From a virus (lineage: Duplodnaviria > Heunggongvirae > Uroviricota > Caudoviricetes), in IMG/VR virus record IMGVR_UViG_2534681772_000012, positions 1 through 10,338 of that record: a stretch of DNA of 10,338 nucleotides. One strand, written 5' to 3'. Positions within the stretch are counted from its first letter, which is position 1; every line of letters starts with the position of its first letter. The position numbers and the translations under genes were made by a program. Positions 1 to 10,338 of this stretch are shown here, piece by piece. The notes beneath the pieces were generated by a model that worked only from the letters and a program-made list of their open reading frames with translations, made no database searches and had not been told where the DNA came from.

Positions 1-70
1 TCACAAAAACGTAACCACACTGCCAATAGCCAGAGAAATATAATTTTTTTTGCGATTTTTTAGAACTGAC

Positions 71-130
71 ACAACGTGAAACAACGAGACACCACGACGA
101 ACAACGGCGAACAATCTGGAACAAACTTGA
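71..130. repeat. Six tandem 10-bp units with ACAACG-like core (ACAACGTGAA/ACAACGAGAC/ACCACGACGA/ACAACGGCGA/ACAATCTGGA/ACAAACTTGA), helical-turn phased; putative protein-binding array upstream of alpA
   Basis: Read directly from sequence: units start every 10 bp from position 71. Function is inferred from the phasing and the position in the AT-rich leader upstream of the alpA-like gene. Confidence 0.4.
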
Positions 131-410
131 TTAACATCTGACTGACACCCTAAAAAGTTGATTTTCAGTCGTTTTACTGGCTTTTTGTACATTGGCGAAT
201 CACTCTTAAAAACATGTAAAAAAGGCGTAAAAACAGAATTTTATGCCTTTGCACCACAATGAATTAAAAGAGTTTTTATTCTCATTACCACACTTCTGTA
301 AAATGACCGCCGCCAGTGTTTGCCATTCCATAAACACCCTGACACAATCCGACGCACCACAACACAATAGGACACCAAATAACTCTTTAAGAAATATCAA
401 AGGGGGAATT

Positions 411-599
411 GTGTTAAGCACAGATCGCTTTATACGTGAAAAAGAATGTCAGCAACTTACAGGCCTGAGCCGTTCATGTCGGTACCGCCTGGAAAAAACC
501 GGACAATTCCCATCACGGCGTAAGCTCGGCGGTCGTTCCGTTGGCTGGTCTTTATCCGAAGTTCTGGCATGGAAGGAAAGCTGCGAGGCAGTTCACTAA
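411..599 (+). CDS. alpA: AlpA-family (phage Vis/Xis-like HTH) transcriptional regulator
   Basis: C-terminal 63 aa of ORF 243..599 (MLSTDRFIREKECQQLTGLSRSCRYRLEKTGQFPSRRKLGGRSVGWSLSEVLAWKESC) match the AlpA/Vis family length and HTH pattern. GTG start at 411 follows RBS AGGGGG (401-406); the in-frame extension back to 243 has no RBS and looks like leader. Stop TAA 597-599. Confidence 0.8.
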   Translation: MLSTDRFIREKECQQLTGLSRSCRYRLEKTGQFPSRRKLGGRSVGWSLSEVLAWKESCEAVH

Positions 600-651
600 T
601 CAGGCTGGCGGCACACCGCCGCCACCCATCCACTAATACAGAGATCTAACC

Positions 652-1842
652 ATGAATACTGGATATTCTCCCGAACAAGGGCGGGGCTTCGTTCGTCCTG
701 AAAAACAGAATCTGCAAAATTTTGCCGAAATTATTCCGGTTATTTCCGGCCTTACTGGCGGGAGTGAAACCAATATTGTTAACGCCAGAGCGTTGCAGAT
801 GTTTGATGATAAAAAGGGAGTAAATTTAACTTACACCCCTGACGGCAATCAGAATATGAGCATTATCTCTGAGTCAGGTTTCTACAAACTAATAAAAACA
901 AAAAGCGCCCCGTTCCCGGAGCGCCTTTGTGAACAATTAACCTACTGCGCAAAAAATGAATCTGAGCAGTGGGATTATATCAACCGTGTGGCGAAGCGCC
1001 ACAATTGCCGGATAACAGGCAAAACAAAGGCCACCCGCTACGGTGGCCCCTCGACACAAGCTACACGTTATCCCCAACGCATGAGCATCACCAACAATGC
1101 CACATTTGCGGCTGGTGGGCAATGTGATCAGTCAGATTTGGTTCGTTCCAAGGTTTGCAACGAGAGCTTTTTCCTGTGCTCTTTAAGGAATTTCTCAAGA
1201 GCAAAAGCACATGGCGCGAATCTTTCTGATTCATGCTCTATCTTTCTGCGCCGTCTTTTCCGTGCCGGTGATAATGTTTTGGTCAATTCTTTATCGGTCA
1301 TTGTGTTGTCCTGCATAGCAATGCGCCGTAATACCTTACACCACGGCGCTGATGGTGATTACTCTGGTTCTTTGGTCTTGCGACGCTGGAGTTCTTCGCG
1401 TGCAACGGTGACAAGCTGCCCGATTTCTTCCGCTGCTTTGATGCCGATTTGTTCGACCTTAGCCAGGGCATCCAGTGACGACACAAGGGGATTTTCTCCG
1501 CTGCCTTCTGCTTGGCGGCGGGCTATTTCTCCGCGCATGGCGGTTACGATAAATCCGGCATTGCTTTCGCCGTCCAGCTTAACGGATTCCATCCCTTGCA
1601 TAACATCTAGTGGGACTCTGACAGTTGTCAGTTGTGATTTTGCGTTTTTGTTAGCCGTTGCCATTTCTGAAACTCCTAATCATCGGTGTGTTTCAGTATA
1701 CACAAAAAAAGAAATACAAAAAGCCTTGACGTGTGTTTCATGCGCTCATAACATGAAACACACCAAAAGAATTGTTGAAATACAAAGAGCAACGCCCCGC
1801 AGTGCCGGAAACACATACGGGGCGTCTAACCACCAACGATAG
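652..1842 (+). CDS. Questionable ORF; at most an N-terminal remnant (~652-900) of a disrupted gene, faintly Bro-N/Rha-like (IISESGFYKLI)
   Basis: ATG-to-stop ORF from the track. After ~aa 90 the translation is Ser/Cys/Arg-rich, as expected for an antisense read. It runs antisense to two protein-like minus-strand ORFs and through two minus-oriented terminator hairpins. No convincing RBS before ATG 652. Confidence 0.2.
   Translation: MNTGYSPEQGRGFVRPEKQNLQNFAEIIPVISGLTGGSETNIVNARALQMFDDKKGVNLTYTPDGNQNMSIISESGFYKLIKTKSAPFPERLCEQLTYCAKNESEQWDYINRVAKRHNCRITGKTKATRYGGPSTQATRYPQRMSITNNATFAAGGQCDQSDLVRSKVCNESFFLCSLRNFSRAKAHGANLSDSCSIFLRRLFRAGDNVLVNSLSVIVLSCIAMRRNTLHHGADGDYSGSLVLRRWSSSRATVTSCPISSAALMPICSTLARASSDDTRGFSPLPSAWRRAISPRMAVTINPALLSPSSLTDSIPCITSSGTLTVVSCDFAFLLAVAISETPNHRCVSVYTKKEIQKALTCVSCAHNMKHTKRIVEIQRATPRSAGNTYGASNHQR
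891..924 (-). terminator. Putative rho-independent terminator for minus-strand transcripts
   Basis: GC-rich imperfect hairpin 905-924 (GCGCCCC/GGAGCGC, one mismatch) followed on the minus strand by TTTTTGTTTTTATT (reverse complement of 891-904). Confidence 0.4.
1021..1048 (-). terminator. Putative rho-independent terminator for minus-strand transcripts
   Basis: Perfect 7-bp stem GGCCACC (1029-1035) / GGTGGCC (1042-1048) with a 6-nt loop, followed on the minus strand by TTTGTTTT (reverse complement of 1021-1028); about 80 nt downstream of the stop of minus ORF 1128..1301. Confidence 0.45.
1128..1301 (-). CDS. Small basic hypothetical protein (~57 aa, MTDKELTKTLSPARKRRRRK...)
   Basis: Minus ORF 1128..1316; the second in-frame ATG (1301) has a weak AGGA-like RBS. 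Lies just downstream of the RHH-like regulator and upstream of the minus-strand terminator. Composition is protein-like but there is no recognisable family. Confidence 0.3.
   Translation of the reverse strand: MTDKELTKTLSPARKRRRRKIEHESERFAPCAFALEKFLKEHRKKLSLQTLERTKSD
1359..1664 (-). CDS. Putative ribbon-helix-helix-like DNA-binding regulator (candidate repressor of the island), 101 aa
   Basis: Strong RBS AGGAG 8 nt upstream of ATG (minus 1677-1673). Balanced protein-like composition; N-terminal beta-strand-like TTVRVPLDV followed by helix-loop-helix (MQGMESVKLDGESNAGFIVTAMRGEIARRQ) resembles the RHH/Arc-MetJ fold. Divergent from the rightward operon promoter, the classic regulator position. 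Confidence 0.6.
   Translation of the reverse strand: MATANKNAKSQLTTVRVPLDVMQGMESVKLDGESNAGFIVTAMRGEIARRQAEGSGENPLVSSLDALAKVEQIGIKAAEEIGQLVTVAREELQRRKTKEPE
1686..1763. promoter_or_regulatory. Divergent promoter/operator region: sigma70-like promoter TTGACG (1726-1731) - 17 bp - TAACAT (1749-1754) for the rightward operon, overlapped by a perfect 12-bp inverted repeat GTGTGTTTCATG (1731-1742) / CATGAAACACAC (1752-1763); a third GTGTGTTTCA half-site at 1686-1695; leftward -10-like TATACT (complement of 1696-1701)
   Basis: Hexamers and repeats read directly from the sequence; assignment as operator for the adjacent regulator is inference. Confidence 0.5.
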
Positions 1843-1861
1843 CAAGATTATCGAGGCTGCT

Positions 1862-2068
1862 ATGAGAAATCATACCATACACCCGCAAGGGCGGGACTCG
1901 CACAACCTGAATAAATACATCTGGCGTTTTATCGCCCTGAGTACGGCACAACCGCGCGTGATTACCATTGAGGCCACCAGCGAACAGGAAGCCCGTCAGC
2001 AATCACCGGCTGGCTGCGTGATGGTATTCGCCGCCCGTATTCGTCAGGGGGTGCACCATGTGCAATAA
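1862..2068 (+). CDS. Small protein, probably Icd-like (host cell division inhibitor Icd-like family of P4-type satellites)
   Basis: ATG 1862 with GAGG RBS; the track ORF uses an upstream TTG at 1772. Motif pattern YIWRF-ALS...EATSEQEAR...FAARIRQ matches my memory of Icd-like proteins. Stop overlaps the next start (ATGTGCAATAA). Confidence 0.5.
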   Translation: MRNHTIHPQGRDSHNLNKYIWRFIALSTAQPRVITIEATSEQEARQQSPAGCVMVFAARIRQGVHHVQ

Positions 2069-2525
2069 CACCCGTCCGGACGCAGCCGCCGAAGCAATCA
2101 AAACACTGATTGATGCGCTGATTGATATTTCTGTTATCGCGGACAGGGCGCATAAGCACGCTACCAGTGAAACAGAATATGCCGGGGCTTTCGTTCCTCA
2201 TTCGCTGGCGGTTATGCAACTTAGTGCGGATATGGCGCTGAATGAGGCCAAAGCCATCCTGATTGCTGATTGTGAAAATGGGGGGGGGGTTATGCGTGAT
2301 GATCGTTTTAATTCCCTGAAACAGGAATTTTCCGGCGTTCCTGATGATGCGGCTGATGCGCTTTCGTCAATGCCAGAGCTTATTAGAGCGGCTTTTTTCT
2401 TACTTTCCACGAGAGAATATAAATCAACGGGGCTTGATGTACTGAATATCGCCGCCGATTATGCGGAATATGTGGCAGAGGCGCGTTACAGAAGAAAATT
2501 TCCTGAGGATGTAAGCCATGCGTGA
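2058..2525 (+). CDS. Hypothetical protein (155 aa) containing an internal G10 homopolymer
   Basis: ATG 2058 preceded by AGGGGG RBS; translationally coupled to neighbours on both sides. No recognisable family. G10 run at 2280-2289 encodes GGG and is followed by an in-frame ATG at 2292. Confidence 0.55.
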   Translation: MCNNTRPDAAAEAIKTLIDALIDISVIADRAHKHATSETEYAGAFVPHSLAVMQLSADMALNEAKAILIADCENGGGVMRDDRFNSLKQEFSGVPDDAADALSSMPELIRAAFFLLSTREYKSTGLDVLNIAADYAEYVAEARYRRKFPEDVSHA

Positions 2526-2751
2526 TATTTACCACGAAACAATAGACCGCGCATTTCTTGCACTTTCTCACAGTGAAAACATGCTGGAAATATTGCGCAT
2601 ATGGCTTGAAACACTTGGCGACAATGAACGCGACAAACAAAAATCAAGAATTGCCACGGCATTAATAACGCTTCTTGAGCCTGTAATAATGGAACTGCAA
2701 GAAATAGATCTATTGCACGACAGATATAAAGAACAGCACACCGGAGAATAA
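2518..2751 (+). CDS. Hypothetical protein (77 aa)
   Basis: ATG 2518 overlaps the upstream stop by 8 nt; GAGGA RBS; protein-like composition; no recognisable family. Confidence 0.55.
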   Translation: MRDIYHETIDRAFLALSHSENMLEILRIWLETLGDNERDKQKSRIATALITLLEPVIMELQEIDLLHDRYKEQHTGE

Positions 2752-2756
2752 AAATA

Positions 2757-3056
2757 ATGAAACTTAAATATTCTGGCTTAACTGCCAGTGGCAACACTCA
2801 CCCTAAATTTACGCGCGGTGATATTTACCGCGACCAGTACGGCGGCACGGTAATGATTAAGGGCGTGGAAGAACGGCGCGTAATCTACCGCCGTGAAGGT
2901 TACGAATATGATTGCGTGATGCCTGTTTATCAGTTCCGGTGTGATTTTTCTCTGGTACAGACCGCGCCGCATAACGTGCCCACCAGCAACGCCAGGGCAC
3001 GGGCAAACATCCAGAAGCTGAAAACCATGATTAACGGATTCAGGGGCAAGAAATGA
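2757..3056 (+). CDS. Hypothetical protein (99 aa)
   Basis: ATG 2757 with GGAG RBS; stop overlaps the rep start (ATGA at 3053-3056); no recognisable family. Confidence 0.55.
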   Translation: MKLKYSGLTASGNTHPKFTRGDIYRDQYGGTVMIKGVEERRVIYRREGYEYDCVMPVYQFRCDFSLVQTAPHNVPTSNARARANIQKLKTMINGFRGKK

Positions 3057-4468
3057 AAAGCGCACCGAACTTAAAAAAACAGCCTTACGACAAAATGACC
3101 GAAGTCATTATTTTTGCGGGTAGTGATGCCTGGGCGCACGCGAAACAATGGCAGGAGCAGGACGGGCGACTTGCTGGCGACAATGTTCCGCCTGTATGGC
3201 TGGGAGACAGCCAGCTTGACGAACTGGCAGGCCTGAAAATTATCGACGATGGTCGCTATTGTGTCCGACTGTACAAGGCAGGCCACATCAAGCCGTCAAA
3301 TATTAATGCCATCGGGCAAAAGCTGGCGGCGGCAGGTGTACGGGATGCGAATTATTACCCTGAGGGAATGCACAGTCAGAAGCTGGAGAACTGGCACGAC
3401 TACCTGCAACGGATCCGCGAACAGGCAGAGCGCGGGGAAATACTTACTGACGAGCAATACAGCCAGCGAAAAACCACGCTACCAATGAGCATTGGATCTG
3501 CAGGGTACGACACACAGCTTGATTATGTCGTTAAGGGCGTGATTCCGGCTAATTCATTGTGCAGCACATACGGCGCGAGCGGTTCCTATAAATCGTTCCT
3601 CGCGTGTTCCTGGGCGTGTCATGTTGCCACGGGTCGCCACTGGGGAGGTCGCAGGGTGGCGCATGGTTCGGTGATGTATGTTGTCGGTGAAGGTGGCATT
3701 GGTGTCCCCCGCCGTATCAAGGCATGGGAAATCGTTAATGATGAACGGGTGAAAAATCTGTACCTGGTAAACCGCCCGATTTTTCCTGCAGCCCAGTTTG
3801 ATGTTGATGAAATGGTTATCGCATCCCGCCAGGTTGAACGGGAAACGGGTAAACCGGTACGCATGATTATTCTGGATACGCTGGCGCGTTGCTTTGGCGG
3901 TAATGATGAAAATGACGCGCGGGATATGGGGGCGTTTATCCGTGGATGTGACGAACTGAAACGACGCACAGGGGCCACGGTGCTGGTGGTTCACCATTCC
4001 GGCAAGGATGAAACAAAAGGGGCGCGTGGTTCCAGTGCATTTCGTGCATCTCTGGACGCTGAGTACCGGATCCGCCGCGAAGGCGCGGACAGTGAGGCCC
4101 TGGTTATCTCCTGCACCAAAATGAAGGACGCGGAGGAACTGAAAGAGGCTGCATATGATTTACGTGTGGTGGAGCTTTTTACCGACGCTGACAAGGAGTT
4201 AATCACGTCGCTGGTGGTTGTGGATAAGCCGCGCCCACCCGTTGAACTGGAGCGCATCGAGGAGGCCGGAAACAAGACGGAGAATCACGCCGCACTATGG
4301 GGCTGTATCCGGTCACGCACACAGCGCGGCGATAAATGCACTATCCCGTTGTTGCGCGATGATATGAAAAAGCTGGGGTATGAGATGAAAAACTTCCGGC
4401 GCTGGCTGTACAAGCTGGAAAGAGACGGCGTTATCGCTATTGACGGTGATGATGTGCGCCCACTGTAA
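3053..4468 (+). CDS. Replication initiator / RepA-like RecA-fold (AAA_25-type) ATPase, 471 aa; no primase domain recognised
   Basis: Walker A-like GASGSYKS and Walker B-like hydrophobic run ending in D (RMIILDTL) in the central region; RBS AGGGG; an iteron array follows the stop codon immediately, as in PICI/SaPI-type pri-rep/ori units. Confidence 0.8.
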   Translation: MKSAPNLKKQPYDKMTEVIIFAGSDAWAHAKQWQEQDGRLAGDNVPPVWLGDSQLDELAGLKIIDDGRYCVRLYKAGHIKPSNINAIGQKLAAAGVRDANYYPEGMHSQKLENWHDYLQRIREQAERGEILTDEQYSQRKTTLPMSIGSAGYDTQLDYVVKGVIPANSLCSTYGASGSYKSFLACSWACHVATGRHWGGRRVAHGSVMYVVGEGGIGVPRRIKAWEIVNDERVKNLYLVNRPIFPAAQFDVDEMVIASRQVERETGKPVRMIILDTLARCFGGNDENDARDMGAFIRGCDELKRRTGATVLVVHHSGKDETKGARGSSAFRASLDAEYRIRREGADSEALVISCTKMKDAEELKEAAYDLRVVELFTDADKELITSLVVVDKPRPPVELERIEEAGNKTENHAALWGCIRSRTQRGDKCTIPLLRDDMKKLGYEMKNFRRWLYKLERDGVIAIDGDDVRPL

Positions 4469-4669
4469 AAAGTGAGGCGCAAAAGTGAGGGGATAGCAGG
4501 AACTGAACAAAAAGCAACCGCGCCCCTCACTTTTCAATCTGTATATAGGCTCAAAAGTGAGGAATAAAAAACACATTGAAAAACAACATATTAGAATCAC
4601 AAAAAAACAAGGTTGGAAATCATGTGGGGAGCTTAAAAAGTGAGGCGAAAAAGTGGGGAGTAGTGGGGA
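4467..4669. repeat. Putative origin of replication: iterons (consensus AAAAGTGAGG) flanking an AT-rich core
   Basis: Copies at 4467-4477, 4481-4490, 4523-4534 (inverted), 4553-4562, 4635-4645, 4647-4657 (degenerate), plus degenerate 4621-4630 and 4661-4668; AT-rich stretch 4563-4620; directly 3' of rep. Confidence 0.6.
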
Positions 4670-4921
4670 ATGACCAGAAAAAGCAGAGATAAAACAGCAC
4701 CAAAATATCGCGCATTAGACATGACAGAGCACGCCTTAAAGGTGGCAATCAGAACGATAGACCGCCACGCCGGAGAAGGATACGCGAAAGCGCATCCCGA
4801 ACTGATAAGCGCATTCATGACCACGGCGGCGGCAAATTTTGCCACACTGACAGAACGGGAGATTGCCGAAGCGGAACAGGTGACAACCATCAACGTTAAA
4901 ACCGGAGAGCAGACAGCATGA
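4670..4921 (+). CDS. Hypothetical protein (83 aa), translationally coupled to ssb
   Basis: ATG 4670; stop TGA overlaps the ssb ATG (ATGA at 4918-4921); no recognisable family. Confidence 0.5.
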   Translation: MTRKSRDKTAPKYRALDMTEHALKVAIRTIDRHAGEGYAKAHPELISAFMTTAAANFATLTEREIAEAEQVTTINVKTGEQTA

Positions 4922-5340
4922 CAGCACAGATAGCGGCTTACGGGCGGCTGGTGGCTGACCCGCAGTTAAAGACCACCAGCAAGGGTACACAAATGACGAT
5001 GGCGAGTATGGCGGTCCCACTTCCGTGCAGCCAGGCAGATGACGGAACGGCGACGATGTGGTTATCCGTCCTGGCGTTTGGCAGACAGGCCGAAGCACTG
5101 GCAAAGCACCGCAAGGGTGAACTCCTGAGCGTGGCGGGTAACATGCAGGTAAGCCAGTGGACAGGCCAGAACGGCGAAACGCGGCGGGGCTGGCAGGTTA
5201 TCGCAGACAGCGTAATCAGTGCGCGAACGGCGCGACCGGGCGGCAAAAAAGGTCAGCAGGGGCAGGCCACTGACGCACTGAACAGGGCAAAACAACAGTC
5301 GGGGAATGATGATCCGTACGGCGATAATATACCGTTTTAA
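4918..5340 (+). CDS. ssb: Single-stranded DNA-binding protein (short, 140 aa)
   Basis: GGAGA RBS; OB-fold-like N-terminal pattern; Gly/Gln-rich linker; acidic C-terminal tail ...DDPYGDNIPF resembling the SSB signature DDDIPF. Confidence 0.65.
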   Translation: MTAQIAAYGRLVADPQLKTTSKGTQMTMASMAVPLPCSQADDGTATMWLSVLAFGRQAEALAKHRKGELLSVAGNMQVSQWTGQNGETRRGWQVIADSVISARTARPGGKKGQQGQATDALNRAKQQSGNDDPYGDNIPF

Positions 5341-5357
5341 ATTCTGCAAACAAAAAG

Positions 5358-5386
5358 ATGCCGGAAAAAAATAGATTTTCCGGCAT
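5358..5386. terminator. Hairpin with 11-bp perfect stem (ATGCCGGAAAA / TTTTCCGGCAT, 7-nt loop); terminator-like, T-tract only on the minus-strand side
   Basis: Read directly from the sequence, 18 nt after the ssb stop. On the minus strand it is followed by CTTTTTGTTTG; on the plus strand there is no T-tract. Confidence 0.4.
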
Positions 5387-5551
5387 GCTACATAAATCCC
5401 GACCAAAGGAAGTAAATACATTAACACGAATTATCAGCACTGAAGTTGTCACGGCATATTTTATACAACATTGCACTTGGTTGCATGTATTCGCATAGCA
5501 GACATCGGTAATAGAATATATTCACAATTATTTGTAATGAATGTAAAGAGG

Positions 5552-6598
5552 ATGAGTATGGTTGATTTATATTCGCCTACACAGCTTGTGCAGGTGGCTA
5601 ATGCTGAAGATGTGCAAAAAAAATTAAATGCGTTGTTTACCAGTTTGTTTTTCACTCGCTCGGTAATGTTTGAATCGAGAGACATTATTCTTGATACGAT
5701 CGACGATCCAAATATCCCGATCGCGGCGTTTTGCTCTCCTATGGTGGGCAGTAAAGTTTCACGAGATGAGGGATACGAATCAAAAACAATTCGCCCTGGC
5801 TATATGAAACCGAAAAGCAGCATTGATCCAAATAAGTTAGCTGTGCGCCCTGCTGGTGTATCACCTGAACAATACAATGCTTTTGGGGCGCGTAATATTA
5901 AAGTTAAACAGGCGATTGTAAATCAGGCTAAAGCTATACGTGCACGTATTGAATGGCTTGCTGTTCAGGCAATCACAACGGGGAAAAATATCATTGAGGG
6001 CGATGGTATTGAACGTTATGAACTGGACTGGAATATAAAACCACAAAATATTATCACGCAGTCTGGCGGTGCTGAGTGGTCAGGTAAGGATAAAGAAACT
6101 TTTGATCCAAATGATGATATTGAGAGCTACGCAGAATTTAGTGAGGGCGTCACTAATATCATCATTATGGGCGGTAATGTATGGAAGAAATACCGTTCAT
6201 TCAGAGCGATAAAAGAGGCTCTGGATACCCGCCGTGGTTCTAATTCCGAACTGGAAACGGCCCTTAAAGACCTTGGTGATTCGGTGAGTTTTAAAGGGTA
6301 TATGGGCGATGTTGCGATTGTTGTTTACAGCGGACGTTATACCGACGAGGACGGAACTGAAAAACATTTCCTTGATCCTGATTTGATGGTGCTTGGCAAT
6401 ACGGCTCTTCAGGGGATTGTCGCCTATGGCGGTATTCAGGATCCGGAGCTAACCCGAATGGGGCTGACTAAAGCCGAACTTGCACCGAAAAACTATATTG
6501 TGCCTGGTGATCCGGCTATTGAGTACGTACAAACGCACTCTGCACCACAGCCAATACCGGCCCGCATCAATCGTTTTGTTACCGTTCGCATTGGCTAA
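5552..6598 (+). CDS. Lambda gpE-like major capsid protein
   Basis: Translation from MSMVDLYSPTQL aligns along its length with my memory of lambda gpE (MSMYTTAQLL..., ITQSGG-EWS-DK-T-DP-DDIE-YA, TRRGSNSELETA-KDLG, GDVAIVVYSG-Y, MVLGNT, GDPA). Start 5552 by homology; ATG 5558 has better RBS spacing from AAGAGG. Stop TAA 6596-6598. Confidence 0.85.
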   Translation: MSMVDLYSPTQLVQVANAEDVQKKLNALFTSLFFTRSVMFESRDIILDTIDDPNIPIAAFCSPMVGSKVSRDEGYESKTIRPGYMKPKSSIDPNKLAVRPAGVSPEQYNAFGARNIKVKQAIVNQAKAIRARIEWLAVQAITTGKNIIEGDGIERYELDWNIKPQNIITQSGGAEWSGKDKETFDPNDDIESYAEFSEGVTNIIIMGGNVWKKYRSFRAIKEALDTRRGSNSELETALKDLGDSVSFKGYMGDVAIVVYSGRYTDEDGTEKHFLDPDLMVLGNTALQGIVAYGGIQDPELTRMGLTKAELAPKNYIVPGDPAIEYVQTHSAPQPIPARINRFVTVRIG

Positions 6599-6607
6599 GG
6601 GGGAGCA

Positions 6608-6850
6608 ATGGCTACTCATTACACTGAACTCATGTCTGGCACTGAAGCACTGGTTACTACGCTGGGGATATTTTCAGCCAATAAAGGGGTAATACCTGCG
6701 TTTACGCCACTGATGCAGGAAGATGCAACTGGTGCGCTAGTGGTATGGGATGGAACGAGCGCAGGCAAAGCGGTTTATGTTTCCGCTGTACAAATCGACA
6801 CTGAACCGCCCCGGGAATCCTGGAGACTAAACTCCCTGAGAAAGAGGTAA
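6608..6850 (+). pseudogene. Lambda gpD-like head decoration protein gene, 3'-truncated by IS629-like insertion
   Basis: RBS AGGGGGAG; TPLMQEDATGALVVWDGTSAGKAVYVSAV matches the lambda gpD region [29 protein letters not shown]. Homology ends at 6801, where the IS inverted repeat begins; the last ~16 codons of the ORF are IS-derived. Confidence 0.7.
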
Positions 6851-6855
6851 ACAGG

Positions 6856-7182
6856 ATGACTAAAAATACTCGTTTTTCCCCCGAAGTCCGTCAGAGGGCG
6901 ATTCGTATGGTTCTGGAAAGTCAGGGCGAATATGACTCACAGTGGGCGGCAATTTGTTCCATTGCCCCAAAGATTGACTGTACACCGGAGACTCTGCGTG
7001 TCTGGGTACGCCAGCATGAGCGGGATACCGGAGGCGGTGATGGCGGGCTCACCACCGCTGAACGTCAGCGTCTGAAAGAGCTGGAACGTGAAAATCGTGA
7101 ACTGCGCCGCAGTAACGATATCCTTCGCCAGGCTTCCGCTTATTTTGCGAAGGCGGAGTTCGACCGCCTCTGGAAAAAGTGA
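6856..7182 (+). CDS. IS3-family transposase OrfA (HTH/leucine-zipper part), IS629-like
   Basis: 108 aa, [30 protein letters not shown]...[36 protein letters not shown]; ends at the frameshift window. Confidence 0.9.
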
Positions 7183-8069
7183 TGCCACTGCTGGATAAGC
7201 TGCGTAAGCTGTACGGGGTCGGACCGGTATGCAGTGAACTACATATTGCCCCGTCAACGTATTACCACTGTCAGCAACAGCGACATCATCCTGATAAACG
7301 CAGTGCCCGTGCGCAGCGCGATGACTGGCTGAAGAAAGAGATACTGCGCGTATACGATGGGAATCATCAGGTATACGGTGTGCGTAAAGTCTGGCGTCAG
7401 TTGTTACGGGAAGGAATCAGGGTAGCCAGATGTACAGTGGCGCGCCTCATGGCGGTTATGGGACTTGCCGGTGTTCTCCGGGGTAAAAAGGTCCGCACTA
7501 CCGTCAGCCGGAAAGCCGTTGCCGCAGGCGACCGCGTAAACCGTCAGTTTGTGGCAGAACGTCCTGACCAGTTGTGGGTGGCTGATTTTACTTACGTCAG
7601 CACATGGCAGGGGGTCGTCTATGTGGCGTTCATCATTGATGTGTTTGCCGGATACATCGTGGGGTGGCGGGTCTCATCGTCTATGGAAACGACATTCGTG
7701 CTGGATGCTCTGGAGCAGGCGTTATGGGCCCGTCGACCGTCCGGCACAGTCCATCACAGTGATAAAGGTTCTCAGTATGTATCGCTGGCCTACACACAGC
7801 GGCTTAAGGAAGCCGGATTACTGGCATCAACAGGAAGTACTGGTGACTCGTATGACAACGCGATGGCGGAGAGCATCAATGGCCTTTACAAAGCGGAGGT
7901 AATACACCGTAAGAGCTGGAAAAACCGGACAGAAGTGGAACTGGCCACACTCACGTGGGTGGACTGGTATAACAATCGACGATTGCTGGAAAGGCTGGGC
8001 CATATCCCACCGGCAGAAGCAGAAAAAGCTTATTATGCTTCCATCGGAAACGATGATCTGGCAGCCTGA
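7179..8069 (+). CDS. IS3-family transposase OrfB (DDE catalytic domain), IS629-like; expressed as OrfAB fusion by -1 frameshift
   Basis: 296 aa with DDE-type motifs ([31 protein letters not shown]); overlaps orfA in the -1 frame. Confidence 0.9.
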
Positions 8070-8123
8070 GTTCACAGATAAAACACTCTCCAGGAAACCC
8101 GGGGCGGTTCACAAAGTGTTTTT

Positions 8124-9698
8124 TCATCGCACACCGCCTTTTTCCTGATGAAAGCGGCAACGAGCAATCACGGATTGAATTTCAAATTGTGTGGTTTCAT
8201 GGATTGAAATAAGTGGATTGCGGGCGTTACCAACACTGTCTGAAATGGAAATCAATTCATCGACTTCTTTAACTACACTCTCCAGCACCGCCTGATGGTC
8301 ACCATCAGTAAAGGGGCGGAAATACAGGCAACCGTAGCAGCAGCGTACTTCACTGAATGGGCATTTGCCATCATCTCTGGAGCAACCGCCAATCCCATCA
8401 TGCAACTCATCACCGATTATGCCGACCACGCGCTGGTCTTGCCATTTCGTTGAAGAGGTCAGTTCACCAGTCAACATCATAGCCACCATGTTTTGCCATA
8501 CCGGATTGATACCCAATGCTTTGGCTCGAATCAGTGCCAGTGCAGGCGTCGCCAGAATGTAATACTTGGCAACAGTAAGGGAGCTATGTCCCAGAATATG
8601 CGCAATTTCCTCGGCGCTGACCCCTTGCATAGCCAGTGAATGCCCCACGTTGTGGCGCAAGTCGGTCGGGGTAATGGTTGGCAAAGCCGCTTCGCCACGC
8701 TTTACGGCTGCCTGATAATCTGGCGGACTGAAACAGAGGAAGGCCTTGTTAATCGCTCTGGACACATTAAACGGTGCAGAGTTACTAAATTCAAATAGCT
8801 TGCCATCAGGTTTTAGTTGCGCTCGCTCGATATAGTGCCTAATCAACGCGCCGATTTCAGCTGGAATCGCCAAAAACAGACGTTCAGTCGTTACGTGCCG
8901 CTGTTTGGCGTAAGGAAGGAGTAAGCTATATCGTATTAATCCGGTTTCGGAGTTTCGGGTATCAATACGTAAATCTTTTACCGCCAGCTTGGCCAGTTGT
9001 ACCGGTCGGGCACCGGTGACATACGTCAGTCCCAGAATTACTGCATCTCGCATGGTGTTCAGACTGTAGTTTTCGCCATACCGAATCGCCACAGCCATTT
9101 CAAACAAGCCTTTACTGATCATGTTTTTTTCGAGGGGATCCAGAACATGATCAATTTCCTGATAGATTCCCCAGTCATGGGAGTGCGGGCGAGGGATGAA
9201 TTCGAGGTCTTCATAATCTTCGAGGGTAAAACCAGGGAATGCTTCGGTACAGAGGATTTTTAGGCCGAAAATGATAAAGTAGAAATATTGAGGTTTAATT
9301 TCCTGAGTTTCGAGGTAATCTTTCAACACCGTAAAAGTGAAAGCAGATTTGCTTATGCAATGATCAGTTGCCAAAGACCACGCATGGAGTACCCCAGGAA
9401 CCTGAGCTGGACACTTGGCAGATGCATAATGGAAGCAAATATATTTGATTAATTGGTTGCTGATTTTATCCTGACGAAAGTGGGCATAGCAGCGGCTTCC
9501 TGAATAATCGAATACCCAACTGTCACTTGTTGAGCTGATATATTTGTCATCAAAATGATCTGCCGATTTAAGATAAATACTAACTGGTATATTAACCTTT
9601 AAAATACTCTCAACAAATACAGGTGTGTAAATGTTGCTGTTCGACGCATTTAACTGTTTATTGATTCGACTCATATGCACTCCATTCATCGCATACAT
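8124..9698 (-). CDS. Tyrosine recombinase / phage-integrase-family protein, large (516-524 aa) with Cys-rich C-terminal region
   Basis: Catalytic-motif pattern in the central part: GARPVQLAKL (Arg box), DLRHNVGHSLAM (H-x-x-R), LGHSSLTVAKYYI (His/Tyr nucleophile box). The best RBS (GGAG) precedes the third in-frame ATG at 9674, so the true start may be 9674. Stop is 12 bp from the IS629 end. Confidence 0.75.
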   Translation of the reverse strand: MYAMNGVHMSRINKQLNASNSNIYTPVFVESILKVNIPVSIYLKSADHFDDKYISSTSDSWVFDYSGSRCYAHFRQDKISNQLIKYICFHYASAKCPAQVPGVLHAWSLATDHCISKSAFTFTVLKDYLETQEIKPQYFYFIIFGLKILCTEAFPGFTLEDYEDLEFIPRPHSHDWGIYQEIDHVLDPLEKNMISKGLFEMAVAIRYGENYSLNTMRDAVILGLTYVTGARPVQLAKLAVKDLRIDTRNSETGLIRYSLLLPYAKQRHVTTERLFLAIPAEIGALIRHYIERAQLKPDGKLFEFSNSAPFNVSRAINKAFLCFSPPDYQAAVKRGEAALPTITPTDLRHNVGHSLAMQGVSAEEIAHILGHSSLTVAKYYILATPALALIRAKALGINPVWQNMVAMMLTGELTSSTKWQDQRVVGIIGDELHDGIGGCSRDDGKCPFSEVRCCYGCLYFRPFTDGDHQAVLESVVKEVDELISISDSVGNARNPLISIHETTQFEIQSVIARCRFHQEKGGVR

Positions 9699-10085
9699 GG
9701 GAAAAGGTTGATTTCAGGGCTTCGTTATCAATCACAATTCGCTGAAGATTGGCCGTATTAGCCTGCTGAGATAGAAATCTTTTAGCGTAAAGATCAGGCA
9801 TATGGCTATTGTGACTCCAACCGCCAAGTAGCCGTAATTCATCCTTGGCTTCATCCATCAATCCAACGATAGAAAAGTCTATGGCTGCCAAGTGTGAGTT
9901 GGCCTTAATTTTTTGAAGTTTATCACGATAAATACGTTGAAGTGTTAAATAAGCCCAAGTATGCCGCGTTATATGAGGCGAGATGCTTTCAATGGCATCA
10001 TAATATTCATCTTTTTTATATTCAGGATACTGCACACTCATAATGTCATCAATACGGGTAAAGATATCATAGACTGCATGGTATG
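9658..10085 (-). pseudogene. C-terminal catalytic fragment of a second tyrosine recombinase, 5'-truncated by IS2
   Basis: PHITRHTWAYLTL (H-x-x-R box) and LLGGWSHNSHMPDLYAKRF (His...Tyr box) present; N-terminal domains absent. The first ~9 codons of track ORF 9658..10113 (MSGDSGGQS) are encoded by the IS2 terminal repeat. Its 3' end overlaps the start of the downstream recombinase. Confidence 0.65.
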
Positions 10086-10338
10086 TAGACTGGCCCCCTG
10101 AATCTCCAGACAACCAATATCACTTAAATAAGTGATAGTCTTAATACTAGTTTTTAGACTAGTCATTGGAGAGCAGATGATTGATGTCTTAGGACCGGAG
10201 AAACGCAGACGGCGTACTACACAGGAAAAGATCGCTATTGTTCAGCAGAGTTTTGAACCGGGAATGACGGTCTCCCTTGTTGCCCGGCAACACGGTGTGG
10301 CAGCCAGCCAGTTATTTCTCTGGCGCAAGCAATACCAG
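10086..10338 (+). mobile_element. IS2 (IS3 family) left end, partial; continues beyond the window
   Basis: TAGACTGGCCCCCTGAATCTCCAGACAACCAATATCACTTAAATAAGTGATAGTC... matches my memory of the IS2 terminal repeat and leader; followed by the IS2 orfA start. Confidence 0.85.
10177..10338 (+). CDS. insC: IS2 transposase OrfA (InsC-like), 5' partial at window edge
   Basis: ATG 10177; translation [54 protein letters not shown]... matches IS2 OrfA as I recall it; ORF open to the window end. Confidence 0.8.

Follow-up and report, generated by a model that had tools for sequence, protein, structure and literature searches.

Excisionase-class proteins bind tandem repeats spaced by one helical turn, and often do so at att as well as at a promoter (PMC7498355, PMC3936717). 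Apl has five such sites at att and seven at pR-pL (PMC7498355), and Cox boxes, at least six of them at a spacing of 10-11 bp, are found at attP, at Pc and at P4 PLL (PMC3936717). In P4, Vis is both excisionase and regulator and represses the int promoter, and P4 Int also represses its own promoter (PMC7286903). Among the Gram-negative PICIs, AlpA of EcCICFT073 activates its own promoter, PalpA, and not Pint, and is needed for induction and excision (PMC6092414, PMC11773190, 10.1101/2022.09.08.507074); helper phages turn on alpA transcription independently of SOS through an inducer that was not named (PMC6092414; we found no newer identification), proteins of the AlpA family and phage Xis proteins can complement one another in a different PICI (PMC11773190), and the origin of replication is located after pri-rep (PMC6092414). 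The attP of the helper-embedded PICIs (HE-PICIs) carries a doubled motif (tgTGTATTGCa x2; Tommasini et al. 2023) whose four half-sites suit one Int tetramer and which was stated to be absent from other PICIs; no 10-bp arrays were reported in the same work (PMC10111431). Here we describe an array of six phased 10-bp repeats that follows int in a PICI of Escherichia coli, a position for which the PICI literature that we found describes no array. It is a previously undescribed candidate for the known class of phased operators of recombination directionality factor (RDF) type, and AlpA is its most likely binder.

The stretch of DNA analysed (the window) is 10,338 nt long, and over the first 700 bases it matches E. 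coli TW10590 with 100% identity. In the RefSeq annotation of the identical TW10590 stretch, the 3' end of int, with its stop codon (41-43), falls at positions 1-43 (+); the gene encodes a P4-type tyrosine integrase of 409 aa with Arm-DNA-bind_3 and Phage_integrase domains (Pfam), the remainder of which lies upstream of the window. It is followed by alpA at 411-599 (+), which encodes the proposed array binder (62 aa, PF05930, E = 2.7e-18), and the remaining genes of the window encode a DUF4222 protein, an AAA_25 RepA-type helicase, an SSB and a capsid-E protein (Pfam). With co-oriented int and alpA, then a replication module and phage capsid-type genes, and with a PICI att site, the element is a Gram-negative PICI (a phage satellite) of the EcCICFT073 family, situated between abgR and smrA. 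EcCICFT073 carries the array as well (L013 3187-3246), and its Int and AlpA proteins are identical to those of one of the other islands compared (L002).

An IS3-family element at 6856-8069 (and 6608-6850) breaks the island just past a shortened head-decoration gene, and the ALIL frameshift pseudoknot within this element (7137-7253) was the sole match to known RNA families. The TW10590 island, otherwise identical, is intact at the IS3 position, and the window thus comes from another strain with a decayed island. Beyond the IS, a second tyrosine recombinase of 524 aa (8124-9698, minus strand) and an overlapping 151-aa ORF (9658-10113, minus strand) probably belong to a different mobile element. 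After alpA comes a 396-aa ORF (652-1842), with an overlapping YlcI/YnfO-family gene on the other strand (1359-1664); RefSeq has no plus-strand gene there, a related island has an antA/antB antirepressor at that place, and the ORF is probably a decayed gene.

The array occupies positions 70-129 (+) and consists of six exact 10-bp units (CACAACGTGA AACAACGAGA CACCACGACG AACAACGGCG AACAATCTGG AACAAACTTG), each with an ACAA core and a G-rich spacer. It is real and non-random, with phasing far beyond chance. Tandem Repeats Finder called a period of 10 at 68-114; lag-10 identity across 61-140 is 0.61-0.68, the top value of the 10.3-kb window (mean 0.26, sd 0.066), and its maximum of 0.68 belongs to 70-bp stretches that start at 64-68. 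The pattern AACAA-N5-AACAA-N5-AACAA, with two mismatches at most, has four matches in the window, all within the array (0.08 expected), and four or more matches were reached in none of 200 shuffles. The initial annotation had described six phased 10-bp units over ~60 bp, in a P4-like element, from the letters at 71-130 (ACAACGTGAA ACAACGAGAC ACCACGACGA ACAACGGCGA ACAATCTGGA ACAAACTTGA); the letters, Tandem Repeats Finder, lag-10 identity and shuffles confirm the first point, and the P4-type integrase with its two Pfam domains agrees with the second. The core needs amendment: a repeated core exists, but the proposed ACAACG is present in only three of the six units, the best register is 70-129 and the conserved core is (A)ACAA. 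The description of the array as lying upstream of alpA holds only loosely, for it begins 27 bp past the int stop codon and ends 281 bp before the alpA start at 411. A coding sequence over the array was considered and dropped: RefSeq annotates no gene at the 63-aa reverse-strand ORF found there (1-192), and a 1-bp indel inside the array in related islands contradicts coding.

Between the array and alpA, three predicted elements can be recognized. The first is an IHF-consensus site on the minus strand at 151-163 (AATCAACTTTTTA = WATCAANNNNTTR), 22 bp downstream of the array, which is the sole exact consensus match in the 10.3-kb window (0.53 expected per window); an exact match stands at the equivalent place in L001, L002, L004 and EcCICFT073 and a one-mismatch variant in other islands, and the site is kept in the six-unit array subtype. 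The second is a hairpin at 221-250 (+; AAGGCGUAAAAA / UUUUUAUGCCUU, stem GGCGUAAAA / UUUUAUGCC), located between the array and the predicted alpA promoter, whose fold (-12.9 kcal/mol, z = -3.5) is conserved across islands. One stem position, read by eye (the automatic alignment mis-registered the stem), varies among islands as G-C / G-U / A-U, consistent with an RNA of the plus strand, and the hairpin may be a terminator or insulator against read-through from int. The third is a predicted sigma-70 alpA promoter on the plus strand, with a -35 element TTGCCA at 320-325, an extended -10 element TGnCACAAT at 340-348 and a second predicted -10, CACAAT, at 363-368; the region 320-368 was the only promoter-like site that the consensus scan found, and TTTGCCA is invariant in the int-alpA spacer alignment. 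The array lies ~190 bp from this predicted promoter. Three weak phased units at 333-362 (+; AACACCCTGA CACAATCCGA CGCACCACAA), which agree with the array in core type and orientation, overlap this promoter; a PWM run scan matched these three units in L002, L003 and L013, the window copy being one unit weaker.

Alignment A1 compares the region between int and alpA in seven islands, which occupy four integration sites (abgR, roxA, ilvG/comM and tqsA). All seven hold AACAA cores at a 10-bp phase and differ in the spacers: over the four units that align in register, identity is 0.98 in the ACAA core columns and 0.70 in the spacer columns, with an intergenic mean of 0.82. A run scan returned five to six units at the post-int place in 11 of 11 type I islands (E. 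coli at four integration sites and one Shigella, with EcCICFT073 among them), and the conserved arrays comprise 28 distinct unit sequences; unit counts were picked with a PWM made from the arrays themselves, and the identity of core versus spacer columns is the sole unbiased measure. Cores that stay invariant while spacers drift point to sequence-specific reading and argue against a decaying relic, and on this comparative evidence the array appears to be functionally constrained. The six-unit subtype occurs in 150 of 5,426 complete E. coli genomes and is annotated in none of them, and the window-type alpA allele in 893 genomes; contigs sampled at one genome per species provided three related loci, two of which were unusable. 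The array is present only in these islands. It is common to islands with three unrelated replicases (RepA helicase, DUF927 and primase) and lies ~2.9 kb from the replicase gene; iterons would sit beside the replicase and vary with it, and since the array is unchanged next to each of the three, the repeats are not iterons and a replication origin was dropped from consideration.

The motif of the array recurs, inverted and with its phasing, in both att arms. On the P' arm, between the att core and int, the four-unit array cTTGTTccaa cTTGTTccac gTTGTAcccc cTTGTGcaat is followed by 3 bp, by GGTGTAGTTAAT GGTGTAGTTAAT, by 22 bp and then by the int ATG; on the P arm, close to attR, the doubled GGTGTAGTTAAT motif is found again, preceded there by three TTGTx units. 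In every island scanned, phased runs of at least four units occur at the P' arm and the post-int place only. A P-arm run of three units was present in each of the three islands whose sequence was read to the right end, and other three-unit runs are few and weak, the recurrent one overlying the predicted alpA promoter. The P' arm is almost identical between islands at different att sites. RDF-type operators comprise at least three direct repeats one helical turn apart, are served by a small DNA-binding protein of excisionase fold encoded by the element, and share their motif with repeats beside the arm sites at att; here there are six units at exactly 10 bp, the island encodes AlpA, and the motif stands beside presumed arm sites in TW10590, CFT073 and other islands.

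The doubled GGTGTAGTTAAT motif is found once per att arm and nowhere else in the island. In TW10590 its two copies lie at L001 2768-2791, ~1.2 kb upstream of the array, and at L008 14950-14973, ~9 kb downstream, with centres at -88 and +145 from the att identity block (AATATCGTGA, 10 bp); no copy is near the array, the closest in the window having two mismatches and lying 8 kb off. Integrase arm-type sites are located in the attP arms, ~150-200 bp from the crossover, whereas 1,435 bp separate the start of the array from the middle of the identity block, and the positions of P4-type arm repeats are occupied by GGTGTAGTTAAT x2 and not by the array. Of the functional suggestions in the initial annotation, the general one, helical phasing of the sort that Xis/Vis-type (and Cox-type) proteins use for cooperative binding, is supported, and the conservation beside alpA in homologous islands that it proposed to look for was found in 11 islands. 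Its link to att is right insofar as the motif recurs in the att arms, but the array itself, 1.43 kb from the att block, is not att-proximal. The suggested place at an int promoter is contradicted by the position of the array downstream of int, and the suggested role of arm-type repeat fits instead the doubled 12-bp GGTGTAGTTAAT, which is confined to the two att arms and positioned like the P4 arm repeats.

Indeed, the att region as a whole resembles that of P4, which is likewise a satellite with a P4-type Int; in both, doubled 12-bp arm repeats lie close upstream of the int start codon and recur on the other arm. On either side of the core, the P4 record has an adjacent pair of 12-bp repeats (TTGGGGGCATAA x2) annotated as 'attP arm sequence repeats', and a 4-unit 10-bp array abuts the int-proximal pair; this xTCC array is the only such array in P4 (0.05 expected). 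The xTCC array and the three annotated 'ori type 2 repeats' upstream of vis are at 3974-4006 and 9176-9205 of the P4 record (L023). Cali and colleagues are said to have found in 2004 that Vis binds two boxes between P4 int and the core. Vis is a homologue of alpA and, as noted above, an excisionase as well as a regulator (PMC7286903). The two systems differ in motif, which is xTCC in P4 and ACAA here, and in organization, as in P4 a long distance separates vis from int, and PLL, with its helper Cox boxes, serves vis, whereas alpA here directly follows int, and the upstream array, unlike PLL, carries the island's own att-arm motif.

The doubled motif also has a counterpart in the HE-PICIs, in that both have two co-oriented doubled 12-bp motifs at comparable distances from the core: the centres of the P4 arm repeats are at about -75 and +134 and those of the HE-PICI motif at -81 and +132 (PMC10111431), compared with -88 and +145 here. 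The agreement in position with P4 and HE-PICI makes the doubled GGTGTAGTTAAT motif, by analogy, the best candidate for the Int arm sites and suggests that the 10-bp arrays are something else; to judge from the sequences, the chromosomal PICIs share the doubled-motif layout of the HE-PICIs with a different sequence. Unlike the islands described here, however, the HE-PICI 11capE (E. coli NRG857c) has int and alpA 1 bp apart (L015 2439-2441) and no post-int array, an arrangement that fits read-through of alpA from helper late transcription rather than a regulated promoter of its own.

The AF2 model of AlpA (pLDDT 87) has as its best PDB match the GIsul2 excisionase (8C3T, TM 0.84, 38% identity), followed by RdfS (8DGL) and then Pukovnik Xis, TorI and BldC; judged by this model, AlpA is an excisionase-type winged-helix (wHTH) regulator. 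The Pseudomonas aeruginosa AlpA antiterminator and its ABE resemble it in name only. That protein is larger and Q-like, with eight helices, and loads onto RNA polymerase at a single GGGACG between -35 and -10 (PMC9371919), and the analogy was dropped on fold (not PF05930), size, motif and placement.

We hypothesize that the array is an AlpA operator of the Cox/Apl/Vis kind that serves autoregulation of alpA, a proposal for which we consider the chances to be evenly balanced. By analogy, AlpA is the most likely binder, and we infer that it would act on the alpA promoter from ~190 bp upstream. AlpA protomers would line up head to tail on the array, one per helical turn, and bind cooperatively, as do Xis, Cox, Apl and Vis; lambda Xis on X1-X1.5-X2 and the BldC and RdfS filaments similarly place head-to-tail winged-helix protomers on direct repeats, one per turn, with the difference that the three lambda Xis sites are on one arm, whereas six sites here are outside att and further arrays are on both arms. 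At att, AlpA would be the recombination directionality factor, on phased arrays that flank the core next to the presumed Int arm repeats, and alpA would have the post-int array as its distal operator. A helper phage would trigger the first transcription of alpA and little AlpA would be made; cooperative filling of the six sites would then provide a switch-like positive feedback on alpA. A bend of IHF type may bring the array complex to the promoter-proximal sites ~190 bp off, and the array may also block or modulate transcription leaving int. Both of the reported roles of AlpA would be explained if it recognized a single motif at att and ahead of alpA.

Comparison with the P2 Cox boxes (at P2 attP, Pe-Pc and P4 PLL) and the 186 Apl operators supports the general form of this proposal and marks its weaker points. 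Cox and Apl act on five to seven direct repeats 10-11 bp apart, and the array has six at 10 bp; both are small winged-helix RDFs that bind cooperatively and bend DNA (PMC3936717, PMC7498355); and both use one motif at att and in the promoter region, matched here by the sister arrays in the two att arms. They differ from the present case, in which binding is predicted, in that the protein here belongs to the Phage_AlpA family (PF05930) and the motif is ACAA, in that their operators are over or next to the promoter while the array is ~190 bp from the nearest promoter-like site, and in that published data on AlpA point to activation of alpA and not to repression. The distance to the promoter-like site, with a conserved hairpin in between, counts against the AlpA operator, as does the behaviour of the att-arm arrays in islands with other AlpA alleles.

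These alleles bear on the choice between AlpA and the integrase as candidate binder. Type II islands, at the cspD site of 384 genomes including E. coli 042, encode an AlpA of 69 aa whose recognition helix reads CRTTRYELEK, as opposed to SRSCRYRLEK in type I. Their post-int array, GAATATCGGA AAATATCTGC AAATATCTTC (AATATC x3; L016 2218-2247, L020 2346-2375), has the strand, phase and place of the type I array and shares four of six core positions with it (AAyAwC), the core being AATATC rather than AACAAC. The att arms of the type II islands are unchanged, with TTGTTCG (GAACAA-type) arrays and GGTGTAGTYAAT x2 on both arms. Two further loci, L022 (CRTTRYELEK) and L149 (CRTTRYLMEK), have an extra gene between int and alpA and, just before alpA, two GTGATATCAC palindromes (at L022 2674-2706 and L149 2383-2420); their att arms still bear GAACAA-type arrays. 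The post-int array, in other words, shifts from AACAAC to AATATC with the AlpA allele, while the att-arm arrays stay as they are. From the sequences, it looks as if operator and regulator had changed together, and a post-int array that changes with the AlpA allele favours AlpA as its binder. Conversely, att-arm arrays that are constant despite differing AlpA proteins appear to track the int/att module, and either these arrays are bound by something else or the specificity of AlpA is relaxed at att.

This last observation leaves room for the alternative in which the integrase binds the array through its N-terminal arm-binding domain, the post-int copy being an extra Int site that couples the level of Int to alpA/int expression or allows int to be looped out between inverted arrays. 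The integrase does possess an Arm-DNA-bind_3 domain, the array motif is present in both att arms, the att-arm arrays are constant over three AlpA alleles that share one integrase clade, and P4 Int has a precedent for regulation in the repression of its own promoter (PMC7286903). The att-arm arrays are absent, moreover, from the HE-PICI, whose integrase clade differs; however, the AlpA helix of 11capE differs as well, and since both proteins and both motifs differ, 11capE does not discriminate AlpA from Int. We nevertheless consider an integrase site unlikely. In both position and form, the counterpart of the P4-type arm repeats is the doubled 12-bp motif and not the 10-bp arrays, the four half-sites of the doubled motif fit one Int tetramer (PMC10111431), the doubled motif is absent near the array, and the array is 1.43 kb from the core. 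Furthermore, beside an unchanged int, the post-int array varies with the alpA module, and a distant lineage (L146) keeps two phased CTGTTTC units (TGTTTC) beside a different doubled motif, TGGTCCAAA x2, which weakly suggests, from this single lineage, that the 10-bp motif is separable from Int.

A different possibility is that the array is a helper-sensing cis-element, on which a helper-phage protein, such as a helper excisionase or RDF, lands and switches on alpA in the manner of P2 Cox at P4 PLL; a helper protein of excisionase type would nucleate on the six sites, either by itself or in a filament mixed with AlpA. This would suit the SOS-independent activation of alpA by helpers through an inducer that is not named (PMC6092414) and the cross-complementation of AlpA-family and phage Xis proteins in another PICI (PMC11773190), and the three 10-bp 'ori type 2 repeats' upstream of P4 vis match the cox-box consensus TTAAA(G/C)NC(A/C). 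If true, the array would be the PICI counterpart of P2 Cox at P4 PLL and the target of the helper inducer, tied to an AlpA/Int architecture with three arrays, which couples induction to excision. We think this quite improbable, because the att arms of the island itself also bear the motif, and it is hard to see what a helper protein would do there, because several different phages induce EcCICFT073, and because a search of phage genomes for similar arrays found none; an exact phased-motif scan of viral contigs gave 120 contigs that look unrelated, many of them giant-virus bins.

Somewhat more doubtful still is a site for a host factor (for example of OmpR/ArcA type), a tract of intrinsically curved DNA or a decaying duplicate of an att arm. 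Response regulators bind direct repeats of 10-11 bp, phased A-rich cores can curve DNA, and the array repeats the att-arm motif in inverted orientation; the invariance of the cores while spacers drift across islands, the spacing of exactly 10.0 bp over six units and the confinement of the array to these islands all speak against these explanations. We consider it highly improbable that the array acts at the RNA level, as a Rho or Hfq site in the int 3' UTR, or serves as replication iterons: the C- and A-rich array does lie just past the int stop and before a hairpin, but its motif is on the opposite strand in the untranscribed att arms, its period is exactly one DNA helical turn, the same array accompanies three unrelated replicases, and the published PICI origin is after pri-rep (PMC6092414).

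The array and its two sister arrays together constitute a concrete candidate operator, with an ACAA core and a 10-bp phase, that is carried by the model island EcCICFT073, and they offer a testable handle on AlpA action and on helper sensing in Gram-negative PICIs. The P4-type attP layout of doubled 12-bp arm repeats and a 10-bp array now extends to the chromosomal PICIs, and is useful for defining functional attP sites and for engineering PICI-based delivery vehicles.

What the first reader, a model, noticed from the sequence alone, without database searches (positions are those of the whole stretch)
411..6801. Satellite-like replication/regulation module that carries its own lambda-type capsid and decoration genes but no other virion genes
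The gene order alpA - divergent small regulator - coupled small-protein cassette - RepA-like ATPase - iteron ori - ssb is the hallmark core of phage satellites (PICI/P4-like). Directly downstream sit a lambda gpE-like major capsid gene and a gpD-like decoration gene, with no portal, protease/scaffold, terminase or tail genes in between or upstream. P4-type satellites redirect helper capsid size with Sid/Psu, and capsid-forming PICIs carry HK97-type head modules; a satellite supplying only E/D-like shell proteins would hijack a lambdoid helper differently, for example by building or remodelling a shell from its own E/D paralogues. The element is decayed here: D is truncated and no int or att site is in the window.
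Basis: partly seen in the sequence, partly recalled or inferred. Interest (0 to 1): 0.8.

Follow-up and report, generated by a model that had tools for sequence, protein, structure and literature searches.

The report
Truncated E. coli phage satellite (PICI)
This is the left two-thirds of a common, already described kind of E. coli phage satellite (a phage-inducible chromosomal island); its capsid-like and decoration-like genes are a standard feature of that family, and here the element has been cut off by an insertion sequence.

Summary
They make up the left 6.8 kb of a 10.4-kb Gram-negative PICI.

Intact copies exist. ETEC TW10590 is 100% identical over window 1-6801; KSC1031 and E110019 also carry it. 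They lie between abgR and smrA, bounded by an att core that an empty site confirms. Their gene order is int, alpA, ylcI-like, icd-like, small ORFs, DUF4222, RepA helicase, iteron ori, ssb, E-like capsid gene, D-like decoration gene, AlpA-like HTH, exact lambda cosN, Nu1-like small terminase. They have no portal, protease, large terminase, tail or lysis genes.

This is the published "Type A PICI" layout: int, alpA, pri-rep, capsid, terS. The left module is about 95% identical to the reference PICI EcCIDi14. Capsid and decoration homologues in EcCICFT073 were described and knocked out in 2018, with no effect on transfer or interference.

In the window, an IS1203/IS629-type element (6802-8111) truncates D and removes cos, terS and attR.

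New observations are modest. The E/D cassette is no more than 44% identical to any phage capsid protein. Its gene order is reversed relative to lambda. It is under strong purifying selection (dN/dS 0.03-0.10). Its function is still unresolved.

The parts
1..43 (+). 3' end of the PICI integrase gene (last 13 codons plus stop); the rest lies upstream of the window
   Evidence: Window 2-43 translates to HKNVTTLPIAREI*, identical to the C-terminus of the 409-aa tyrosine integrase of TW10590. That integrase matches Pfam Arm-DNA-bind_3 and Phage_integrase.
411..599 (+). alpA (PICI activator/excisionase-type HTH)
   Evidence: Pfam Phage_AlpA, E 2.7e-18. Identical protein WP_001352456.1 in TW10590, KSC1031, E110019 and EcCIDi14.
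1128..1316 (-). small leftward ORF (62 aa), function unknown
   Evidence: phrog_21027, E 1.9e-14. Annotated as hypothetical in E110019. Terminator-like hairpins lie downstream at 1051-1026 and 928-901.
   Evidence: RefSeq name; phrog_6522, E 1.1e-63; no Pfam hit.
1862..2068 (+). Icd-like small protein (68 aa), first gene of the rightward operon
   Evidence: RefSeq 'host cell division inhibitor Icd-like'. phrog_6196, E 6.3e-46, labelled transcriptional repressor.
2058..2751 (+). two overlapping small ORFs (155 aa and 77 aa), function unknown
   Evidence: Full-length matches to phrog_2512 (E 1e-86) and phrog_2196 (E 8.4e-42).
2757..3056 (+). DUF4222 protein, overlapping the start of the replicase gene
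   Evidence: Pfam DUF4222, E 2.1e-24.
3053..4468 (+). replication initiator/helicase (the pri-rep equivalent): RepA-type AAA_25 ATPase with a primase-like N-terminus
   Evidence: Pfam AAA_25, E 3.2e-44. phrog_2850, E 7.9e-252; helicase-primase PHROGs on residues 152-389; a primase PHROG on residues 3-135.
4468..4658 (.). iteron-type replication origin immediately 3' of the replicase gene
   Evidence: Six copies of AAAAGTGRGG (five direct, one inverted) against 0.05 expected. The position matches the ori of Gram-negative PICIs (PMC6092414).
4670..4921 (+). 83-aa ORF overlapping the start of ssb, function unknown
   Evidence: phrog_1231, E 8.2e-51.
4918..5340 (+). single-stranded DNA-binding protein
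   Evidence: Pfam SSB, E 9.7e-16.
5558..6598 (+). lambda gpE-type major capsid protein homologue (346 aa): the 'capsid morphogenesis' core marker of enterobacterial PICIs
   Evidence: Pfam Phage_cap_E, E 1.3e-41. PDB 3BQW, E 3e-121, and lambda gpE 7VI9, E 2.4e-77. 41% identical to lambda E; best of 437 phage records is no more than 44%. dN/dS 0.03-0.09.
6608..6801 (+). 5' 64 codons of a gpD/SHP-type head decoration gene, truncated by the IS
   Evidence: Pfam HDPD, E 1.6e-5 for the fragment and 4.6e-15 for the intact 113-aa relative. PDB head decoration proteins 1TD0, E 3e-16, and lambda gpD, E 1.6e-12. The junction is visible.
6802..8111 (+). IS1203/IS629-type IS3-family element. It is not part of the satellite. 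It removes the 3' end of D, the AlpA-like HTH gene, cos, terS and attR.
   Evidence: 25-nt inverted repeats at 6802-6826 and 8087-8111. orfA and orfB with HTH_Tnp_1 and rve domains. ALIL frameshift pseudoknot, 116 bits. No matching target-site duplication.

Best explanation
Window 1-6801 is the integrase-proximal two-thirds of a Gram-negative phage-inducible chromosomal island. It belongs to the E. coli EcCI family and to 'Type A' in the SatelliteFinder scheme.

How the intact element works is inferred from experiments on the related EcCICFT073:
1. A lambda-like cos helper phage triggers alpA.
2. Int excises the island at a short att core.
3. The RepA-type initiator/helicase fires the adjacent iteron origin, with the island's own SSB.
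4. The island's lambda-type cos site and its own Nu1-like small terminase recruit the helper's large terminase.
5. Satellite concatemers are packaged into helper-made virions. Four copies total 41.8 kb, about 86% of a lambda genome.

The E-like and D-like genes are the family's usual 'capsid morphogenesis' cassette. They are intact proteins under purifying selection. Most likely they enter or modify the helper's head shell, in the manner of SaPIbov5 Ccm, with some cognate helper. This step is inferred, not shown, and the cassette is dispensable in the one system tested.

The copy in the window is dead as a satellite. An IS1203/IS629-type element cuts D at codon 64. Everything to its right has been replaced by unrelated DNA: the rest of D, the AlpA-like HTH gene, cos, terS and attR.
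For: - Near-identical intact islands. TW10590 is 100% identical over window 1-6801 and KSC1031 is 99.9%.
- Mobile-element boundaries. The empty abgR-smrA site in strain 7A, compared with the occupied site, gives attB ACATTATTAATATCGTGAATGAATAATC, a shared core AATATCGTGA and an island of 10,442 bp.
- All five published PICI core markers are present in intact copies (definition in PMC10085698): int, alpA, pri-rep, capsid and terS of Phage_Nu1 type, E 8.7e-24.
- Forbidden markers are absent. No portal, connector, tail or holin genes appear.
- Link to a reference PICI. The int-to-ssb module is about 95% identical to EcCIDi14, with identical Int and AlpA proteins. EcCIDi14 is named as a PICI lying in an IS110 gene in PMC10111431, and that is the context seen.
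- Origin. Six iterons immediately 3' of rep, as described for Gram-negative PICIs.
- Packaging. An exact lambda cosN, GGGCGGCGACCT, with lambda-like flanks lies 134 bp upstream of terS. TerS is 38% identical to Nu1 over the full length.
- E/D cassette. It is found in 397 of 5426 complete E. coli genomes. It occurs in PICIs with other integrases, replicases and att sites. dN/dS is 0.03-0.10.
- Published precedent. The capsid and decoration genes of EcCICFT073 are described in PMC6092414. A PICI capsid gene is present in 21 of 29 reference Gram-negative PICIs.
Against: - The window itself holds only 13 codons of int and no att, cos or terS. Membership therefore rests on intact relatives.
- Helper dependence, induction, replication from the iterons and packaging were not and cannot be tested here.
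- No helper phage is identified for this island type. In PMC6092414 the two TerS-encoding E. coli islands tested (IHE3034 and 18098) transferred poorly or not at all from their native strains.
- The proposed shell-modifying role of E/D conflicts with the only knock-outs available. Deleting c1499 or c1500 left transfer at about 10^3-10^4 per ml and did not relieve lambda interference. EcCICFT073 is packaged in phage-sized capsids.
Confidence: 0.93

Rival explanations
1. A previously unrecognised satellite class that supplies only E/D shell proteins and builds or remodels its own capsid from them.
For: - E and D are full-length homologues of lambda gpE and gpD.
- They are strongly constrained.
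- They are far from every phage capsid protein, at no more than 44% identity.
- They are arranged E then D, the opposite of lambda.
- No portal or scaffold genes accompany them.
Against: - The architecture is the published Type A PICI.
- Capsid and decoration genes were already noted and deleted in EcCICFT073 without effect.
- That PICI uses phage-sized capsids.
- Intact copies also carry cos and terS.

As a new class, this is excluded. As a function for E/D, it remains open.
Confidence: 0.03
2. An internal fragment of a decayed lambdoid prophage head region.
For: E, D and (in relatives) cosN and Nu1 are all lambda-type.
Against: - Intact relatives are 10.4-kb islands flanked directly by abgR and smrA, with an empty-site-verified att.
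- No A, W, B, C, Nu3, FI, FII or tail genes are present.
- The gene order E, D, cos, Nu1 is not lambda's Nu1, A, W, B, C, D, E.
- The proteins are only 38-41% identical to lambda's.
Confidence: 0.01
3. A remnant of a capsid-forming PICI (cfPICI) that has lost most of its head module.
For: It encodes a capsid protein, a small terminase and a PICI-type left arm. cfPICI and PICI left arms are known to be exchanged (PMC10085698).
Against: - Hundreds of intact copies have the same compact layout, with no terL, portal, protease or head-tail adaptor genes and no room for them.
- Published phylogenies separate PICI from cfPICI capsid and terS genes.
Confidence: 0.02
4. A P4-like satellite.
For: It has int, alpA and a primase/helicase-type replicase, is about 10 kb long and lives in an enterobacterial host.
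Against: - No Psu, Sid, Delta or Epsilon homologues turned up in the Pfam or PHROG scans of any ORF.
- The capsid-related genes are lambda E/D-type, not Sid/Psu.
- The cos site is lambda-type.
Confidence: 0.01

Closest known systems
EcCIDi14, a reference Gram-negative PICI of E. coli 'clone D i14' (Fillol-Salom et al. 2018, as cited in PMC10111431)
   Same: Identical Int and AlpA proteins. About 95% DNA identity from int to ssb (window 1-5340). The same downstream layout: capsid, decoration, one small gene, terS, 93-aa ORF.
   Different: The E/D cassette is a different allele family (55% and 53% amino-acid identity). The gene between D and terS is unrelated. The integration site differs: an IS110 gene versus the abgR-smrA intergenic region. 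The window copy is truncated.
EcCICFT073, the experimentally characterised E. coli PICI (PMC6092414, PMC6739421)
   Same: An int, alpA, pri-rep, ori backbone. A capsid homologue (c1499) plus a head-decoration homologue (c1500). Lambda-type cosN. Lambda and phi80-type helpers.
   Different: EcCICFT073 has no terS. It redirects the helper's TerS with RppA (c1503). Relatives of the window island instead encode their own Nu1-like TerS and an AlpA-like HTH protein.
Type A PICI of SatelliteFinder (PMC10085698)
   Same: All five core components are present in the published order, the forbidden components are absent, and the size is close to the 9.5-kb median.
   Different: Nothing in intact relatives. 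The window copy lacks terS and nearly all of int.
Helper-embedded PICIs such as 11capE (PMC10111431)
   Same: The same E/D cassette, 95.6% nucleotide identity, occurs in a PICI inserted in the E gene of a lambda-like prophage in strain MRSN346647. The att identity block is also 10 bp.
   Different: The window island type integrates in the chromosome (abgR-smrA). It uses a different integrase and replicase and carries terS, whereas the embedded one carries a TIR-domain gene instead.
SaPIbov5 Ccm (a satellite-encoded capsid-protein homologue that redirects capsid size)
   Same: A satellite carries a paralogue of its helper's major capsid protein without a portal or scaffold (mentioned).
   Different: A Gram-positive HK97-type system. 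Ccm's role in small-capsid formation is demonstrated. For the E. coli E/D pair no phenotype has been found.

Membership tests
Gram-negative PICI (Type A, SatelliteFinder / Fillol-Salom 2018) | Tyrosine integrase at the left end | tested here: met
   A 409-aa Int with Arm-DNA-bind_3 and Phage_integrase domains in intact relatives. Its last 13 codons are at window 2-43.
Gram-negative PICI (Type A, SatelliteFinder / Fillol-Salom 2018) | AlpA-type regulator next to int, with a mostly unidirectional operon | tested here: met
   Phage_AlpA, E 2.7e-18, at 411-599+. Genes from 1862 to 6801 are all on the + strand.
Gram-negative PICI (Type A, SatelliteFinder / Fillol-Salom 2018) | Primase-replicase module followed by a replication origin | tested here: met
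   AAA_25/RepA helicase with a primase-like N-terminus. Six iterons immediately 3' of it. Origin activity itself was not tested.
Gram-negative PICI (Type A, SatelliteFinder / Fillol-Salom 2018) | Capsid morphogenesis gene (capsid-protein homologue) | tested here: met
   Phage_cap_E, E 1.3e-41. PDB lambda gpE, E 2.4e-77.
Gram-negative PICI (Type A, SatelliteFinder / Fillol-Salom 2018) | Small terminase homologue | tested here: met
   Present in intact relatives (Phage_Nu1, E 8.7e-24; 38% identity to lambda Nu1). Absent from the window because of the IS truncation.
Gram-negative PICI (Type A, SatelliteFinder / Fillol-Salom 2018) | No tail, holin, portal or head-tail connector genes; size about 10-15 kb | tested here: met
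   Gene maps and domain scans of intact islands. Island length 10,442 bp.
Gram-negative PICI (Type A, SatelliteFinder / Fillol-Salom 2018) | Specific att site with flanking repeats; the element is absent from the same site in other strains | tested here: met
   Comparison of empty and occupied sites. Whether prophages ever occupy this site was not examined.
Gram-negative PICI (Type A, SatelliteFinder / Fillol-Salom 2018) | Helper-phage-dependent induction, replication, packaging and high-frequency transfer | not testable with these tools
   Needs induction and transduction experiments. Shown only for the related EcCICFT073.
Capsid-forming PICI (cfPICI) | Own large terminase, portal, protease and head-tail adaptor/connector genes | tested here: not met
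   None found in intact relatives.
P4-like satellite | psu-delta-sid operon and epsilon | tested here: not met
   No such hits for any ORF in the Pfam or PHROG scans.
Lambdoid prophage head region | Contiguous Nu1-A-W-B-C/Nu3-D-E-FI-FII followed by tail genes | tested here: not met
   Only E, D, cos and Nu1-like are present, in a different order, inside a 10.4-kb island flanked by abgR and smrA.

The most novel reading that the evidence does not exclude
The E/D cassette is a long-resident, satellite-specific capsid module. With a cognate lambda-type helper not yet tested, its products would assemble on the helper's portal and scaffold into a satellite-specified or hybrid shell, stabilised by the satellite's own D. 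That would make these islands a functional intermediate between classical PICIs and capsid-forming PICIs. The lack of phenotype in EcCICFT073 would then reflect the wrong helper or redundancy.
Probability: 0.25. Interest if true: 0.5.

Novelty: already known. Interest (0 to 1): 0.12.

Why it matters
For genome annotation, this window should be labelled as a defective, IS-truncated PICI in an ETEC-like background, not as a new kind of element.

The one question of wider interest is already recognised in the field: what do the capsid and decoration homologues carried by most enterobacterial PICIs do? This analysis adds three points:
- Both genes are under strong purifying selection.
- They are no more than 44% identical to any sequenced phage capsid protein.
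- They move as an E-then-D cassette between PICIs with different integrases and replicases.

These points make a real, conserved function likely, despite the negative knock-out results published for EcCICFT073.

Tried and rejected
- The 26-bp direct repeat CGGTGTAGTTAATGGTGTAGTTAATT was first taken as the att site. The empty-site comparison showed it lies inside the island near both ends. The true crossover core is AATATCGTGA, 137 bp further out on the left and 86 bp further out on the right. The same doubled 12-mer occurs in PICIs at other att sites.
- Whether the 127-aa gene between D and terS is an Rpp homologue. No PDB match to RppC was found. It matches an AlpA-family structure, 8C3T (E 1.6e-10), and Pfam AlpA. 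It is unrelated to the 137-aa gene at the same position in EcCIDi14.
- A search for a c4/CI-type antisense RNA near the icd-like gene. Rfam gave nothing at gathering or E≤1 thresholds apart from the IS frameshift pseudoknot and one chance-level hit.
- Whether the window's exact arrangement exists in a complete genome. No record covers at least 80% of the window, and the D-IS junction is absent from all 5426 genomes.
- Regional identity of TerS against Nu1. The DNA-binding N-terminus is least conserved (28%) and residues 101-140 most conserved (50%). The pattern is too weak to carry an argument.
- The consensus promoter scan was uninformative: 11 sites against 9.2 expected.

Full report
**What is in the window**

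- alpA lies at 411-599+ (Phage_AlpA, E 2.7e-18).
- A divergent 101-aa YlcI/YnfO-family ORF lies at 1359-1664-. It has no Pfam hit, so a regulator role is unverified. A 62-aa ORF sits behind it, followed by two terminator-like hairpins.
- A rightward run of overlapping small genes follows: Icd-like 1862-2068, a 155-aa ORF 2058-2525, a 77-aa ORF 2518-2751 and DUF4222 2757-3056.
- This run leads into a RepA/AAA_25 protein at 3053-4468 (E 3.2e-44) with a primase-like N-terminus.
- Immediately 3' are six copies of AAAAGTGRGG at 4468-4658, where 0.05 are expected by chance.
- Next come an 83-aa ORF and SSB (4918-5340).
- A lambda gpE-type capsid gene follows. Its true start is 5558 and it encodes 346 aa (Phage_cap_E, E 1.3e-41).
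- Last is the first 64 codons of a gpD-type decoration gene from 6608.
- At 6802 a 1310-bp IS1203/IS629-type IS3-family element begins. It has 25-nt inverted repeats and the ALIL frameshift pseudoknot, and it ends at 8111.

**Intact relatives**

Megablast against 5426 complete E. coli genomes finds window 1-6801 at 100% identity in ETEC TW10590 and 99.9% in KSC1031. No genome carries the whole window.

In those strains and in E110019 the segment is part of a compact island between abgR and smrA. The gene order is int, alpA, ylcI-like, icd-like, small ORFs, DUF4222, repA, hypothetical, ssb, capsid, decoration (113 aa), a 127-aa AlpA-like HTH protein, a 180-aa small terminase and a 93-aa ORF. 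There are no portal, protease, scaffold, large terminase, head-completion, tail or lysis genes.

I compared the occupied site with an empty abgR-smrA site, which most E. coli genomes have. This gives attB ACATTATTAATATCGTGAATGAATAATC, a shared exact core AATATCGTGA at both junctions, and an island length of 10,442 bp.

**Packaging signals lost from the window**

In intact copies the 200-bp gap upstream of the small terminase gene holds an exact lambda cosN, GGGCGGCGACCT. The flanks are lambda-like on both sides, and the sequence then diverges where lambda has cosB. The terminase subunit is Phage_Nu1 type (E 8.7e-24) and 38% identical to lambda Nu1 over its full length.

So the intact satellite carries E, D, cos and Nu1 equivalents. 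"No other virion genes" is a consequence of the truncation. Four island copies total 41.8 kb, 86% of a lambda genome. I take the lambda genome length of 48.5 kb and its packaging limits from general knowledge. This fits the published observation that an E. coli PICI is packaged as phage-length concatemers in full-sized heads (PMC10111431; PMC6739421).

**Comparison with what is known**

The architecture is the published one.

- SatelliteFinder defines PICIs by five core components: integrase, alpA-type regulator, primase-replicase, capsid morphogenesis gene and small terminase. Tail, holin, portal and connector genes are forbidden. "Type A" elements, which have all five, are 97% from E. coli (PMC10085698). 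Intact relatives of this window meet all of these criteria.
- The int-to-ssb module is about 95% identical to the island of E. coli clone D i14, with identical Int and AlpA proteins. That island sits in an IS110 transposase gene and is the reference PICI EcCIDi14 (PMC10111431).
- EcCICFT073 was reported in 2018 to encode a putative capsid protein (c1499) and a head decoration protein (c1500). Deleting either did not relieve interference with lambda. Transfer stayed at about 10^3-10^4 per ml, as in the parent (PMC6092414).
- A crystal structure already exists for this protein lineage. PDB 3BQW ("putative capsid protein of prophage") is about 95% identical to the EcCIDi14 capsid protein and matches the window protein at E 3e-121. 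From memory, 3BQW comes from CFT073.

The finding is therefore a decayed member of a known family, and its striking feature is a textbook trait of that family.

**What this analysis adds about the E/D cassette**

- It is far from any phage. Among 437 phage records with a match, none reaches 60% identity. The best are 41-44%, including lambda. D is 40% identical to lambda gpD.
- The order is E then D, the reverse of lambda's D then E. It is not a recently captured block.
- There are at least two deep allele families. The window type and the EcCIDi14/CFT073 type are 55% identical for E and 53% for D. E and D co-vary between them.
- The window-type cassette occurs in 397 of 5426 complete genomes.
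- It is shared by PICIs with different integrases, att sites and replicases. One is at the cspD-clpS site with a primase-type replicase. Another is a helper-embedded PICI inside the E gene of a lambda-like prophage.
- Nei-Gojobori dN/dS is 0.03-0.09 for E and 0.06-0.10 for D at unsaturated distances. Both proteins are maintained by selection even though they are dispensable in the one laboratory system tested.
- Identity to lambda E is highest at lambda residues 171-290 (57-60%) and lowest in the N-terminal 120 residues (26-29%). I do not draw a structural conclusion from this.

**Mechanism and how sure each step is**

- Shown by sequence: the parts list, the att and empty site, the iterons, cosN, and the homologies.
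- Inferred from experiments on EcCICFT073: helper-triggered alpA expression, Int-dependent excision, rep/ori-dependent replication, and packaging by the helper's terminase into helper virions.
- Inferred from analogy with SaPI TerS, as described: the island's own Nu1-like TerS redirects the helper's large terminase to the island's cos.
- Unresolved: the role of E/D. My best guess, at about 0.4, is a helper-specific shell-modifying or shell-forming role of the Ccm type.
- Alternatives for E/D are a back-up coat supply, which is attractive for embedded PICIs that split the helper's E gene, or a decoy that poisons assembly of non-helper lambdoid phages. None of these can be separated with sequence data.

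**State of the copy in the window**

The IS has hybrid flanks. Its left flank is the D gene (…ATCGACAC, where the intact gene continues AGCGAAAAA). Its right flank, CAAAGTG…, is in TW10590 the right flank of an IS copy with a clean 3-bp CAA duplication, about 197 kb away. That copy sits next to two overlapping tyrosine-recombinase genes and a filamentous prophage.

The window's IS is therefore the product of recombination between two IS copies, or an assembly join through a repeat. The D-IS junction is found in none of the 5426 complete genomes. Either way, this copy lacks cos, terS and attR and cannot be mobilised as a satellite.

**Verdict**

The interpretation as a satellite is right. The claim of an unusual or new strategy is not supported, because the arrangement is the defining layout of enterobacterial Type A PICIs and has been described, catalogued, knocked out and crystallised.

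Novelty: already known. Interest: low (0.12). The residual open question, what PICI-encoded E/D proteins do, is real but is not raised for the first time by this window.

Noticed in passing
window 6802-8111 (flanks 6795-6801 and 8112-8118); L004 7700-9015: The IS1203/IS629-type element has no matching target-site duplication. Its left flank is the PICI D gene. Its right flank is the one seen in TW10590 beside an IS copy with a clean CAA duplication about 197 kb away. This points to IS-IS recombination (a deletion or inversion) or an assembly join. The D-IS junction is absent from all 5426 complete E. coli genomes.
   Followed up: partly
window 8124-10113 (- strand) and 10086-10338: Two overlapping tyrosine-recombinase genes: one of 524 aa and a second ORF at 9658-10113. 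They are unrelated to the PICI. In TW10590 this pair lies beside a filamentous prophage (Zot-like, pII-like replication protein, secretin). In the window the second recombinase gene is cut at about 10086 by another IS3-family element that runs to the window end.
   Followed up: partly
L002 10768-10791 and 20977-21000; also L001, L003, L006, L007, L009: A doubled 12-mer, GGTGTAGTTAAT x2, lies inside the island near both ends. It is conserved in PICIs that use different chromosomal att sites, so these are probably integrase arm-type binding sites. It resembles the 'doubled DNA motif' that PMC10111431 reports as unique to helper-embedded PICIs, yet here it occurs in chromosomally integrated ones.
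   Followed up: partly
window 2058-2525: The window has a single 155-aa ORF that matches phrog_2512 over its full length. A 1-bp difference splits it into two annotated genes in TW10590 and KSC1031. The window version looks like the intact form.
   Followed up: partly
L008 2124-12700 (E. coli MRSN346647): A helper-embedded PICI sits inside the major capsid gene of a lambda-like prophage. It carries the same E/D cassette (95.6% nucleotide identity) and a TIR-domain protein gene where other islands have cos and terS. The TIR gene may be a defence cargo.
   Followed up: no
L003 6814-8043 versus L002 10814-12043: Identical integrase proteins (WP_001352457.1) serve islands at two different sites: an IS110-family transposase gene in clone D i14 and the abgR-smrA intergenic region in TW10590 and E110019. 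Whether the two targets share the AATATCGTGA core was not checked.
   Followed up: no
window 600-1127: About 530 bp between alpA and the leftward genes has no credible ORF and no Rfam match. It contains two strong terminator-like hairpins on the - strand (1051-1026 and 928-901).
   Followed up: partly

Follow-up and report, generated by a model that had tools for sequence, protein, structure and literature searches.

Gene Organization of the Island

The stretch of DNA analysed in this work (10,338 nucleotides; hereafter the window) is a phage-inducible chromosomal island (PICI) of the EcCICFT073 type. Based on matches to Pfam and NCBIfam, its genes are arranged in the order int, alpA, and ylcI, which is divergent from an icd-like gene that is followed by repA, ssb, and capsid genes. 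The succession of int, alpA, a replication module, ssb, and captured capsid genes, together with the chromosomal integration, is that of the EcCICFT073-type Gram-negative PICIs. The window is homologous to the CFT073 island itself, and positions 1100-2600 have 99.9% identity to TW10590, in which the island has int and attachment flanks. Among 5,426 complete Escherichia coli genomes, 1,819 match some part of this 1.5-kb region. Phage-inducible chromosomal islands carry virulence and defence genes between enterobacteria.

The alpA gene (411-599, plus strand; Pfam Phage_AlpA) has the same direction as the operon promoter P_R and is convergent with ylcI. The ylcI-like gene (1359-1664, minus strand) encodes a 101-aa protein and is preceded by an AGGAG ribosome-binding sequence at 1677-1673. 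An optional basic open reading frame (ORF) of 62 aa (1128-1316, minus strand), taken from the ORF list, lies 3′ of ylcI and is co-transcribed with it. The leftward ylcI transcript has an intrinsic terminator at 1026-1051, and a second leftward terminator is located at 901-928 (both minus strand); the stems have 10 and 12 pairs, and each is followed by a T run. On the other side, the Icd-like leader gene (1862-2068, plus strand; NCBIfam NF033153, 69.8 bits) is the first ORF of the P_R operon, and the ORFs 3′ of it overlap each other up to repA (3053-4468).

Predicted Divergent Promoters and a Phased Array of 9-bp Sites

P_R (TTGACG-17-TAACAT) is the sole sigma-70-like match within 1100-2300. 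Its predicted -35 hexamer TTGACG is located at 1726-1731 and its predicted -10 hexamer TAACAT at 1749-1754 (both plus strand), which gives a predicted start at about 1761. For the leftward promoter of ylcI, P_L, a -10 element was read from the sequence as TATACT (1695-1700, minus strand; AGTATA on the plus strand), and no good or recognisable -35 was found.

Exact copies of GTGTGTTTCA are present at 1686-1695 (plus), 1731-1740 (plus), and 1754-1763 (minus), and there is no fourth exact copy anywhere in the 10.3-kb window. The initial annotation described a 12-bp inverted repeat that brackets the -10 of P_R, with a third copy beside the leftward TATACT. We located all of these elements as described, namely, GTGTGTTTCATG at 1731-1742, its exact reverse complement CATGAAACACAC at 1752-1763 after a gap of 9 nt, and the exact 10-mer at 1686-1695. 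A repeat search recovered the same repeats. The anatomy of one 12-bp palindrome plus a half-site had to be revised. Conservation covers a unit of 9-10 bp, (G)TGTGTTTCA, and the TG/CA extension to 12 bp is not kept in relatives. Two extra degenerate sites lie in phase, such that the array contains five 9-bp sites with a spacing of 22-23 bp; no other sites were found in the window.

From left to right, O1 (TGTGTTTCA; 1687-1695, plus strand) lies directly 3′ of the leftward -10, which it abuts, and covers the P_L start, predicted at about 1688; we propose this as a putative autoregulatory site. Ox (AGAAATACA, two mismatches; 1710-1718, minus strand) is inverted relative to O1 and lies between both promoters. 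O2 (TGTGTTTCA; 1732-1740, plus strand) follows the -35 without a gap and takes up the first part of the P_R spacer, and O3 (TGAAACACA, the reverse complement of TGTGTTTCA; 1754-1762, minus strand) extends over the final base of the -10 and over the predicted start of P_R transcription. O4 (TGAAATACA, one mismatch; 1776-1784, minus strand) follows 22 bp after O3. Relative to the predicted promoters, the placements of O1, O2, and O3 are those of repressor operators. The two degenerate sites are better preserved in some relatives. At the Ox register (45/46), L009 and L017 have a perfect site, and the site is good in the SLTA, MTTI, and QINA classes; O4 is perfect in L009 and also present in the MTTI, QLNA, and QINA classes.

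YlcI and Its Predicted Ribbon-Helix-Helix Domain

The 101-aa protein is a member of the functionally unassigned YlcI/YnfO family according to NCBIfam NF041551 (63.2 bits against a cutoff of 30, residues 9-50), and the identical RefSeq protein WP_000179579.1 is annotated as such. The AlphaFold2 model has an extended segment at residues ~7-17 and helices at 19-28 and 35-54, with pLDDT of 84-92 across residues 11-50. This strand-helix-helix topology over ~45 residues is that of the ribbon-helix-helix (RHH; Arc/MetJ/CopG) superfamily, and the best fold matches of the modelled N-terminal domain include Arc, omega, and other RHH proteins. As modelled, approximately residues 1-55 are an RHH domain and residues 61-98 are a long helix. 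Residues 12/14/16 were aligned by hhalign in register with the base-contacting Q9/N11/R13 of Arc, in a weak match (P = 0.007). Sequence and profile searches of the PDB found no RHH protein; in these searches, only the C-terminal part had a match, which was weak, helix-hairpin-helix (HhH)-like, and to Hef (E 0.03). In Pfam, nothing was above threshold for the 101-aa protein.

Conservation and Covariation Among Related Loci

Conservation of the half-site in homologous islands had been suggested in the initial annotation as a check on the proposed switch. We found that the site recurs at a fixed register in 111 non-redundant related loci from many genera, all with the same architecture. Counted from the ylcI ATG, the 9-bp sites, up to five in number, lie at register 23/45/68/90/112 in every class, with the same 22-23 bp phasing, and they bracket the P_R and P_L cores; register 23 corresponds to O1. 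A TTGNNN hexamer is found at register 60-65 in 110 of the 111 loci. At the P_R -10 register, most classes have TAnnnT (read by eye from 10-mers, uncounted), and SLTA and LKNI/VKNV have a TAAAGT displaced by two bases. A TAnnnT near the P_L -10 register was read from the sequences of every class examined.

Between lineages, the site sequence shifts in concert at all positions. The 9-mer variants observed are TGTGTTTCA, TGTATATCA, TGTAAGNCA, TGG(T/G)ATTCA, GTGTGTA(C/T), TGGGCCACA, and TGGA(A/G)TCCA. Across the 111 loci, the agreement between operator cluster and the YlcI beta-strand motif is perfect by the adjusted Rand index (ARI, 1.00; adjusted mutual information, AMI, 0.99), and such an association is partly expected from physical linkage in a recombining module because 22 bp separate O1 from the segment that encodes the RHH domain. 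In contrast, the ARI of operator cluster is 0.20 with AlpA, 0.06 with the Icd-like protein, and 0.05 with the YlcI C-terminal half. When individual columns are compared with operator class, the AMI is highest at YlcI residue 12 (0.84), followed by residues 15, 13, 5, 17, and 35, and does not exceed 0.31 in the C-terminal half. Classes with common residues 12/14/16 have a common operator. The covarying block is limited on the left by approximately YlcI residue 50 and on the right by the leader hairpin and icd, and the RHH domain is the only coding sequence inside it.

The sites are selectively conserved where their flanks have diverged. Between the window and the Scandinavium locus L009, in which 56 of 105 protein positions are identical and the DNA-facing residues are the same, 37 of 45 site positions are identical compared with 22 of 55 elsewhere (Fisher p = 1.8e-5). 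The corresponding values for L017 and L011 are 39 of 45 and 27 of 49 (p = 0.0013). The orientation of the sites varies between closely related classes, for example, inverted in LTTV and direct in MTTI, and this difference is not explained by a simple model of a tetramer on a palindrome. The fixed position in 111 loci and the conservation of sites within diverged flanks speak for the repressor-operator architecture over both divergent promoters that the initial annotation had put forward. Its assignment of the 101-aa minus-strand protein as the cognate regulator also agrees with these comparisons, in which the operator covaries with the beta-strand of this protein and not with AlpA, the Icd-like protein, or its own C-terminal half.

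Leader Hairpin and Predicted Antisense RNA

A conserved hairpin (1792-1825) is present in the P_R leader and folds on the minus strand, with a U-rich tail at 1791-1780. The minus-strand fold is the more stable one in 32 of 32 variants, and 99% of the main-helix cells are paired; the tail is only moderately U-rich. The hairpin resembles a terminator and would end a predicted antisense RNA that spans the ribosome-binding site of the icd-like gene; the 3′ end of this RNA is predicted at about 1783 (minus strand). The candidate promoter of this RNA is an extended -10 (TGGTATGAT; 1869-1877, minus strand) with a predicted start at about 1862. The TAnnnT of this element is conserved between icd N-terminal families whose encoded amino acids differ, and the TG is present in some families. 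A leader RNA on the plus strand, similar to c4 of P1, was also considered and rejected because every non-canonical pair on that strand is A.C. The Rfam covariance models of C4 and IsrK had no match at E <= 1 in the whole window or at E <= 10 in 1740-1880, and these scans identified only an IS3 ALIL pseudoknot.

Favoured and Alternative Explanations for the Repeats

Taken together, we interpret 1686-1784 as the operator array of a PICI regulatory switch, in which the sites would be bound by a YlcI RHH repressor that silences the icd-like/repA operon (probability about 0.72). The reading of operators and an RHH repressor is well supported computationally, and the data support a role of the sites as protein operators at the two divergent promoters. 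That the repeats arose by chance, or represent a nucleic-acid hairpin (an RNA element or cruciform), is barely credible. The region is A/T-rich and repetitive, O2 and O3 are part of the perfect 12-bp inverted repeat, and a first Markov test without filtering returned 259 of 20,000 simulations (p ~0.013), a count inflated by poly-A words. However, after the test was rerun with a homopolymer filter, a non-homopolymeric 9-mer was present three or more times in the 197-bp intergenic region in 46 of 50,000 first-order Markov simulations, and the sites recur at the same register in 111 loci from many genera. Several classes have direct repeats that are unable to pair, and the direct-repeat arrangements of CFT073, L012, and L013 exclude a role as an RNA or DNA hairpin. 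Moreover, because the inverted repeat is upstream of the predicted start except for the start-site end of O3, no complete hairpin would be transcribed from P_R. The possibility that the repeats are AlpA sites that switch on the rightward operon is highly improbable, even though AlpA is a DNA-binding regulator needed for EcCICFT073 induction (PMC6092414) and its gene lies in the same element, 1.1 kb upstream. Operator class shows almost no dependence on AlpA type (ARI 0.20), and AlpA as the binder was rejected on this covariation. Specifically, AlpA proteins identical to that of the window over the C-terminal 58 residues are paired with TGTGTTTCA, TGTAAG, and GTGTGTAC operators (the window, L144, and L168), and conversely the TGTGTTTCA operator of the window is paired with nine AlpA clusters. 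Positions in the spacer, in the -10, and at the start site are those of a repressor rather than an activator, and the published AlpA reporters end at window position 1085, such that the region of the repeats was never included.

The sites may also be real operators that are read by another protein, such as a host factor, a helper-phage protein, or another island product, with YlcI merely linked to them. We regard this as unlikely. Inheritance of a 300-bp block as a unit could account for the YlcI-operator association, but the RHH domain is the only coding sequence of the covarying block (the YlcI C-terminal half and icd have the ARI values of 0.05 and 0.06 given above), and the most class-informative residues are in the beta-strand and the N-terminal arm, as expected for RHH recognition. 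Nor could a protein of the host or of a phage keep pace with the at least seven operator specificities that coexist in one species. In addition, a tblastn search of YlcI against 50,697 phage records found no match, so a helper-encoded YlcI paralogue is not supported. It is quite improbable that YlcI is an antitoxin paired with the 62-aa ORF, with the repeats being autoregulatory only, or that YlcI activates P_R. RHH antitoxins do combine an N-terminal RHH domain with a C-terminal partner-binding region, sub-threshold Pfam matches to PSK_trans_fac were found in 9 of 15 family members (best E 0.0011), and a basic ORF follows ylcI. However, a homologue of this ORF is found in 92 of 164 loci and missing from the other 72, with both states inside single operator classes, and the toxin-antitoxin reading was rejected because the ORF is optional. 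The short 59-aa YlcI forms (e.g., CFT073) have retained the sites without any C-terminal partner domain, and the best-conserved sites, O2 and O3, are on the promoter of the divergent operon rather than that of ylcI.

Proposed Regulatory Model and Its Implications

In the proposed switch, a dimer of the 101-aa YlcI/YnfO-family protein, whose gene diverges from the operon, would occupy each 9-bp TGTGTTTCA site, and residues 12-17 of the beta-strand, with 12/14/16 facing the DNA, would read the bases. Because the sites are 22-23 bp apart, or two helical turns, the dimers would be on one face of the DNA, and the long C-terminal helix probably joins them into tetramers across the inverted pairs. 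Judging from their positions, O2 in the spacer and O3 at the -10 and start would bracket the P_R core, exclude RNA polymerase, and silence the icd-like/repA replication operon; O1 and the weak Ox may do the same at P_L, resulting in autoregulation. More speculatively, derepression may occur through helper-induced, AlpA-activated upstream transcription that runs in the direction of the operon and converges with ylcI. The predicted antisense RNA at the ribosome-binding site of the icd-like gene may be a second layer of silencing.

AlpA is the published activator of these islands and, in that work, their key regulator; it activates island gene expression, and EcCICFT073 induction requires it (PMC6092414). 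For Gram-negative PICIs, the founding paper called the global repressor unclear, and AlpA was the sole regulator identified (PMC6092414). Any role of YlcI as the "master repressor" of the island, as the initial annotation had it, must be reconciled with AlpA. Our literature search on YlcI/YnfO/DUF3950, PICI ribbon-helix-helix proteins, and EcCICFT073 repressors found no description of this switch, and no repressor has been described before for an E. coli PICI of this kind. In Gram-positive islands, the Stl repressor explains both quiescence and helper specificity. The small RHH protein, its operators, its promoter targets, and its natural specificity variants provide a candidate for the missing repressor of Gram-negative PICIs. 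We tentatively extend this idea, at somewhat worse than even odds, to a general hypothesis. Gram-negative PICIs may possess their "missing" repressor as a modular, immunity-like cassette that consists of the RHH domain of YlcI, phased operators, and an antisense RNA over the icd-like start. Such cassettes would exist in at least seven hetero-specific classes, be shuffled between islands by recombination, and keep the replication operon silent until overridden by helper-induced, AlpA-driven transcription convergent with ylcI, and satellites that reside together would fall into immunity or incompatibility groups according to their cassettes. The pairs of beta-strand and operator are also a ready set of orthogonal repressor-operator parts and a small natural data set on the rules of RHH recognition.

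Comparison With Known Systems

The immI region of phage P22 (Mnt, Arc, and sar) resembles the proposed switch in having small RHH repressors with operators that overlap back-to-back divergent promoters. Mnt, with an RHH domain and a C-terminal helical tetramerisation domain, is similar to the 101-aa form of YlcI, and Arc (53 aa) resembles the 59-aa short form of CFT073. Also as predicted here, the first gene under control has a ribosome-binding site that is covered by an antisense RNA. However, there is no significant sequence similarity, P22 has two repressor genes rather than one, its operator is a single one of 17-21 bp rather than five sites phased by 22-23 bp, and the regulated operon encodes an antirepressor rather than satellite replication functions.

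Plasmid pMV158 has a comparable combination of an RHH repressor at a core promoter (CopG) and a countertranscript (RNA II), the latter being predicted in our case. The countertranscript has an intrinsic terminator at its end and masks a translation start upstream of replication initiator genes. Unlike the divergent ylcI, copG is co-transcribed with repB, and CopG binds one pseudosymmetric element rather than five sites. The omega protein of the inc18 plasmids (pSM19035) is an RHH dimer that reads a short non-palindromic unit, as proposed for YlcI, and its units are direct or inverted, variable in number, and found at several promoters, as observed here. The omega heptads are contiguous, whereas the sites in this island are two helical turns apart, and there is no sequence relationship.

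The immI region of P1 and P7 (c4 RNA-icd-ant) and P4 with its CI RNA also have a regulated operon headed by an Icd-like leader ORF, with a structured regulatory RNA region 5′ of this ORF. Accessibility of the icd translation start governs expression of the operon in P1 and P4. The c4 RNA of P1 and the CI RNA of P4 are sense-strand RNAs processed from the leader, whereas the structure found here is on the opposite strand and, unlike these immunity RNAs, has no match to the Rfam C4 or IsrK models.

Among the master repressors of Gram-positive PICIs (SaPIs), the Stl proteins are larger helix-turn-helix repressors, unlike YlcI, and to our knowledge no helper-phage protein is known to partner YlcI in the way that one partners Stl. 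Stl repression is lifted by formation of a complex with a specific helper-phage protein (PMC6092414). Stl/Rpr occupies the same position in the island as YlcI, beside int and divergent from the excision/replication operon (PMC6092414). The Gram-negative islands differ from the Stl/Rpr system in having the AlpA activator, and the presumed role of YlcI is the same as that of Stl/Rpr, namely, to keep the island quiescent.

Island context and gene content

The window represents an EcCICFT073-type phage-inducible chromosomal island (PICI). It carries alpA (411-599, plus strand), a YlcI/YnfO-family gene (ylcI; 1359-1664, minus strand), an Icd-like gene (1862-2068, plus strand), and a RepA/AAA_25 helicase gene (3053-4468), together with small overlapping ORFs, a DUF4222 gene, ssb, a major capsid gene, and a head-decoration gene interrupted by an IS3 copy. 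Segment 1100-2600 shares 99.9% identity with Escherichia coli TW10590, where the island, integrase included, lies between abgR and smrA; this segment is also homologous to the CFT073 island itself. Among 5,426 complete E. coli genomes, 1,819 match some part of this 1.5-kb region.

ORFs of the rightward operon (1862-4468) share 11, 8, and 4 nt at 2058/2068, 2518/2525, and 3053/3056, an arrangement suggesting that translation is coupled from the icd-like leader through to repA. A poly-G tract (2280-2289) has 10 G in the window, 11 in TW10590, and 7-11 across related loci; depending on its length, two small ORFs (2058-2300 and 2293-2525) stay separate or form a single 155-aa ORF, and the difference could reflect slipped-strand variation or sequencing error. 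The IS3 copy (6608-8069; orfA 6856-7182, orfB 7179-8069, and an ALIL frameshift pseudoknot at 7137-7253, 116 bits) leaves 80 aa of the head-decoration gene, compared with 113 aa in TW10590. Beyond it, the minus strand (8124-10113) carries a 524-aa ORF, judged on sequence alone to encode a tyrosine recombinase, which overlaps a 151-aa ORF. Neither is related to the integrase of the island, and the two may be part of another inserted element.

Candidate operator sites and predicted promoters

Reading of the sequence confirmed the elements described in the initial annotation. Copies of GTGTGTTTCA are present at 1686-1695 (plus), 1731-1740 (plus), and 1754-1763 (minus), with no further exact copy of this 10-mer in the window, and 1731-1742 and 1752-1763 form a perfect 12-bp inverted repeat with arms 9 nt apart. 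TTGACG (1726-1731) and TAACAT (1749-1754), separated by a 17-nt spacer, represent the sole sigma-70-like match within 1100-2300, and the leftward TATACT is AGTATA on the plus strand (1695-1700). In Markov simulations of the 197-bp intergenic region, 46 of 50,000 runs produced a non-homopolymeric 9-mer in three copies; without the homopolymer filter, poly-A words inflated the result.

The proposed anatomy nevertheless had to be revised. The extra TG/CA that yields the 12-bp repeat is not conserved among relatives, and therefore the unit is 9-10 bp. Rather than one palindrome plus a half-site, we found five phased sites: O1 (1687-95, plus; TGTGTTTCA, 0 mismatches), Ox (1710-18, minus; AGAAATACA, two mismatches), O2 (1732-40, plus; TGTGTTTCA, 0 mismatches), O3 (1754-62, minus; TGAAACACA, 0 mismatches), and O4 (1776-84, minus; TGAAATACA, one mismatch). 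The spacing of 22-23 bp places all sites on one helix face. O2 and O3 bracket the -10 of the predicted rightward promoter (P_R) of the icd-like/repA operon, and O1 and Ox bracket that of the predicted leftward promoter (P_L) of ylcI. A 396-aa plus-strand open frame (652-1842), antisense to ylcI and a 62-aa ORF, also crosses this region; RefSeq relatives carry no annotation for it, and it is most likely a shadow ORF.

The comparison drew on 182 related loci taken from genomes, metagenomes, and viral contigs, 164 of which contain ylcI and its upstream region (111 non-redundant). Across the 111 loci the sites keep a fixed register: 23, 45/46, 68, 90, and 112 from the ylcI start codon in every class. 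The -35 register is held in 110 of these loci (60-65 from the ylcI start, mostly 62). By reading rather than counting, TAnnnT occupies the -10 register in most classes defined by the YlcI strand; the SLTA and LKNI/VKNV classes have TAAAGT two bases off. In a Scandinavium island (L009), all five positions seen in the window are occupied by near-perfect copies.

The YlcI protein

The 101-aa YlcI scored 63.2 bits against the NCBIfam YlcI_YnfO_N model (cutoff 30) and thus belongs to the YlcI/YnfO family; a Pfam search assigned it to no family. The AlphaFold2 model has an extended segment, helices at 19-28 and 35-54, and a long helix at 61-98, a predicted fold that would place YlcI in the ribbon-helix-helix (RHH) superfamily. 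When the whole model was used for fold searches, matches to the long helix dominated the results. In hhalign, residues 9-31 aligned weakly to Arc 6-28 (P = 0.007), setting YlcI 12, 14, and 16 at the base-contacting Q9, N11, and R13 of Arc. Forms of 59-61 aa (CFT073 and L013) lack the C-terminal helix and are accompanied by three directly oriented sites, compared with up to five, mostly alternating in orientation, for the long forms.

Residues 47-88 (~1401-1526, minus strand) weakly match a Hef helix-hairpin-helix motif (E 0.03; ...LAKVExIGxKAAEEI...), at odds with the single continuous helix (pLDDT >90) that AlphaFold2 gives for this part. The 62-aa ORF after ylcI might suggest a toxin-antitoxin pair; this is unlikely because it is absent from 72 of the 164 loci.

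Covariation of the putative operators and YlcI

Between lineages, all positions of the 9-mer change together. Based on the YlcI strand sequences and the Arc register, residues 12/14 are L/T with TGTGTTTCA, M/T with TGTATATCA, S/T with TGTAAGNCA, Q/N with TGG(T/G)ATTCA, M, L, or V/N with GTGTGTA(C/T), A/K with TGGGCCACA (CFT073), and K/Q with TGGA(A/G)TCCA. When operator DNA was clustered blind to the proteins, the clusters matched the YlcI beta-strand motif (adjusted Rand index, ARI, 1.00; adjusted mutual information, AMI, 0.99), compared with ARI values of 0.20 for AlpA, 0.06 for the Icd-like gene, and 0.05 for the YlcI C-terminal half. Among 61 distinct proteins, residue 12 carried the most information on operator class (AMI 0.84), followed by 15, 13, 5, 17, and 35; C-terminal columns never exceeded 0.31.

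Some of this association could be due to linkage alone. Three different operators occur with AlpA identical to that of the window over its C-terminal 58 residues, and nine AlpA clusters occur with the window's operator. Because the association is low for AlpA, the Icd-like gene, and the YlcI C-terminal half, the co-inherited block is ~300 bp, with one end inside ylcI, the other at the leader hairpin, and the RHH domain as its only coding sequence. Two footprints in the aligned sequences point to selection in addition to linkage. The window and L009 proteins share 56/105 residues and the same DNA-facing residues; their site positions are identical at 37/45, compared with 22/55 elsewhere (p = 1.8e-5). 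Likewise, L017 and L011 share 51/105 residues, with 39/45 site positions and 27/49 elsewhere (p = 0.0013).

Comparison of the window with L003-L181 indicates that the RHH domain and the operators move together as one recombining cassette, whose junctions fall close to YlcI residue 50 and within the leader hairpin. One cassette occurs with various integrases, AlpA types, Icd types, and primases (RepA/AAA_25, D5_N/DUF5906, and DUF927).

Predicted antisense RNA

The P_R leader contains a conserved hairpin (1792-1825) with zero G.U pairs on the plus strand, where A.C accounts for 12 of 14 non-standard combinations and thus becomes G.U on the minus strand. The minus-strand fold is more stable in 32/32 variants (mean -23.8 vs. 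-17.5 kcal/mol; consensus energy -26.5 vs. -17.0). Hairpin cells are 97% paired (main helix 99%), a level reached by 0/500 shuffles; slid controls gave 37-46%. The minus-strand tail after the hairpin is moderately U-rich. A minus-strand TAnnnT hexamer has been conserved between Icd N-terminal families even though the residues they encode at that point differ; the candidate -10 is TGGTATGAT (1877-1869) in the window and a perfect TGGTATAAT in some relatives. These features predict an antisense RNA of ~80 nt (~1862 to ~1783, minus strand) over the icd-like Shine-Dalgarno and AUG, folding at -34.4 kcal/mol (z = -4.05). In Rfam searches of the window, hairpin region included, this RNA matched no family, C4 and IsrK among them.

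Proposed switch and comparison with known systems

The comparative evidence supports well the initial interpretation of the repeats as operators of an RHH repressor acting on both divergent promoters. YlcI dimers would occupy the phased sites. Judging from position, O2 and O3 would keep RNA polymerase off P_R, silencing the icd-like/repA operon, and O1, with Ox, would autoregulate P_L. The association with site layout suggests that the C-terminal helix bridges dimers. The initial proposal of YlcI as master repressor of the whole island goes further than this evidence.

In the founding paper (PMC6092414), AlpA activates island expression, alpA is induced by helpers, and a global repressor is called "unclear". 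The reverse primer of its AlpA-dependent fusion pJP1290 (supplement) matches 1066-1085 exactly, upstream of ylcI; the forward primer corresponds to 4914-4934 of the related locus L001, ~400 bp upstream of alpA, and has no match in the window. Therefore, P_R and ylcI lie outside the published AlpA assays, and the activation data report plus-strand transcription downstream of alpA. If starting at the alpA promoter, this signal implies read-through from alpA to at least 1085. The leftward ylcI transcript ends at predicted strong intrinsic terminators on the minus strand (1051-1026 and 928-901, with 10- and 12-pair stems); no comparable plus-strand terminator was found between alpA and ylcI. As alpA converges on ylcI and points the same way as the operon, read-through driven by AlpA could, speculatively, interfere with ylcI and also feed the operon.

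No description of the proposed YlcI operator switch was found in the literature searched. YlcI is a candidate for the undescribed repressor of Gram-negative PICIs. YlcI and its sites also offer a natural series of matched protein/operator specificities. The island position of ylcI corresponds to that of Stl in Gram-positive islands. The two proteins differ in fold, however, and no anti-repressor partner is known for YlcI, unlike for Stl. The switch itself belongs to a well-known kind of system. Its non-palindromic unit in variable orientation recalls omega, and, together with the predicted antisense RNA, its proposed working is closest to P22 immI (Arc/Mnt and sar RNA) and likewise close to CopG and RNA II of pMV158.

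Follow-up and report, generated by a model that had tools for sequence, protein, structure and literature searches.

The small-protein cassette of an EcCICFT073-type phage satellite is a conserved early operon in which two modules meet at a length-variable poly-G run

Which functions are carried by the chain of small genes that separates the regulatory region of a phage satellite from its replicase gene? The question is raised by positions 1862–3056 of a 10,338-nucleotide stretch of viral DNA (Caudoviricetes; IMG/VR record IMGVR_UViG_2534681772_000012, positions 1 to 10,338), called here the window. The original prediction described there a translationally coupled cassette of four small genes read from an operator-controlled promoter into rep, of which only the first would belong to a recognisable family, and proposed the three others as candidates for helper-sensing, helper-interference or host-takeover functions. 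The segment is the conserved early operon of an EcCICFT073/OI-51-type PICI, and the cassette itself is of an already known kind. Taken together, the data are likely to be best explained by a PICI early operon in which ORF2 consists of two modules joined at a G10 run and ORF4 is RgdR.

The satellite nature of the element is borne out, and its assignment to the Gram-negative PICIs of the EcCICFT073/OI-51 type, with RgdR as ORF4, can be made with high confidence. Over 6.8 kb, the window is the sequence of E. coli TW10590, with a single difference in 6802 columns that corresponds to the G run. The TW10590 island displays the order int, alpA, ylcI, cassette, RepA, SSB, capsid E, decoration and terS-like. 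It spans ~9.6 kb from int to the last gene, in keeping with PICIs (about 10–15 kb, few packaging or capsid genes), and has no tail or lysis genes over this interval. Its left end shows int followed by a co-oriented alpA: AlpA is encoded at about 411–599 of the window (PF05930, 64 bits), and the integrase gene, beyond the window edge, is found upstream of alpA at 11515–12744 of the identical TW10590 locus (L001). The replication module, RepA/AAA_25 then SSB (4918–5340), lies 3' of the regulatory region. PICIs of this type occur in about a third of the complete genomes of E. coli, the region having a match in 1863 out of 5426.

The element shares with EcCICFT073 (Fillol-Salom 2018, PMC6092414) the order int, alpA, minus-strand ylcI, Icd-like, N-module, C-module, ORF3, RgdR, replicase, SSB, capsid E and decoration, and O-island 51/CP-933C of O157:H7, another PICI of this type (PMC6092414), displays the same gene order. 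All the E. coli PICIs analysed previously encode RgdR, and EcCICFT073 has capsid and decoration genes (PMC6092414). Identity between the window and CFT073 proteins reaches 97% for the Icd-like protein, 92% for RgdR and 90% for both the C-module and ORF3, whereas the N-module alleles share only 46% identity. The two islands also differ by their replicase (RepA-type helicase of 471 aa in the window, 584-aa primase in CFT073), by an extra 76-aa gene and perC that are found only in CFT073, by the state of the N- and C-modules (fused with G10 in the window, split with G8 in CFT073) and by their site (abgR/smrA versus roxA/phoQ). Unlike EcCICFT073, the island copy of the window is disrupted by an IS3-family insertion at 6801/6802.

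The ORFs of 68, 155, 77 and 99 aa were found exactly where they had been placed (1862–2068, 2058–2525, 2518–2751 and 2757–3056, plus strand). The proposed chaining by stop/start overlaps stands for three junctions, ATGTGCAATAA at 2058–2068, ATGCGTGA at 2518–2525 and ATGA at 3053–3056, but not for ORF3 and ORF4, which are 5 nt apart (TAA AAATA ATG). Transcription as one unit into rep agrees with a co-oriented chain placed behind a sigma-70-like promoter and with the lack of any plus-strand terminator-like site within 1862–4468. Each of the starts is also provided with a separate G-rich stretch that resembles a Shine-Dalgarno site. Distances of −11, −8, +5 and −4 at the junctions recur among islands whose replicases are of 465–471, 582–601 or 707–710 aa, the stop/start overlaps (−11, −8 and −4) being kept in divergent islands. 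All cassette ORFs match PHROG families (E 1e-32 to 1e-87) and are annotated in RefSeq, and the median dN/dS of the modules is 0.19–0.31 (17–27 alleles each), which indicates purifying selection on each of the five (dN/dS 0.2–0.3). Because of these PHROG matches, RefSeq annotations and low dN/dS, the cassette ORFs are real genes rather than chance ORFs.

One of the three supposedly unknown proteins has been studied experimentally in O157:H7 and CFT073 (PMC3378721). ORF4 (2757–3056, plus strand, 99 aa) belongs to a recognisable family, DUF4222 (PF13973, residues 16–68, 85.2 bits for a cutoff of 27), and is by sequence and position the orthologue of RgdR (ECs1581/C1493), with 97% identity to the O157:H7 OI-51 copy and 92% to C1493 of CFT073. 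It shares with RgdR (ECs1581; Flockhart 2012, PMC3378721) its length of 99 aa, the DUF4222 domain, the RGD residues 20–22, K35 and a location directly upstream of the replicase gene; its translation contains KFTRGDIYRDQYGGTVMIK. Relatives display RGD, PGD, CGD or PDD at the RGD site, and the window copy differs from the other alleles seen by I43 (T43 in these) and C62 (R or D in these). RgdR activates LEE1 and type III secretion and represses motility, RGD and K35 mattering for its activity, and C1493 was shown to activate type III secretion (PMC3378721). The published phenotypes are host-directed, no role in replication being reported; the host of the window need not carry LEE.

In the window, the start of the replicase gene, which encodes a RepA-family helicase (AAA_25; 3053–4468, plus strand; PF13481, 151 bits), overlaps the rgdR stop. 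Wherever a related locus contained the two genes, this −4 junction (ATGA) was present, regardless of the type of replicase. The predicted fold of RgdR is a Tudor/SH3-like barrel with a basic helix, a Tudor/CarD/UvrD-CTD lead that makes the beta lobe of RNA polymerase and the replicase candidate partners; no significant sequence relative of RgdR, ORF2 or ORF3 was found in the PDB, with either single sequences or profiles. The cnr-alpha pair of the satellite P4 likewise includes a small basic protein encoded just upstream of the replicase. The likeness to RgdR-replicase is positional and would suggest a replication cofactor by analogy only. A tblastn search of the phage collection with RgdR retrieved four weak partial matches from Klebsiella and Escherichia phage records, none of them P4, and homology to Cnr or to any well-annotated phage protein was rejected. 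A native role linked to replication or transcription is put forward tentatively, as one possibility: RgdR would serve satellite replication or early transcription, and what it does to LEE and motility would be a side effect on the host.

At the other end of the cassette, ORF1 (1862–2068, plus strand, 68 aa; phrog_6196, 6e-46; dN/dS 0.20) is an Icd-like protein according to the curated profile NF033153 of NCBIfam (69.8 bits against a cutoff of 25). Among 50,697 phage records, tblastn gave one match to ORF1, in a 16.5-kb induced-prophage record that is not P1; the link of ORF1 to Icd therefore comes only from the NCBIfam 'Icd-like' profile. Direct similarity to a phage gene was rejected, given this lone match. 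The family name alone would suggest that ORF1 inhibits cell division as does Icd of P1. In the icd-ant operon of P1 ImmI, a small Icd-type ORF comes first, overlapping ORFs couple downstream translation and a structured leader RNA lies ahead. By analogy, the operon of the window resembles it in its Icd-type first ORF, its overlap coupling and its structured leader, but Rfam detects no C4-type RNA in this leader.

The cassette is preceded by a promoter/operator region (1685–1815, plus strand) with a sigma-70-like promoter, TTGACG-17-TAACAT (−35 from 1726, −10 ending at 1754), flanked by half-sites GTGTGTTTCA in direct (1686–1695, 1731–1740) and inverted (1754–1764, 1808–1815) orientations. The −35 box is conserved in 20 distinct upstream regions of related islands. 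The sequence of the half-sites is island-specific, the inverted-repeat layout being kept, and it apparently changes together with the allele of a divergent gene of the YlcI/YnfO family (1359–1664, minus strand, 101 aa; NF041551, 63 bits against a cutoff of 30). This pattern fits a repressor and its operator, and the YlcI/YnfO-type protein is a candidate repressor of the cassette promoter. The leader RNA (1792–1844, plus strand) is predicted to form a hairpin, with a stem pairing 1792–1799 with 1818–1825 and an inner stem pairing 1802–1804 with 1812–1814, directly followed by the almost invariant stretch CTAACCACCAACGATAGC (1826–1844). In the alignment, 93% of the cells are paired and three pairs show compensatory changes; none of 500 shuffles reached the covariation score, and sliding the partners by 1–3 columns left only 31–51% pairing. 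Rfam found nothing at gathering score in the leader or in the alpA-ylcI gap, only chance-level matches (E above 1).

The cassette has four genes in the window, but ORF2 (2058–2525, plus strand, 155 aa), predicted as a single gene, corresponds to two genes in TW10590, in EcCICFT073 and in most relatives and public sequences. It spans the run of G10 at 2280–2289 and is made of an N-module (2058–2279, plus strand; phrog_5146; dN/dS 0.22), a helical hairpin whose centre is variable and whose ends are conserved, and of a C-module of 77 aa that starts at its own ATG (2292–2525, plus strand; phrog_24341; dN/dS 0.19). In most relatives the N-module stands alone as a product of 68–92 aa. The C-module is identical to the stand-alone protein WP_001204078.1, is annotated as a separate CDS in the related loci L001 and L003–L006, and its exact sequence is present on at least 1000 contigs. 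Among more distant relatives, N or C proteins that stand alone predominate, and one relative (P0286) is an independent fusion without poly-G. The AF2 model of ORF2, of moderate confidence (mean pLDDT 67, pTM 0.45), displays two helical domains separated by a disordered Gly linker, with helices at 9–37 and 39–73 in the N-module (pLDDT about 80) and at 81–147 in the C-module (pLDDT about 70). Searches of the PDB and BFVD with this model retrieved only generic helical hairpins (E above 0.4, none significant), and no recognisable family or fold was found for the pair. Central regions are variable in both modules.

The two modules may well act as a pair, since every relative has them either side by side or fused, and one of the fusions, an independent one, lacks the G run. 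However, free reassortment is seen between the allele types of N and C, whose homology breakpoints fall at the G run, and this argues against tight co-adaptation of the pair; the N-module alleles are only 43–49% identical at the protein level. In L006, it is another gene that precedes the C-module, again through the ATGCGTGA overlap. ORF3 (2518–2751, plus strand; phrog_2196, 8e-42; dN/dS 0.26) has 77 aa throughout the best 120 clusters and no match in Pfam, NCBIfam, PADLOC or the PDB. Its slot is variable: other small ORFs take its place in some islands, and an alternative allele in related islands contains a second poly-G run that truncates the product (on/off frameshift). The C-module and ORF3 are both of 77 aa, start with MRD and follow a ATGCGTGA overlap; BLASTP gave no alignment between them, and paralogy was rejected at the sequence level.

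The earlier reading passed over what is most unusual in the segment, namely the G10 run, the only run of at least seven G or C in the window. Located on the plus strand at the module junction, the run is hypermutable and resembles a Shine-Dalgarno site for the ATG of the C-module, which lies 2 nt 3' of it and is kept in every frame. A run length with a remainder of 1 modulo 3 (G7, G10) gives a fused product of 154/155 aa; with a remainder of 2 (G8, G11), there are two genes linked by a ATGCGTGA overlap; with a remainder of 0 (G6, G9), the N-module ends in a 12-codon tail and overlaps the C-module start by 28 nt. Frame changes affect only the fusion, the tail of the N-module and the length of the overlap, and turn no product on or off, both modules being translatable in all three frames. 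Since the C-module retains its own ATG past the run and neither module is deleted, the frames point to a fuse/split switch of N and C and not to an on/off switch.

Run lengths range from G6 to G11 across genomes and metagenomes, all three reading frames being common. Six E. coli loci have runs of 6, 7, 8, 10 or 11, including G11 in TW10590 and G8 in EcCICFT073 (two genes in each, the split forms being of 79–86 aa plus 77 aa), and 50 metagenome contigs comprise 10 with G7, 27 with G8, 12 with G9 and one with G10. Near-identical alleles do vary: of seven clusters whose flanks are at least 99% identical, five show differences in run length; interruptions affect only 3 of 53 contigs. Exact-sequence counts for the N allele of the window give 163 contigs for the 86-aa form (G9), 78 for the 79-aa form (G8), 15 for the fused 154-aa form and four for the fused 155-aa form, while the G8 and G9 forms of the CFT073 N allele are each present on at least 1000 contigs. 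Homopolymer error in long-read assemblies could account for part of the length variation. All of the 13 complete O157:H7 genomes share one length, G7, and sequencing noise is therefore low. With this polymorphism between isolates, the tract is very probably a real hypermutable one; that its slippage has a selected regulatory effect is doubtful.

How should this variation be interpreted? It is scarcely credible that the differences in the run are only sequencing or assembly errors and that ORF2 is one gene (or two) everywhere: homopolymers are error-prone in long-read assemblies and the run is the sole difference between the window and TW10590, but each frame-specific product is found exactly on tens to >1000 contigs of independent origin, runs of G7 to G10 appear in metagenome assemblies (many of which have contig names in the style of short-read assemblers), the reference genome of CFT073 has G8 and the 13 O157:H7 genomes agree. 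A neutral slippage is quite possible. The run would be an expanded Shine-Dalgarno-like stretch for the C-module whose length drifts, as both modules are made in every frame. It would serve neither regulation nor adaptation, and in its fused 155-aa protein the window would have a harmless minority variant. Neutral drift would give the same picture, with all frames common and neither module lost. The C-module start 2 nt after the run, the G6 stretch located 5 nt before the same ATG behind the different upstream gene of L006, the abundance of all three frames, the persistence of both fused and split forms with low dN/dS and the stability of G7 in the O157:H7 genomes all fit such a drift. Less expected under it are the maintenance of a long mutable run, so rarely interrupted, across such divergent N alleles, the second poly-G run that truncates the product of the neighbouring slot, and the upstream stop of the G6 and G9 forms, which lies 28 nt beyond the C-module ATG and should weaken coupling. 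In the contingency loci of Neisseria, Haemophilus and Campylobacter, length polymorphism of a coding poly-G shifts the reading frame; homopolymeric phase-variation loci are uncommon in E. coli. The junction shares with them a coding poly-G of at least 7, length polymorphism among near-identical alleles and a frame change, but this change fuses or separates two modules and switches no gene off, because a start codon follows the run, and the carrier is a phage satellite whose host is E. coli. A contingency (phase-variation) locus, in which run length would set the translation of the C-module, ORF3, RgdR and replicase so that subpopulations would differ in inducibility or in RgdR-dependent host phenotypes, is a candidate explanation but an unlikely one. 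The hypermutability of the run, the unbroken stop/start coupling from the junction to rep, the on/off frameshift in the ORF3-slot gene of related islands and the effect of RgdR dosage on LEE and motility (PMC3378721) speak for it, whereas each downstream gene has its own Shine-Dalgarno-like site, and coupling may therefore not be limiting. No description of the poly-G junction and no paper linking PICIs with homopolymeric tracts was found in the literature searched. It is likewise improbable that the two tracts, at the N/C junction and in the ORF3-slot allele, are genuine contingency switches of E. coli PICI early operons.

The small proteins could instead be independent helper-sensing, interference or host-takeover effectors or, in a variant modelled by analogy on a reported ECOR61 prophage locus (six linked genes including a primase), an abortive-infection module whose toxic effector would be the Icd-like protein. 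Their early position in a satellite operon, the variable centres of the N- and C-modules and the harm done to the host by uncontrolled induction of EcCICFT073 (PMC6092414) are compatible with this explanation, which we nevertheless do not consider likely. Indeed, homology of the ECOR61 locus to the cassette could not be demonstrated, the interference function of EcCICFT073 has been mapped to Rpp, whose gene lies in another part of the island (PMC6739421), RgdR accounts for one of the 'unknowns', and the PADLOC defence-system models match none of ORF1–ORF4, Rep and YlcI. For the N- and C-modules and ORF3, the functions first proposed found no support either here or in the papers searched, and the EcCICFT073 papers searched contain no functional data on cassette genes besides RgdR.

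Coming back to the early operon with its two modules and RgdR, the following model can be drawn. Helper induction would lead to AlpA activity and/or relief of the YlcI-type repression and would turn the operon on. The conserved promoter, with its island-specific half-sites and covarying leader hairpin, drives the chain of Icd-like, N-module, C-module, ORF3, RgdR and replicase genes, and translational coupling would tie replicase synthesis to the translation of the upstream small ORFs. The slippage state would change the N:C stoichiometry and, probably, how strongly the translation of ORF3, RgdR and Rep is coupled to the junction. The variable centres of N and C would contact a helper or host target.

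PICIs of the EcCICFT073 type encode RgdR, a protein that changes both type III secretion and motility in EHEC. The picture is now sharpened by a two-module pair at a hypermutable run, an RgdR invariably coupled to the replicase of the island and a covarying leader hairpin, three results that open cheap experiments on the control of the satellite early programme; GGAGGTGGC is an example of a recoding of the run for frame-locked junctions. For annotators, they give a reason not to label split N/C forms as pseudogenes. If slippage alters expression, phase variation would here operate within a phage satellite, and in a species in which loci of this kind are uncommon. If the tracts are contingency switches, clonal satellites would keep yielding variants with N and C fused or separate and with differing doses of ORF3, RgdR and replicase. 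They would thereby hedge their bets in the response to the helper, in their own replication or in the RgdR-dependent regulation of host virulence.

Positions 1-6801 of the window and the island located between abgR and smrA in E. coli TW10590 (NZ_CP035850) show 1 difference over 6802 columns. This island successively carries int, alpA, a minus-strand YlcI/YnfO gene, the cassette, the RepA helicase gene, a small ORF, genes for an SSB, a lambda-E-type major capsid protein, a head decoration protein, an HTH protein and a terS-like protein, and a last small ORF. The same gene order is found in EcCICFT073, the prototype Gram-negative PICI, and in O-island 51 (OI-51)/CP-933C of O157:H7. A Gram-negative PICI family of exactly such type was described by Fillol-Salom et al. 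(PMC6092414), with AlpA as its helper-induced activator and with genes for capsid and decoration proteins in the island; RgdR, in their words, is 'encoded by all the analysed E. coli PICIs'. Region 1300-4500 was matched in 1863 of 5426 complete E. coli genomes. The cassette is part of a described satellite family, one of its proteins is characterised, and it is ordinary in that respect.

The identity to the TW10590 island ends at 6801. An IS3-family element (6801-8075; orfA 6856-7182, orfB 7179-8069, ALIL frameshift pseudoknot at 7137-7253, 116 bits) sits inside the head decoration gene, of which 80 of the 113 codons are left, and the window lacks the island's terS-like end. Next to the IS, two adjoining, slightly overlapping minus-strand ORFs (8124-10113; 524 and 151 aa), the longer of which has a Phage_integrase domain (PF00589, 41 bits), belong to another element. 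The gap of about 760 nt between alpA and ylcI (600-1360) holds, on its minus strand, a 62-aa ORF (1128-1316) and a pair of strong terminator-like hairpins, one at 1026-1051 and one with a 12-bp stem at 901-928; an annotated 57-aa hypothetical protein occupies the equivalent position in CFT073 and CH10508.

In the six-frame ORF list, the cassette comprises four plus-strand ORFs, ORF1 (1862-2068, 68 aa), ORF2 (2058-2525, 155 aa), ORF3 (2518-2751, 77 aa) and ORF4 (2757-3056, 99 aa), followed on the same strand by rep (3053-4468, 471 aa). The overlaps quoted in the original prediction are exact (ATGTGCAATAA at 2058-2068, ATGCGTGA at 2518-2525 and ATGA at 3053-3056), so that the proposed chain of overlapping ORFs holds at these three junctions, but not between ORF3 and ORF4, which are separated by 5 bases. 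Gene order and coupling geometry are directly observed. A G-rich Shine-Dalgarno-like stretch lies 6-11 nt upstream of each cassette start codon. All four ORFs match PHROG families end to end (E 1e-32 to 1e-87) and carry annotation in RefSeq genomes. Median Nei-Gojobori dN/dS values, calculated between the window and 17-27 distinct alleles per gene, are 0.20 for ORF1, 0.22 and 0.19 for the N- and C-terminal halves of ORF2, 0.26 for ORF3, 0.31 for ORF4 and 0.11 for rep. The PHROG matches, the RefSeq annotation and the dN/dS values show that the cassette ORFs are genuine genes. Some islands, namely L060 (CFT073, 4050-4280), L002 (O157:H7 SS17, 8781-8993), L013 and L016, have extra genes of 70-122 aa between the Icd-like gene and the N-terminal half of ORF2, linked through identical -4, -8 or -11 overlaps; the chain therefore tolerates insertions while retaining its coupling geometry.

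ORF2 is crossed by a G10 run (2280-2289), which separates an N-module from a C-module and is followed 2 nt later by an ATG (2292); no other G or C run in the window reaches 7. In TW10590 the run is G11, and the RefSeq annotation gives two genes, of 80 and 77 aa, that overlap by ATGCGTGA, the octamer found at the ORF2/ORF3 junction. PHROGs includes a family for the fused protein (phrog_2512), one for the N-half (phrog_5146) and one for the C-half (phrog_24341). The run is G7 in O157:H7 SS17, G8 in UTME-10 and CFT073, and G6 in 2014C-3051 and O145 RM12275-C1. According to locus annotations, G7 or G10 gives a fused protein of 154/155 aa; with G8 or G11, the N product has 79/80 aa, and its stop shares 8 nt with the C-module start; with G6 or G9, the N product has 85/86 aa and its overlap with the C-module start is 28 nt. 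Both modules are retained in every frame.

Scanning metagenome contigs for the sequence pattern gave 53 loci, 50 with a pure run (G7 in 10, G8 in 27, G9 in 12, G10 in 1) and 3 with an interrupted one. In 5 of 7 clusters with at least 99% identity over the 225-nt flanks, the loci differ in run length ({8,6,8,8}, {7,8,8,7}, {7,6,9}, {11,10} and {9,8}). In a collection of 15 billion proteins, exact sequences of the products of the window N allele were found in 163 contigs for the 86-aa form (G9), 78 for the 79-aa form (G8), 2 for the 80-aa form (G11), 15 for the fused 154-aa form (G7) and 4 for the fused 155-aa form (G10, the state of the window). For the CFT073 N allele, the 73-aa (G8) and 80-aa (G9) forms were each found in at least 1000 contigs and the fused 144-aa form in 34, plus 566 for a sister sequence; the 77-aa C-module alone was found in at least 1000. 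Finally, 13 complete O157:H7 genomes, from different laboratories, all share one run length. Taken as a whole, these results establish that the polymorphism is real and not sequencing noise. The junction is hypermutable, and the fused state seen in the window is a minority state.

The N- and C-modules are probably separate genes by origin. A HMMER search of all 1.84 billion representatives found only 53 relatives. Most of these consist of N (about 70-90 aa) or C (75-77 aa) alone and lack a G run; in P0286, N and C are fused without poly-G. In strain CH10508, an identical C-module follows a different 121-aa gene with an unchanged ATGCGTGA overlap and a G6 stretch ahead of its ATG. In E. coli genomes the run marks the position of homology breakpoints, and there is free reassortment between N and C allele types. 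The N-module has conserved ends (PDAAA..TLM.ALIDI and N.AK.IL.ADCEN) around central segments of at least three unrelated types, and the C-module a conserved head (MRDDRFN.LKQEF) and a variable middle. An AlphaFold model of ORF2 (32 sequences, mean pLDDT 67) predicts a helical hairpin at residues 9-73 (pLDDT about 80) and a C domain of four helices at residues 81-147 (pLDDT about 70), connected by a disordered Gly linker (74-80). Foldseek against PDB and BFVD gave no match below E = 0.4 for this model, and sequence and profile searches of the PDB gave no match.

ORF1 passes the NCBIfam 'Icd-like' model (69.8 bits, cutoff 25). Its tblastn search of 50,697 phage records gave a single match, in a 16.5-kb induced-prophage record, so that only the family name points to division inhibition. 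ORF3 is 77 aa long throughout its best 120 clusters, has no family outside PHROGs in Pfam, NCBIfam and PADLOC, and no relative in the PDB. Other small ORFs hold its slot in some islands. One such allele shares its C-terminal 27 residues with ORF3 (41% identity) and contains a second poly-G run (G7-G10) that cuts its product short in most copies; slippage at this second tract works as an on/off frameshift. The tract lies some 320 nt further downstream than the first run in L009, L022, L040, L041, L047 and L058, and only 2 of these 6 copies (L022 and L040) have an intact 69-aa product.

Upstream of ORF1, a putative sigma-70-like promoter (TTGACG-17 nt-TAACAT, 1726-1754) lies in the region separating it from the divergent ylcI, with four GTGTGTTTCA half-sites, including a pair that flanks the -10. 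Related islands, compared over 20 distinct upstream regions, share a conserved -35, and their half-sites differ in sequence while retaining an inverted arrangement around the -10; at the same loci, the YlcI-type protein is 32-100% identical to the window copy. Half-site versions include GTGTGTTTCA, GTGTTTAACAC, GTGGGCCACAC and TGTGCGCACA (window 1685-1815; upstream regions of L003, L006, L007, L014, L042 and others). Such a pattern is consistent with an operator and its repressor, and looks like several immunity types. The operator-controlled promoter that had been proposed is supported, with the YlcI-type protein as candidate repressor. No plus-strand terminator-like site was found from ORF1 to the end of rep. 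The leader contains a hairpin (1792-1825) with 93% of cells paired and three compensatory pairs across islands, a covariation score reached by 0 of 500 shuffles. It is directly followed by an almost invariant 18-19 nt stretch, CTAACCACCAACGATAGC (both spanning 1792-1844), and matches no Rfam family. It may serve as the target of an antisense, antitermination or translational mechanism governing the entire operon.

The following model can be drawn. The promoter would open through helper-dependent activity of AlpA, through release from the YlcI-type repressor, or through both, and ribosomes would then pass from ORF to ORF and on into the replicase. N and C would work jointly, their variable centres touching a helper or host partner. 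Slippage would set whether N and C are covalently linked and which tail N carries, and would probably also alter the efficiency of the translation hand-over downstream. That slippage has a selected regulatory effect is a tentative proposal; neutral drift of an expanded Shine-Dalgarno-like run accounts for the same data and, on an approximate estimate, is rated slightly above it, as plausible without being probable. A strict contingency switch is an unlikely form of the regulatory proposal. A literature search including the EcCICFT073 papers found no description of the poly-G fuse/split junction, of the second tract in sister alleles or of an invariable RgdR-replicase coupling.

This coupling involves ORF4. 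The original prediction had a recognisable family for ORF1 only; ORF4 in fact matches Pfam DUF4222 (85 bits, cutoff 27), is 97% identical to the DUF4222 protein of OI-51 in O157:H7 SS17 and 92% to C1493 of CFT073, and has RGD at residues 20-22 and K35. These features identify it as RgdR. LEE1 and type III secretion are activated, and motility is repressed, by both ECs1581/RgdR and C1493; residue 20 is important for this activity, and DNA binding by RgdR is weak and non-specific (Flockhart et al., PMC3378721). Across islands (window 2757-3056, L007-L059), natural variants of the 'RGD' site are RGD, PGD, CGD and PDD; the window protein has I43 and C62, the other alleles compared T43 and R or D at 62. 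In the OI-51 copy of O157:H7 SS17, the RepA helicase gene (L002, 9975-11374) is annotated as frameshifted and rgdR is intact; this PICI copy is probably replication-defective. The ATGA overlap between the RgdR stop and the replicase start is present in every related locus holding both genes, with replicases of about 465-471, 582-601 or 707-710 aa. Because this overlap is invariant across replicase types, it suggests that the native role of RgdR may be tied to the replication module.

Follow-up and report, generated by a model that had tools for sequence, protein, structure and literature searches.

A length-variable poly-G tract at the junction of two small, probably coupled genes in an EcCICFT073-type phage satellite of Escherichia coli

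Introduction

An uninterrupted run of ten G lies at positions 2280-2289 of the window (the whole 10,338-base stretch of viral DNA analyzed here), inside an open reading frame (ORF) of 155 aa (2058..2525, plus strand), and is followed by two T and an ATG (2292-2294). An earlier note, made from the letters alone, proposed that the run encodes Gly-Gly-Gly, that it could double as a Shine-Dalgarno (SD) sequence for the ATG behind it, and that slippage could break the 155-aa frame into two products in the manner of a phase-variable switch. The locus thus raises the question of whether one gene is broken or two genes are joined at the tract, whether tract length truly varies between genomes, and whether such variation would serve as a switch. 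Homopolymer length variation of the contingency type is unusual in E. coli.

Results

The G10 tract and its reading frame

Coordinates and translation bore out the placement of the tract. Positions 2280 and 2292 are both in frame with the ATG at 2058 (222 and 234 bases downstream, both multiples of 3), and the ten G encode Gly75-Gly76-Gly77, followed by Val78 (GTT) and Met79 (ATG) of the 155-aa ORF. The run is a simple repeat inside a coding region, as in simple-sequence contingency loci. No other run of G or C of at least 7 bases was found in the 10,338-base window, and a run of at least 8 G was expected 0.38 times per dinucleotide-preserving shuffle of it. G10 recurred independently at three further IMG/VR loci and on one metagenome contig, and many clusters of G10-type 155-aa fused proteins, on different alleles, were retrieved.

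Genomic context

Genes of the window were named from Pfam, NCBIfam and PHROGs matches and from the RefSeq annotation of near-identical loci. The left part of the window opened with the 3' end of an integrase gene (1-43), an AlpA-type regulator with a helix-turn-helix (411-599) and a YlcI/YnfO gene on the minus strand (1359-1664). An Icd-like gene (1862..2068, plus strand; NF033153; coordinates from the near-identical locus L001) overlapped the start of the 155-aa ORF by 11 nt and formed the first link of a gene chain on the plus strand. Behind the ORF, this chain comprised gene C (2518..2751, 77 aa, phrog_2196), a DUF4222 gene 5 nt after C (2757..3056) and, at its end, the satellite replication gene, a RepA-family helicase (3053..4468, AAA_25) joined to the DUF4222 gene by an ATGA overlap. 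A small ORF and then an SSB gene were located downstream of the RepA helicase, followed by a major capsid protein gene ending at 6598 and a head-decoration gene; the window copy was cut by an IS at 6802.

By gene content, the left two-thirds of the window is identified as a phage-inducible chromosomal island (PICI) of the EcCICFT073 type. Strains TW10590 and KSC1031 carried the whole island of about 10 kb between abgR and smrA, with integrase, AlpA-type helix-turn-helix, icd-like, RepA helicase, SSB, major capsid and head-decoration genes and the small terminase subunit (TerS) at its end; gene set and fixed site are those expected of a PICI. With the 155-aa ORF taken as two genes, A and B (see below), all neighbors from icd-like through A, B, C and DUF4222 to RepA overlapped or lay no more than 5 nt apart, a layout that appears to be that of a translationally coupled chain.

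The region was found by megablast in 1,766 of 5,426 complete E. coli genomes, and the A-B junction in 660-728 of them (about 12-13%) when at least 80% of the probe was covered. Beyond E. coli, a scan of genome contigs recovered at least one locus, in Shigella flexneri. The A-B-C region had no megablast match in 50,697 phage records.

Two genes behind the 155-aa ORF

RefSeq annotated the locus either as a single 154-aa gene or as a pair of genes (about 80 and 77 aa), and the number of G's was the sole sequence difference underlying the two annotations. The comparison with orthologues, advised in the earlier note as a check for a split gene elsewhere, was thus positive in many strains. The 155-aa ORF (2058..2525) is a fusion of two normally separate genes, and the window carries one of the fusion alleles (n = 7 or 10 G's). 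Fused homologues of 154/155 aa were retrieved, and PHROG 2512 is the family of the fused form. The gene A portion (2058..2291, plus strand; phrog_5146; about 79 aa in its native form) ended in ...CENGGG(G)YA at a TGA (2297..2299) in G8 and G11 genomes. Gene B (2292..2525, plus strand; 77 aa; phrog_24341) has its own ATG start and corresponds to WP_001204078.1 in split genomes. The stop of A and the start of B overlapped by 8 nt in the native junction ATGCGTGA, the TGA being present in 93 of 93 distinct contexts. In G8 and G11 genomes, A and B are thus two independent genes on the same strand with overlapping stop and start.

Several lines of comparison show A and B to be independent genes, of which the split form is the native one. 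Each was found with other partners: in one locus (L013), A ended in CENGGGDYAK with an interrupted run (GGCGGGGGC) and another gene downstream, and in two others (L011 and L012) the gene ahead of B was A2 (121 aa, unrelated), and the junction read CAGGGGGGTAAACATGCGTGA. When 1.84 billion representatives (50% identity) were searched exhaustively with phmmer, 53 proteins matched, among which 26 spanned residues 1-78 only and 13 (47-78 aa, several of them fragments) began at query residue 79-80; in distant homologues the two parts were separate proteins that divide precisely at V78|M79. PHROGs likewise displayed distinct families for A, B and the fusion. The joint between B and C, at 2518, used the same ATGCGTGA overlap as the native A/B junction, and the coupling motif was also present between A2 and B. 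The synonymous T-interrupted variants of the tract (GGGGGTGG and GGGGGGGGTGG) were all in the split frame. The assumption that the 155-aa ORF is the base state, to be broken by slippage, is reversed by these comparisons: the base state is two genes, and the window holds their fusion.

Tract length and predicted products

Tract length sorted the junctions into three frame outcomes. With n = 8 or 11, A and B were separate, A ending at 2297-2299 and B starting from the ATG at 2292; KSC1031, O111:H21 15A and CFT073 (G8) and TW10590 (G11) were annotated as split. With n = 7 or 10, A and B were fused through GG(G)V, as annotated in MBT-5 (G7) and as read in the window (G10). With n = 6 or 9, A gained a 9-residue out-of-frame tail (...LCVMIVLIP) and stopped 25 nt past the start codon of B, at a TGA (2317..2319) that gave a 28-nt overlap with B. 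This third form was annotated as two genes with a 28-nt overlap in 2014C-3061 (G6), STEC2018-553 and Ec-042-T5-MAC (both G9), and two further G9 copies, in JNEC-KY171 and O111:H8 7-15 45A, bore the PGAP label 'frameshifted'.

That a change in length ends the N-terminal product and leaves a 77-aa product from the ATG at 2292 is exactly what RefSeq annotates. The two-product switch held in part: length does alter the products, but three frame states were found rather than two. Judged by translation and RefSeq annotation, tract length thereby sets the frame and the predicted products, as repeat number does in contingency loci.

Length distribution

The tract lies in the context GATTGTGAAAAT[Gn]TTATGCGTGATG. 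A gapped-pattern scan of IMG/VR yielded 84 loci, an unbiased scan for gene B 80 and a metagenome scan 53 contigs; junctions were counted after removal of duplicate local contexts, and isolates and metagenomes were pooled into 137 A-B junctions. Tract length varied from G6 to G11 with conserved flanks, as the earlier note had anticipated for this run. G8 was displayed by 60 junctions (33 isolate-derived, 27 from metagenomes), G9 by 33 (21 and 12), G7 by 27 (17 and 10), G10 by five (four and one), G11 by three and G6 by one (all isolate-derived, none from metagenomes), and the remaining eight tracts were interrupted (five and three). The 129 uninterrupted tracts were split in 49%, fused in 25% and extended in 26% of cases.

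G8 was the modal length both in de-duplicated isolates and in metagenomes. Pooled lengths formed one peak at G8 with no period of 3 (G10 at least as frequent as G11, G7 about as frequent as G9), which suggests that selection on frame is weak and that length, not frame, shapes the distribution. Oversampled clones (O157:H7, O26) inflate raw genome counts, a bias that de-duplication of contexts reduced, with a residue remaining.

A second G tract, at the A2-B junction, was also variable (G6-G10 in 13 copies). The native frame was kept in 10 of the 13 (nine G6 and one synonymous G7 variant), and G7, G8 and G10 were found once each. Its outcomes paralleled those of the A-B tract, an A2-B fusion included.

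Pace of length change

Tract length appeared nearly saturated relative to point substitutions and almost unrelated to the phylogeny of its flanks. The 90 loci with 300-nt flanks on each side fell into 75 flank haplotypes, one of which, with identical 600-nt flanks in four genomes, displayed G8, G9, G10 and G11. Fitch parsimony on a neighbor-joining tree of the flanks required 40 length changes over 90 tips, against a mean of 44 after shuffling. The window and TW10590 shared 6,801 identical bases save one G in the tract, and the window differed from KSC1031 by 6 SNPs and the tract (two G's) over the same 6.8 kb. Repeat number therefore differs among near-identical strains, as is typical of contingency loci, and switching appears fast on the evolutionary scale. 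As a rough estimate, a single length change set against zero to six substitutions over 6.8 kb would place the tract about 10^3-10^4 times above the per-site substitution rate, probably high for E. coli and below classical phase-variation rates.

Within large clones, lengths were repeated. With 44-nt flank probes of the O157 type, about 230 complete genomes (O157:H7, some O145) were exactly G7, an approximate count obtained from full-coverage rows at 100% identity and by subtraction; the '>=99%' band was left aside as it held about 113 partial hits to the right flank only, along with one-mismatch hits (96-nt probe). On the same flanks, 17 genomes were exactly G8, including seven named O55:H7 strains (all G8), four were G6 (three of them O145) and at least two were G9. 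O55:H7 with G8 and O157:H7 with G7 thus differed on identical 88-nt flanks, and O145 strains were G6 or G7. No O157:H7 label was found among the G6 or G8 genomes listed for O157-type flanks. With all of the roughly 230 genomes at G7, length would change on an evolutionary timescale and not, at this length at least, by rapid switching inside a clone; that so large and intensively sampled a clone stayed fixed at G7 speaks against fast switching there. Longer tracts (G8-G11) did vary among near-identical elements. The reading of the tract as a phase-variable switch is unproven.

The tract as a predicted ribosome-binding site

The computed duplex of the G-run with the anti-SD of the 16S rRNA 3' end had an energy of -11.1 kcal/mol, which ranks among the top 1% of window 20-mers (first percentile -10.2). 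Other gene starts in the window ranged from -5.7 to -11.1 kcal/mol, and none in the operon paired more strongly than the G-run. The start of gene A had its own G5 run (-10.7 kcal/mol), and G5 SDs were common in the operon. By this computed match, B would have its ribosome-binding site within the coding sequence of A, as in coupled pairs, and the double role foreseen for the run gains in weight. The tract was located within an island of nucleotide conservation of about 80 nt, partly imposed by the search pattern, and the bodies of A and B were mosaic.

Searches for function and structure

A, B, C and A2 had no hits in Pfam, NCBIfam, PADLOC or PDB sequences, and the PHROGs matches were families of unknown function only. 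AlphaFold2 returned an all-helical, unreliable model of the fusion (28-sequence alignment; mean pLDDT 50, pTM 0.44), in which A resembled a two-helix hairpin at low confidence (pLDDT about 60-67) and B scored below 50. Local RNA structure around the tract was no better than in shuffles (z = 0.46). An AATTCC...GGAATT palindrome 20 nt downstream, considered as a stimulator of -1 frameshifting, was too distant from the tract. Literature searches retrieved no paper on the tract, on genes A/B or on homopolymer variation in PICIs.

Discussion

The G-run is probably a hot spot of slipped-strand mispairing where two distinct genes with coupled translation, A and B, overlap; both belong to the early operon, close to the replication gene, of an EcCICFT073-type PICI. 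In the native G8 form, GGG GGG GGT would supply the last three glycine codons of A, followed by TAT GCG TGA, and B would start at the ATG in ATGCGTGA with the same G-run as its SD. Gain or loss of a G at replication, presumably by slippage, would shift the frame of A relative to B. B would keep its own strong predicted ribosome-binding site in every state and could probably be made in all of them; what would change between states is the C-terminus of A and probably the A:B ratio. The tract would stay G-rich because of a double constraint, the glycine codons of A and the SD of B. In the fusion, the glycine-rich joint may speculatively act as a flexible linker. The frame states seem to be largely tolerated, because half of the natural copies are off the native frame and fusions occur on many allelic backgrounds; the tract would then be less a dedicated switch than a nearly neutral hot spot, the tolerance of the fusion being gauged from population frequencies only.

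The tract is of a known kind, a coding homopolymer prone to slipped-strand mispairing, in an uncommon setting, namely a coupling junction of an E. coli phage satellite with three product states. In some species with contingency loci, tract changes also fuse or split adjacent ORFs. As in the contingency loci of Neisseria, Haemophilus, Campylobacter, Helicobacter and Bordetella, a poly-G run lies in coding DNA, single-base differences between strains shift frame and products, and slipped-strand mispairing is presumed (PMC5084427, PMC1891110, PMC2193922). Unlike those loci, the A-B tract belongs to a phage satellite and not to a surface-structure or restriction-modification gene, B can still be made in all three frames, and large clones are fixed for G7.

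The A/B junction also resembles translationally coupled ATGnnTGA or ATGA pairs (reviewed in PMC12548453 and PMC10666635), as the genes lie on the same strand with an 8-nt stop/start overlap, the SD of B lies inside A and the pair belongs to a chain; it departs from usual coupled pairs in that its SD is a long homopolymer also coding the C-terminal glycines of A, which would make the coupling geometry mutationally unstable. The island itself matches EcCICFT073-type PICIs, for which AlpA is the master regulator (PMC11773190), with integrase, AlpA, replication, major-capsid-like, head-decoration-like and small-terminase-like genes in about 10 kb. CFT073 itself carries the A-B pair with G8; the window copy, in contrast to such an island, is IS-broken.

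Selection could instead maintain the mixture of split, fused and extended forms, making the tract an adaptive contingency locus or tuning knob; its states would then govern the A:B ratio and, by way of the coupled chain, expression of the replication module or interference with helper phages. This is unlikely. The run was uninterrupted in about 94% of the 137 junctions and over at least 75 flank haplotypes, the unrelated A2 also has a variable G-run ahead of B, the tract is located in the short conserved island between mosaic gene bodies, icd-like to RepA form an unbroken series of overlaps and gaps of 5 nt or less, and all three frame states are common. However, lengths fit a mutational equilibrium around G8 without frame periodicity, glycine codons and a G-rich SD can explain the persistence of the run, and the roughly 230 O157-type genomes all remained at G7, with no O157:H7 label on a listed G6 or G8 genome. 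The specific proposal of a selected contingency locus, the first in E. coli PICIs, in which switching of states alters A/B stoichiometry and coupling to the helicase, appears quite unlikely. Were it true, a standing mix of replication or helper-interference phenotypes would hedge against different helper phages, and RNA-level slippage on longer tracts might add heterogeneity within cells. An adaptive role of the tract is likewise unproven.

Long G runs are error-prone on most sequencing platforms, and length variation, or at least the G10 of the window, could consist of homopolymer miscalls. The one-G difference from TW10590 over 6.8 kb resembles a consensus error, no complete E. coli genome in the collection displayed G10 on window-type flanks, and consensus errors may also underlie some length calls, chiefly those of G9 or more from long-read assemblies. 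Against this, lengths were reproducible in clones sequenced repeatedly by different laboratories (O157:H7 with G7 in 14 of 14 sampled rows, the CFT073 group with G8 in five of five, O111 with G9, O55:H7), older finished references already disagreed (CFT073 with G8; O26:H11 11368 with G7, by hit length), the same G7-G9 spread was obtained from Illumina-era draft isolates and from metagenome assemblies, and G10 alleles occurred on many protein backgrounds. Reproducibility within clones speaks against an origin of the polymorphism in random sequencing error and makes an artefact very unlikely, although it does not vouch for the exact count in the window.

A single genotype could also yield both fusion and separate products, by RNA-polymerase slippage or ribosomal frameshifting near the stop of A, with DNA length shifting only the ratio. 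In the prfB +1 frameshift site, an SD-like run of G inside the gene precedes the UGA stop by a few bases. The junction GGGGGG-UUAU-GCG-UGA loosely recalls that site (AGGGGG-UAU-CUU-UGA), and the frame of B is +1 relative to the native frame of A. Similar boundaries between two frames, marked by a homopolymer or by an SD plus a stop and with short and fused products possible, are known from IS3-family OrfA-OrfB, from prfB and from Citrobacter rodentium tssM, for which transcriptional slippage on a poly-A run is reported to give two length variants from a split gene (PMC4256274). The E. coli RNA-polymerase slippage described in PMC6260861 concerns A/T runs only, and G/C runs are unmentioned in PMC1088944. 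A prfB-like +1 shift was rejected on codon reasoning, as the GCG before the stop, unlike CUU/UUU in prfB, should be unable to re-pair in the +1 frame (CGU). Unlike in these recoding systems, the products of A-B follow heritable DNA length; neither a conserved slippery heptamer nor a re-pairing codon or stimulatory structure was found at the tract, in line with its z score. Programmed sites conserve their length; here it ranged from G6 to G11, with A and B fused in only about 25% of junctions, so that a fixed slippery sequence with a trans-frame product is not apparent. Recoding at the tract is accordingly highly improbable.

That the 154/155-aa protein is an ancestral single gene and the split forms pseudogenes can be set aside as largely refuted: PGAP calls some G9 copies 'frameshifted', and fused forms are many in databases, have their own PHROG family and dominate oversampled STEC clones, but A and B occur with other partners and separate at V78|M79 in distant homologues, the split junction is the coupling motif of B/C and A2/B, G8 is modal, and the T-interrupted, 'locked' variants keep the split frame.

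With the slippage-prone junction between two coupled genes as the preferred reading, the hypervariable run accounts for the annotation noise at this locus, where pipelines have variously entered a single gene, a gene pair or a 'frameshifted' pseudogene, and for the PHROGs fusion family. The tract also provides a fast-evolving marker between close lineages, for example O55:H7 and O157:H7 or subgroups of O145. With it, homopolymer-driven variation in E. coli becomes open to test, on a satellite with uncharacterized early small genes. Should the three states have different effects on satellite replication or on helper interference, the tract would add a new layer to satellite-helper dynamics; if they are equal, it would be a clear example of a tolerated mutational hot spot arising from the overlap of glycine codons with a G-rich ribosome-binding site.

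State of the satellite in the window

The satellite in the window was interrupted by a 1,310-bp insertion sequence of the IS3 family (6802-8111), bounded by terminal inverted repeats of 25 nt each (6802-6826 and 8087-8111; 92% complementary) and encoding OrfA (6856-7182) and OrfB (7179-8069). The insertion disrupted the head-decoration gene of the satellite, which starts at 6608 and measures 342 nt in the intact island of E. coli strain TW10590, and homology to that island ended exactly at position 6801. The window did not include the remaining part of the island, which holds a helix-turn-helix (HTH) gene and the small terminase. Because the head-decoration gene is split and these two genes are absent, this copy of the satellite is probably defective.

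Two minus-strand reading frames were found to the right of the insertion sequence, namely a tyrosine recombinase of 524 aa (8124-9698) and an ORF of 151 aa (9658-10113) that overlaps it. The recombinase displayed a Phage_integrase domain and matched the integrase_1 and GmtY-type models weakly. Neither reading frame is related to the satellite; they may come from another mobile element, placed beside the satellite by the insertion sequence. In the left part of the window, an ORF of 396 aa (652-1842) overlapped the YlcI/YnfO gene annotated on the opposite strand (1359-1664). Its weak likeness to anti-repressor/BRO-N proteins was confined to residues ~50-85, and a truncated BRO-N pseudogene was annotated at its position in related genomes; this ORF is probably not a gene.

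Conservation and homopolymer runs around gene B

The G-run at the junction of genes A (2058-2291) and B (2292-2525) lay in a conserved segment. At ~2240-2330 of the window and in 93 related contexts, an 80-nt segment spanning the tract (from about -40 to about +40) was almost invariant, with a nucleotide heterozygosity of 0-0.1, while the bodies of both genes reached 0.2-0.5 and were clearly mosaic. In some genomes, BLAST homology began exactly at the ATG of gene B or stopped just past the tract. The A-B junction may serve as a recombination anchor for module shuffling.

Where gene B was preceded by A2, an alternative gene of 121 aa, the junction read CAG[Gn]TAAACATGCGTGA, with a variable number of G (L011 ~890-908, L012, L167, L168 and L171, all related loci). 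The native tract at this junction was G6, G7 or G10 led to an early TAA stop, and G8 fused A2 to B, the fusion reading VIQGGVNMRDD. A variable G-run therefore accompanies the predicted ribosome-binding site of gene B in two unrelated contexts. Gene B also carried a T6 run (2393-2398), which was T5 in strain CFSAN061761 (L011 901-1121), where PGAP labelled the gene "frameshifted". The T-run is thus the site of another homopolymer frameshift in this small gene, independent of the one at the G-run.

The native G8 junction (GGGGGG-UUAU-GCG-UGA-U, 2280-2299) loosely resembled the +1 frameshift site of prfB (AGGGGG-UAU-CUU-UGA-C), and the frame of gene B is +1 relative to that of gene A. Unlike in prfB, however, the codon preceding the stop, GCG, is unable to re-pair at +1, and judging from the sequence we therefore regard the likeness as coincidental.

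Tract length within strains and across lineages

Split (G8) and fused (G7) states co-occurred in IMG/VR records, on two contigs of one isolate genome (L016, G8; L022, G7) and on a single 14-kb contig (L062, G8; L092, G7). One strain can therefore harbour a pair of related satellites that differ in frame state. Among complete E. coli genomes (hits H108-H124 and H148-H151), identical 88-nt flanks surrounded G8 in all seven named O55:H7 strains among the matches listed, G7 in O157:H7, and G7 or G6 in O145 strains. Tract length is thus a possible lineage marker for these related STEC groups.

Follow-up and report, generated by a model that had tools for sequence, protein, structure and literature searches.

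The stretch of DNA analysed here (the window) comprises 10,338 nucleotides, positions 1 to 10,338 of the IMG/VR record IMGVR_UViG_2534681772_000012 (Caudoviricetes), and is an EcCICFT073-like phage-inducible chromosomal island (PICI). Its island genes lie on the + strand only and encode AlpA, a DUF4222 protein (2757–3056; Pfam) located directly upstream of rep in the same module, a 471-aa initiator-helicase Rep (3053–4468; RefSeq name “helicase RepA family protein”), an 83-aa ORF assigned to phrog_1231 (4670–4921), an SSB belonging to the replication module (4918–5340; Pfam SSB, E=1e-15), a lambda-E-like capsid protein, and a lambda-D-like decoration protein. With the putative origin described below placed between rep and the 83-aa ORF, the order AlpA, DUF4222, rep, origin, hypothetical gene, SSB, capsid, and decoration is that of EcCICFT073, the prototype Gram-negative PICI (PMC6092414). 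The window copy is interrupted at ~6802 by an IS3-family element, which is followed by unrelated integrase-like genes, and the right end of the island is absent from the window; the junction at ~6802 was found in no complete E. coli genome of the collection searched. A stretch identical to the window is carried by E. coli KSC1031 in an island of ~10 kb with an integrase, located between abgR and smrA. PICIs are recognized by int, alpA, unidirectional transcription, a length of about 10–15 kb, an att site of their own, and morphogenesis or interference genes, and the locus agrees with this, the integrase being seen in KSC1031 and the window copy being truncated. The same origin is also present in an IMG/VR contig (L082). 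More broadly, the rep-ori segment (4300–4800) was matched by 993 of the 5426 complete E. coli genomes, and the exact variant of the window (at least 99% identity) by three of them.

The stop codon of rep (TAA, 4466–4468) leads directly into a cluster of short repeats, with five exact copies of the 10-mer AAAAGTGAGG (four on the + strand, one on the − strand) within 4468–4669. The left set (4468–4562) has four copies, namely L1 (4468–4477, +), which begins at the final A of the stop codon, L2 (4481–4490, +), an inverted copy (4525–4534, −), and L4 (4553–4562, +); the positions of L1 and L2 are kept in relatives. The right set (4620–4668) also has four copies, all on the + strand: a core-only copy (4620–4629, core GTGGGG at 4624–4629), an exact AAAAGTGAGG (4636–4645), a copy with one mismatch, AAAAGTGGGG (4649–4658), and a second core-only copy (4659–4668, core GTGGGG at 4663–4668). 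The A-type core GTGAGG is thus found in one of the four right-arm repeats and GTGGGG in the other three. Matches to AAAAGTGAGG are expected by chance 0.68 times per window, seven or more matches occurred in none of 200 shuffles, and a single one-mismatch match (at 7175) was found outside the array in the whole window.

The first-pass annotation had described this region as an iteron-type origin with at least six repeat copies that start within the rep stop codon, and both points hold, with five exact copies, one with a single mismatch, and two core-only copies, the array itself starting on the last A of TAA. Its description of copies in both orientations is accurate in that one copy is inverted, but the array is lopsided and mostly direct, since every right-arm copy reads on the + strand and, among the four left-arm copies, the one at 4525–4534 alone is inverted. 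The “roughly helical spacing” also applied to the array is right in a loose sense: adjacent tandem cores are spaced 13, 16, 13, and 10 bp apart, and among 126 non-redundant related origins the iteron spacing has its main peak at 10–13 bp and a second one at 16–17 bp, but there is no strict 10.5-bp phasing.

The inverted iteron and L4 are the two halves of a 38-bp palindrome (4525–4562), which are separated by a spacer with the centre TGTATATA (4540–4547); when the region was folded as single-stranded DNA, the palindrome hairpin had a z-score of −2.9. Adjoining it is an AT-rich core (4563–4620), which corresponds well to the ~60 bp originally described and has a length of 58 bp, a GC content of 22%, and 60% A on the + strand. 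It ties for the lowest-GC 58-mer of the window (48% GC overall), is nearly identical between A-type and G-type E. coli origins, and is presumed to be the DNA-unwinding region. No DnaA box was found in 4467–4669, and across the window such boxes are no more frequent than chance predicts; a DnaA-dependent origin is therefore not indicated. There are zero GATC sites in 4401–4750, and the Rfam search of the whole window returned the IS3 ALIL pseudoknot only, with no family in the origin. Scans of 4300–4800 for sigma-70 promoters and intrinsic terminators found neither, and rep and the downstream genes thus appear to be co-transcribed through the origin.

Rep is predicted to combine a TOPRIM-like N-terminal domain, a RepA/DnaB-like RecA-fold helicase, and a C-terminal winged helix. 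The AAA_25 helicase core is its only Pfam match, in agreement with the earlier designation as a RepA-like ATPase, and this core matches the RecA folds of RSF1010 RepA, Twinkle, T7 gp4, and Rad51-type proteins. An AlphaFold2 model (33-sequence input; mean pLDDT 64) is confident (pLDDT 75–94) at residues 10–125 and 400–471, and the helicase core is poorly modelled (pLDDT <50 at residues 151–178, 277–290, and 316–399). The N-terminal domain (3053–3454; aa 1–134) is a modular alpha/beta domain, common to the EcCICFT073 Pri-Rep, and matches the TOPRIM regions of topoisomerases. In an alignment of this domain, “AG” stands where TOPRIM proteins usually have “EG” and a conserved DxD motif seems to be missing, and for these reasons we do not assume the domain to be a primase. 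The winged-helix domain (4250–4465; aa 400–471) is confidently modelled, with helices at residues 410–424, 431–440, and 448–457 followed by a beta-hairpin at 461–470 within the last 70 residues, and the third of these helices (4394–4423; aa 448–457) is the predicted recognition helix.

We then examined how far this arrangement extends beyond the window, using 80 loci from other genera (Rep 47–71% identical; 78 usable), including Xenorhabdus, Pantoea, Serratia, Pectobacterium, Morganella, Kosakonia, Kluyvera, and Citrobacter, and 80 mostly E. coli-like loci from IMG/VR (Rep 62–100% identical). Roughly 120 relatives, representing more than 25 genera, keep the layout. To the left of the central region they have two or three iterons at the stop codon, then an inverted one, a palindrome centred on TGTATATA, and one more iteron; to its right they have three or four iterons. 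About 70 of the 78 genome loci have 5–12 copies of a 9-mer within 330 bp past the rep stop codon at fixed positions. To the left of the central region, direct copies lie near +1, between about +12 and +17, and near +85, with an inverted one near +55, and to its right direct copies lie near +143, +170, and +182; measured from the rep stop codon, ~80 IMG/VR loci show this layout as well. The inverted copy pairs with the direct copy that follows it to give the palindrome, whose centre, TGTATATA(C), is kept across genera. In a set of 61 non-redundant E. coli-type origins, conservation reaches at least 90% at the iterons and the palindrome centre, against 30–70% in the spacers and ~50% at the fourth core base. 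The central region is not especially AT-rich in several other genera. In Xenorhabdus sp. TCT-1 (L003, L009) and in Pectobacterium sp. B2J-2 (L053, L054), the two co-resident copies share one iteron type, and we rejected the idea, for which there is no support, that iterons diverge between co-resident islands to avoid cross-talk.

The conserved layout also bears on the relationship between the array and the next gene. The start of this ORF had been placed within the last iterons; the repeats do overlap its ribosome-binding region, and its ATG (4670) lies one base beyond the last core copy. In E. coli relatives, the downstream ATG is 1–11 nt past the last repeat and the last iterons overlap the ribosome-binding region, whereas in other genera the downstream gene is a different one and its ATG lies ~15–25 nt further on, with its own AGGAG. 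The suggestion that the next ORF is under replication-coupled control finds no support; the overlap is kept in E. coli relatives and not beyond, and there is no sign of a regulatory function.

The variability of the fourth core base has a counterpart in Rep. We aligned the C-terminal 340 residues of Rep across loci and computed the mutual information of each column with the iteron class, and the highest value was that of residue 447, which is Asn in the window (codon AAC, 4391–4393, +) and which in the model immediately precedes the third (recognition) helix, in the N-cap position. When each distinct pair of C-terminus and origin is counted once, the match between residue 447 and iteron base 4 has no exception among the 118 loci that could be classified; 17 further loci were too repeat-poor for this. 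The dominant core is GTGAGG in all 46 loci with N447, GTGCGG in all five with S447, GTGGGG in all 29 with K447, and GTGGGG or GTGGGh in all 38 with H447. The number of independent switches at residue 447 is lower than the number of loci counted. A third E. coli class has TKHLKRW at residues 445–451 and GTGGGC iterons, and the rule also holds in mosaic E. coli Reps, whose N-domains are 0–100% and helicase cores 67–100% identical to those of the window. The 447/base-4 pairings fit the side-chain preferences usual in protein–DNA contacts, in which adenine is commonly met by Asn, and guanine by Lys or His.

Codon 447 lies just 75 nt from the first iteron, and linked inheritance could therefore explain part of the covariation. 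An E. coli relative (L087) argues against hitch-hiking in a divergent block: its Rep is 97–98% identical to that of the window, its iterons are G-type, and its rep DNA is 95–100% identical up to the stop codon, the only change near codon 447 being a single base in that codon (AAC to CAC). Residue 457, the other difference between the two proteins (Arg in the window), was rejected as the specificity residue, since A-type iterons occur with R, K, S, or G at this position, and G-type iterons with G, N, K, or S. Similarly, DUF4222, the 83-aa ORF, SSB, and the Rep N-domain were rejected as iteron binders, being conserved in EcCICFT073 despite its unrelated iterons; only the helicase and winged-helix part of Rep changes with the iterons. 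Recognition of the iterons by the winged helix is supported indirectly, by the 447/base-4 match, as judged from sequence comparison.

Two experimentally studied groups of islands provide the closest points of reference. The PICI origin was located by Fillol-Salom et al. (2018) immediately 3′ of rep, and the rep-ori of EcCICFT073 sustains a temperature-sensitive plasmid, whereas the delta-rep and delta-ori versions do not (PMC6092414). EcCICFT073 resembles the window in its kind of island and gene order (int, alpA, ..., DUF4222, rep, ori, small ORF, SSB, ..., capsid, decoration), in an origin that occupies the same slot 3′ of rep with iterons flanking a central region, and in the sequences of its DUF4222 (92% identical), downstream ORF (85%), SSB (69%), and N-terminal 134 aa of Rep (61%). 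The rest of its Rep is unrelated, as this is a 584-aa “DNA primase family protein” rather than a 471-aa RepA/AAA_25 helicase with a winged helix, and its iterons are TGTCTACC/GGTAGA, numerous and in both orientations, in contrast to the mostly direct AAAAGTGAGG of the window. The replication experiment accordingly belongs to the Rep allele of EcCICFT073, while the rep-ori of the window is a different allele known from sequence; four Pri-Rep alleles have been mentioned for E. coli PICIs (PMC6092414). The Reps of SaPIs are self-loading helicases that bind and melt their origins (Qiao et al. 2022), with a C-terminal winged helix that recognizes 6–12 iterons of 5–6 bp; these iterons surround a central AT-rich region immediately past rep, and the motors are of the SF3 or SF6 (MCM-like) AAA+ type (PMC9371898). 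Like these, the window appears to encode initiator and helicase in one polypeptide with a winged helix, and its iterons lie directly downstream of rep around an AT-rich region, but its motor is predicted to be RecA-fold and RepA/DnaB-like, the SaPI and window Reps have no sequence similarity, and the SaPI orientation of iterons is not seen, all window copies being on the + strand except the inverted one at 4525–4534.

Other replicons share fewer of these features. The RepA of RSF1010 (IncQ) has no DNA-binding domain and needs the iteron-binding initiator RepC and the primase RepB, acting on 20-bp iterons. In the window, by contrast, helicase and putative origin-binding domain form one protein, and neither RepB nor RepC was found among its ORFs, Pfam matches, or PHROG matches. 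The initiators of pPS10, R6K, RK2, and F are Rep_3-type double winged-helix proteins without helicase activity, an activity that lambda O also lacks; these replicons have iterons of 17–22 bp and DnaA boxes and depend on loading of the host DnaB, with ori-lambda located inside the O gene. Common to them and the window is an initiator that binds, or in the window would bind, repeats beside an AT-rich unwinding element, but the window has an AAA_25 Rep, 10-bp repeats with a 6-bp core, and no DnaA box. P4 alpha unites a primase, an SF3 helicase, and C-terminal DNA binding, and acts with two separate repeat clusters, ori and crr. The window differs from this, in that its helicase class is not the SF3 of P4 and it holds no second AAAAGTGAGG cluster; PICI Pri-Reps have been reported to differ from P4 alpha (PMC6092414).

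A free form of a related element is on record in Klebsiella pneumoniae (pKp_Goe_795-4, CP018459.1), a circular sequence of 16,971 bp that looks like a capsid-forming PICI and has a Rep of this family together with the same arrangement of the origin. Its Rep is 59% identical to that of the window over the full length, including the winged helix, and its origin follows directly after rep. It differs from the window in having S447 and GTGCGG iterons, a GC-richer central region that replaces the A-rich core and bears a CATTACTGG motif, and another morphogenesis module (capsid, adaptor, and large and small terminase).

Taken together, the published PICI layout, the layout conserved among relatives, and the covariation with the Rep recognition helix support the earlier proposal of an origin for the adjacent Rep. 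We consider it very probable, on sequence comparison and by analogy, that 4466–4669 constitutes the origin from which an EcCICFT073-like PICI replicates and on which the product of the adjoining upstream rep gene acts in cis, the textbook reading for PICI-class elements. Autonomous replication after induction, as originally proposed for the element, is plausible for the Rep family in general, the free circular Klebsiella element being the one hint of it, and doubtful for the window copy, as this is cut by the IS3-family element at ~6802 and its right end is missing.

Whether this copy still works is a genuine concern, and its origin might be one by descent that is now non-functional or weakened. 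Three of its four right-arm cores are GTGGGG while its Rep is N447 (A-type), and the N447 relatives L101 and L135 have all-A right arms; with one A-type core in four repeats, the right arm may be suboptimal. The IS3-family insertion with loss of the right end and the rarity of the exact variant (three genomes) point in the same direction. On the other hand, rep remains an intact ORF, the left arm and the palindrome are perfectly A-type, and both the apparently complete island of KSC1031 and contig L082 have this same origin. H447 origins also carry a stray A-type or GTGGGT copy, which suggests that mixed arms are tolerated. We regard a loss or weakening of function as unlikely.

The repeats could also be operator sites for the downstream operon (83-aa ORF, SSB, and capsid genes), bound by Rep or another island protein, with no origin at all. 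Such a role would suit the overlap of the last repeats with the next ribosome-binding region, the transcription that appears to cross a region where no terminator was found, and the fact that winged-helix proteins are often transcription factors. Yet 4300–4800 contains no sigma-70-like promoter, two arms around an AT-rich core after rep are the layout of proven origins (EcCICFT073 and SaPIs), other genera have a different downstream gene that starts 15–25 nt past the repeats, and neither DUF4222 nor the downstream ORF covaries with the repeats. The absence of a promoter, the proven-origin layout, and the different and more distant next gene in other genera make it quite improbable that operator function is the sole role, although the region may have a dual role as origin and roadblock. 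Least probable, and in our view very hard to credit, is a packaging site (pac or a cosB-like array) bound by small terminase: terminase-binding sites are often short repeated motifs and an intact relative (L001) encodes a small terminase, but the site is not near terS and the repeats covary with the Rep winged helix. Moreover, the cassette occurs in three packaging set-ups, namely EcCICFT073-like cos islands without TerS, TerS-encoding islands, and a capsid-forming island with its own terminases, and thus tracks Rep rather than TerS.

If the region is a replication origin, as we favor, initiation could proceed as follows. The winged helix would bind the 10-bp iterons (core GTGAGG), with Asn447 reading the fourth core base, as the covariation and the structure model suggest. 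If it works as SaPI Reps do, Rep bound to the arms and the palindrome might then form rings that open the A-rich 58-bp core. Host primase and polymerase would presumably take over with the help of the island SSB, the host primase being invoked because the Rep N-domain seems to be without the usual TOPRIM acidic motifs. More tentatively, and at slightly less than an even chance, we propose that Rep is a self-loading SF4-type RecA-fold initiator-helicase that follows a near one-residue/one-base rule at residue 447 (N=A, H/K=G, S=C), with residues 445, 448, and 449 shifting base 6; the motors of the PICI Reps whose structures have been studied to date are SF3 or SF6.

The origin layout itself is already published for PICIs (2018, PMC6092414), and the picture of PICI biology is therefore unchanged; only the residue-447 rule and the RecA-fold (SF4-like) motor go beyond the accessible literature. 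The analysis assigns a putative origin to a satellite replicon that is very common in E. coli and gives exact iteron coordinates, of use for cloning or deletion. If the 447 rule is true, specificity would be reprogrammable by one nucleotide change together with iteron drift, as the pair formed by the window and L087 suggests. The rule could then explain matched replicons in related satellites, and could serve the design of orthogonal rep-ori pairs.

The right arm of the origin (4620-4668) was found to be mixed, with one A-type core (GTGAGG, the class that goes with Rep residue N447) at 4640 and three G-type cores (GTGGGG, the class that goes with H447 or K447) at 4624, 4653, and 4663, while the Rep itself has N447. 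A near-identical Escherichia coli relative with H447 (locus L087) presents the reverse case, its last core being a single A-type core. The mixed arms of these two origins suggest either recombination within origins or a tolerated cross-recognition between Rep and iteron classes.

The iteron palindrome (4525-4562) is centered on TGTATATA(C) at 4540-4547, and this center is kept across genera, irrespective of iteron class, and is a perfect CCCTGTATACAGGG in the related locus L029. This center might serve as a site for a host factor, as the point of loading or melting, or as the middle of a cruciform. The central region of the origin of EcCICFT073, the prototype Gram-negative PICI, carries the motif CTGAAAsCCsCG.CATTACTGG, which is also central in RepA-type origins of Klebsiella, Kluyvera, Phytobacter, Enterobacter soli, and others; the Reps of EcCICFT073 and of these origins are unrelated. 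The motif lies at about 11183-11205 in L163 and about 4966-4988 (minus strand) in L165, and it is also present in L029, L030, L034, L036, L037, and L040. In the window, by contrast, an A-rich core (4563-4620) takes the position of this motif. The rep gene contains a perfect DnaA box (TTATCCACA) on the minus strand at 4219-4227, some 240 bp upstream of the origin, and the count of DnaA boxes across the whole window is at chance level.

As for the surroundings of the origin, a 396-aa ORF at 652-1842 (plus strand), the longest in the window's left part, probably does not represent a gene. Its composition is unusual, and the identical RefSeq locus has no annotation for it, the real genes there being a YlcI/YnfO-family gene on the minus strand (1359-1664) and small plus-strand genes. 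Like EcCICFT073 (c1499 and c1500), the island encodes homologues of the lambda E capsid (5471-6598; 55% identical to the EcCICFT073 capsid) and lambda D decoration (6608-6850) proteins; no phenotype was found for c1499 (PMC6092414). The decoration gene is broken by an IS3-family element (6802-8111; orfA 6856-7182, orfB 7179-8069, ALIL pseudoknot 7137-7253), leaving a product of 80 aa compared to 113 aa in E. coli KSC1031, which carries the identical locus in an apparently complete island. The right part of the island (HTH regulator, small terminase, and right end) is missing from the window. Past the IS lie two overlapping minus-strand genes resembling site-specific integrases (8124-9698, 524 aa, phrog_24633; 9658-10113, 151 aa, phrog_18324), which occur together in many E. 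coli genomes; their junction to the island was found in no complete genome of the collection.

The Klebsiella pneumoniae relative L165 (CP018459.1) is a circular "plasmid" of 16,971 bp whose record as a whole resembles a PICI of the capsid-forming kind, assembled as a free circle. It has genes for an integrase, an AlpA-like protein, a capsid protein, a head-tail adaptor, and the large and small terminase subunits, together with a gene for a RepA-type Rep and its origin.

Follow-up and report, generated by a model that had tools for sequence, protein, structure and literature searches.

Among the described systems closest to the locus considered here is the prototype PICI EcCICFT073, whose induction, replication and packaging have been shown to depend on a helper phage (Fillol-Salom 2018, PMC6092414). 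According to the same source, E. coli PICI origins, which were mapped functionally, consist of two iteron sets flanking an AT-rich region (Fig. 2a), and the EcCICFT073 rep gene and ori alone maintain a plasmid, in a cloned fragment that may have included the small open reading frame called orf83 below. Mageeney et al. [quoted passage not shown] We found no functional study of a PICI or satellite SSB, or of the small ORF, in the literature, where mention of the SSB stays at the level of annotation.

The natural standard of comparison is the E. coli SSB (P0AGE0; PDB 1eqq), a PF00436/TIGR00621 protein with one OB domain, a flexible linker and an acidic tip ending in IPF; the host sequence used here was verified as identical to 1eqq_A. 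Several mobile elements carry an extra SSB with a host-like C-terminal tip, among them conjugative plasmids and temperate phages of Staphylococcus, Streptococcus and Pseudomonas. The Ssb of conjugative plasmids can complement host ssb mutants. According to one report (bioRxiv 10.64898/2026.04.29.721553), SSB-like proteins of phages, with a tip resembling that of the host, interface with the ssDNA metabolism of the cell and trigger a defence system.

Here, we describe orf83 and ssb in a stretch of 10,338 nucleotides, referred to as the window, from the IMG/VR record IMGVR_UViG_2534681772_000012. Within an E. coli Gram-negative PICI, this region makes up the distal part of the replication module. 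A sequence-only reading had described it as a short, satellite-encoded SSB gene coupled to a gene for a small protein; the feature is real and that reading was correct. The module itself is ordinary and very common, and its SSB, though divergent, falls into a known family. What is new, at the level of these analyses, is the cassette behaviour of the pair, the basic linker of the SSB, and how widely and in what context the orf83 family occurs.

The satellite and its replication module

The element in the window belongs to the Gram-negative PICI type of phage satellite, which is common in E. coli. It has AlpA (gene at 411-599, Pfam Phage_AlpA E 1e-17), DUF4222, a replicase, iterons, and capsid genes resembling lambda E and D. 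The order is AlpA, YlcI/YnfO-like (minus strand), Icd-like, DUF4222, helicase, iterons, orf83, ssb, gpE-like and gpD-like (Table 1). The integrase and the right end of the island are absent from the window itself. Positions 1-6801 are found in identical islands in three complete E. coli genomes (99.9% identity in the KSC1031 island), and intact copies of the island have both integrase and TerS and span about 9.6 kb. The KSC1031 island, also of about 9.6 kb, lies between abgR and smrA and runs from the integrase, just upstream of the region that matches the window, to a small ORF after TerS, while a 92%-identical island is sited at a tRNA-Pro gene. Taken from the intact copies, the size and layout are those of a Gram-negative PICI, with an integrase end, AlpA, unidirectional genes and a length of about 10 kb. 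The satellite assignment made by the sequence-only reading is thus borne out by the gene set and by the intact copies.

Table 1. Features of the replication module and its surroundings, in window coordinates
Feature	Position	Strand	Basis or details
RepA-family (AAA_25) helicase, 471 aa, pri-rep equivalent of the window PICI	3053..4468	+	Pfam AAA_25 E 3e-44
Replication origin, two AAAGTGRGG iteron sets around an AT-rich stretch	4466..4669	.	motif counts, GC
orf83, small helical-hairpin protein (phrog_1231), function unassigned	4670..4921	+	phrog_1231 E 8e-51
ssb ribosome-binding region	4904..4921	+	GGAGAG 4904-4909, 8-nt spacer, ATGA 4918-4921
Satellite SSB, 140 aa: OB domain ~1-102, basic linker 103-129, acidic tip NDDPYGDNIPF 130-140	4918..5340	+	
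Perfect 11-bp-stem hairpin, ATGCCGGAAAA...TTTTCCGGCAT	5358..5386	.	terminator-like scan, scored on minus strand
Lambda gpE-like major capsid protein gene	5558..6598	+	Pfam Phage_cap_E E 1e-41; phrog_29
IS3-family insertion sequence	6802-~8110		orfA 6856-7182, orfB 7179-8069

The module shares its gene order with that of EcCICFT073, in which DUF4222, a replicase, an iteron ori, an ORF of 83-85 aa, ssb (with an ATGA overlap) and lambda E-/D-like capsid genes likewise follow one another; the gene pair of the prototype is located at 39285-39949 (locus coordinates), with an 85-aa ORF that overlaps a 136-aa SSB gene by 4 nt. The two islands differ in the replicase, a D5-type 'DNA primase family protein' in EcCICFT073 and a RepA/AAA_25 helicase in the window, and in their iterons. 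Dependence on a helper phage has been demonstrated only in the relative EcCICFT073. The window replicase also matches phrog_2850 and primase/helicase PHROGs, and in identical islands it is annotated as 'helicase RepA family protein'.

Unlike EcCICFT073, the island copy in the window is interrupted by an IS3-family element, which has broken the gpD-like head-decoration gene, now 80 codons long (6608-6850) against 113 in intact islands. Homology to the intact islands ends at 6801, and the window copy is therefore without the HTH gene, TerS and the right end. To the right of the insertion sequence, a gene for a 524-aa tyrosine recombinase (8124-9698, minus strand; weak match to NCBIfam 'integrase_1') is overlapped by a 151-aa ORF (9658-10113, minus strand) with a C-terminus that looks recombinase-like by eye and without a profile match. 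Neither of these ORFs is related to the PICI, and both may be part of a different mobile element. On the left side, a 155-aa ORF at 2058-2525 is a fusion of what are two distinct ORFs in the 99.9%-identical KSC1031 island (9661-9900 and 9893-10126, locus coordinates); PHROG has families for the fused form (phrog_2512) as well as for the separate ones (phrog_5146 and phrog_24341).

The AAAGTGRGG iteron is found six times as an exact match, always within 4469-4658, against an expectation of 0.16, and none of 200 shuffled sequences reached six. The exact copies are at 4469, 4482, 4525 (inverted), 4554, 4637 and 4650, with a degenerate copy at 4662, and the two groups flank a stretch of 27-32% GC at about 4540-4629. 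As described in PMC6092414, mapped PICI origins have this same layout, with the element's own replicase followed by two iteron sets around an AT-rich core. A degenerate tandem repeat, AGTGGGGA, occupies 4652-4659 and 4662-4669, and the ATG of orf83 follows immediately. The start of orf83 had been placed in the origin iterons, which holds in the sense that it lies at the edge of the array; it is not inside an exact iteron, since the ATG abuts the degenerate repeat. The GGGGAG of the last full iteron (4655-4660), 9 nt upstream of this ATG, is a plausible Shine-Dalgarno sequence.

At the other end of the region, the hairpin listed in Table 1 sits just 3' of ssb in the 218-nt gap that precedes the capsid gene, and a promoter-like site is found at 5490-5517. 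The A-run lies before the hairpin on the plus strand, so that the scan takes the structure for a terminator on the minus strand. A boundary between the replication operon and the late/capsid operon may lie here. Islands differ in the interval between ssb and the capsid genes, which in the window is no more than this gap: EcCICFT073 has a gene for a PerC-family regulator there (39960-40208, locus coordinates), and a ProQ/FinO-family protein is encoded 3' of ssb in the capsid-forming PICI of E. coli AST217 (7496-8026, locus coordinates). The site just 3' of ssb seems to be an insertion hotspot.

A divergent SSB with a host-like tip

By its matches, the 140-aa product is a genuine SSB that diverges from the host protein, and ssDNA binding is predicted. 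It exceeds the cut-offs of the family profiles PF00436 (58.2 bits against 26, E 9.7e-16) and TIGR00621 (58 bits against 53.95), and it matches 26 solved SSB structures in the PDB at E<=0.01, the best being the second OB domain of Thermus SSB (E 3e-11). The OB and SSB similarity on which the sequence-only reading depended is therefore far beyond chance in Pfam, TIGR00621 and the PDB. There is also a match to phrog_44, and 'single-stranded DNA-binding protein' is the PGAP label of the gene in every genome inspected.

Host SSB has 178 residues, 38 more than the satellite protein, in good agreement with the proposed difference of about 40. Identity between the two is 26% over 100 residues of the OB domain. 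Of the aromatic residues that stack on ssDNA in the E. coli protein, W54, F60 and W88 have conserved counterparts in the island SSB (W48, F54 and W80) and W40 has none, and the position of His55, which is at the tetramer interface in E. coli, is occupied by Leu. The linker had been described as a shorter Gly-rich one. Shorter it is, with 27 residues (window 5224-5304) against 56, but it is not Gly-rich: the host linker is rich in G, Q and P, while that of the satellite is Q/K-rich and basic, with a charge of +4.8, and the whole protein has a pI of 9.5. Considering the Leu in place of His55, the missing W40 equivalent, the basic linker and the high pI, the DNA-binding mode and the partners of the satellite SSB may differ from those of host SSB. 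The acidic tip is kept, as claimed, and ends in IPF like that of the host, with DNIPF in place of the DDDIPF of E. coli.

The linker segment ATDALNRAKQQ looks helix-prone by eye. Other ssb alleles carry different linkers (for example GNQPPAGG) with the tip kept, so the linker is modular in its own right. One other origin for the gene, a shortened copy of host SSB, was considered and rejected in view of the 26% identity and of the best solved relatives, which are the Thermus and Deinococcus SSBs.

Sequence comparison places the satellite SSB in a divergent clade that is carried mainly on satellites and was found in Escherichia, Shigella, Salmonella and Citrobacter. A search of 50,697 phage genomes turned up no close relative. 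The best matches there are the SSBs of the temperate phages mentioned above, and the satellite protein differs from these mobile-element SSBs in being only 28-30% identical to them. Within the clade, 107 of 120 cluster representatives have an IPF terminus, the exceptions being mostly partial sequences, and most have DDP[YF]xD upstream of it. Variable sites in ssb are distributed 18/11/79 over the three codon positions (46 alleles), indicating strong purifying selection.

Could the satellite SSB act mainly as a competitor or decoy, with the IPF tip titrating host SSB-interacting proteins or SSB-dependent proteins of the helper phage? Such a protein would contribute to helper interference, host takeover or defence evasion. 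This proposal gains from the strong conservation of the tip in spite of so divergent an OB domain and a short, basic linker, from the absence of a relative closer than 30% identity in the phage genomes, from the replication of rep plus ori without SSB (PMC6092414), and from the phage SSB-like proteins with a host-like tip that are cited above. However, the stacking aromatic residues for ssDNA (the W54, F60 and W88 equivalents) have been kept, and ssb is always found in the replication module beside ori and never in an interference or accessory region. We therefore consider a role mainly as a decoy unlikely.

The 83-residue protein and the behaviour of the pair

The two genes, of 83 and 140 codons, are read from the same strand and share an ATGA stop/start, so that both the small ORF and the overlap proposed for it are present. 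The Shine-Dalgarno sequence of ssb, as read from the sequence, is placed inside orf83. A profile search, which had been suggested as a check on the small protein, found an end-to-end match to phrog_1231 (E 8.2e-51; residues 1-82 align with positions 1-82 of the 83-position profile). This family carries no function, in keeping with the description of the protein as one of unknown function. Ten distant relatives of orf83 match the same profile. Neither orf83 nor an alignment of 56 family members matched anything in Pfam, NCBIfam or the PDB, apart from designed coiled coils at E>0.05. A tblastn search of orf83 against 50,697 phage records, P4 included, gave no match, and orf83 is thus not a detectable relative of P4 Cnr or of other P4 proteins.

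With the 56-sequence alignment, AlphaFold2 predicts a confident helical hairpin (pLDDT 85.7; helices 11-34 and 43-80), and the nearly invariant motif D-x3-G-x-GYA-x3-P-x-L is placed at its turn; the protein is probably dimeric. Foldseek searches with both AlphaFold2 models (pLDDT 70.7 and 85.7) gave no matches in the PDB and nothing below E = 3 in BFVD. In the window protein, the conserved turn reads G-x-GYAK-x-HPEL and is preceded by a basic N-terminal tail (residues 1-16, charge +4.5).

The pair has spread widely. The 671 nt that contain it match 1867 of 5426 complete E. coli genomes (34%), and 1454 of those 1867 carry both genes, counted as one place covering at least 80% of the query. We compared 80 IMG/VR loci in which the SSB is at least 95% identical to that of the window. 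In 78 of them orf83 lies upstream of ssb with the ATGA kept. The replicases of these loci are D5-type (36), cross-hitting D5 and DUF927 (20), RepA/AAA_25 (10) or DUF927 (5). Standing as it does behind at least three kinds of replicase, the pair behaves as a mobile cassette.

The borders of the cassette are informative as well. The first ~17 codons of orf83 change with the neighbouring origin, and identity of orf83 across the compared loci ranges from 77 to 100%. In the capsid-forming PICI of E. coli AST217, which has a DUF927 replicase and an HK97 capsid set, ssb comes directly after different iterons (ATAACCCGC repeats), and the sequence is homologous to the window only from a point 37 nt ahead of the ssb start codon (6800-7040, locus coordinates). 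The same 37 nt thus precede ssb there with no upstream ORF. Retention of only the last 37 nt of orf83 points to a recombination junction inside its 3' end, and mosaic junctions lie in both ends of the gene. The 3' end, the last 12-14 codons, on this evidence doubles as the translation-initiation region of ssb. Translational coupling of ssb to orf83 is suggested by the overlap and appears not to be obligatory, since capsid-forming PICIs carry ssb with the 37-nt leader but without orf83.

This dual use of the 3' end raises the question of whether orf83 has any function as a protein. It might amount to no more than a leader ORF, or result from the presence of the origin, and its translation would then only deliver ribosomes to ssb. 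The last 14 codons, where variable sites fall 6/6/8 by codon position, have no third-position bias; the 3' end is the sole part retained where orf83 is absent; and the N-terminal codons vary with the origin. All three observations speak for a leader ORF. The core of the gene, however, behaves quite differently. Variable sites by codon position are 21/16/47 over a 66-codon core (45 alleles) and 7/2/20 in codons 20-52 of the aligned block, a third-position bias that marks orf83 as a real gene under purifying selection on the protein. The confident AlphaFold2 model also argues against a leader ORF, as does the size of the family that shares the turn motif, most of which has no ssb downstream. A function limited to delivering ribosomes is accordingly very improbable.

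That family is large. An exhaustive profile search at E<=0.001 found 660 cluster representatives (50% identity clusters), mostly of 70-110 aa, which span the Proteobacteria and beyond, and every named representative is labelled hypothetical. Close homologues of orf83 are confined to Escherichia, Shigella and Citrobacter. Among 18 distant loci (14 genome loci and 4 contigs), eight adjoin a mobile-element primase-helicase (DUF927, D5_N/DUF5906 or PrimPol-DUF3987), including one in which the orf83 relative lies between the replication and lysis genes of a complete temperate-phage layout; several of the remaining loci are in regions of prophage or integrase genes. No SSB lies within ~6 kb in any of the 18. 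A conserved orf83-SSB pairing outside the Enterobacteriaceae was rejected on this count (0/18).

Within the enterobacterial islands, orf83 and the SSB could still form a specific two-protein unit, in which orf83 binds or regulates the tail of the SSB, or controls the loading of the SSB at the origin, and the ATGA overlap serves to fix the stoichiometry. The order orf83-ATGA-ssb recurs in EcCICFT073 and in nearly all of the 80 loci whatever the replicase type, and the basic N-terminal tail of orf83 could meet the acidic tip of the SSB. Several observations speak against such a unit: the distant relatives lack a nearby SSB, the capsid-forming PICIs keep ssb and its leader without orf83, the basic tail is not conserved in the distant relatives, and the nearly constant SSB of the compared loci goes with an orf83 of variable identity, with no sign of co-variation. 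A dedicated partnership of the two proteins is thus rather improbable. The distant orf83 genes without SSB and the capsid-forming PICIs without orf83 suggest instead that the adjacency may reflect linkage and not joint function.

A proposed role in satellite replication

The reading that we favour, and consider reasonably probable, is that the SSB serves as the satellite's own ssDNA coat, with its tip recruiting host SSB-interacting proteins, and that orf83 is a generic, probably dimeric accessory of the replication module. Under this model, induction of the island by a helper phage would cause the early operon to be transcribed through the origin, and ribosomes would translate orf83 and then ssb, using the ssb gene's own GGAG Shine-Dalgarno sequence and the ATGA overlap. 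The SSB would most likely oligomerise and coat the single-stranded DNA exposed by the island helicase. The DDPYGDNIPF tip would then bring host SSB-interacting proteins (e.g. the Pol III chi subunit and primosome or repair factors) to the island forks, which would provide the satellite with SSB of its own during joint replication with the helper. Orf83 would act on a shared component, of the host or of the DNA, and would not be dedicated to a single replicase or to the SSB.

The generic role given to orf83 follows from the company that its relatives keep. At least four unrelated types of primase-helicase accompany the family (RepA/AAA_25, D5_N-DUF5906, DUF927 and PrimPol-DUF3987), and relatives that stand beside unrelated primase-helicases in both phages and satellites are best read as a generic accessory of mobile-element replication. 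Since rep and ori maintain a plasmid (PMC6092414), the SSB and orf83 are probably accessory and not essential for origin firing.

The gene identities, the overlap, the iterons, the conservation and the distribution of the pair are direct observations, and the model adds to them predicted ssDNA binding, oligomerisation, partner recruitment and translational coupling, and a putative role for orf83. A wider generalization is also conceivable, namely that the orf83 family is a widespread, unnamed, general accessory of mobile-element replication that has become fixed beside a basic-linker SSB in enterobacterial PICIs. On this view, one possible role of orf83 would be to connect element helicases that load themselves with the host replisome or with SSB. 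We put this forward tentatively, as less likely than not.

PICIs are among the most common mobile elements of E. coli, the cassette alone being present in 34% of complete genomes, and knowledge of how they replicate alongside a helper phage extends no further than Pri-Rep and ori. Against this background the yield of the present analysis is modest: an annotation is confirmed, the pair is recognized as a shuffling cassette, and an unnamed family of small proteins is flagged in the replication modules of mobile elements. Nevertheless, the presence on the island of an SSB whose putative partner-recruiting tip is conserved suggests that satellites make their own provision for reaching the host replisome, and the satellite SSB could also affect helper interference or defence sensing.

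Follow-up and report, generated by a model that had tools for sequence, protein, structure and literature searches.

A lambda-type major capsid gene and a truncated head-decoration gene from the packaging cassette of a Gram-negative phage-inducible chromosomal island

The window, i.e., the whole analyzed stretch of 10,338 nt, begins within a satellite integrase gene, of which the last 43 nt are present (positions 1–43, plus strand). This was revealed by alignment to the island of Escherichia coli TW10590 (locus L001), in which the whole integrase, with its arm-binding and catalytic domains, is annotated at L001 6214–7443. The next gene is alpA (411–599, plus strand; PF05930, E = 1.3e-17; RefSeq CDS in the TW10590 island), which encodes an AlpA-family regulator and occupies the position after int that is canonical for phage-inducible chromosomal islands (PICIs). 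A YlcI/YnfO-family gene (1359–1664; RefSeq annotation of the TW10590 island, PHROG 6522) is the only clear minus-strand gene of the island. It is followed on the plus strand by an Icd-like gene, small hypothetical genes, and a DUF4222 gene (1862–3056); in this region, a run of ten G at about 2280–2289 joins two small ORFs into one, whereas TW10590, with eleven G in the run, has them as separate frames. The gene of a RepA-family replicative helicase (AAA_25; 3053–4468, plus strand; PF13481, E = 3e-44; PHROG 2850, 906, and others) belongs to the satellite replication module, and a hypothetical 83-aa gene (4670–4921, plus strand) separates it from ssb (4918–5340, plus strand; PF00436, E = 1e-15; PHROG 44). 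In agreement with a preliminary description of this DNA, ssb is the upstream neighbor of a capsid gene, and the non-coding gap between the two (5341–5557) has 217 bp, close to the 210 bp claimed.

The capsid gene (5558–6598, plus strand) is intact and encodes a major capsid protein of 346 aa of the lambda gpE family. It matched the Pfam profile PF03864 (Phage_cap_E) with E = 1e-41 and 143.6 bits against a cut-off of 22.9 bits, covering profile positions 4–327 of 329. The alignment with lambda gpE comprised 348 columns with 42% identity (E = 5e-87; residues 2–346 against 1–341), and among solved structures lambda gpE (7vi9, 2.4e-77) and 3bqw (3e-121) were matched. The protein is therefore a full-length homologue, and the earlier assignment as gpE-like was confirmed. 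The entry 3bqw is a 351-residue "putative capsid protein of prophage"; its alignment reads the same as that of c1499 from the EcCICFT073 island of strain CFT073, and c1499 is apparently the protein in this structure. The capsid protein, hereafter E, is 100% identical to WP_000228104.1 of TW10590. A start codon at 5552 had been proposed, but the ribosome binding site GAGG directly abuts that ATG, and RefSeq as well as all orthologues use the second ATG; the real start is at 5558.

Downstream of E lie the first 65 of 113 codons of a head-decoration gene, D, of the lambda gpD/phage 21 SHP family (6608–6801, plus strand; profile and orthologue matches). With 65 residues remaining, this copy reached 25.4 bits with PF02924, below the cut-off of 29.1, because it is truncated; it matched PHROG 49 ("head decoration") with 9e-14. 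The intact 113-aa orthologue is identical over the 65 residues of the window, scored 56.2 bits with PF02924, and matched both phage 21 SHP (1td0; 3e-16) and lambda gpD (1.5e-12 to 3e-12; 40% identity over 78 residues), which verifies the proposed gpD-like identity. The short N-terminus ascribed to D was not borne out: 31 residues precede the conserved TPLM, compared with 35 in lambda gpD, and the total lengths are 113 and 110 aa, respectively. The order of the pair, E and then D, is indeed inverted relative to lambda.

The cut of D by an insertion sequence (IS), also noted before, was located at 6801/6802. The window ORF extends over another 15 codons within the IS and terminates at 6850, whereas the intact gene in TW10590 (L001) continues from ...ATCGACAC directly into AGCGAAA. 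The window copy thus ends at residue 65 of 113 and lacks the complete decoration fold including its C-terminal half; it is a pseudogene. The IS (6802–8111, plus strand, 1310 bp) belongs to the IS3 family (IS1203/IS629-like). It has terminal inverted repeats (TGAACCGCCCCGGG / CCCGGGGCGGTTCA), two frameshifted transposase ORFs, and an ALIL frameshift pseudoknot at 7137–7253 (116 bits), and it is annotated as IS1203 family in complete genomes. No 3-bp target-site duplication flanks it in the window (CAC and CAA), whereas in TW10590 both flanks of this IS copy are CAA. The missing duplication would fit an adjacent 197-kb deletion or a mis-join. The junction of D and IS may be an assembly chimera, which leaves the identification of E and D unaffected.

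Window positions 1–6801 represent the left two-thirds of a Gram-negative PICI of about 9.6 kb. Alignment with the TW10590 island (L001 7401–14202) yielded one gap and zero mismatches in 6,802 aligned columns, and the sole difference is the length of the G run mentioned above. The intact island (L001 6214–15844, about 9.6 kb) extends from int to a 93-aa ORF and is located between abgR and smrA. The features used to recognize PICIs (PMC6092414) were compared with the locus. An int gene at one end followed by alpA (the whole int being seen in TW10590), a replication module of its own (the DUF4222 gene, the RepA-family helicase, and ssb), and the small size of the intact island were all found, and tail, lysis, portal, or large-terminase genes are not annotated in the intact TW10590 island. 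A cos or pac site together with Rpp/TerS is present in the intact relatives; the window is devoid of both because the IS junction removes that part of the locus, and a search of the window for lambda cosN with up to two mismatches gave no hit. Genes for portal, protease, head-tail connectors, and TerL, as found in capsid-forming PICIs, are not annotated in the intact islands L001, L002, and L011. In this copy, D, a second regulator gene, cos, and terS are lost from the locus; we infer that at most E could still be produced and that packaging of the island as one unit is no longer possible.

The intact relatives show what has been lost. Their order is stem-loop, three TTGCAY repeats, a -10-like box, E, D, a second AlpA-family gene, lambda cosN, and a Nu1-like terS. 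An exact copy of the lambda cosN 12-mer (L001 14802–14813) lies between the second AlpA gene and the gene of a 180-aa PF07471 Nu1 homologue. The pair had been regarded as rearranged and stand-alone: the inversion stands, but E and D are the first two genes of a satellite packaging cassette. The cassette is accompanied by a regulator encoded on the island, an AlpA-family protein of 127 aa, whose DNA-binding core is nearly invariant across genera. A second island (L002) carries the same cassette at tRNA-Pro; it shares the repeats and the second AlpA protein with TW10590 despite unrelated int and alpA genes. In three further loci (L007, L008, and L010), the satellite resides inside a lambda-type E gene at about codon 80–82, i.e., these islands are helper-embedded, and the interrupted helper E is 66–99% identical to lambda gpE and 41–45% identical to satellite E. 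Both genes are intact in copies at the chromosomal sites abgR-smrA, tRNA-Pro, and cspD-clpS. A 2.2-kb query, of which at least 80% had to be covered, detected full-length open E and D genes in 365 of the 5,426 complete E. coli genomes.

The gap upstream of E contains several elements that could provide the cassette with its own regulation. A stem-loop with an 11-bp stem and a 7-nt loop is located at 5358–5386, with an A-run ahead of it on the plus strand and the corresponding T-run after it on the minus strand. It has a folding energy of -16.2 kcal/mol (z = -4.05), and none of 200 shuffled sequences folded equally well. The "terminator-like hairpin" described earlier is thus real as a stable stem-loop, but because the T-run is on the minus strand, the terminator scan scored it for that strand only, and owing to this orientation it may not end the ssb transcript. 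Stem-loops of different sequence (-15 to -20 kcal/mol) occupy the same place in L002 and L005–L008, and L010 and L011 also carry one upstream of E. The promoter-like hexamers TTCGCA-16-TAGAAT at 5490–5517 exist as described, but as a class they show no excess over chance (three found, 3.6 expected).

The gap also contains motifs that are conserved in related loci. Three direct repeats with a 10-bp period, TTGCAC, TTGCAT, and TCGCAT (5471–5496, plus strand), form a candidate regulator-binding site. The triple repeat is matched once in the window and in none of 200 shuffled sequences; it occurs in exactly one copy per locus in 8 related loci, always 59–75 nt before the E start codon, and is absent from the other four loci compared, including lambda and the CFT073 island. 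A -10-like element, TAATAGAAT (5509–5517, plus strand; TGnTAnnAT in relatives), is a candidate promoter element of the E-D cassette. The block GTG.TA.CAT is conserved in the alignment of relatives, and the window's TAGAAT was also found in the hexamer scan. The box follows the third repeat by 17 nt in the E. coli loci (window, L002, L010) and by 26–27 nt in L011 and the four other genera. In total, nine loci from five genera share the stem-loop, three phased TTGCAY repeats, and the extended -10-like box before E, while the upstream gene varies, and the idea that the pair is independently regulated gains support from this layout. The promoter and the binding protein proposed for the cassette are candidates deduced from conservation.

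Two known regulators were considered as binders of the repeats. The repeats fit the lambda CII box TTGC-N6-TTGC, but the spacing to the -10 does not: in lambda pRE, pI, and paQ, all of which the CII-box search recovered, 13 nt separate the second TTGC from the -10, whereas the conserved satellite box follows the last repeat at a distance of 17 or 26–27 nt and no -10-like sequence is conserved at the 13-nt distance. Activation by CII is therefore unlikely. The master AlpA was also rejected, as L001 and L002 share the repeats although their alpA genes are unrelated, and the double repeat is found nowhere else in the window. RNA elements were searched for as well. At the gathering threshold, Rfam recognized nothing but the IS3 ALIL pseudoknot, and the sole match within 5300–5600 was at chance level (E = 0.85). 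When the interval from the hairpin to the repeats was examined for a conserved small RNA on the minus strand, RNAalifold gave no consensus from the poor alignment. In single folds, only the Kluyvera, Superficieibacter, and Kosakonia sequences had a CUGU...ACAG stem-loop in common, its loop being of the CCUCC type, and the E. coli versions had weak z-scores.

The relationship of the pair to phage genes was quantified next to its conservation among satellites. The best phage relatives among 50,697 phage records had 41.8% identity to E, 47% to c1499, and 42% to D; satellite E and D constitute a separate lineage that is shared by no sequenced phage. Orthologues in Kluyvera, Superficieibacter, Cedecea, and Kosakonia are 79–86% identical, and dN/dS values between orthologues of different genera, calculated with synonymous sites at or near saturation, were 0.02–0.08 for E and 0.07–0.11 for D. 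Both genes are thus under strong purifying selection, and, together with the separate lineage, this argues for functional E and D genes, which in addition possess a recognizable control region. Assembly of satellite E into capsid shells is a prediction on which the selection bears only indirectly.

Taken together, the segment is probably the capsid cassette of a cos-type Gram-negative PICI of the EcCICFT073 kind, a satellite of lambda-like phages, and would operate as follows. The cassette is predicted to be a transcription unit of its own that is switched on after helper induction. A winged-helix regulator would bind the phased repeats, most likely the co-inherited AlpA-family protein encoded just after D. 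Satellite E is predicted to assemble into shells on portal, scaffold, and protease supplied by the helper, and these shells would be stabilized by trimers of the satellite's own D. The Nu1-like TerS would bring the helper large terminase to the satellite cos site. More tentatively, E-D, the second AlpA gene, cos, and the Nu1-like terS might constitute a minimal "half capsid-forming" module, in which the satellite would contribute coat and cement proteins, borrow portal, scaffold, and protease, and use a dedicated TTGCAY switch. In this switch, the three phased sites would lie between the rightward E promoter and a putative leftward one, from which a short terminated RNA might be made. This extended version is possible, but we regard it as doubtful.

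Other roles of the pair have to be weighed against the proposed one. Satellite E, with D, might co-assemble or compete with the helper capsid protein and thereby spoil or resize helper capsids. Precedents exist, as SaPIbov5 Ccm makes small capsids and PmCI172, which has a capsid homologue, yields small capsids (PMC6092414, PMC6893505), and the size of the satellite, about 9.6 kb compared with about 48 kb for lambda, is in line with this. However, interference in this group is ascribed to Rpp/TerS-type proteins (PMC6739421), and a subunit acting as a poison would have no need of a separate decoration protein maintained at a dN/dS of about 0.1, so that an interference device appears unlikely. 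A spare copy for helper-embedded life, i.e., a satellite E that substitutes for the interrupted helper E until excision, was raised as an idea in PMC10111431, and the location of three of the nine loci (L007, L008, L010) inside a lambda-type E gene speaks for it. It is hard to reconcile with an identity of just 41–45% to the interrupted gene, with a D that is carried and conserved by the satellite although the helper D is uninterrupted, and with the intact pairs at the three chromosomal sites; in addition, the redundancy was reported not to be essential (PMC10111431). We therefore consider this role improbable as well.

The pair could also be left over from the head region of a lambdoid prophage and be decaying, without present function. 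The lack of a phenotype in EcCICFT073 (PMC6092414) and the ongoing destruction of the window copy by the IS would agree with decay. Nevertheless, the genes are full-length and open in the several hundred E. coli genomes counted above and in four other genera, and dN/dS values of 0.02–0.11 at saturated or nearly saturated synonymous sites speak against decay. An artefact of recent spread as the cause of the low values is opposed by the same saturation and by the 79–86% protein identity. Furthermore, the gene order is colinear with no lambda head region, and the neighbors are satellite and not prophage genes. Decay is thus the least probable of these explanations.

Satellite capsid pairs of this kind are already known. 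The pair of EcCICFT073, c1499 (capsid) and c1500 (head decoration), was described and mutated earlier (Fillol-Salom et al. 2018, PMC6092414). The families and the E-then-D order are the same, and both pairs lie at the packaging end of their islands, which have an int-alpA-replication layout, contain lambda cosN, and parasitize lambda-like cos phages. In EcCICFT073, AlpA is the helper-induced master activator (PMC6092414). The differences are that its E and D share only 55% and 54% identity with those of the window, that a PerC-family gene and a 68-aa ORF and not ssb precede the pair, that the TTGCAY triple repeat is lacking, and that there are two cos sites with a short HTH gene at the rpp position by cos (product RppA, PMC6739421) in place of a full-length Nu1 homologue. 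Deletion of c1499 or c1500 left the transfer by the resident helper and the interference with lambda unchanged, and the DNA packaged with lambda was phage-sized (PMC6092414); the pair is thus dispensable under the conditions tested. Capsid genes were reported for 21 of 29 reference Gram-negative PICIs (PMC10111431) and are the commonest phage late genes in these islands, yet the only genetic test so far gave no phenotype, and a search of the available literature from 2020 onward for a function of PICI E/D genes found none. The window's own copy adds little to this question because the island is broken. Experimental work could start from the repeats, from the second AlpA protein, and from helper-embedded pairs that occur naturally, e.g., that of IAI39.

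Helper-embedded PICIs such as Eco567.11capE (PMC10111431) likewise carry their own E homologue. The IAI39 island (L010), with an E 98% and a D 95% identical to those of the window, lies inside a lambda-type E gene, whereas the window island, as judged from its near-identical TW10590 copy, is chromosomal (abgR-smrA) and not inserted in a prophage gene. Compared with phage lambda D/E and phage 21 shp, the genes are homologous along their full length, and relatives of Nu1 and cosN travel along, but the lambda order is D-E after the portal and protease genes, whereas the satellite pair is E-D before cos, and the island is devoid of W, B, C, Nu3, FI, and FII. SaPIbov5 Ccm is also a satellite homologue of a helper major capsid protein; in contrast, it redirects capsid size, which was not the case for EcCICFT073 with lambda (PMC6092414), and its host, helper, and protein lineage are unrelated. 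The capsid-forming PICIs (EcCIEDL933; bioRxiv 10.1101/2022.09.08.507074) also encode a capsid protein, but they possess a full head module with capsid, protease, portal, head-tail connectors, HNH, TerS, and TerL, whereas the intact island described here has only E, D, and TerS. If the "half capsid-forming" reading were true, this island would be an intermediate between capsid-forming PICIs with their full head module and classical PICIs, which rely on helper capsids alone.

Similarity searches agreed in identifying E (plus strand, 5558-6598, 346 aa) as a major capsid protein gene. A profile search covered the entire Pfam profile PF03864 (Phage_cap_E, E=1e-41), PHROG 29 'major head protein' was matched at 4e-89, and direct alignment with lambda gpE revealed 42% identity end to end (E=5e-87), confirming the proposed homology. 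The top match among solved structures was 3bqw (3e-121), described as a 'putative capsid protein of prophage' of 351 residues, which in the printed alignment reads identically to c1499 of E. coli CFT073; the lambda gpE structure 7vi9 was found at 2.4e-77. The start of E had been placed at 5552, six bases too early: the ribosome binding site GAGG abuts the ATG at 5552, and RefSeq and all orthologues use the second ATG, at 5558, which is therefore the true start.

The head-decoration gene D (plus strand, from 6608 onwards) retains 65 of 113 codons. Its product matched PHROG 49 'head decoration' at 9e-14, but stayed slightly under the cut-off of Pfam HDPD (25.4 versus 29.1 bits) because these 65 codons alone survive. 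An intact 113-aa orthologue, identical across the 65 residues, reached 56.2 bits, matched the structures of phage 21 SHP (1td0, 3e-16) and lambda gpD, and was 40% identical to lambda gpD in direct alignment. Thus, D is gpD-like, and the gene order is E then D, versus D then E in lambda. The reported short N-terminus of D was not found; 31 residues precede the TPLM motif versus 35 in lambda, and the overall lengths are 113 and 110 aa.

The preliminary description had regarded the pair as isolated, which the comparison with E. coli TW10590 did not bear out. Positions 1-6801 of the window align with a chromosomal island of about 9.6 kb in that strain, which has abgR on one side and smrA on the other. 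The sole difference across 6.8 kb is one G run (2280-2289), which has 10 instead of 11 G's, so that a single ORF of 155 aa replaces two small ones of 80 and 77 aa; this could be a sequencing error or homopolymer slippage. The island encodes, in this order, an integrase, an AlpA-family regulator, YlcI/YnfO (opposite strand), an Icd-like protein, small ORFs, DUF4222, a RepA-family helicase, an 83-aa ORF, ssb, the major capsid protein, the head decoration protein, a second AlpA-family HTH protein (127 aa, PF05930), a 180-aa Nu1-family small terminase (PF07471), and a 93-aa ORF. The interval separating the second AlpA gene from terS contains an exact lambda cosN 12-mer, GGGCGGCGACCT; in lambda, cosN is likewise placed ahead of Nu1. 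None of the island genes encodes a portal, protease, large terminase, tail or lysis protein. Hence E and D belong to an int-alpA-replication-cosN-terS island, the architecture of which is almost certainly that of a Gram-negative phage-inducible chromosomal island (PICI). The window itself lacks the second AlpA gene, cos, terS and the right end of the island.

The full-length small terminase of the TW10590 island (L001, 14947-15489, absent from the window) is 37% identical to lambda Nu1, and the alignment extends nearly to the TerL-binding part at the C-terminus. This part is missing from those Rpp proteins of EcCICFT073-type islands that have been characterised, which have 135-153 aa (PMC9026076). 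Packaging of this island group may therefore be independent of the helper's TerS. In E. coli IAI39 (L010, 11599-12741), a TIR-domain gene on the opposite strand occupies the terS position and is probably anti-phage defence cargo.

The cassette is widespread. Of 5,426 complete E. coli genomes, 365 matched at least 80% of the 2.2-kb stretch from the 83-aa ORF through D, and 1,755 contained some part of it; the gap preceding E together with its 5' end was found in 366 genomes (88-100% identity). Orthologous cassettes with 79-86% identical E proteins occur in Kluyvera, Superficieibacter, Cedecea, and Kosakonia. In contrast, 50,697 phage genomes contained no E above 41.8% identity to that of the window, with lambda as the best match, and the ceilings were 47% for c1499 and 42% for D. 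Between satellite orthologues from different genera, dN of E was 0.05-0.14 with synonymous sites at or near saturation, and dN/dS was 0.02-0.08 for E and 0.07-0.11 for D. The low dN/dS and the distance from phage homologues indicate that the pair is, as judged from sequence divergence, an old satellite-specific lineage kept by selection, and neither a recent capture nor a decaying relic.

In the window, D is indeed cut by an IS directly after codon 65. The 1310-bp element is of the IS3 family (IS1203/IS629-like, inverted repeats at 6802 and 8111) and contains an ALIL pseudoknot. A target-site duplication is absent, as the left flank reads CAC and the right flank CAA (6799-6804, 8109-8114), and this junction occurs in 0 of the 5,426 genomes. 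TW10590 carries the same IS copy 197 kb away in the same orientation, with CAA on either side (L003, 5998-6003 and 7308-7313) and, to its right, the same two tyrosine recombinase genes as in the window. Intramolecular transposition of the left IS end into D with deletion of 197 kb would yield exactly the observed junction. It would also result if that IS had recombined with a second copy in D, or if the assembly had been routed through the IS repeat. The window ends with a further, IS2-like element that is missing from TW10590 at that site, which points to an IS-active source strain, and therefore a real event is favoured. The identification of E and D is unaffected by how the junction arose. 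In TW10590, filamentous-phage-like genes (GspD-type secretin, zonular occludens toxin family) adjoin the two neighbouring recombinase genes, which in the window lie on the minus strand at 8124-10085. One of them encodes 524 aa with PF00589; the other is interrupted at 10086, where the left end of the IS2-like element (10086-10338), which has an InsC-like ORF, is joined to it.

Immediately upstream of E, the E. coli islands have ssb, and other loci have different ORFs. The region in front of E was compared across nine loci, and three features were common to all. A stem-loop at 5358-5386 (dG -16.2, z=-4.05) had counterparts of different sequence at the equivalent position in five relatives (-15 to -20 kcal/mol in the same scan), and was present in IAI39 and another intact island (L011) as well. 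The terminator-like hairpin noted after ssb is thus a stable structure, but in most loci it has an A-run 5' and merely two or three T's 3', and was therefore scored as a minus-strand terminator, so that it may not be the end of the ssb transcript. It may be a bidirectional leaky terminator or a stop for leftward transcription.

Three direct TTGCAY repeats with an exact 10-bp period (5471-5496) follow, a pattern matched once in the window and in none of 200 shuffles. Exactly one copy is found in each of eight related loci, always 59-75 nt upstream of the E start; lambda, the CFT073 island and unrelated flanks have none. A further conserved element, TGnTAnnAT, appears in the window as TAATAGAAT, with its last base at 5517, and reads as a candidate extended -10. 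It is positioned downstream of the third repeat, by 17 nt in the window, IAI39 and a second island with other int and alpA genes (L002), and by 26-27 nt in L011 and the four other genera, a difference of one helical turn. Although the lambda CII box, TTGC-N6-TTGC, can likewise be read in the repeats, all three lambda CII promoters have 13 nt to the -10, a spacing not kept in the satellites. Phased repeats arranged head to tail are typical binding sites of winged-helix proteins of the Xis/AlpA kind. The second AlpA-family protein, whose gene is always found after D, has a DNA-binding core that hardly varies between genera, and it co-occurs with the repeats in L001 and L002 despite their unrelated int and alpA genes, which favours this protein as the putative binder. 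Cedecea (L007) alone has TTGTAC for TTGCAC in two of three repeats (9916-9941), and alone has Gly replacing Arg in the conserved LSRRTL segment of the protein (11408-11791), a single possible case of site-protein co-variation.

The minus-strand terminator is preceded, at a distance of about 100-125 nt, by a conserved box on the same strand, TGTATAAA (about 5462-5469), and thus a short leftward RNA (5346-5470, minus) could be made, divergent from the putative E promoter on the other side of the repeats. A CUGU...ACAG stem-loop with a CCUCC-type loop is common to three genera (L005 9760-9900, L006 9762-9904, Kosakonia L008 9764-9899); the E. coli versions of this region fold without distinction, and an Rfam search of it gave no match.

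In Cedecea, Kosakonia and IAI39, the satellite interrupts, at about codon 80-82, an E gene of the lambda type. In the former two, helper D and the first 82 codons of helper E lie upstream and the remainder of E downstream, while in IAI39 only the downstream part is left, followed by FI, FII, Z, U, V, G, T, and H. The interrupted genes are 66-99% identical to lambda gpE, yet 41-45% to the satellite's own E. These locations indicate that lambda-like phages are the partners of the cassette. Upon helper induction, the cassette might be transcribed from its own activator-dependent promoter; satellite E might then build shells using the helper's portal, scaffold and protease, none of which the island encodes, cemented by a D that diverged alongside its E; and the Nu1-like TerS might guide the large terminase of the helper to the cos site of the satellite. 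We infer this three-step mechanism tentatively; it is the likeliest account, yet less probable than not. Shell-building is preferred over mere interference mainly because a cognate decoration protein is held under strong constraint. The main counter-argument is the lack of a phenotype of EcCICFT073 with three helpers: deletion of either c1499 (capsid protein) or c1500 (head decoration protein) left interference with lambda and transfer unchanged, and packaging with lambda gave DNA of phage size (Fillol-Salom et al. 2018, PMC6092414). Among the later papers searched, none assigned a function to the pair.

A feature of this kind has already been described; the preliminary observation was sound and its interpretation half right. 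What remains of interest is the conserved control region and the question of what satellite capsid genes do. EcCICFT073, the model of the group, has the same E-then-D pair (55% and 54% identical), two cosN copies within the island, and one within its helper prophage. A different layout precedes its capsid gene (L004, 231-248 and 395-445): a perfect TATAAT leads directly into a terminator with a 14-bp stem and a T-run (404-435), an arrangement of promoter and terminator that resembles a lambda Q-type antitermination unit, and a 68-aa ORF and then c1499 come next. The capsid gene is the commonest late gene among the reference Gram-negative PICIs (21 of 29; PMC10111431), and the satellites of Cedecea, Kosakonia and IAI39 are helper-embedded PICIs of the kind described in the same study.

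Follow-up and report, generated by a model that had tools for sequence, protein, structure and literature searches.

Large deletions linked to copies of IS629 have been described for Escherichia coli O157, in which IS629 inserted at new sites and its copies then recombined with one another, giving deletions of 53–63 kb, with both the parental and the deleted strains in hand (PMC3064760). Two previously described mobile elements are of direct relevance to the locus considered here: the Gram-negative PICI EcCICFT073, whose capsid-like and head-decoration genes are c1499 and c1500 (PMC6092414), and the genomic island GInt, which carries the genes ginABCD and has three integrases (PMC5385486).

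The stretch of DNA analysed here (the window, 10,338 nucleotides) constitutes the last 10,338 bases of the draft contig AIHG01000005.1, which ends inside an IS2 element. The same arrangement is present in a contig of a sister assembly (AIHF01000013.1, 718 kb), which continues 6.6 kb further. The truncated left part of a satellite, a complete IS629-like element and the remains of a recombinase module follow one another in the window, and comparisons were made with related genomes, principally the closed genome of the enterotoxigenic (ETEC) strain TW10590 (NZ_CP035850.1), which has been described as PacBio-sequenced (PMC6446980), and with complete E. coli genomes, 5426 of which were covered by the searches. 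With some reserve, we lean towards reading the IS629-like element as the scar of an IS-mediated deletion, in which a second IS insertion was followed by recombination between direct copies.

The element at the centre of this arrangement comprises the following features:

6802..8111, plus strand, complete IS629-like element of the IS3 family, 1310 bp, with imperfect terminal inverted repeats at 6802-6826 and 8087-8111
6856..7182, plus strand, orfA (108 aa, HTH; Pfam HTH_Tnp_1, E = 4e-12)
7137..7253, plus strand, ALIL frameshift-stimulating pseudoknot over the orfA/orfB overlap (Rfam RF01497, full length, 116.2 bits, E = 2.6e-30)
7179..8069, plus strand, orfB with the DDE transposase domain (Pfam rve, HTH_21, rve_3 and rve_2), in the -1 frame and overlapping the orfA stop

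This is a genuine IS and not a chance resemblance. Its termini, as read from the sequence, are TGAACCGCC at 6802 and GGCGGTTCA at 8111, with 5'-TG...CA-3' ends, and alignment of the terminal inverted repeats shows agreement at 23 of the first 25 positions. The pseudoknot scores 116 bits against an Rfam gathering score for ALIL of 50 bits, and the frameshift site consists of the lysine codons AAA AAG followed by TGA (7174-7182). The OrfAB fusion of 404 aa spans 6856-8069, a 404-aa product is called in the contig from which the window was taken (L006), and identical copies of the IS elsewhere carry the annotation 'programmed frameshift'. The element has remained intact and is presumably still active. 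Fully identical (100%) copies are found in the chromosomes and plasmids of several ETEC strains, and its nucleotide identity to two O157 copies annotated as IS1203 family is 95.04% and 94.81% (65–68 substitutions, no gaps). In IS naming, an iso-form has at least 95% nucleotide identity to the reference. By these identity values the element is a variant bordering on IS629 iso-form status, for which the name 'IS629-like' is fair; the NCBI pipeline names it only 'IS3 family transposase'. The target duplication of 3–4 bp that characterises the IS629 group is absent from the window, where the flanks are CAC and CAA, because of the later rearrangement, and its absence is therefore no argument for assignment to another IS family.

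The sequences immediately adjacent to the element are as follows:

6608..6801, plus strand, 5' fragment of a gpD-like head-decoration gene (64 codons and 2 nt of a 113-codon gene; Pfam HDPD, residues 4-65)
6799..6801, no strand, CAC, the left flank of the IS and the new joint, read from the sequence
8112..8114, no strand, CAA, the right flank of the IS and one copy of the 3-bp target duplication of an older insertion, from comparison with TW10590 and strain 97.3

A preliminary description of this DNA had the IS cutting the gpD-like gene after about 64 codons, between flanks (CAC and CAA) that form no clean target-site duplication, with the 3' end of an oppositely oriented recombinase gene to its right and the stop of that gene 12 bp away. 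Each of these points is borne out: the fragment extends over 64 codons and 2 nt of the 113, the two flanks read as given, and the convergent recombinase gene on the minus strand has its stop codon at 8124-8126, 12 bp off the IS end. The decoration fragment reads into the IS to form an 80-aa fusion ORF with its stop at 6850. An intact 113-aa decoration gene is present in TW10590 and in strain KSC1031, and around the point of the joint it reads ...GACAC followed directly by AGCGAAAAAA. The earlier view of the IS as a rearrangement joint also holds, its flanks lying 197 kb apart in the closest closed genome. A simple IS insertion, the signs of which had been named as a complete remainder of D together with a target-site duplication, is ruled out, as the 3' part of the decoration gene is found neither in the window nor in the 6.6 kb by which the sister contig extends beyond it, and the flanks are unequal.

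To the left of the joint, the window contains the following satellite genes in addition to the decoration fragment:

1..43, plus strand, 3' end of the satellite integrase gene (int), the tail of which translates to HKNVTTLPIAREI followed by a stop
411..599, plus strand, alpA-like regulator (PF05930 Phage_AlpA; gene at 3804-3992 of L006)
3053..4468, plus strand, RepA-like helicase, a replication gene of the pri-rep type (Pfam AAA_25, E = 3e-44; annotated in TW10590 as helicase RepA family)
4918..5340, plus strand, SSB gene (PF00436 SSB; annotated in TW10590)
5558..6598, plus strand, lambda gpE-like major capsid gene (Pfam Phage_cap_E, E = 1e-41)

In its gene content this satellite fits a PICI of the EcCICFT073 type; a search of its proteins against NCBIfam returned no family above cut-off. 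A complete 10-kb island is found in TW10590 between abgR and smrA, with the gene order int, alpA-type HTH, icd-like, small ORFs, DUF4222, RepA-like helicase, ssb, capsid, decoration, HTH, terS and a small ORF, and an intact satellite occupies the same site in strain KSC1031. In both of these strains a 26-bp direct att repeat is present at both ends of the island, and in the lineage of the window only the left copy is present. The first position of the window corresponds to position 12001 of L001 (TW10590), inside int (10814-12043); int and attL are located just upstream of the window, next to abgR, and an intact 409-aa int is present in the contig containing the window (L006) and in TW10590. 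The proposal that the distal part of the satellite had been removed, possibly including int and att, consequently stands in part: the 3' part of the decoration gene, the HTH gene, terS, the small ORF and attR are gone, but int and attL have been kept to the left of the window, and loss of the satellite int is ruled out.

Some further features of the satellite and its relatives were observed. The att repeat, CGGTGTAGTTAATGGTGTAGTTAATT (L001 10767-10792 and 20976-21001), has an internal tandem duplication of GGTGTAGTTAAT. On the plus strand of the window, 652-1842 contains a 396-aa ORF without a Pfam match, lying over an opposite-strand gene of the YlcI/YnfO family (1359-1664); it is called in both draft contigs and is unannotated in TW10590, and is therefore probably spurious. 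A poly-G tract between two small satellite ORFs (2279-2288) has 10 residues in the window, 11 in TW10590 and 9 in the sister draft. At the length seen in the window, the two ORFs become a single one of 155 aa (2058-2525); either a sequencing error or a genuinely variable tract could account for the difference. In the sister assembly (L005 2210-3189), the satellite int is split into ORFs of 103 aa and 218 aa by two single-A deletions in A-runs, probably as a result of homopolymer sequencing errors. Finally, E. coli O157:H7 7.1_Anguil carries a related satellite between roxA and phoQ (L012 11007-12856) with an IS629-type element inside terS, both halves of which are present, so the packaging end of this island family has been struck by the IS629 group more than once.

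To the right of the joint, the following features are found:

8112..8127, minus strand, first 16 nt of a ginC-like gene (788 aa), all that is left of it, from comparison with strain 97.3
8124..9674, minus strand, ginB-like tyrosine recombinase gene, 516 aa, intact (Pfam Phage_integrase, E = 2.6e-10), belonging to a four-gene operon conserved in many genomes
9658..10085, minus strand, 3' part of a ginA-like tyrosine recombinase gene (466 aa when intact), interrupted by IS2 (weak Pfam Phage_integrase match)
10086..10338, plus strand, left end of IS2, read from the sequence, the contig stopping 253 bp in

In strain 97.3 the operon is intact, its overlapping genes (L004 6216-11947) having products of 466, 516, 788 and 144 aa; the ginA-like gene extends over 10547-11947, and the 788-aa gene starts at 9016, overlapping the stop of the 516-aa recombinase gene. 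Matches to Phage_integrase in Pfam are obtained for the first two products and none for the last two, and NCBIfam yields recombinase matches for these proteins at sub-threshold level only, with no family above cut-off. By gene order, gene sizes and Pfam matches, the module fits the GInt pattern. An element of the SE type (intA-tfp-intB-srap) is ruled out, the order of the operon being that of GInt.

The operon is found beside hipA, filamentous prophage genes, a DeoR/glycosyl-hydrolase locus and a prophage, and also on a plasmid. Its first cargo genes (HTH, a 186-aa ORF, HTH, an Rv2179c-like exonuclease, JAB and ThiF) were seen to be the same in at least four different chromosomal settings, as well as on a plasmid. 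Directly beyond the ginA end in TW10590 (L003 12856-19974) there are filamentous-prophage genes (Zot-like, secretin, DUF2523 and a replication protein of the II/X family), apparently in two copies. The ginA end of the island in strain 97.3 faces hipBA, a neighbour of dif, and the locus may therefore be the dif region.

The presence of IS2 on the other side of the recombinase module, as previously described, is confirmed (10086-10338), but its proposed share in the rearrangement is not. The complete IS2 in the sister contig (L005 13479-14809) has GTATG on both sides and the ginA-like gene resumes beyond it, which makes it a simple insertion with a 5-bp duplication. IS2 as a partner in the rearrangement is ruled out by this clean duplication together with the split gene continuing across it.

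Comparison with related genomes, which had been put forward as a means of reconstructing the ancestral arrangement, was made possible by TW10590, the closed genome of which shows that arrangement, although the ancestor itself may not have matched this strain exactly. Positions 1-6801 of the window correspond to 4,008,948-4,002,147 of TW10590 on the minus strand, exactly except for a 1-nt difference in poly-G length, and positions 8112-10085 to 3,803,826-3,801,853, also on the minus strand, at 100% identity. The IS of the window is identical at 1310 of 1310 positions to the TW10590 copy at 3,803,827-3,805,136. That copy is a simple insertion (...gcgCAA-IS-CAAagtg) located 13 nt into the ginC-like gene, the third in the operon, and the corresponding empty site in strain 97.3 reads ...ctgcgCAAagtg. 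The CAA of the right flank is unmatched in the window because it is left over from the duplication of this older simple insertion, which is still intact in TW10590. The satellite and the GInt-like island lie 197 kb apart in TW10590 in the same orientation, and the window is equivalent to TW10590 minus 3,805,137-4,002,146 (197,010 bp), with a single IS at the joint. Among the 5426 complete E. coli genomes, the right junction was found in one (TW10590), the left junction in none and the whole window in none.

In TW10590 a second, 100% identical copy of the IS lies in inverted orientation 15 kb from the ginC copy (3,820,216-3,821,525; L007 15217-16526). Adjoining this second copy is a corA-ysgD fragment that is out of place and has pseudogenes and IS1 on its flanks, which suggests further IS-driven shuffling of the region.

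The deletion by recombination that we favour would have started from the state shown in TW10590, in which the IS is present as a simple insertion with a CAA duplication in the ginC-like gene and a complete PICI is located 197 kb off. A second copy of the same IS would then have entered the decoration gene at ...GACAC in direct orientation, and homologous recombination of the RecA type between the two identical direct copies would have deleted everything between them. The outcome would be one hybrid IS, its CAC flank stemming from the new site and its CAA flank from the old one, the loss of 197,010 bp relative to TW10590, and two mobile elements unable to excise.

As the window derives from a draft contig, the concern about misassembly raised earlier is still valid. 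A chimeric assembly, in which the strain has independent simple insertions in the decoration gene and in ginC and the left flank of one was mis-joined to the right flank of the other through a collapsed repeat, would be consistent with a draft contig that ends within another IS, with a lineage containing many identical IS copies (a multi-copy 1.3-kb repeat being prone to mis-joins), with the homopolymer differences among the assemblies and TW10590, which are possible sequencing errors, and with the fact that the join is present in no complete genome out of 5426. We nevertheless hold it to be improbable, since the same join occurs in two separately assembled genomes, the 718-kb sister contig resolves the neighbouring IS2 with its correct duplication, and the ORFs expected from unjoined flanks are not on record, even though the ginC-remnant ORF is recorded for TW10590. 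The 80-aa fusion ORF of the left junction is on record in three contigs only within the collection searched, and is also listed under a protein accession with a different prefix; exact-sequence look-ups, which cannot prove absence, returned no record of the fusion ORFs between the IS and the 3' part of the decoration gene (75 and 69 aa), nor of the 718-aa ginC-remnant ORF outside TW10590. The AIHG and AIHF contigs and TW10590 differ in homopolymer lengths only, differences which may be sequencing errors, and by this measure their source strains are very close. Even a genuine join could arise without loss of DNA, if the segment had been excised as a circle or moved and then reintegrated via another IS copy, or if several inversions had taken place, so that the DNA is still in the genome. 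The many identical IS copies on the chromosome and plasmids would offer landing sites for it, but the ginC remnant, which would be expected to travel along with the segment, is on record for TW10590 only, and more events are needed than for a deletion; we find such a rearrangement very improbable. A single inversion cannot produce the joint, as the flanks keep their relative orientation, and it is ruled out by both being collinear on the same strand of TW10590.

A deletion could also have been produced in one step, driven by the transposase and possibly assisted by the IS-excision enhancer IEE, if the resident IS in ginC had used its left end to attack a distant target on the same chromosome, in the decoration gene, so that no second copy ever existed. 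In its favour, compared with TW10590 nothing but the left flank is new, the IS as a whole and its right flank being the same; reports exist of IEE-associated deletions that extend from the ends of IS629, with 'sloppy' strand transfer as the explanation; and iee occurs in ETEC. The two-step route predicts an intermediate in which the decoration gene carries an IS between two copies of CAC, and neither the 5426 complete genomes nor exact-sequence look-ups yielded one. This also agrees with a single step, but such a gap is weak evidence for a lineage sampled by few assemblies. Moreover, the copy-out-paste-in mechanism of the IS3 family is not expected to delete donor DNA, as is noted in a review, and the IEE-associated events described there are, as far as can be seen, small and plasmid-borne. 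We consider this one-step route unlikely. The two routes are indistinguishable at the joint itself because both IS copies would have been identical, in which case recombination leaves no internal trace.

The interval that separates the two flanks in TW10590 contains three kinds of DNA. Its satellite part consists of the 3' part of the decoration gene, the HTH gene, terS, one small ORF and attR; its core part comprises about 160 kb of terminus-proximal genes, from smrA via paa, trg, narZ, fdn and gadBC to ydeP; and its island part includes ginC, ginD and cargo genes, among them nucleotidyltransferase, HNH, ThiF and JAB genes. The nucleotidyltransferase, ThiF and JAB genes of the cargo hint at an anti-phage defence system. 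The Trg, PaaK and FeaB alleles of the interval occur only in TW10590 and are uninformative as a test of its presence. We know of no essential gene within the interval, and deletions of the terminus region of E. coli were reportedly found to be viable by Henson and Kuempel in 1985. We regard it as probable that the loss is real and heritable, that a natural diarrhoeagenic E. coli clone is thus short of about 197 kb in the terminus region just beside dif (some 180 genes, among them gadBC, narZ, fdnGHI, ldhA, trg and the paa operon), and that one IS event immobilised both a satellite and a GInt-like island and removed the cargo of the latter.

For annotation purposes, the decoration fragment, the ginC stub and the split ginA are pseudogenes that should be marked as such. 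In this lineage, neither the satellite nor the recombinase island should be regarded as a functional mobile element; they are best seen as immobile remnants, and both are dead ends because the satellite is without attR and terS, and the island is without ginC and ginD and has its ginA split. If the loss of 197 kb is true, it constitutes a sizeable natural case of an IS reducing a genome beside the replication terminus, and would be a useful clonal marker for an ETEC-related lineage. IS-driven deletion joints in E. coli are well documented, and the event is of a kind already known, with no new mechanism; it is mildly unusual only in the size of the inferred loss (197 kb beside the terminus) and in the truncation of two unrelated mobile elements by one event.

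In conclusion, each component of this locus has a described counterpart. The IS shares with IS629, IS1203 and IS3411 of the IS3 family a length of 1310 bp, TG...CA ends, overlapping orfA and orfB, a -1 frameshift, the ALIL pseudoknot and a 3-bp target duplication, the last seen for the identical copy in TW10590, but it is only about 95% identical to the O157 copies. The island resembles the Gram-negative PICI of the EcCICFT073 type (PMC6092414) in having int, alpA, pri-rep and capsid-like and decoration genes, a size of about 10 kb and flanking direct repeats; it differs in possessing terS, which EcCICFT073 is without, and the copy in the window differs further in being a non-mobile stump lacking attR, terS and a complete decoration gene. 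With GInt (PMC5385486) the recombinase module has in common two tyrosine recombinases of the catalytic type, a large 'hypothetical' third gene, a small fourth gene, overlapping reading frames, a position at an island end and variable cargo, whereas the copy in the window has lost ginC and ginD and has an IS2 splitting its ginA.

The joint as a whole is closest to the internal IS629-mediated deletions of O islands 43 and 48 in E. coli O157:H7 (PMC3064760), in which one IS is likewise left at the joint with tens of kb gone, and an integrative island is likewise truncated with its integrase end kept. The parental state is provided here by a related strain and not by the same isolate, and, unlike in those deletions, the inferred loss is approximately three times larger (197 kb) and takes in core chromosome lying between two different mobile elements.

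Follow-up and report, generated by a model that had tools for sequence, protein, structure and literature searches.

A probable remnant of a GInt-type genomic island between IS629 and IS2, with intact counterparts at the dif site of Escherichia coli

The analysed stretch of DNA (10,338 nucleotides of the IMG/VR record IMGVR_UViG_2534681772_000012, hereafter the window) carries two overlapping tyrosine recombinase genes enclosed by the insertion sequences IS629 and IS2, which raises the question to which type of mobile element these genes once belonged. The initial annotation regarded them as the remnant of a second mobile element similar to recombinase-in-trio (RIT) elements or Tn554. That they derive from a separate multi-recombinase element was borne out by intact copies in other genomes, in which there are, in addition, another gene of the recombinase fold, a fourth gene of small size and cargo. 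The RIT- or Tn554-like identity was not upheld, since both are analogues only, and gene order, the fourth gene and positional homology lead to the GInt class instead. The region 8112-10085 is quite probably what is left, in non-functional form, of a GInt-type genomic island (ginABCD class), the intact form of which is located at dif.

Structure of the remnant and its surroundings

The remnant of the gin genes comprises positions 8112-10085 on the minus strand, between a complete IS629 (6802-8111) and the end of an IS2 (10086 onwards), and the homology of the window to intact loci begins at 8112 and ends at 10085. Both recombinase genes are encoded on the same strand and overlap, as initially annotated; the strand is the minus strand.

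The upstream gene is listed as an open reading frame of 151 amino acids (9658-10113, minus strand). Its first nine codons are IS2 sequence, and the native sequence starts at 10085. The native ginA-like part (9658-10085) comprises 141 codons and the stop codon, corresponding to residues 326 to 466 of the 466-amino-acid protein WP_001388361, and is identical to the C-terminus of that protein in the intact locus L001. Thus, the predicted 5’ truncation by IS2 holds, but 30% of the protein is left instead of the proposed half, and of the catalytic positions R365-H366, W414 and Y424 are retained whereas R236 and K279 are lost. Because profile searches of the 141-amino-acid fragment against Pfam and NCBIfam resulted in no match, its identification was achieved only via the intact locus.

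The left inverted repeat (TAGACTGGCCCCCTGAATCTCCA) beginning at 10086 on the plus strand, where TAGACTGGCCCCCTGAATCTCCAGACAACC is found, is presumably an IS2 end. It is followed by the start of the first open reading frame of the element, which leaves the window (10086-10338). Consistent with IS2, this segment has megablast matches in thousands of E. coli records, and similar copies are annotated as “IS3-like element IS2 family”.

The downstream gene is listed as an open reading frame of 524 amino acids (8124-9698, minus strand) that begins at an alternative in-frame ATG at 9698. The start at 9674, which is preceded by GGAG 5 nt upstream, yields an intact ginB-like tyrosine recombinase gene (8124-9674) of 516 amino acids, the product of which is 100% identical to WP_000086929. 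Since the ginB-like gene starts at 9674, the lower value of the originally given overlap of 17-41 bp applies (17 nt), while 41 nt would be reached only by the longer reading frame. A third gene is present with its first 16 nt (ATGAAAAAACACTTTG, 8112-8127, minus strand). The ATG of this ginC-like gene overlaps the stop codon of the ginB-like gene (ATGA), and the gene is interrupted after these 16 nt (codon 5) by IS629.

The IS629 copy is 1310 bp long (6802-8111, plus strand), contains orfA (6856-7182) and orfB (7179-8069) and has TGAACCGCCCCGGG terminal repeats at both ends. Its flanks in the window are mismatched (CAC and CAA) and therefore form no target-site duplication. The IS629 copy of strain TW10590, to which it shows no mismatch, is located inside ginC with a clean CAA target duplication. 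On the left of IS629 the window contains an unrelated neighbour, a phage-satellite-like island (1-6801, plus strand) that is 100% identical to positions 4002147-4008948 of TW10590 and encodes a RepA-type helicase, an SSB and a major capsid protein; its head-decoration gene is interrupted by IS629 at 6801.

According to an alternative already considered in the initial annotation, the two genes could be ordinary prophage integrases next to an att site, one of them an unrelated pseudogene. The match to the Pfam family Phage_integrase, the RefSeq name “site-specific integrase” and the phage-like genes to the left within the window would be in line with such an origin. However, the satellite-like DNA is joined to the gin remnant only via a hybrid IS629, and in TW10590, the closest genome, it lies between abgR and smrA about 200 kb away from the gin remnant of that genome. 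Furthermore, the genes form one operon in the intact loci, which is adjoined by no phage genes and consists of the four-gene module with defence-related and miscellaneous cargo. Hence, a prophage origin is extremely improbable.

We propose that IS2 took away the first 325 codons of ginA together with the dif-proximal end and that IS629 cut ginC after codon 5. The satellite-like island would have come to stand in the place of ginC, ginD, the cargo and the far end either when two IS629 copies recombined or through a join made at this repeat during assembly. If genuine, the IS629 join would represent an inversion or deletion of about 200 kb with respect to TW10590. The remnant in the window thus comprises two truncated genes and lacks the fourth gene, the cargo and both ends of the element. 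It is unable to move since only ginB is left intact, as an orphan reading frame.

The intact operon and its proteins

The gin genes were found again in 113 complete genomes of E. coli, and other genera contribute a further 51 loci; hence the gene pair of the window is not a product of chance. Intact E. coli loci in other genomes are 100% identical to the genes of the window and contain an operon of four genes encoding proteins of 466 (A), 516 (B), 788 (C) and 144 (D) amino acids with overlaps of 17, 4 and 1 nt; the intact C gene corresponds to positions 9650-12016 of L001. Intact copies are present, for example, in E. coli A29 (NZ_CP028746) and in Citrobacter, whereas ginD of the ECONIH4 copy is truncated by IS5. 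In E. coli the operon stands at the head of an island of 13-35 kb; behind it lie variable cargo, 10-30 kb in length, and a far end rich in A+T (73% in the last 100 nt versus 54% in the whole element). The third recombinase and the cargo which the initial annotation expected beyond IS2 do exist, but the third recombinase gene is located downstream, past IS629. The cargo is strain-dependent and includes CBASS, helicase- or restriction-like genes and debris of Tn3 and insertion sequences. In some copies a type II CBASS belongs to the cargo and a restriction-like helicase is encoded at the far end. Among 40 loci of other genera, most contain the four-gene module; it is kept in Citrobacter, Vibrio, Moraxella, Acinetobacter, Aeromonas and others.

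Protein B consists of an N-terminal domain, a catalytic domain and a C-terminal extension with a C4 cluster, and it matches the Pfam family PF00589 (E=2.6e-10). The residues R223, K257, R340, H341, H363 and Y372 are invariant among 18 homologues with identities down to 38%. The same applies to the cysteines C431, C438, C446 and C449, which confirms the Cys-rich C-terminal segment noticed initially. In the AlphaFold model this region (376-458) is of low confidence and no fold could be assigned to it. The approximately 200 extra N-terminal residues that had been ascribed to this protein are overstated: since the model can be aligned with the two-domain recombinases Cre, XerA and XerH over 320-360 columns, much of the N-terminus represents the usual core-binding domain. 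A partial match to the NCBIfam model NF041502 “integrase_1” (96.7 bits versus a cut-off of 350) covered the C-terminal part only and was not used.

Protein C matches PF00589 in eight of 17 family members, its catalytic motifs align to the Tn1549 Int, and it retains both the first arginine and the catalytic tyrosine (Y541). The C4 cluster is invariant in B as well as in C. The catalytic residues of A, B and C do not vary across 30-90% identity; judged by the retained Arg...His/Arg...Tyr signature, all three proteins are apparently catalytic. Protein D resembles GinD in size and position and has no match in Pfam, NCBIfam or the PDB.

Relationship to GInts and other multi-recombinase elements

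GInts were defined and studied experimentally in 2017 (PMC5385486), and the recombination of the Pseudomonas GInt was found to need all four gin genes (PMC5385486). As reference for the homology of the Gin proteins we used the GInt of E. coli Sakai; its genes ECs_3512/3511/3510 are listed as GInt in Additional file 10 of PMC10214605 and as ginC-ginD by Idola et al. 2023. In hhalign comparisons A was related to GinA (99.5%, E=3.5e-22), C to GinC (98.8%, E=1.3e-16) and B to GinB (94.3%, E=1e-7). Blastp gave the same pairs with E-values of 2e-16 (A/GinA), 6e-8 (C/GinC) and 1e-4 (B/GinB), and all cross-pairs were above 0.1. No similarity between D and the Sakai GinD was detected by either Blastp or hhalign.

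A, B and C are thus homologous, in the same order, to GinA, GinB and GinC of Sakai. [quoted passage not shown] There are also differences. The D protein lacks a detectable relation to GinD, a small TnpC-like helix-loop-helix protein; the direct repeat is exact and 7 bp long, whereas repeats of 10-17 bp in described GInts are imperfect; both the first arginine and the tyrosine are kept in C, while GinC is described in the literature as lacking one or the other; and an invariant C4 cluster is present in B and C. Furthermore, insertion takes place at the XerD arm of dif, whereas ABC-transporter, ssb or nrd targets are named for described GInts. When the RefSeq protein and host genome accessions were sought in the SE and GInt lists, as far as these were accessible, the only match was a different GInt of strain ECONIH4. 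This other GInt is also included in the published PSI-BLAST catalogue of ginC-ginD pairs, from the consulted entries of which the present ECONIH4 copy is absent. GInt is nevertheless the best match to the remnant, and RIT elements, Tn554, SEs and Gamma-Mobile-Trio (GMT) elements fit less well.

A remnant of a RIT element or a Tn554-family transposon might be suspected from the overlapping tyrosine recombinase genes on the same strand and from the fact that the intact locus has three genes of the recombinase fold. RIT elements, however, comprise three recombinases and are not known to have a conserved fourth gene. According to this description the fourth gene of the gin locus would set them apart. 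The likeness to Tn554, which is discussed in PMC10214605, comprises one large recombinase, a small last gene and site-specific insertion. However, the Tn554 family (tnpA, tnpB, tnpC) is described as having two recombinases and TnpC, instead of three and a small gene as found here, and occurs in Firmicutes. As the best and only significant positional homologues found were GInt proteins, with those of Sakai as reference, an origin from either element seems very unlikely.

Slightly less probable still is a remnant of an SE (strand-biased circularizing integrative element; PMC10214605) or of a GMT element, both of which would agree with gammaproteobacterial hosts, defence cargo and four genes or a trio at the 5’ end of the island. 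SEs also have four core genes, three of which encode recombinase-fold proteins, and a short spacer that is enclosed by weak inverted repeats at the termini. However, their gene order is intA-tfp-intB-srap with the non-catalytic Tfp, which lacks the RHRY residues, in second position, whereas B in the gin operon has invariant R, K, R, H and Y, and none of six host genomes occurs in the complete SE (tfp-srap) list. With regard to GMT elements, B weakly matches the NCBIfam model of GmtY, but its 16.9 bits are far under the cut-off of 340, and A, B, C and D gave no match to GmtZ or GmtX. GMT elements moreover encode two recombinases rather than three, and GmtX is a small StbA-like protein.

Insertion at dif

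In E. coli the intact element is located between yneL and hipA, exactly at dif. Comparison of K-12, ECONIH4 and strain 162.2 showed that the insertion point lies where the XerD arm of dif ends on its outer side, and the far end was located by comparison with the empty site of K-12. All that both junctions and the empty site have in common is GTTAAAT, the outermost 7 bp of the arm to which XerD binds. On the ginA side of the element, the insertion restores a complete dif. The far junction is not dif-like: native sequence extends no further inward there than GTTAAAT, and the XerD arm has ATAA in place of its four inner bases TTAT. In strain 162.2 the 4-nt patch adjoining the core is AACC instead of TTAG; these bases might be exchanged during transposition, as in GInts, SEs and Tn554. 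About 113-115 of 5426 genomes contain the two end sequences together. Of 34 relatives across Gammaproteobacteria, 27 have a dif-like site where it is expected.

The delimiting inverted repeats expected in the initial annotation were not found in a clear form, and neither end is present in the window. Instead, the element is limited by the exact 7-bp direct repeat within the XerD arm, accompanied by weak subterminal inverted GTTCAT motifs; of 38 distinct ends, 33 have TTCAT at a distance of exactly 21 nt inward. No second dif-like site or terminal inverted repeat was detected on the cargo side in L001, L002 and L004-L007. The only plasmid copy (L004) is apparently truncated on the far side; IS-mediated transfer or Xer-mediated cointegration may have brought it to the plasmid.

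The location raises the possibility that the island is an IMEX, i.e. that the host XerC and XerD integrate and excise it at dif while its three recombinase-like proteins serve activation, directionality or maintenance. In agreement with this, the element always adjoins a dif-like site, the XerD arm of which is perfect or nearly so, the neighbouring XerC arm and central region vary with the context, including the plasmid site TGTACGCATAA-TCTATC, and other dif-integrating elements (filamentous prophages and a DUF3653/XafT-like gene) occupy the same sites. Like the IMEXs CTXphi, TLCphi, the gonococcal genetic island and EludIMEX-1, the gin island is located at dif and leaves a functional dif at one border, and true IMEXs such as filamentous prophages are found at this locus as well. 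However, of the two dif-like borders and the central-region crossover of an IMEX, the gin island has only a dif at the ginA-side border. Since the far junction keeps only GTTAAAT of the XerD arm, the crossover would lie in the outer XerD arm and thus outside the central region, in which XerC and XerD cleave (PMC5357621). Furthermore, the gin island encodes three recombinase-fold proteins of its own, the catalytic residues of which are invariant across 30-90% identity, and all four gin genes are needed for recombination of the Pseudomonas GInt (PMC5385486). Mobilisation by the host recombinases therefore seems unlikely, although it is the least improbable of the alternatives considered. It was also considered that the gin island might be identical with the EcloIMEX or EludIMEX elements of Enterobacter; what the consulted descriptions of these elements cover is their Xer sites, at setB-yeiP.

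Under the preferred GInt-like reading, the recombinases of the element would themselves recognise the XerD arm and its flank. Strand exchange between a circular form and dif would take place within or at the edges of GTTAAAT, comparable to the experimentally studied Pseudomonas GInts at other targets, with a predicted circular junction of ...CAACATAA-GTTAAAT-TTAGTCCG... A literature search revealed no published description of a dif-targeting three-integrase island. We tentatively suggest, with slightly less than even confidence, an undescribed GInt-like lineage, widespread in Gammaproteobacteria (Enterobacterales, Moraxellaceae, Vibrionaceae, Aeromonas, Shewanella and Marinobacter), that inserts at the outer edge of the XerD arm by means of its own three catalytically intact recombinases, two of them with a C4 zinc-type module, rebuilds dif in doing so and loads defence systems such as CBASS near the terminus.

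The fragment in the window is little more than a record of the erosion and reshuffling of islands by IS629 and IS2 in an ETEC-like E. coli. To our knowledge, the elements described so far as targeting dif, a universal, essential and highly conserved site, make use of the XerCD of the host. If the proposed lineage proves true, it would represent a self-encoded, Xer-independent exploitation of a site that every chromosome must keep, and one would have to ask in what way insertions of this kind are compatible with dimer resolution by FtsK/XerCD and with true IMEXs at dif. It would also widen the GInt class by a variant with three apparently catalytic subunits and C4 modules, and would offer a conserved and portable integration site for engineering. 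GInt-like targeting of the XerD arm would furthermore account for a hotspot of defence islands at the replication terminus.

The remnant in the window and its intact counterparts

The initial annotation, in which two recombinase genes overlap each other and are bracketed by IS629 and IS2, is correct as judged from the ORFs, a Pfam match and the located IS ends. Both ORFs are encoded on the minus strand within 8112-10085. The downstream one (8124-9698), listed with 524 aa, encodes a tyrosine recombinase, referred to as B (PF00589, E=2.6e-10, residues 212-381). Since a GGAG motif is located 5 nt upstream of the ATG at 9674 and both the RefSeq protein and the homologues begin there, this ATG is probably the start codon of B, which gives B 516 aa and lets the two ORFs overlap by 17 nt. 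The upstream ORF (9658-10113) is chimeric and consists of IS2 sequence from 10086 onward. From this position the plus strand reads TAGACTGGCCCCCTGAATCTCCA..., which we take to be the left end of IS2 on account of its repeat and of the ubiquity of the segment in E. coli. The complete IS629 (1310 bp, 6802-8111) is delimited by TGAACCGCCCCGGG terminal repeats.

A megablast search of 5426 complete E. coli genomes detected the region 8112-10085 at ~100% identity in 113 genomes, where it belongs to four overlapping genes encoding the proteins A (466 aa, WP_001388361), B (516 aa, WP_000086929), C (788 aa, WP_000716059) and D (144 aa, WP_001214166). RefSeq annotates A and B as site-specific integrases and C and D as hypothetical proteins. 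The B protein of the window is identical to the intact one, while the A fragment corresponds to residues 326-466 and only the first 16 nt of the C gene (8127-8112, minus strand) survive before IS629. Thus, the third gene that the initial annotation suggested looking for does exist in intact loci, but downstream beyond IS629 and not beyond IS2.

In the closest genome, TW10590, IS629 is inserted into ginC with a clean CAA duplication, followed by the remaining ginC and ginD. The IS2 insertion, which removed ginA codons 1-325 plus the dif-proximal end in the window, is absent from this genome. The identical IS629 copy of the window has mismatched flanks, CAA on the gin side (8112-8114) versus CAC on the other side (6799-6801). 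The latter side (1-6801) represents a phage-satellite-like island encoding a RepA-type helicase (3053-4468), an SSB (4918-5340) and a major capsid protein (within the ORF 5471-6598), with a head-decoration gene cut at 6801 by IS629. In TW10590 the satellite island, with its own integrase and small terminase subunit, is intact between abgR and smrA, ~200 kb away from the gin remnant. Taking these mismatched flanks and this distance into account, the IS629 junction of the window arose either by recombination of one IS629 copy with another or as an assembly join or artefact at the repeat. What remains in the window is one intact orphan recombinase gene without ends, partners or cargo, which cannot transpose.

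Family assignment and predicted activity of the recombinases

The class of "three-integrase" genomic islands (GInts) has as its defining features site-specific insertion and an AT-rich 3' end besides the ginABCD operon and variable cargo (PMC5385486). The intact operon has the gene order of this class, with two recognisable recombinases, a large recombinase-fold protein and a small protein. As reference we used ECs_3512-3509 of E. coli O157 Sakai, whose ginC-ginD pair is listed in the GInt catalogue of Idola et al. (PMC10214605, Additional file 10). BLASTP and hhalign (family profile against the single Sakai protein) connected A with GinA (2e-16; 99.5%, E=3.5e-22, 373 columns), B with GinB (1e-4; 94.3%, E=1e-7) and C with GinC (6e-8; 98.8%, E=1.3e-16, 414 columns), while every BLASTP cross-pair of non-corresponding A, B or C and Gin proteins had an E-value above 0.1. 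Neither method detected similarity between D and the Sakai GinD. Among the catalogue entries searched, strain ECONIH4 is represented by a different GInt and not by the present copy. The lineage seems to be beyond the reach of the published PSI-BLAST search, in line with the absence of similarity between D and GinD.

Related element classes were also considered and rejected. Gamma-Mobile-Trio elements comprise two recombinases and a small StbA-like protein; the NCBIfam GmtY model scored 16.9 against a cut-off of 340, and GmtZ and GmtX were not matched. [quoted passage not shown] RIT and Tn554 elements, judged on architecture, resemble the island in general organisation only. The earlier reasoning that the genes are the remnant of another mobile element with several recombinases was sound in view of the intact four-gene loci and the GinA, GinB and GinC homology, and the window contains an ordinary decayed piece of an element whose class is known.

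Invariant residues were identified in the families of A (16 sequences; R236, K279, R365, H366, W414, Y424), B (18 sequences down to 38% identity; R223, K257, R340, H341, H363, Y372) and C (17 sequences; R250, K294, H506, R509, H510, R532, Y541). The A fragment in the window retains only R365, H366, W414 and Y424. PF00589 was matched by eight of the 17 C family members (best 1.5e-5), and the C motifs align with those of Tn1549 Int (TGFR...; HIPRH...; GR...Y.H). Judged by its sequence, C is a genuine, divergent recombinase. Based on the invariant catalytic residues, all three proteins look catalytically competent, contrary in the case of C to published statements on GinC (PMC10214605, PMC5385486).

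The Cys-rich C-terminal segment noticed in B is real, as C431, C438, C446 and C449 are invariant in all 18 sequences; four cysteines are likewise invariant in the C family (C662, C671, C677, C683), and a zinc-binding module common to both proteins is probable. AlphaFold modelled B (mean pLDDT 73.5) with good confidence at residues ~13-165 and 176-375 and poorly at 376-458. In Foldseek the model aligns with Cre, XerA, XerH, IntI and Tn1549 Int over 320-360 columns, indicating that much of the supposed 200 extra N-terminal residues is the usual core-binding domain. According to the model, the true additions are a small N-terminal beta-rich part and the ~140-residue C-terminal extension.

Insertion at dif, cargo and neighbouring elements

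Read upstream from A, sequences from three contexts cease to match at a single point, and this point is the canonical dif of E. coli (GGTGCGCATAATGTATATTATGTTAAAT). The 141 nt immediately inside dif were found in only 115 of the 5426 genomes and thus belong to the element. Its borders were determined by comparing the empty site of K-12 (dif between yneL and hipA), ECONIH4 and strain 162.2. In dif orientation the empty site reads ...TGTATA TTAT[GTTAAAT]CATGTCTGAG..., the ginA-side border ...TGTATA TTAT[GTTAAAT]TTAGTCCGTCGG... and the far border ...CACTCAACATAA[GTTAAAT]CATGTCTGAG.... All of them have a single segment in common, the 7-mer GTTAAAT, which forms the outer portion of the XerD arm. 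The ginA-side border contains a rebuilt full dif, and no dif-like site is present at the far border. The far-end sequence (73% A+T over 100 nt) and the gin end occur in equal numbers of genomes, and the element size is ~13 to 35 kb. Since XerC and XerD cleave at either edge of the central region, a crossover within the XerD arm would point to recombinases of the element itself.

In strain 97.3 (L001 14980-15090) the stretch from the dif-proximal end to the A start contains two direct repeats, ATGAACAAAGTAACCGAC and ATGAACTAAATGACCGAC, which could be bound by a recombinase or a regulator. In strain 162.2 (L009 18630-18640) AACC replaces TTAG between the XerD arm and the conserved end of an otherwise 99% identical element, which could be a trace of the attachment-site sequence exchange reported for GInts and SEs. 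The IncF plasmid pLD39-1-134kb (L004 33903-75876) carries the operon and part of the cargo beside a dif-like site that differs in its XerC arm and central region (TGTACGCATAA-TCTATC); this copy lacks the far end, apparently lost at an IS1.

The islands of E. coli A29 (L007 9898-15132, complete) and TW10590 (L002 1-5931, interrupted by an IS21-family element) encode a type II CBASS consisting of cyclase, E1-E2, JAB, SAVED-HNH effector and exonuclease, with E-values below 1e-80 for every component against PADLOC. This agrees with the defence systems reported on E. coli GInts (PMC10121019). The island far end encodes a helicase/nuclease resembling a type IV restriction enzyme.

Other elements were detected at the same sites. 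ISNCY-family transposase genes directly adjoin the dif-like site, on its XerC side, in three unrelated settings, the E. coli plasmid (L004 23234-24580), E. coli A29 (L007 23239-24636) and Citrobacter (L013 6987-8390), which suggests that this insertion sequence itself targets dif-like sites. At the dif next to the island, the XerC side is occupied in TW10590 by tandem filamentous prophages with Zot-like, pII-like and GspD-like genes (L002 15237-26086), and in strain 97.3 by a prophage remnant encoding a TolA C-terminal domain protein (L001 15280-16343). With these filamentous prophages the dif locus hosts true Xer-exploiting phages as well as the GInt-like island. Just outside the island-adjacent dif of Vibrio tasmaniensis (L012 7842-8291) a gene of 149 aa has weak matches to HTH_29 and DUF3653, the domain found in the Xer activation factor of TLCphi.

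Relatives of the parent lineage

A one-genome-per-species scan revealed 51 loci, most of them with a conserved A-B-C-D module; B homologues occur in Pectobacterium, Dickeya, Klebsiella, Citrobacter, Enterobacter, Aeromonas, Moraxella, Acinetobacter and Vibrio. Near-identical or related copies were also detected in contigs labelled Chryseobacterium sp., Chloroflexota MAG and Candidatus Kurthia MAG (L016, L050 and L054); in L016 the protein is 96% identical to that of E. coli and the dif is enterobacterial, suggesting that these assemblies are contaminated or mis-binned.

Among the 34 loci with enough upstream DNA, 27 have a dif-like site just upstream of A (1.4-2.2 kb upstream of B) in the same orientation, with an XerC arm native to the host and an XerD arm deviating at no more than one position. 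Four further loci have such a site ~4.2-4.6 kb upstream, and the remaining ones are partial matches. The first 16-20 nt past the XerD arm are variable, and the motif TTCAT starts exactly 21 nt inside in 33 of 38 distinct ends and 22 nt inside at the E. coli far end. They form weak inverted motifs in a subterminal position, similar to those described at SE and Tn554 ends (PMC10214605). The inverted repeats that were suggested as a check are represented by these weak motifs at intact ends; the window copy has no ends.

We found no open-access paper describing a three-integrase island that targets dif. The parent lineage is a divergent branch of the GInts in which the C4 modules are conserved and the XerD arm of dif is apparently targeted throughout the family, and it is in this lineage, rather than in the window fragment, that the modest interest of the finding lies.
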